NCBI GenBank assembly: GCA_046581755.1 | Contig: JAYGFR010000239.1 | Coordinates: forward strand, 1-17,611 | DNA length: 17,611 bases | Source of the DNA: Nitrospinota bacterium | GTDB taxonomy: Bacteria > UBA8248 | Reading direction: 5' to 3' | In this document: positions 1 through 17,611 of the stretch, piece after piece | Numbering within the stretch: the first letter of the stretch is position 1 | Layout: the number at the start of each line of letters is the position of its first letter | Made by a program: the position numbers and the translations under genes | The notes under the pieces: generated by a model | Database searches by the model: none | What the model saw: the letters and a program-made list of their open reading frames with translations, nothing else | What the model was told of the DNA's origin: nothing

Positions 1-12
1 AGCGCCTCTCCG
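1..12 (-). promoter_or_regulatory. Possible ribosome-binding site of a divergent minus-strand gene starting just left of the window
   Basis: The reverse complement of 1-12 is CGGAGAGGCGCT, nearly identical to GGAGAGGCGC-ATG in front of the VOC gene at 13599. The start codon would lie outside the window, so this cannot be confirmed. Confidence 0.3.
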
Positions 13-403
13 GGAGCCTGGTTCGTGTATGCGGCGGCTTCCCTGCCGCCTATATGTTTAATATCGTCCACGCGCGGGGGAGTGTATAGTCCTGAATACG
101 AAATTCGTGTCCCTGCTCACAGAGTTGGATGCGATTTTTTAGGATTGGCTTGGAAAGAGCGCGAATAGCGCAAATAATCCTCTGAATCGGGTGGCAAACG
201 CCATACAGGCGGCGTCGAATATTCGTGGAAACGGAGCATGGCGGACGCGGAGTGTGCGCTATCGCGCCATGTGTCCGGTTCCGAACACCTTCGATGGTCC
301 AGGTTCCACCGAAATGGATGGACCCATCCCCGGGCGGAGGCGCGGCCTCCGGGGGAGCGGTCCGGAAATTCTATTGTTCCGCTGAAATCAAAAGGAGGCA
401 GCC

Positions 404-619
404 ATGGGCGCGGGAGATTTTCGGGGCGACGCCGGCCGGCTTGAAGGCCAGATCGAGGAGATGGCCCATGTCGTGTACGGGCTTCCCAAAGACGAAATAT
501 CGAAAACGGTTGCCCGGAACGTGGCGGCCCTGTTGCTCACCCTCTCTTCGGTGAAATTCGAAAAAGAGGAAGAGCCCATCCGGCCCCGGCCGCCCGAGGG
601 AAGACGGGCCGATGGCTGA
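404..619 (+). CDS. Small (71 aa) hypothetical protein, GatC/AtzG-like putative amidase partner
   Basis: A strong RBS (AAAAGGAGG) lies 5 nt before ATG 404. The stop overlaps the amidase start by 8 nt (ATGGCTGA, 612-619), suggesting translational coupling. The helical pattern IEEMAHVVYGLPKDE...LSSVKFEKEEEP resembles the GatC N-terminus. Confidence 0.7.
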   Translation: MGAGDFRGDAGRLEGQIEEMAHVVYGLPKDEISKTVARNVAALLLTLSSVKFEKEEEPIRPRPPEGRRADG

Positions 620-1970
620 GGCGTGGAGGCTGACCCTGAGCGAGGGGCTGGACCGGATGGCGGAGGGTTCGCTTTCGGCCGCCGATTGGACGCGCTCGTT
701 GCTCGGGCGGATCGACGCCCTGGACGATCGCGTGAAGGCCTGGATGCAGGTGGACCGCCAGGGCGCTCTCGCCGCCGCCGAGAGGGCGGACGCCGCGCGG
801 GCCGGGGGCGAGGCGCTGGGGCCTCTTGCCGGAGCGCCCTACGCCGCCAAGGATATTATCGACATCAAGGGCCTGCGGCGGGAGGCCGGCTCCCCGCTCT
901 ATGCGGGCTACGTGCCCGAGGAGGACGCCGCCTGCACCGGGCGGCTCAGGGAGGCCGGAGCGGTCGCGCTGGGCAAGACGGTGACTACCCAGTTCGCCAA
1001 CGGCGATCCCTCGATCACCCGGAACCCCTGGAATCTAGAAAGGAGCCCGGGCGGTTCGAGCAGCGGGTCGGCGGCGGCGGTGGGCGCGGGGATGGTGCCC
1101 GCCGCGCTGGGGAGCCAGACCACCGGCTCGACGCTGCGGCCGGCGGCTTTTTGCGGGGTGGCGGCCCTGAAGCCCACCTATGGGCGGATTCCCCGGAACG
1201 GGATCGTGAAGGTTTCCTGGAATTTCGATCATCTGGGCATCATCGCCCGCTCGATCGAGGACATCGCCCGGCTGCTCGAGGTGGCCGCGGGTCCGGACCC
1301 CGGAGATCACGGCGCGCCCGATGTCCCGGTGGAGAGCTATGCCGCGGCCTCGTCTCCCAGAAAGCCCGCCCGCGCCCTGTTCTACAAGAGCGACTTCATG
1401 CCCCGGGCGAGCGGTGAGGTGGCCGAGCGGATAACGGCGGCGGCCGCGCTTTTAGAGGAAAACGGCGTGCGGGTGGAGGAGGGGAGGCTTTCCCTCGATC
1501 TGGACCAGATCCACGCCGCGCATTTTCTGGCCAGATGCGTGGATTCGGCCACCTACCACGAGGACATGTTTATCGAAAACGCGGACGACTATGCGCCCGC
1601 CGTCCGAAGGACGGTGACGACGGGGTTCATGGTGCCCGCCGTCCATTATCTCAAGGCGCTGCGCCTCCAGGCCCGGTTCACCGAGGCGATGGACGCGGTC
1701 TTCGAGAGCTATGACATCGTGATTTTGCCCACCCAGGTCGAGGGGCCGCCGCCGCGGGAGGAATCCACTGGAAGTACCCTCTTCAACGAGCAGCTCACCT
1801 TCTCGGGCCATCCCGCCCTGACCCTCCCGGTGGGACGCGGGGGGGATGGTATGCCGCTCGGCATCCAGCTCGGAGGCCGCCGGTTCGGAGAGGTGGACCT
1901 GCTCGCCGCCGCGAGGTGGTGCGAGGAGGAGCTGGGCTGGCGCGCCGAGATCGCAGATGTGGCGGGGTAA
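612..1970 (+). CDS. Amidase-signature family amidase (GatA/AtzE-like superfamily), 452 aa
   Basis: Catalytic triad motifs are present: AAK80DII, PGGS149SSGSAAAV and GSQTTGS173. RPAAFCGV, KPTYGR and the C-terminal MPLGIQL also match. No gatB is adjacent, so it is probably not GatA. Confidence 0.95.
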   Translation: MAEAWRLTLSEGLDRMAEGSLSAADWTRSLLGRIDALDDRVKAWMQVDRQGALAAAERADAARAGGEALGPLAGAPYAAKDIIDIKGLRREAGSPLYAGYVPEEDAACTGRLREAGAVALGKTVTTQFANGDPSITRNPWNLERSPGGSSSGSAAAVGAGMVPAALGSQTTGSTLRPAAFCGVAALKPTYGRIPRNGIVKVSWNFDHLGIIARSIEDIARLLEVAAGPDPGDHGAPDVPVESYAAASSPRKPARALFYKSDFMPRASGEVAERITAAAALLEENGVRVEEGRLSLDLDQIHAAHFLARCVDSATYHEDMFIENADDYAPAVRRTVTTGFMVPAVHYLKALRLQARFTEAMDAVFESYDIVILPTQVEGPPPREESTGSTLFNEQLTFSGHPALTLPVGRGGDGMPLGIQLGGRRFGEVDLLAAARWCEEELGWRAEIADVAG

Positions 1971-2054
1971 TTGGGACACTTCGCCGAGTAGAGGGGGGCG
2001 GAGTAATTGGGACGCTTCGCCGGGTAGAGGGCGGGGCGGTTGGGACGCTTCGCC
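1961..2054 (+). repeat. Three tandem 25-nt imperfect palindromic repeats (REP-like)
   Basis: Units: 1961-1985 GGCGGGGTAATTGGGACACTTCGCC; 1997-2021 GGCGGAGTAATTGGGACGCTTCGCC; 2030-2054 GGCGGGGCGGTTGGGACGCTTCGCC. The linkers are GAGTAGAGGGG and GGGTAGAG. Confidence 0.9.
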
Positions 2055-2077
2055 GGAATCCGGGAGGCCGGCGGTGG

Positions 2078-3652
2078 TTAACGGTCGCGCAGCACCCGCC
2101 GCAGGATTTTTCCGCTGGCGGATTTGGGAATCTGATCGATAAACTCCACCTCGCGGATCTCCTTAAAAGTGGCGACCTTTCCCCGGATGAACGCCATGAT
2201 GTCCCCGGCCCCGGCGGTCTCGCCTTCTTTTAAAACGACATATGCCTTGGGAATCTCCCCGGCCTCCTCGTCGGCCTTGCCCATGACGGCGGCGTCCGCC
2301 ACGCGGGGATGCCGGTGAAGCAGGGCCTCGAGTTCGGCCGGCGCGATGGAAAACCCCTTGTATTTAATCATCTCCTTGAGGCGGTCCACGATGTAGACGT
2401 ATCCGTCCTCGTCGATGCGCACGATATCGCCCGTGTGGAGCCAGCCGCCCCGGAGCGCGCGGGCGGTCTCCTCGGGCGCGTTCCAGTAGCCCTGCATGAT
2501 CTGGGGCCCCCGCACGATCAATTCCCCCACCTCCCCGATCGGCAGCTCGCGCTCGCCGGTTTCGATGTCCACCACCTTTTGCTCCAAATCCGAAACGGGG
2601 AGGCCGATGGATTCCTCCCGCACCCACTCCTCCTCCAACGGGTTCATGTGGGTGACGGGGGAGGTCTCGGTCAGCCCGTAGCCCATGAAGGTGAGGCACC
2701 CGGTTTTTTGCTGCGCCAGCCGCCGGACCTCGGGCGGCAGGGGGGCCGCCCCGCTCATGATGTAGCGCAGGGAGGAGAGATCGTAGCTCTCCGTCTTCGG
2801 GTGGTGGGCGATGGCGAGCAGGGCGGGCGGCACGGTGTGAAAAAGGGTGAGGCGGTGGCGCTGGACGAGTTCGAGGGCGTCCTCCACGTCGAAGCGGCGC
2901 ATCAGGACCTGCTTGGCCCCGGCGAGGATGAGCCCGCCCATGATCATGGTGCCGTATATGTGGTAGAGGGGCAAAAAGTTCAGGCCCGCGTCCTCCGCGC
3001 CGAGCCGGTGGTTGTGCACGAACTGGTGGTAGTTCCGCACCAGATTCCGGTGGGTGAGCATCACGCCCTTGGGCCGCCCCGTCGTGCCGCTCGAATAGGG
3101 CAGGGCGACGAGGTCCCGGGCCTGATCGATGGGGGGCTCCTCGGGCGGTCCGGGCGGCTCGGCCGCGAGCCAATCGCCGAATTCCAGGCATCCCGGCGGC
3201 GCTTCTCCCTCGGTAATGATGATCTCGGCGAGGCCGGGAAGGCTCTCCCGCACCTTCTCGGCGGTGGCGGCGAGGGATGAGTGGACGATCAAGACCTTCG
3301 CGCCCGAGTCTTCGAGCTGGTAGCGGATTTCCTCTTCCTTGTAGGACGGGTTGAGGGGGGTGAGAATCGCGCCGGCCTTGGAGCCGCCGAAGAAGGAGAT
3401 TTCGAATTCCTCCGAATTCGGAACGAGCAGGGCGACGCGGTCCCCCTTCCGGACGCCGAGCCGGGCGAGCCCCCGGGCGCAGGCGTTCGAGCGCTCCTCG
3501 AGATCGCCGAAGGTCAGCTCCCGCTCCCCGTCCACCAGCGCCGTTTTGTCCGGATAGCGCGCGGCGGACCCGCGCAGAAGGCCGTGAAAGGGATACTCGG
3601 GGTAATCGAGGGGAGGCCGCAGATCGACCGGCGGTTTTGGCGGTCTCGTCAT
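2078..3652 (-). CDS. AMP-forming acyl-CoA ligase (long-chain fatty acid / 4-coumarate-CoA ligase-like), 524 aa
   Basis: Motifs: P-loop YSSGTTGRPKG, LPLYHIYG, SGAAPL, GYGLTE, GWLHTGD, IVDRLKEMIK and PKSASGKILRR. A GGAGGG RBS lies upstream. Confidence 0.95.
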   Translation of the reverse strand: MTRPPKPPVDLRPPLDYPEYPFHGLLRGSAARYPDKTALVDGERELTFGDLEERSNACARGLARLGVRKGDRVALLVPNSEEFEISFFGGSKAGAILTPLNPSYKEEEIRYQLEDSGAKVLIVHSSLAATAEKVRESLPGLAEIIITEGEAPPGCLEFGDWLAAEPPGPPEEPPIDQARDLVALPYSSGTTGRPKGVMLTHRNLVRNYHQFVHNHRLGAEDAGLNFLPLYHIYGTMIMGGLILAGAKQVLMRRFDVEDALELVQRHRLTLFHTVPPALLAIAHHPKTESYDLSSLRYIMSGAAPLPPEVRRLAQQKTGCLTFMGYGLTETSPVTHMNPLEEEWVREESIGLPVSDLEQKVVDIETGERELPIGEVGELIVRGPQIMQGYWNAPEETARALRGGWLHTGDIVRIDEDGYVYIVDRLKEMIKYKGFSIAPAELEALLHRHPRVADAAVMGKADEEAGEIPKAYVVLKEGETAGAGDIMAFIRGKVATFKEIREVEFIDQIPKSASGKILRRVLRDR

Positions 3653-3686
3653 CGGGGGCGGCCCTCCACCCGGGGGGTGCGGCGCC

Positions 3687-5363
<1,677 letters not shown>

Positions 5364-5427
5364 CGCATGGCCTCCCGATTTCGCCCGGCGGCGCGCGCAG
5401 GACGGCTAGAGATAAGATTTTATAAGA

Positions 5428-5805
5428 TCAGGGCTTGTCGCCCGGTTTCCAATCCGGATTACTGGGCCACTCCTTGATGATTCCTTCCATGTTTTCGCCG
5501 TAGCGGACCCGGAAGAGCAAGGTGCGCTCGGGGCCGTTGGTGTATTCGTGCATCTCGCCCGGCGGGTGGACGATGAATCCGCCCGGCACGGCCTCGGCGG
5601 TCTCTTCCGGCGTTTTCATGGTTCCGCCCCCCTGGAAGCAAAAATAAATCTCCGTGCAGTTCGGATGGGCGTGATAGGGGCTGACGTGGCCCGGCTCCCA
5701 CCAGGCGATCGTGGTGTCCCCCTCGCCGAAGCGCCCGAGGACTTTCTCCACATGCCGTTTGGGATTGAACTCCTGCTCATCCAGCAAACTGAATACGTGC
5801 ATCAT
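5428..5805 (-). CDS. Cupin-domain protein (monocupin), about 125 aa
   Basis: Cupin motif 1 (PGHVSPYHAHPNCTEIYFCFQG) and motif 2 (GGFIVHPPGEMHEYTN) give a complete 3-His/1-Glu metal site. The start could be 5805 or 5802. Confidence 0.88.
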   Translation of the reverse strand: MMHVFSLLDEQEFNPKRHVEKVLGRFGEGDTTIAWWEPGHVSPYHAHPNCTEIYFCFQGGGTMKTPEETAEAVPGGFIVHPPGEMHEYTNGPERTLLFRVRYGENMEGIIKEWPSNPDWKPGDKP

Positions 5806-5847
5806 AGCCCTGCCGTGGCGCCGGAATCAAACGCGAAATCGCCGGCC

Positions 5848-7209
5848 TCAAGAGCCGCCGAACGCTTCGCAGATGGCGGCCATGTATTTGGCCCCCTCGA
5901 TAAGGTGATCGATCTTCAAGTTTTCGTTGGCGCTGTGGGTCCGGGCGGTGATGAAGCCGACTCCGGTGCCAACGAGCGGAATGCCCAAATGGCGGATGAT
6001 CATCCAGGTGGGCGTGCTGCCGGTCCCGAAAGGGTTGATCACCGCCTCCTCGCCGCACGCCCGGCGGGATGCCGCCTGGCAGGCCTTGACCACATCGCTC
6101 TCGGGGTCGCTTTTGGCCGGGAGCGATTGGAAGAGAAGCTCGACCTCGATGTCCTCGAAACCGTGCTGGTCCAGGTGGCGGCGCACGCAGCCGCGGATCT
6201 TCTCGGGGTCCTGGTCCACCACGAGGCGGCAGTCCAGCTTGGCGCGCGCCCGGCCCGAGACGATGGTCTTGACCCCCTCGCCGGTGTAGCCCGCGTCCAG
6301 CCCGGCGATGTTGAACGATGGGTTCGTGAGATGGCGCCGGGGGAGCTCCTCGTCGGACAGATCGAGGGCAATCCGCCGGAGCTCGAATTTTTTTTTCCGC
6401 GCCTCGGTGTCGTAGGGCTTCATGCGCCGGACAAGCTCTTCTTCTTTTTCGGTGAGCGGGGCCACGTCGTCGTAGAACCCCTCGACGAGGACCTTTTCAT
6501 CGGCCCCCTTCATGGAGGCGAGCGCCCAGGTCAACCGCCAGGCGGCGTTTTCGTAGATTTGCGCTTGGCTGCTGTGAAAATCCACGTTCGCCGTGCGGCA
6601 GGTGAGCTCGAGGTAGCAGAGCCCCTTGTTGCCCAGGGAGAGAACCGGCACGTCTTCCCGGAAGGTGTCCTCCCAGATGCACCCGTCCGCCGCGAGCAGG
6701 TCCTTGTTCGCCTCGATGAAGGGAAGCAGGGAGGTGCTGCCGATCTCCTCCTCGCCTTCGATGATGTATTTGATCGAGCAGGGGAGCTCCCCGCGTACGG
6801 CGAGGAAAGCCTCGAAGGCGGCTAGGCGGCTCATGATGTTGCCCTTGTTGTCGGTGGCGCCGCGCGCGATGACGTGGCCGTCCACGATCCGGGCCTCGAA
6901 AGGCGGGCTCGCCCACTCGCCGATCGGCTCGGGGGGTTGAACGTCGTAGTGGTTGTAGAAGAGCAGGGTCTTCGCGCCCGCGCCGGCGAGGCGGCCCGTC
7001 ACGATGGGGTGGCCCTCCGTTGGGTGGGCCTCGGCTTCCAGCCCGGCCCGCTCCAGGCGCCTCCGGACGAGGACGGCCATCTCCTCGATGCCGGTGTGAA
7101 CGGTGGAGACGCTCGGCTGGCGGCACAGTTCCTGGAGATCGGAAACGATCTCATCGGCATGATCGTCGATATGCCGGAAGACGGCGTCCAGATCGCCCGC
7201 TGCGTTCAT
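5848..7209 (-). CDS. M20/M25/M40 family metallopeptidase (ArgE/DapE/dipeptidase-like), 453 aa
   Basis: Motifs: YNHYDVQP, ARGATDNKG, IEGEEEIGS, DFHSS and THSANE. I place the start at ATG 7209 (MNAAGDLD) behind an AAGGAG RBS, not at 7410 as in the ORF track. Confidence 0.93.
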   Translation of the reverse strand: MNAAGDLDAVFRHIDDHADEIVSDLQELCRQPSVSTVHTGIEEMAVLVRRRLERAGLEAEAHPTEGHPIVTGRLAGAGAKTLLFYNHYDVQPPEPIGEWASPPFEARIVDGHVIARGATDNKGNIMSRLAAFEAFLAVRGELPCSIKYIIEGEEEIGSTSLLPFIEANKDLLAADGCIWEDTFREDVPVLSLGNKGLCYLELTCRTANVDFHSSQAQIYENAAWRLTWALASMKGADEKVLVEGFYDDVAPLTEKEEELVRRMKPYDTEARKKKFELRRIALDLSDEELPRRHLTNPSFNIAGLDAGYTGEGVKTIVSGRARAKLDCRLVVDQDPEKIRGCVRRHLDQHGFEDIEVELLFQSLPAKSDPESDVVKACQAASRRACGEEAVINPFGTGSTPTWMIIRHLGIPLVGTGVGFITARTHSANENLKIDHLIEGAKYMAAICEAFGGS

Positions 7210-7292
7210 GGCGAAACTCTCCTTTGCGCGGCGTTGGCTTTGCACGGGGTGCGTGCCCGCGGGGAATTTGTAATTAATCAGGCCATGGAGAT

Positions 7293-7321
7293 ATGATGCA
7301 CCATCATTTCCATAAATGGAA
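7293..7321. promoter_or_regulatory. Two abutting palindromes in a divergent promoter region (putative operator)
   Basis: ATGATG-CAC-CATCAT (7293-7307, fits T-N11-A) is directly followed by TTCCAT-AA-ATGGAA (7308-7321). Both sit in an AT-rich stretch between the divergent starts at 7209 and 7398. Confidence 0.45.
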
Positions 7322-7397
7322 TCGGCCATGGGAAACCGGCGGCGGCGCGAATTGGGGTGCCGTTTTCCGTGTCCCGGCCCAAGAGGGAGATCGAGCG

Positions 7398-8573
7398 ATG
7401 CCCGACGCACCTGCCAACAATACCTGGTTCACCTATTTTCCCAAGGACTACCGCTGGTCGGCCGCGATCTGCGGCATGCTGACGGGCGCCCAGTTCGGCG
7501 CCACCGAGATCGGGGAGCTCGATCAGGTGGGCCGGCGGCTCGCCAAGAAGTTGGGTGACGATAACCATTGGTTCCGCGAATGGGTGCGGATGGCCGACCG
7601 GGTGCGCGAGCTGGGCCGCGCGGCGGAGCGCAAAAAGCAAAACCTCTCGGCCGCCTCCCACTACAAGCGCGCCTGCAACTACTACCAGATGGCCGAGCGC
7701 TTCCGCACGCCCAAGGACAAAAAGGCGCTCGACGCCTACCGCAAGGGGGTGAACTGTTTTCAGCGCTTCGCGCGCCTGACCGACCGGCCCAAGATCGAAA
7801 CCGTGGAGGTTCCCTTCGAGGGGCGCAAATCGCTCCCCGGATACTTCGTCCACGCCGAAAACACCCGAAAGGCCAGGCCGCCCGTCGTCGTGTTCTTCGA
7901 CGGCCTCGATGTCACCAAGGAGCTTCAGTACATGCGCGGGGTGGAGGATATCGTCCGGCGGGGGATGAGCGTTCTCATCCTGGACGGCCCGGGCACCGGC
8001 GAGGCGATACGCTTCCGGAAGATCTACCTGCGCCACGACTATGAGACGGCCGGCTCGGCTGCGCTGGATTATCTCGAAGGCCGCAAGGACGTGAACGCGA
8101 AAAAGGCGGGTGTCATGGCCATCAGCCTGGGCGGCTACTATGCGCCCCGCATCGCCAGCATGGAGCGCCGCTTCAAGGCCTGCCTCGCCTGGGGCGCCAT
8201 CTGGGACTACTATGCCACCTGGGAAAAGCGCATCGACCAGGCCTTCAAGACCGAGCTCTCCGTGCCGGGCCATCATCTCGAATGGATTCTGAACGCCAAG
8301 AACATCGATGACGCCCTGGCCAAGCTCGATGGATTCCGGCTCGACGGCGTGGTGCAGAAGATGCGCTGCCCCTTCCTCCTCACCCACGGGGCGGACGACA
8401 AGCAGATTCCCAGGCGGGACGCCCGCGCCCTGTTCAATGCGGTGGGCTCAAAGGACAAGACGTTCAAGCTGTTCACCGTGGAGGAGGGCGGCGCCCAGCA
8501 TTGCCAGCGCGACAACCTCTCGATCGGCACCACCTATATGTTCGATTGGCTCAAGGAAAAACTCGGGGCCTGA
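7398..8573 (+). CDS. Alpha/beta hydrolase, 2,6-dihydroxypseudooxynicotine hydrolase/FrsA-like (paralog 1), 391 aa
   Basis: An N-terminal helical region (RACNYYQMAE) precedes VEVPFEG, FDGLDVTKE, DGPGTGE, the nucleophile elbow AISLGG, HGADD (acid) and GGAQHCQ (His). The start is ATG 7398 after a GAGGGAG RBS. Confidence 0.9.
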   Translation: MPDAPANNTWFTYFPKDYRWSAAICGMLTGAQFGATEIGELDQVGRRLAKKLGDDNHWFREWVRMADRVRELGRAAERKKQNLSAASHYKRACNYYQMAERFRTPKDKKALDAYRKGVNCFQRFARLTDRPKIETVEVPFEGRKSLPGYFVHAENTRKARPPVVVFFDGLDVTKELQYMRGVEDIVRRGMSVLILDGPGTGEAIRFRKIYLRHDYETAGSAALDYLEGRKDVNAKKAGVMAISLGGYYAPRIASMERRFKACLAWGAIWDYYATWEKRIDQAFKTELSVPGHHLEWILNAKNIDDALAKLDGFRLDGVVQKMRCPFLLTHGADDKQIPRRDARALFNAVGSKDKTFKLFTVEEGGAQHCQRDNLSIGTTYMFDWLKEKLGA

Positions 8574-8643
8574 TTCTTTACTTTATTTATCACCTCATTC
8601 GGCGGGGCGGCCCCGGCCGCTTCCGCCATCTGGAGAGCGAGCG

Positions 8644-9828
8644 ATGGCGAGAAAACCCAAGGCGCTGGCGAAGGCCGCCTGGTTCACCTATTTTCCGGAC
8701 GATTACCGCTGGTCGGCGGCGATCAGCATTTTGTGCTCCATGGCCAACTGGGGCGGCGCCTCTATGGGCGAGATCGATCGGGTGGGGCGGCGCCTCGCCG
8801 GGAAGGTAGGGGACGACAACCACTGGTTCCGCGAGTGGGAGCGGATGGGGGACCATCTCCGGGGGCTGGGGCTCGCGGCCGAGCGCCGGAAAAACAACCT
8901 GAGCGCCGCCGATTTTCAAAAGCGCGCCTGCATGTACTACCAGATGGGCGAGCGCTTCAGGACGCCCAAGGACAAAAAGGCGAAGGCCTGCTACCGCAAG
9001 TCGCTCGATTGTTTCGCGCGCTTCGCCCGCTTGACCGACCGGGCGAGGATCGAGCGGGTCGAAATCCCCTTCGAGAAGGGGAAAAAGCTACGCGCCTATT
9101 TGGTCCACGCCCAAAACACGAAAAAGGCGAGGCCGCCCGCCGTCGTATTTTTCGATGGCTTCGATGTCTCAAAGGAGATTCAGTATGTCTTCGGTTGCGA
9201 GGATCTCATCCGCCGGGGGATCAGCGTGCTTCTCGTGGATGCGCCCGGAAACGGGGAGGCCATCCGCTTCCAGAACCTGTATCTGCGCCACGATCACGAG
9301 GTGGCCGGATCGGCCGCGCTGGATTATCTCGAAGGGCGGGGGGACGTGAACGCCAGGCGAACGGGTGTGTTGGGGATCAGCCTGGGCGGCTACTACGCCC
9401 CCCGGAACGCCAGCATGGAGCGCCGCTTCAAGGCCTGTATCGCCTGGGGCGCGCAGTGGGATTATCAGAAAATCTGGCAGGACCGCATCGCGGCGGCTTA
9501 CAAGACGGCGCTCTCCGTGCCGGGCCACCACCTCACCTGGATCTTCAACGTCAAGACCATGGAGGAGGCTCTCGTAAAGCTCGAGGGGTTCAAGCTGGAC
9601 GGCGTGGTGCAGAAGATGCGCTGCCCCTTCCTCCTCGTGCACGGGGAGGACGATCAGCAGATATCCATGCGGGTGGCCCGCAAGCTGTTCAACGCGGTGG
9701 GATCGAAGGACAAGACTTTAAAGGTGTTCACCGGAAAGGAGGGCGGCGCACAACACTGCCAGATGGACAACGTGATCCTGGCGACCTCGTATATGCACGA
9801 TTGGCTCAAGGAAAAGCTTGAGGCCTAG
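8644..9828 (+). CDS. Alpha/beta hydrolase, 2,6-dihydroxypseudooxynicotine hydrolase/FrsA-like (paralog 2), 394 aa
   Basis: The protein is colinear with paralog 1 and has FDGFDVSKE, DAPGNGE, GISLGG, HGEDD and GGAQHCQ. The start is ATG 8644 after a GGAG RBS; the ORF-track extension to 8308 overlaps the upstream gene and is not credible. Confidence 0.9.
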   Translation: MARKPKALAKAAWFTYFPDDYRWSAAISILCSMANWGGASMGEIDRVGRRLAGKVGDDNHWFREWERMGDHLRGLGLAAERRKNNLSAADFQKRACMYYQMGERFRTPKDKKAKACYRKSLDCFARFARLTDRARIERVEIPFEKGKKLRAYLVHAQNTKKARPPAVVFFDGFDVSKEIQYVFGCEDLIRRGISVLLVDAPGNGEAIRFQNLYLRHDHEVAGSAALDYLEGRGDVNARRTGVLGISLGGYYAPRNASMERRFKACIAWGAQWDYQKIWQDRIAAAYKTALSVPGHHLTWIFNVKTMEEALVKLEGFKLDGVVQKMRCPFLLVHGEDDQQISMRVARKLFNAVGSKDKTLKVFTGKEGGAQHCQMDNVILATSYMHDWLKEKLEA

Positions 9829-9834
9829 CGAACC

Positions 9835-10203
9835 TTATTTGGGCATAAGGACGTACACCTCGCCGCCCTCGATTTCGACCGGGAAGGTCTTGACCTTGCG
9901 GCGGCGGTCGGCAAGGCAGCTTCCGGTCCGGAGGTCGAACTCCCACCCGTGCATGGGGCAGGCGATGATGTCGTACTCCTCGCGGGCATAGCGCTCCCGC
10001 ACACGGCCGTCCGGCCCCACCTCGGTCACCTCCCGGAATAGATTCCCGGGGCATACCGGCCCTTTTTGATGGGGACAGAAATTCTCCAGCGCGAAAAAAC
10101 CGTCCGATAGGTGAAAAATTCCAATGTGAAACCCGCCGATCTCGACTAGGAGCCGCTCCCCCTGCGGAATTTCGCCCGCCTTCCCGGCCGAATAGCGTTT
10201 CAT
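9835..10203 (-). CDS. Rieske [2Fe-2S] ferredoxin, 122 aa
   Basis: Ligand boxes are C43-P-H45 and C82-P-M-H85-GWEFDLRTG. The C-terminal TFPVEIEGGEVYV is typical of Rieske ferredoxins. The start lies 3 nt after the upstream stop. Confidence 0.93.
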   Translation of the reverse strand: MKRYSAGKAGEIPQGERLLVEIGGFHIGIFHLSDGFFALENFCPHQKGPVCPGNLFREVTEVGPDGRVRERYAREEYDIIACPMHGWEFDLRTGSCLADRRRKVKTFPVEIEGGEVYVLMPK

Positions 10204-10206
10204 GGC

Positions 10207-11319
10207 TCAGACAGCCTTCTTGAGGGCCAGGGTTTTCTCGGTGAGCCGGAAAACCCCGAGGGCGGTTTCGCCCATAATCTTGCGCCGGCCCTCCGGCGAG
10301 AGAAATGGCAGGTCCGCCACCGCGCCCGGCTCGTCGTAGTCGAAATGAGGCCAGTCGATCGCGAACATGAAGGAATTTTCCGCATCGGCCATGTCGAAAA
10401 ACGACTTGAGATGGCGGGGCGGCATCTCCTCGATGGGCTGGGTGCTGTAGTAAAAATCCTTCATGTACTCGCTGGGGAGTTTTTTCAGCAGAGGCGCCTC
10501 GAGCCGCCGCATGTACTCGGTGTCGAGGCGATACATCAACCCTCCAATCCAGGTGACGCCACTCTCCTGAAAGACAAATTTAAGATCCGGGAAGCGCTCG
10601 GGCACGCCCTCTGGGACCATGCTGGTGAGCTGAACCTGGTTGCACCAGGTCATGTCGAGCGCGTGGGATTCGAGAAACGAGGGGAACTTAGAGAAGACGG
10701 AAAGATCGGGGCCCAGGAAATTCGCGTGGACGACTATGGGTAGGCCGTGGTGCTGGGCCGCCTCGTAGATCGGGTTGTAGACTTCCGCGCCAAGCGGCGT
10801 CTCGACGCTACCCAGTATCTCTACGGCGCAGACGACTGGATGGCTCGAGACTCGGCCGCTCATCTCCGCCGATTTTTCAGGGTCCCGGCCCGCCGCGACG
10901 ACGAGGGTGTAGACGCCCTTGTCCGGGTCGCAGACGCCGTCGAGCATGTAGTCGATATATCCGTTACAGATGTCCATCGCGTGGTTGCGGTCCCGGACGA
11001 ACTCGACCATGAGCATGTAGGTGGGCAGGAGTACGATGGGGTCGATGCCGAAGTGGGCCATGGCCTTGGGGATGTTCCTCGGGCTGGTCATCCCGAGCAT
11101 CTCGTCCTGCTCACCCATGCCCGAGGCCCCGCCGCCGCGGACGGTGTGGCCGTGAAGCATGACGTCGTACTGATCTCCCACCAGCGCCGGCATGTGGTAC
11201 TGCCCGCTCCAGTCGGCGAACCGCTTCACCGAGGGGCCGTGAAGGTATTTGGAAAATTCACGGATTTGTTCGAGGTAGTGGGCGTCCACATCCACCACGT
11301 GGAGACCGTCGTATCCCAT
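10207..11319 (-). CDS. Amidohydrolase-2 family TIM-barrel metalloprotein; candidate amidohydrolase-related dinuclear oxygenase, 370 aa
   Basis: Motifs: VVDVD12AH14, PIYEAAQHHGLPIVVH198, GVPERFPDLKFVFQE252SG, PSEY, STQP and FAID322WPH325FD327. It is adjacent to a Rieske ferredoxin. Confidence 0.88.
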   Translation of the reverse strand: MGYDGLHVVDVDAHYLEQIREFSKYLHGPSVKRFADWSGQYHMPALVGDQYDVMLHGHTVRGGGASGMGEQDEMLGMTSPRNIPKAMAHFGIDPIVLLPTYMLMVEFVRDRNHAMDICNGYIDYMLDGVCDPDKGVYTLVVAAGRDPEKSAEMSGRVSSHPVVCAVEILGSVETPLGAEVYNPIYEAAQHHGLPIVVHANFLGPDLSVFSKFPSFLESHALDMTWCNQVQLTSMVPEGVPERFPDLKFVFQESGVTWIGGLMYRLDTEYMRRLEAPLLKKLPSEYMKDFYYSTQPIEEMPPRHLKSFFDMADAENSFMFAIDWPHFDYDEPGAVADLPFLSPEGRRKIMGETALGVFRLTEKTLALKKAV

Positions 11320-11338
11320 CGCCGTATTCCGGAGCGGC

Positions 11339-12271
11339 CTAGTCGGCCGTATGCTTCATCCTCGGGTCGAGGACGTCGCGGAGCCAGTCGCCCAGCAGGT
11401 TGACGCTCAGCACCGTGACCATCAGGACCAGCCCCGGGAACAGGGCGATCCACCAGGCGGTGTCCAGGAAGGCGCGGCCGTCGGCCAGCATTCCGCCCCA
11501 GGTGGGCGTGGGCGGCGGCACCCCGAGCCCTAGGAAGGACAGGGCCGATTCGATGATGATCATGCGCCCCAGATAAAGGGTCGCGATGACGATGGTGGTG
11601 GAGATGACGTTGGGGAACAGGTAGAAGGCCAGGATGCGGAACGTGCTGCATCCGGCCGCTTTCGCGCCCATCACGAAATCCTGTTCCTTGAGGGAGAGCA
11701 CCTCGCTCCGAACCACGCGCGCATAGACGATCCACGTCCTGAGGGCGATGACCAGAATAATGTTTTGCAGGCTCGGTCCCAGGATGGCGACCAGGGTGAT
11801 GGCGAGCAGGATAAACGGAACCGCTAGGGCCGTATCGACAATTCGGCTGATGATGGTATCCACCCATCCTCCGAAATAGCCTGCGGCGATTCCGACGGAG
11901 ATTCCGATGAAGCCGCTGATGAGTACGGCGGTGATCCCAACGAGGAGGGAGATTCGCGAGCCCCAGATAATGCGGCTGAGGATGTCCCGGCCCTGCTGAT
12001 CGGTTCCGAGATGGTAGACGTTGCCGGCCTTGTCCGTGAAGCCGGGCGGCTTGATGTAGCGTATCAGGTCCTGATCGATCGGGTCCAGCGGAGAGAAAAA
12101 GCCGGGGATGATGGCGAACAAAATCACGATGATCAGACAGACTAGTCCGATCATGGCCGGAGGCCTCTTTTTGAGTTCGCGGATTGCGAGCTGAAAATCC
12201 GAAGGCCCCCGGGGTTCGTCCTCCAAGGCTGCCAGCGGCGGCGCCAGCGTGTGCGTTTGTTCGACTGCCAT
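11339..12271 (-). CDS. dppC: Peptide/nickel ABC transporter permease, DppC/OppC type, 310 aa
   Basis: Motifs: HLGTDQQGRDILSRIIWGSRISL, AGYFGGWVD, the EAA-like loop DFVMGAKAAGCS and ESALSFLGLGVPPPTPTWG. Multiple TM segments are visible. Confidence 0.93.
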   Translation of the reverse strand: MAVEQTHTLAPPLAALEDEPRGPSDFQLAIRELKKRPPAMIGLVCLIIVILFAIIPGFFSPLDPIDQDLIRYIKPPGFTDKAGNVYHLGTDQQGRDILSRIIWGSRISLLVGITAVLISGFIGISVGIAAGYFGGWVDTIISRIVDTALAVPFILLAITLVAILGPSLQNIILVIALRTWIVYARVVRSEVLSLKEQDFVMGAKAAGCSTFRILAFYLFPNVISTTIVIATLYLGRMIIIESALSFLGLGVPPPTPTWGGMLADGRAFLDTAWWIALFPGLVLMVTVLSVNLLGDWLRDVLDPRMKHTAD

Positions 12272-12300
12272 TTTCGTTTTCGCTCCCGGTTTTTAATTCC

Positions 12301-13314
12301 CTAGCTGTATGAAATTCGCGGGTCGAGCAAGGCGTAGAGAATATCCACGGCCAGGTTCACCCCCACGAATACGAACGAAAGCAGCGCCACCGCCGCCTGG
12401 ACGATGGGGTAGTCCTGGTTGCTGATGGCGTCCACCACCAAAAAGCCCACCCCCGGCCAGGCGAACACGGCCTCGGTCACGACCGTCCCGCCGAGGAGGA
12501 TTCCCAACTCCAGCCCCACCAGCGTCACCACGGGGATGGCGGCGTTCTTCAGGGCGTGCCGGACGATGACGAGCCACTCGACGATGCCCTTCGAGCGGGC
12601 GGTGCGCACATAGTCCTGCTCGAGGACCTCGAGCATCTGCGAGCGCACGAGGCGCGTGATGCGGGCGGTGGCGTAAAGGCCCGCCGTGACGGCCGGCAAG
12701 ATGATGTAGTACCAGGCCTCGAAGCCCGACGTGGGGAGCCACCCGAGATAGACGGCGAAAAAAATGATGAGCAGGAGGCCCAGCCAGAAATTGGGCATGG
12801 ACTGGCCGAACATCGATCCAATCGAGCTGGCATGATCGATCCAGGTGTTCCTGAAGGTGGCCGACAGGACCCCGGCCGGTATGGAGATCAAAATGGCGAG
12901 GATCACCGCCGTTATCGCCAGCAGGATGGTGTTGGGGAAATGCTCCAGGACGAGGCCCATCGCGGGTATTTCGTGGCGGTAGGAGAAGCCGAAGTCCCCC
13001 CGTATGACCCCCAGGGTTTTCACCCGCTCGGCATTTTCGATATCGACATCGGAAGTCTTGATGTTCTGGGTCTCCCCCAGCAAAATATAATCGACGGTAT
13101 CGACGCCGAAAAGAAACTTGGCGAACTGGATGGGGAGCGGCTGGTCGAAGCCCATCTCCTTGGAGAAGGCGGCCACTTCCTCTTGGGTGGATTCCAGGGG
13201 CATCAGGATGGCCGCCGGATTCCCCGTGATCTGCAGCATCGAGAAGACGAGGACCAAAATCGCCATGAAGACGATGAGGCTCTGAAGAACCCGCCGAATG
13301 ATGTATGCGCGCAT
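12301..13314 (-). CDS. dppB: Peptide/nickel ABC transporter permease, DppB/OppB type, 337 aa
   Basis: Motifs: YIIRR N-terminus, GFDQPLPIQF, GDFGFS, SMPNFWLG, QDYVRTARSKG, RHALKNA, VTEAVFAWPGVG and DILYALLDPRI. Confidence 0.93.
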   Translation of the reverse strand: MRAYIIRRVLQSLIVFMAILVLVFSMLQITGNPAAILMPLESTQEEVAAFSKEMGFDQPLPIQFAKFLFGVDTVDYILLGETQNIKTSDVDIENAERVKTLGVIRGDFGFSYRHEIPAMGLVLEHFPNTILLAITAVILAILISIPAGVLSATFRNTWIDHASSIGSMFGQSMPNFWLGLLLIIFFAVYLGWLPTSGFEAWYYIILPAVTAGLYATARITRLVRSQMLEVLEQDYVRTARSKGIVEWLVIVRHALKNAAIPVVTLVGLELGILLGGTVVTEAVFAWPGVGFLVVDAISNQDYPIVQAAVALLSFVFVGVNLAVDILYALLDPRISYS

Positions 13315-13518
13315 GGGTTTCCTTGTATATGACAGTTTCGATGACCGGTGTTTTATCGTCTATGGTTGATGGATATCGTCGCTATCTTCTCCGCCTCCGT
13401 CAAGGCGGGCGCGGGCGCGAATGCGCGCGGCGGGCCCCCCCGCGGGGACTCCCCGCCGGGACCCGGTTTCGGCCTCTCCCCGCGCGCCGCCCATGGACAT
13501 CCGGCGGGAGGATCCTTA

Positions 13519-13533
13519 GGATAGGGCCTATCC
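13519..13533. promoter_or_regulatory. Perfect 7-bp inverted repeat (putative operator) between divergent dppB and VOC genes
   Basis: GGATAGG-G-CCTATCC lies 65 nt upstream of the VOC start and is flanked by ATCCGG (13499-13504) and CCGGAT (13539-13544). Confidence 0.4.
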
Positions 13534-13598
13534 ATTGTCCGGATATGAAGGAATGTCACCGGAAGCCCGTTGCGGCGAACCGTGGAGGGGAGAGGCGC

Positions 13599-14561
13599 AT
13601 GCCCGTAGATGCGAAGCTGGACCATCTCGGCCTTTACACGGAGGATATCGAGCGTTCGATGCGCTGGTATCACGAAATCCTCGGGTTTCGCGTCTCGGAT
13701 TACCTGCCCCCCGGGAACACCGAGGAGCCCGTCGCCCCGGACGGGATCTCCTGGATGCGCTACTCTCATCTTCACCACGACCTGACCTTCGTCCAGTATC
13801 CGGTCGAGGCCCTTTCGGAACCCGAAACGGGCCAGCCCGGCAATCTCCAGCAGTTCGCTTTCCACGTGGCTTCCGAGGGTGCCGTCGAGGCGGCCTACGA
13901 GGCCGTGACCGCGGCGGGTGTCACCATCGTCAGCCCTCTCAAGCGGGGGCCGGTTCTGGGAATTTTGCAGTTCTACATGGCCGACCCGGACGGCAACAAG
14001 GTCGAAATTTTTCACACTCCCGGCCTGGCGCCCCGGCCGGAGCGGAGCGTCGAAAGCCCGGGCCTCATCCGGGTCGATTTCTTGTCTCATGTCGGTGTCT
14101 ATGCCGGGGACATGGAAAAATCCATCGATTGGTACGAGGAGATGCTGGGCTTCCGCCTCGCGGACAAGCGCGGGGCCGACCCGCCCGAACCCGTCCTCCA
14201 GGCCAGCGTGCCGCACGGGATCGCCTGGATGAGCAATACCGAGGAACACCATAATCTCGTCCTGGTCCAGCTGGCCCCGGAGGAGATCGGAAGGCCGCTT
14301 CCCTTCGGGGGGCGGGGCTCCCTTCAGCAGATCGCCCTCGACATCGAGAGCACCGACGCCCTCATGTCCGCGCACGAGTATCTGGCCGGAAAGGGGGTGG
14401 ATATCGTCGTGCCCCCGCGCCCCCAGAACTGGAGCGGCGGGATGAAGTTCTACTTCCGGGATCCGGACGGAACCAAGCTGGAAATTTCGAGCGGGATGAA
14501 AACTGTTGATCTAGATTACGGCAGCCAATACGAAATCGCCCGGAAGATGGCGGCGACCTGA
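13599..14561 (+). CDS. Two-domain VOC (glyoxalase/extradiol dioxygenase superfamily) protein, 320 aa
   Basis: Two similar modules: DHLGLY...WYHEILGF...HHDL...FYMADPDGNKVE and SHVGVY...WYEEMLGF...HHNL...FYFRDPDGTKLE. The start is ATG 13599 after a GGAGGGGAGAGG RBS. Confidence 0.9.
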   Translation: MPVDAKLDHLGLYTEDIERSMRWYHEILGFRVSDYLPPGNTEEPVAPDGISWMRYSHLHHDLTFVQYPVEALSEPETGQPGNLQQFAFHVASEGAVEAAYEAVTAAGVTIVSPLKRGPVLGILQFYMADPDGNKVEIFHTPGLAPRPERSVESPGLIRVDFLSHVGVYAGDMEKSIDWYEEMLGFRLADKRGADPPEPVLQASVPHGIAWMSNTEEHHNLVLVQLAPEEIGRPLPFGGRGSLQQIALDIESTDALMSAHEYLAGKGVDIVVPPRPQNWSGGMKFYFRDPDGTKLEISSGMKTVDLDYGSQYEIARKMAAT

Positions 14562-14617
14562 CGGATTTTTTCAACCGGATTCGAGTTACCCCAGAGAATA
14601 TCTCAGAGGATACCCTA

Positions 14618-15601
14618 ATGAAACTCGCCACCTACCGCAACACCGCGCCCGGCGCGACCGGAGATCGCCTGGGCGCATTGCTGTCGAACGGAAACATGGC
14701 CGACCTGCGCCTCGCCTACGCGGGCTATCTCGCCGAGGAGGAAGGCGAGGGCCGTCCCTACGCGATGGCCAACGCGCGAATCCCCCGCGACATGACCCAG
14801 TTTCTCGCCGGCGGCGCGCCCGCCCTGAACGCCGCCCGCGTGGCGGTGGATTTTGCCGAGAGCGCCCTCCGATCGGGCGGCGACCCCGTGGGCCCGGGCG
14901 GGGAGCTGTGCGCCCACAAGCCCAAGCACTTTCGCCTGTGCGCCGTCATCCCGCGGCCGGGCAAGTTTTTGCACACCGGCCTCAACTCGAAAAAGCACGT
15001 CGAAAACACCGGGAACAAGGCGCCCGAAAACGTCGCCGGGGCCCCCCGGTTCATCAGCTCCCTCATCGGGCACGAAGAGCCGGTGGTCCGTCCGGCGCAG
15101 ACGACCCGGTTCGACTACGAGGTCGAGGTGGGCATCGTCATCGGAACGCGCTGCAAGGACGTGAAGCCCGAGGACGCCTTCGATCAGATCGTGGGCTATA
15201 CCATCTACAACGACATCACCGCCCGTGAGGTCCAGCGCTCCCAGGCGTTGGGCGGGGTTTTTCTGGGGAAAAACTTCGACACCACCAATCCGATTGGCCC
15301 CTATCTCGTCACCTCGGACGAGGTGCCCAACCCCGAAGAGCTCCTGGTCGAGAGCCGGGTGAACGGCGATGTCCGCCAGCACGAACGGCTGACCGACATG
15401 ATTTTCGACATCCCGACCCTGATCGCCTTCTTCAGCCAGATGACCCTGGAGCCGGGTGATATCATCTCATCGGGAACCTTCGGAGGCGTCGCCCACGAGC
15501 AGCCCGACCCCGAGCCCTTTTTCATGAAGCCTGGCGATGTGGTCGAGTGCGAGGTCGAGCACCTGGGCATCCTGCGCAACCCCATCGTCGCGCCGGAATG
15601 A
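14618..15601 (+). CDS. Fumarylacetoacetate hydrolase (FAH) family protein, 327 aa
   Basis: Motifs: GLN, DYEVEVGIVIG, GYTIYNDITAR, GKNFDTTNPIGP, MIFD, TLEPGDIISSGT and LGILRNPI. A GAGGA RBS lies upstream. Confidence 0.93.
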   Translation: MKLATYRNTAPGATGDRLGALLSNGNMADLRLAYAGYLAEEEGEGRPYAMANARIPRDMTQFLAGGAPALNAARVAVDFAESALRSGGDPVGPGGELCAHKPKHFRLCAVIPRPGKFLHTGLNSKKHVENTGNKAPENVAGAPRFISSLIGHEEPVVRPAQTTRFDYEVEVGIVIGTRCKDVKPEDAFDQIVGYTIYNDITAREVQRSQALGGVFLGKNFDTTNPIGPYLVTSDEVPNPEELLVESRVNGDVRQHERLTDMIFDIPTLIAFFSQMTLEPGDIISSGTFGGVAHEQPDPEPFFMKPGDVVECEVEHLGILRNPIVAPE

Positions 15602-15628
15602 TCCGGGCCTGGCTGAAACAATCCGGGT

Positions 15629-16606
15629 CTAGATAACCGCGAGCGCCGCCCTCGCCGCCGCCACGATCTTCTCGGCGCTCGGAAGCACAAAGGCCTCGAG
15701 CTTGGGCTGGACGGGTACGGGAACGTCCAGCGCCGCCACTCGGGCGATGGGGCACTTGAGCGCATCGAAGGCCGCCGCCTGGAGCGAGGCGGCAATCTCG
15801 GCCCCCACCCCGCCGTGCAGGTGTCCCTCCTCGGCGATGACGCACCGTCCCGTTTTGCGCACCGAGGCCGCCAGCCCGGCCGTATCGAGCGGGCGGAGGG
15901 TGCGCGGGTCCATCACCTCGGCGCTGTAACCCTCCCCGGCCAGCGTTTGGGCCGCCTCGAGACAGTTCGCCACCTGAGAGCCCGTTCCGATCAGGGTGAT
16001 GTCCGAGCCCTCGCGCTTCACGGCCGCCTGCCCGAAGAGGATCGTGTGGTCGCCCTCGGGGATCGGGCCCTTGTCGTTGTAAAGACACCTGTACTCGATG
16101 AAGAGGACAGGGTTGTCGTCCCGGATGGCCGATTTGAGCAGCCCCTTCACGTCCCCGGGGTTGGTCGGCACGACGATCCGGAGACCGGGCACGTTCAGGA
16201 ACATCGATTCGAGGCACTGGCTGTGGGTCGGGCCGTTCTGGATTCCGCCCCCCTCGGGCGCCCGGATGACGAGGGGAATCTTCACCTGCCCGCCCAGCAT
16301 GTAGCGCATCTTGGCCGCCTGGTTCGCGATGGGGTCGATGGCCAGCATCATGAAATCGATCCGGCGCATGTCCAGGACGGGCCGGTAGCCCGCCATGGCG
16401 GCCCCGACGGCGGCGCCCGTGAAACCGAGCTCGCTGATGGGGGTGTCGCGCACACGCGCGGCCCCGAACCTCTCGGCCAGCCCGGCCTCGGCCGGCGAGA
16501 TTCTCTCGTTGTTGACGTCCTCGCCCATCACGAAGACCTTCTCGTCGCGGGCCATCTCCTCGTGCAGCGCCGCGTTGATCGCTTCGACATATGTCATCTC
16601 AGGCAT
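15629..16606 (-). CDS. 2-oxoacid/acetoin dehydrogenase E1 beta subunit (PdhB/AcoB-like), 325 aa
   Basis: Motifs: EAINAALHEEM, VFVMGEDV, RVRDTPISE, NQAAKMRYMLGG, HSQCLE, KGLLKSAIRDDNPV and DPRTLRPLD. Confidence 0.93.
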   Translation of the reverse strand: MPEMTYVEAINAALHEEMARDEKVFVMGEDVNNERISPAEAGLAERFGAARVRDTPISELGFTGAAVGAAMAGYRPVLDMRRIDFMMLAIDPIANQAAKMRYMLGGQVKIPLVIRAPEGGGIQNGPTHSQCLESMFLNVPGLRIVVPTNPGDVKGLLKSAIRDDNPVLFIEYRCLYNDKGPIPEGDHTILFGQAAVKREGSDITLIGTGSQVANCLEAAQTLAGEGYSAEVMDPRTLRPLDTAGLAASVRKTGRCVIAEEGHLHGGVGAEIAASLQAAAFDALKCPIARVAALDVPVPVQPKLEAFVLPSAEKIVAAARAALAVI

Positions 16607-16638
16607 CGGTTATCCCCAATATAATTCCGCCGCAATGA

Positions 16639-17610
16639 TCAGGCATACAAGTCTTCGTAGGCGTCCTCGATCTTGGGCGCCGGGCTCGCGTCGGCAAACT
16701 CGACAGCCTCGGCGAGTTCGGCCTCGACGGCGCGGAAGTGCTCCTCCTTCTCTTCGGGGGAGATCTCCAAAACCCTTTCGGCGACGGTGAGCGGATCGCG
16801 CTCGCGCCAATCGTTCCACTCGGCCTCGCTCCGGTAGGTGCCGAATTTCTCCTCCCGCCGCGAGTGGCCGTAGAAGCGGTAGGTCTTCGCCTCGACCAGC
16901 GACGGGCCCTCGCCCGCGCGCGCGCGCCGGACGGCCTCGGCCACCACCTCGTGGACGGCGAGAACGTCCATGCCGTCCACCGTGATCCCCGGCACGCCGT
17001 AGCCCTGGGCGCGGACACTGATGTCCTCGACGGAAGTGGAGGTTGCCACCCCCGTGCTCGATGCGTAGCGGTTGTTCTCGCAAAAATAAATCACCGGCAG
17101 CTTCCAGATGGCACAAAGATTCATCGACTCGTGAAACGCGCCCTGGTTCGAGGCCCCGTCCCCGAAAAACGAGACCGCCACCTGGCCCTTTCCGTTGAAC
17201 TGGAACGCCAGCCCGATGCCGGCGGCCAGGGGCATGTTCGAGCCCACGATCGAGTGCGCCCCGTAGTGGCCCTTGGAGACATCGGCGATGTGCATCGAGC
17301 CCCCTTTCGCGTGGCACAGCCCCGACGCCTTGCCGAAAAGCTCGGCCATCATTTCGGGCAGCCGAGTTCCCTTGGCAATCGAGTGGCCGTGTCCTCTATG
17401 AGTCGTCAGTATCGCATCCTCGTTATTCAGCGCCGAGCACACCCCGACCGAGCAAGCCTCCTGGCCCGCGCTCACATGAATACCGCCCCGGATGATCCCG
17501 CCCTTCTCGAATAGCTCCTGCGCCATTTCCTCGAAGCGGCGTATCCGCACCATCGTGCGGTACATCTCACCCAGTTTTTCCTTCGTGAATGTTCCTTTTG
17601 ATTCAGGCAC
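16639..17610 (-). CDS. 2-oxoacid/acetoin dehydrogenase E1 alpha subunit (PdhA/AcoA-like), about 323 aa
   Basis: Motifs: IRRFEE, HVSAGQEA, THRGHGH, KGGSMH, the ThDP motif GDGASNQGAFHE...ENNRYA and TYRFYGHS. The GTG start at 17610 is at the window edge, so the RBS is not visible and the true start could be a little further upstream. Confidence 0.92.
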   Translation of the reverse strand: MPESKGTFTKEKLGEMYRTMVRIRRFEEMAQELFEKGGIIRGGIHVSAGQEACSVGVCSALNNEDAILTTHRGHGHSIAKGTRLPEMMAELFGKASGLCHAKGGSMHIADVSKGHYGAHSIVGSNMPLAAGIGLAFQFNGKGQVAVSFFGDGASNQGAFHESMNLCAIWKLPVIYFCENNRYASSTGVATSTSVEDISVRAQGYGVPGITVDGMDVLAVHEVVAEAVRRARAGEGPSLVEAKTYRFYGHSRREEKFGTYRSEAEWNDWRERDPLTVAERVLEISPEEKEEHFRAVEAELAEAVEFADASPAPKIEDAYEDLYA

Positions 17611-17611
17611 G

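Follow-up and report, generated by a model that had tools for sequence, protein, structure and literature searches.

The amidohydrolase-related dinuclear oxygenases (AROs) form a superfamily of about 17,000 sequences, defined by an N-terminal D-x-H motif and by a D-x-P-H-x-D/E motif that follows after at least about 200 residues (PMC13154177). The class was defined between 2024 and 2026. In the AibH1H2-AibG-AibF system of Rhodococcus wratislaviensis, the AibH2 ligands are D25, H27, H211, E265, D337, H340 and D342 (PMC7782822); a Rieske gene lies directly downstream, a transporter is nearby, a second, mononuclear barrel that lacks the last Asp is encoded alongside, and a flavin/2Fe-2S reductase is linked (PMC7782822, PMC10401708). 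SfbO/SfbR of Litorilinea aerophila (8SM6, 8SMA, 9BU9, 9BUA) combines one kind of barrel with a Rieske partner. D3EI84 (8SM7) of Geobacillus sp. Y412MC10 is an orphan low-potential ARO for which an Mn(III)Fe(III) state has been demonstrated (PMC10811679, PMC13154177), and PtmU3 and DitZ are high-potential diiron AROs.

A published rule (Table 1, PMC13154177) separates two metal classes. Low-potential Mn-dependent AROs have a hydrophobic gamma1, a hydrophilic gamma2 and an aromatic gamma4 residue, together with a hydrophobic gamma5 residue and a Rieske ferredoxin neighbour, and share 31-44% identity (Table S2). In contrast, high-potential diiron AROs have a hydrophilic gamma1, a hydrophobic gamma2 (Phe or Tyr in more than 95% of the cluster) and a non-aromatic gamma4 residue, and Rieske partners are largely absent. 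One protein with a hydrophilic gamma1 that is closer in homology to the Mn group showed no Mn(III)Fe(III) signal (PMC13154177). By subtraction from Table 1, this 2026 rule leaves about 3,700 of the roughly 17,000 sequences out.

We analysed a 17,611 nt stretch of DNA (the window) that carries a gene for a 370 amino acid protein, a TIM barrel according to PF04909 and a fold model, of the predicted amidohydrolase-related dinuclear oxygenase type (positions 10207-11319, minus strand). The gene is followed, after a 3 nt spacer (10204-10206), by a 122 amino acid Rieske [2Fe-2S] ferredoxin gene on the same strand (9835-10203), which bears out the barrel-Rieske order given in a preliminary description made from the sequence alone. 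Upstream lie oppC-type (11339-12271) and oppB-type (12301-13314) ABC permease genes, also on the minus strand, both of which are conserved neighbours at orthologous loci. The downstream edge of the module is marked by a convergent alpha/beta hydrolase gene on the plus strand (8644-9828) that ends 6 nt from the Rieske stop codon.

The ARO protein matches PF04909 (Amidohydro_2) above the cut-off (E 1.5e-23) and has no NCBIfam family at E 1e-10. All residues listed in the preliminary description are where it had placed them. D12-A13-H14 (11278-11286, minus strand, as are all residue coordinates below) lies on model strand 10-15 (strand 1) and aligns with D25-I-H27 of AibH2; H198 (10726-10728) and E252 (10564-10566) align with H211 and E265; the C-terminal segment D322-W-P-H325-F326-D327-Y328 (10336-10356) supplies the counterparts of D337, H340 and D342; and an STQP sequence occupies residues 292-295. 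Thus all seven metal-site residues of AibH2 are matched one for one. An alignment of 113 homologues shows no variation at D12, H14, H198, D322, P324, H325 or D327, and position 252 is Glu in 112 of these, so that the agreement is not attributable to chance. The protein has both ARO-defining motifs, D-x-H and D-x-P-H-x-D, and this pair is selective, since only 3 of the 23 PF04909 matches in the genome possess it. As judged from its sequence, the protein is another member of the known ARO family, with a predicted activity.

Searches against solved structures gave the same grouping. The best sequence match is 8SM7 (E 1e-51), which also leads a profile search (E 8e-87), followed by SfbO (9e-67) and then by 8SM9, AibH2 and 8SM8 (7e-59); the first decarboxylase, LigW, appears at E 4e-24, far below the solved AROs. 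The AlphaFold model (pLDDT 80.6) superimposes on 8SM7 with Z 37.8 (rmsd 2.8, 328 residues aligned, 35% identity), on SfbO with Z 37.7 (rmsd 2.6, 326 residues) and on AibH2 with Z 36.1 (rmsd 2.8, 329 residues), and on the decarboxylase ACMSD with Z 32.0 (rmsd 2.8, 311 residues). ACMSD thus trails by a mere 6 Z units or so, and PtmU3 (Z 32.1) scores no better than it does, so fold alone cannot separate oxygenases from decarboxylases. The closest solved relatives are D3EI84, nearest by both sequence and fold, and SfbO (28% identity), with AibH2 at 26-27% identity and PtmU3 and DitZ far more distant (16-19%).

These comparisons bear on whether the protein is instead a hydrolase or decarboxylase of the ACMSD/LigW type, with one metal or two, beside which the Rieske gene is a bystander. 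It shares its Pfam family and fold with that type, and databases label it a metal-dependent hydrolase. In contrast, ACMSD/LigW-type proteins have a different N-terminal motif and no D-x-P-H-x-D/E, and neither D-x-H nor D-x-P-H-x-D is reported to occur in any characterised hydrolase or decarboxylase of the family (PMC13154177). The other 20 PF04909 matches of the genome lack the C-terminal motif. Moreover, Rieske coupling persists at related loci down to about 30% identity. We consider such a hydrolase or decarboxylase very improbable. The proposal in the preliminary description of a dinuclear oxygenase mis-annotated as a hydrolase gains support from the ARO motifs, the ligand mapping onto AibH2, the ranking of solved AROs above ACMSD/LigW by sequence and fold, and the Rieske coupling; the computations that were run gave none of the contrary outcomes it had named, such as a solely mononuclear ACMSD/LigW-type site or close homologues without Rieske neighbours.

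The coupling was examined across other genomes. A Rieske gene lies directly 3′ of the ARO gene in 17 of 18 orthologues (76-79% identity) and close by at 38 of 43 related loci (at least 35% identity; close kin make up 19 of these), so homologues do keep this neighbour. One close orthologue (L017) and an archaeal homologue (L019) have no Rieske neighbour, with room for one present. The ferredoxin itself matches PF13806/PF00355 and satisfies the definition C-x-H ... C-x-x-H in fewer than 250 residues, with box 1 at C43-P-H45 (10069-10077) and box 2 at C82-P-M-H85 (9949-9960), where Met occupies a position that is Trp in most partner ferredoxins. The best Foldseek matches of its model are oxygenase ferredoxins and NirD, which confirms the fold type only, and the model is weak in the cluster region (pLDDT below 50 at residues 52-62 and 66-86).

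Prediction of an ARO-Rieske complex gave a score of 0.57 versus 0.00 for the best control, with 85% or more of the contacts recurring between runs and a partner pLDDT of at least 88. This mark is reached by 116 of 157 solved pairs and by 2 of 215 mismatched pairs; with a score of 0.60 or less, it is reached by only 18 of the 157 solved pairs and by both of the mismatches. The predicted complex thus weakly backs the pairing. Overall, the Rieske ferredoxin is likely to be the electron donor of the ARO protein.

A single barrel gene is present in the window and at each of the 18 orthologous loci, and, in agreement with the preliminary description, a Pfam scan of the 15 ORFs in the window reveals no reductase gene. 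The single barrel had been implied to be a distinguishing feature. The count stands, but the distinction does not: single-barrel AROs such as SfbO and PtmU3 are the published norm and need no second barrel (PMC13154177, PMC10401708), and most related loci have one barrel. Neither the lone barrel nor the missing adjacent reductase is unusual for such loci; the AibH1H2GF system differs in having a second barrel and a linked reductase. Gaps of 19, 3 and 6 nt around the two genes leave no space for a further small partner gene. The genome (96.5% complete, 400 contigs) has no PF14759 reductase match; a protein with FAD, NAD and 2Fe-2S domains is present on another contig (G000:C399).

The reading we favour, with a probability of about 0.8, is that the two genes encode an ARO and its likely Rieske donor, and that the predicted two-metal barrel, more likely holding two Fe than Mn/Fe, would carry out O2-dependent C-H hydroxylation of a small imported compound, in a copy probably under relaxed selection. 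By analogy with the family (PMC7782822, PMC10401708, PMC10811679, PMC13154177), D12, H14, H198, E252 and D322 would hold metal 1, D322 and E252 would bridge the metals, H325 would hold metal 2, and D327 would hydrogen-bond a metal-bound water. Electrons would pass from NAD(P)H through an unlinked flavin reductase to the Rieske cluster; the reduced ferredoxin would dock near Y328 and reduce the M(III)2 site, and O2 would then be converted to a high-valent species that abstracts hydrogen and transfers oxygen.

We propose that the enzyme may act catabolically on a solute that resembles an amino acid or bears a carboxylate, because the sulfate-binding R232 and R235 of SfbO are replaced by H219 and D222, and because the neighbourhoods of orthologues contain genes for a peptide-type permease, a CoA-transferase, an HMG-CoA-lyase-like protein, an FAH-family protein and an E1 dehydrogenase. 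The same replacements imply that the sulfonate pocket is not kept. R264 is a further putative pocket residue; a proposed correspondence to R239 of ACMSD was not retained, the alignments used being those to AROs. The idea that the genome no longer has HMG-CoA-lyase-like and CoA-transferase genes was considered and rejected, as orthologues are present on contigs C276 (71%) and C217 (74%); no ARO remnant lies beside either.

The metal-choice residues of the ARO protein are Ala13 (gamma1), Leu98 (gamma2), Phe326 (gamma4) and Tyr328 (gamma5). L98 (11026-11028) falls at the end of strand 2 (model strand 95-99) and, in a profile alignment, pairs with Thr in SfbO, D3EI84 and B6JH23, Gly in W7L2Y2 and Gln in AibH2, the register being that of the sequence alignment and not of superposed coordinates. 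Leu98 departs from the hydrophilic gamma2 of the Mn class and agrees with the hydrophobic gamma2 of the diiron class. Conversely, Phe326 has the aromatic character of the Mn class and not the non-aromatic character of the diiron class, and the hydrophobic Tyr328 and the Rieske gene 3 nt downstream also conform to the Mn class. At gamma1, solved Mn-type members have Val or Ile. On the octanol scale, Ala lies near Ser. As read from the alignment, the code is mixed and fits neither class. Because it is common to 95 of the 113 homologues, the mixed code marks a putative branch (quick tree), in which gamma1 is Ala, Cys or Ser and gamma2 is Leu, Ile, Val or Phe.

How this code bears on the metals depends on which residues dominate. 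Every solved Mn-type ARO has Val or Ile at gamma1 and Thr, Gly or Gln at gamma2 (Val/Thr in D3EI84 and SfbO, Ile/Gln in AibH2); with Ala and Leu at these positions, the present sequence tilts slightly towards a diiron site over Mn/Fe. PtmU3 and DitZ, which share the ARO motifs, resemble this combination in that their gamma2 is hydrophobic and their gamma1 small (Ser in PtmU3). Under the published rule, however, their gamma4 is non-aromatic, and a Rieske neighbour is mostly lacking. Counter to a diiron site, sequence and fold group with the Mn type, gamma4 and gamma5 are aromatic and a Rieske partner is present. The protein could instead resemble SfbO or D3EI84 in being a standard ARO of low potential that prefers Mn/Fe, its core packed well enough by Ala13 and Leu98 to preserve Mn-type geometry. 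Its nearest solved relatives are all Mn-type AROs, its 35% identity to 8SM7 is inside the 31-44% range of that type (PMC13154177), and F326 and Y328 align with W341 and W343 of SfbO; with D3EI84 it shares the seven metal-site residues, both aromatic positions, STQP and a Rieske partner. The Mn rule nevertheless fails at gamma2, however Ala is counted, and the lack of an Mn(III)Fe(III) signal from the Mn-like protein with a hydrophilic gamma1 (PMC13154177) also argues against this alternative, whose odds we place somewhat short of even. The Mn(III)Fe(III) state is demonstrated for D3EI84, whereas the present protein is known from its sequence and model.

A tentative proposal, to our minds more apt to be wrong than right, is that the branch is a third ARO class: a widespread Rieske-docking clade with diiron-type residues on strands 1 and 2, acting on a marine organic substrate as a C-H oxygenase that is driven by a Rieske protein and is either diiron or truly cambialistic. 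If so, it would offer a natural intermediate for the study of Mn/Fe switching. The branch uncouples Rieske-docking residues from metal-tuning ones; one further ARO matters little, and the branch matters somewhat more. Our literature search on the family and this lineage found no paper that treats a mixed-signature member or these loci; such a subgroup may already be shown in subscription papers or in figures S3, S8, S9, S12 and S13 of PMC13154177.

Several features make it likely that selection on this copy is relaxed and that the copy is being lost. The 19 nt spacer between oppC and the ARO gene (11320-11338, minus strand) lacks the promoter-like box TGCTATCAT and the GGAG ribosome site that are present in 18 of 18 orthologues. 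A promoter scan of positions 9600-13700 weighs neither way, with 1 site versus 1.0 expected and none on the minus strand. Changes fall in excess at conserved sites of the pair (20 versus 8, against 40 versus 55 in the neighbouring genes). Derived changes include S154 (10858-10860; Ile, Val or Leu in 112 of 113 aligned homologues), P236 (10612-10614; formerly Leu) and I321 (10357-10359), a Ser to Ile change beside ligand D322 at a position that is Ser or Thr in 112 of 113. A one-codon deletion reduces RRR to RR at residues 270-272 (10504-10512); the residue is present in D3EI84, and the gap is seen against all five best solved AROs. Compared with all its relatives, the Rieske gene has also lost one codon, near residue 60. 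The ARO profile score is 451-454, versus 472-477 for full-length sibling alleles, and the stem branch is 0.05, versus 0.006 in the sister group. The ARO-Rieske pair is missing from the same site in four of four congeners. A search of 51 genomes of the class turned up no DNA of the sibling lineage.

The same losses, together with a Rieske variant that carries a frameshift and appears in short contigs from one of four marine DNA runs, are what would be expected if the allele were already non-functional, a pseudogene in progress with unbroken frames. We regard this as unlikely, although a real prospect: all seven ligands are preserved, as are both Rieske boxes, long contigs from all four runs show no stop or frameshift in the pair, read-through from an oppB promoter is possible, and AlphaFold still folds the ARO protein, which is no test of stability. 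An adaptive burst, in which substrate or partner shifted after a rearrangement placed the pair behind oppBC, would also account for the excess of changes at conserved sites, which is concentrated jointly in the ARO and Rieske genes (20 versus 8, compared with 40 versus 55 in the neighbours; Fisher p 0.009). Most changes are fixed in the lineage and S321I adjoins a metal ligand, as adaptation might also produce. Yet Ile to Ser at a buried position, Leu to Pro and the loss of a codon from each gene are changes of a destabilising kind, H219, D222 and R264 of the putative pocket are unaltered, and the congeners have simply lost the pair. Adaptation is accordingly the improbable explanation, and relaxed selection is retained.

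Counter to decay in general are the open frames, the intact ligands, recovery of the same allele in all four marine DNA runs, an ARO amino-acid polymorphism (3.0 per 100 residues) like that of the neighbours (1.0-3.9), and a low dN/dS to distant orthologues (dN 0.14, dS about 1.2), where pairwise values against the 78% orthologues are near saturation. Four RNA runs yielded only short contigs of low depth on the two genes (151-329 nt, depth 2-6), which, with no silent-stretch control, weigh neither way on transcription. For expression, this copy is a poor pick, and sibling or sponge-clade orthologues are better. Assembly error was rejected as the source of I154S, L236P, the ARO codon deletion and S321I, all of which occur in contigs of the four DNA runs and in other database proteins. 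D82N and T94P, compared with those runs, occur only in this assembly.

The gene pair singled out in the preliminary description is real and was correctly interpreted. A 370-aa PF04909 barrel protein is encoded at 10207-11319 (minus strand), and its gene ends, as described, 3 nt before that of a 122-aa Rieske ferredoxin (9835-10203, minus strand), which follows directly. The metal-site residues D12-A13-H14, H198, E252, STQP and D322-W-P-H325-F-D327 each occupy the position originally assigned. The protein carries both motifs, D-x-H and D-x-P-H-x-D/E, that define the amidohydrolase-related dinuclear oxygenases (AROs), a class named in PMC10811679 and found there via Rieske neighbours. PMC13154177 counts about 17,000 members and describes these motifs as absent in characterised hydrolases and decarboxylases. 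The window is a single contig of 17,611 bases. In the genome carrying it (4.2 Mb, 400 contigs; the DNA runs containing this stretch are of marine origin), 3 of 23 PF04909 matches have both motifs.

Counted along alignments, the AibH2 ligands D25, H27, H211, E265, D337 and H340 and the second-sphere D342, as given in PMC7782822, correspond to D12, H14, H198, E252, D322, H325 and D327 of the window ARO. Mononuclear AibH1 is missing the last Asp according to the same paper, whereas the window ARO has it (D327). Against solved structures, a profile of 113 homologues placed five AROs first (E 8e-87 to 7e-59), ahead of AibH1 (4e-39) and of the best-scoring decarboxylase (4e-24). The AlphaFold model (pLDDT 80.6; residues 40-70 unreliable) matched 8SM7, the structure of the orphan ARO D3EI84 (Z 37.8, rmsd 2.8, 328 aligned), SfbO, the Litorilinea aerophila ARO (Z 37.7, rmsd 2.6, 326 aligned), AibH2 (Z 36.1, rmsd 2.8, 329 aligned), PtmU3 (Z 32.1, rmsd 3.1, 328 aligned) and ACMSD (Z 32.0, rmsd 2.8, 311 aligned). 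This predicted fold supports the profile ranking and does not by itself tell the chemistries apart. The window protein is a new member of the known ARO superfamily, and literature searches found no published paper on its branch.

Part of the value of this find lies in a mixed metal code, predicted from sequence. At the metal-choice and Rieske-docking positions gamma1, gamma2, gamma4 and gamma5, the window ARO has Ala13, Leu98, Phe326 and Tyr328. As formulated in PMC13154177, Mn-type proteins (1,315 sequences) are hydrophobic at gamma1, hydrophilic at gamma2 and aromatic at gamma4, and diiron proteins (11,952 sequences) show the opposite pattern; against these rules, the window ARO breaks the former at gamma2 and the latter at gamma4, whichever way Ala is counted. 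In the five solved Mn-type proteins, gamma1 reads V, V, I, I, V and gamma2, in the register of the 113-homologue profile alignment, T, T, G, Q, T. Of the 113 homologues, 95 combine A/C/S at gamma1 with a hydrophobic residue at gamma2 and aromatic ones at gamma4 and gamma5, so the mixed code is no quirk of the window protein. A quick tree built from 97 locus proteins (the 113 minus 16 near-identical rows) places the window ARO within a 26-row group (SH-aLRT 99) nested in a 39-row group (SH-aLRT 96), all hydrophobic at gamma2 and separate from a Val/Ile plus Thr/Asn/Gln group.

Of 150 listed 50%-identity representatives, 116 are full length and 89 have both motifs aligned. The canonical Mn pattern occurs in 40 of these 89, a small gamma1 with hydrophobic gamma2 in 20 (13 with aromatic gamma4) and other mixtures in 29. 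Judged from these 89 sequences, the gamma1-gamma2 coupling is genuine yet loose at distance (p 0.004, kinship uncorrected). In PMC13154177, no Mn(III)Fe(III) signal was obtained from the one tested protein (n=1) that combines a hydrophilic gamma1 with closer homology to the Mn group. On this precedent and the mixed code, we lean slightly (about 55:45) towards a diiron rather than a Mn/Fe site in the window ARO.

The same genome (G000) encodes two further AROs, one of mixed type (D-A-H, Phe gamma2) before a TAXI-TRAP transporter (L128:240-1472, G000:C46) and one of canonical Mn type (D-I-H, Asn; L129:4024-5142, G000:C305), with no Rieske gene within the fetched contigs. An orphan Rieske of ARO-partner type (C-P-H ... 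C-P-W-H; L130:4990-5481, G000:C247), with no ARO within the fetched 8.9 kb, could serve both.

Homologues keep the Rieske neighbour. Of 18 orthologues (76-79% identical), 17 have the Rieske gene directly after the ARO. At ≥35% identity it lies near the ARO in 38 of 43 full-length loci, 19 of the 43 being close kin; locus L030, whose ARO is broken across two frames, was excluded. Among the five Rieske-less loci, the L036 sequence stops 39 nt downstream, L034 and L035 offer <1 kb there, and L017 and L019 are truly without the gene. A predicted ARO-Rieske complex scored 0.57 (best control 0.00), with contact agreement ≥85% and partner pLDDT ≥88. The mark used is reached by 116 of 157 solved pairs and 2 of 215 mismatched pairs, and scores ≤0.60 comprise just 18 of the 157 solved pairs yet both mismatches; the prediction lends weak support to the pairing. 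Partner ferredoxins, counted per ARO with paired loci counted twice, have C-P-M-H (the window's subclade) in 18 of 100 rows and C-x-W-H in 82, whose Trp may be equivalent to the stacking Trp85 of SfbR, the Rieske protein of SfbO.

On the window ARO's side of the tree barrels are as a rule single, with pairs found in the Val/Ile group; PtmU3 works without a second barrel (PMC10401708). A barrel adjoining another ARO (L067:7018-8412) no longer has several of the ligands (it reads D-A-Q, with K and G in place of the His and Glu) and is possibly a non-catalytic partner unlike AibH1. No reductase family was detected among the 15 window ORFs scanned, in agreement with the preliminary description. 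Off-window candidates are a FAD/NAD/2Fe-2S protein on C399 and a FNR-like protein on C118, neither linked to the pair by evidence.

The region around the pair is a mosaic of catabolic genes, with oppB/oppC-type permeases, a two-domain glyoxalase-fold gene, a FAH-family gene and E1 alpha/beta genes upstream, and two convergent alpha/beta hydrolases downstream. A 2.3-3.4 kb gap separates oppC from the ARO in 18/18 orthologous loci, and in five listed loci (L001, L003, L008, L013, L127) this interval holds genes for an HMG-CoA-lyase-family protein and a CaiB-type CoA-transferase. The sulfate-binding R232 and R235 of SfbO (PMC10811679) align with H219 and D222; in the 113-homologue alignment D222 is restricted to nearer homologues (20/113) and R264 is invariant. 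Together these observations suggest a putative catabolic role, in which an imported solute, amino-acid-like or bearing a carboxylate, would be hydroxylated or oxidatively dealkylated.

Several neighbouring features were also recorded. The oppB and oppC genes (11339-13314) have no adjoining binding-protein or ATPase gene in the window or the orthologous loci seen, and the genome has at least seven further paralogues. The tandem hydrolases (7398-8573 and 8644-9828, plus strand) are FrsA-like, 69% identical to each other, and belong to a notable expansion of about a dozen more paralogues at 23-76%. A 36-nt unit repeated 2.7 times (1961-2056) spans an amidase stop and the gap before a convergent CoA-ligase, and occurs nowhere else in the genome. 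Relatives (L127:522-4440) have two successive E1 alpha/beta pairs, which follow a carboxymuconolactone-decarboxylase-family gene and lie upstream of the FAH gene.

Within the class, 19 of 51 genomes, the window's included, yielded an orthologue. All four congeners keep glyoxalase-oppB-oppC-hydrolase-hydrolase with an oppC-hydrolase spacing of 14-30 nt, and no ARO orthologue was found elsewhere in these four genomes; in genome G008 the orthologous ARO is still beside the hydrolase and the Rieske gene is absent. The most economical account is that the module was ancestral and has been lost piece by piece, later insertion of the pair into the window lineage being less parsimonious. A second G008 ARO (L125:5569-7163, G008:C88; 69% identical), with its own Rieske gene, is inserted in a stretch of housekeeping genes, following a short-chain dehydrogenase, whereas the syntenic copy has none. 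Genomes G024-G027 of a related family show a large expansion, with 14-17 matches each, about half near-full-length and ARO-like at 31-35% identity.

The window copy is itself likely decaying, which bears on its use for study. Each of the 18 orthologues carries TGCTATCAT 40-80 nt ahead of the ARO start, with GGAG close to the start. Both are missing in front of the window ARO, where the oppC stop lies 19 nt upstream of the start, and the HMG-CoA-lyase-family and CoA-transferase genes are on other contigs. With changes polarised between the window lineage and a sibling lineage at 91-94% by eight outgroup loci, derived changes number 15 versus 6 in the ARO, 5 versus 2 in the Rieske and 40 versus 55 in six neighbour genes (Fisher p 0.009; ARO alone 0.017). 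In this comparison the sibling sets differ in organism from gene to gene, and 28 sites in one hydrolase and 25 in the other could not be polarised. The stem branch is 0.05 versus 0.006 for the sister group. ARO changes include I154S (I/V/L in 112/113 homologues), S321I beside D322 (S/T in 112/113; no Ile among the 89 representatives) and L236P, as well as the loss of one codon, seen in 1 of 100 rows where the segment is measurable; the Rieske has a one-codon deletion of its own. These alleles are real, since contigs of 4/4 DNA runs match them. In one of these runs, short contigs of 56-61 nt, which together account for a depth of 11.1 out of 28.4, carry an inserted base in Rieske codon 81, one also with C82Y, a variant that may be an artefact. 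Against decay, the reading frames are open, the metal ligands are intact and ARO polymorphism is ordinary (3.0 per 100 aa; neighbours 1.0-3.9); that of the Rieske is 6.6 per 100 aa. The window allele is probably the wrong choice for study. Elsewhere, the ARO split over two frames at L030:5980-7109, and the second, split copy of two tandem ARO-Rieske copies at L033:4326-7065, reflect sequencing errors or more decaying copies.
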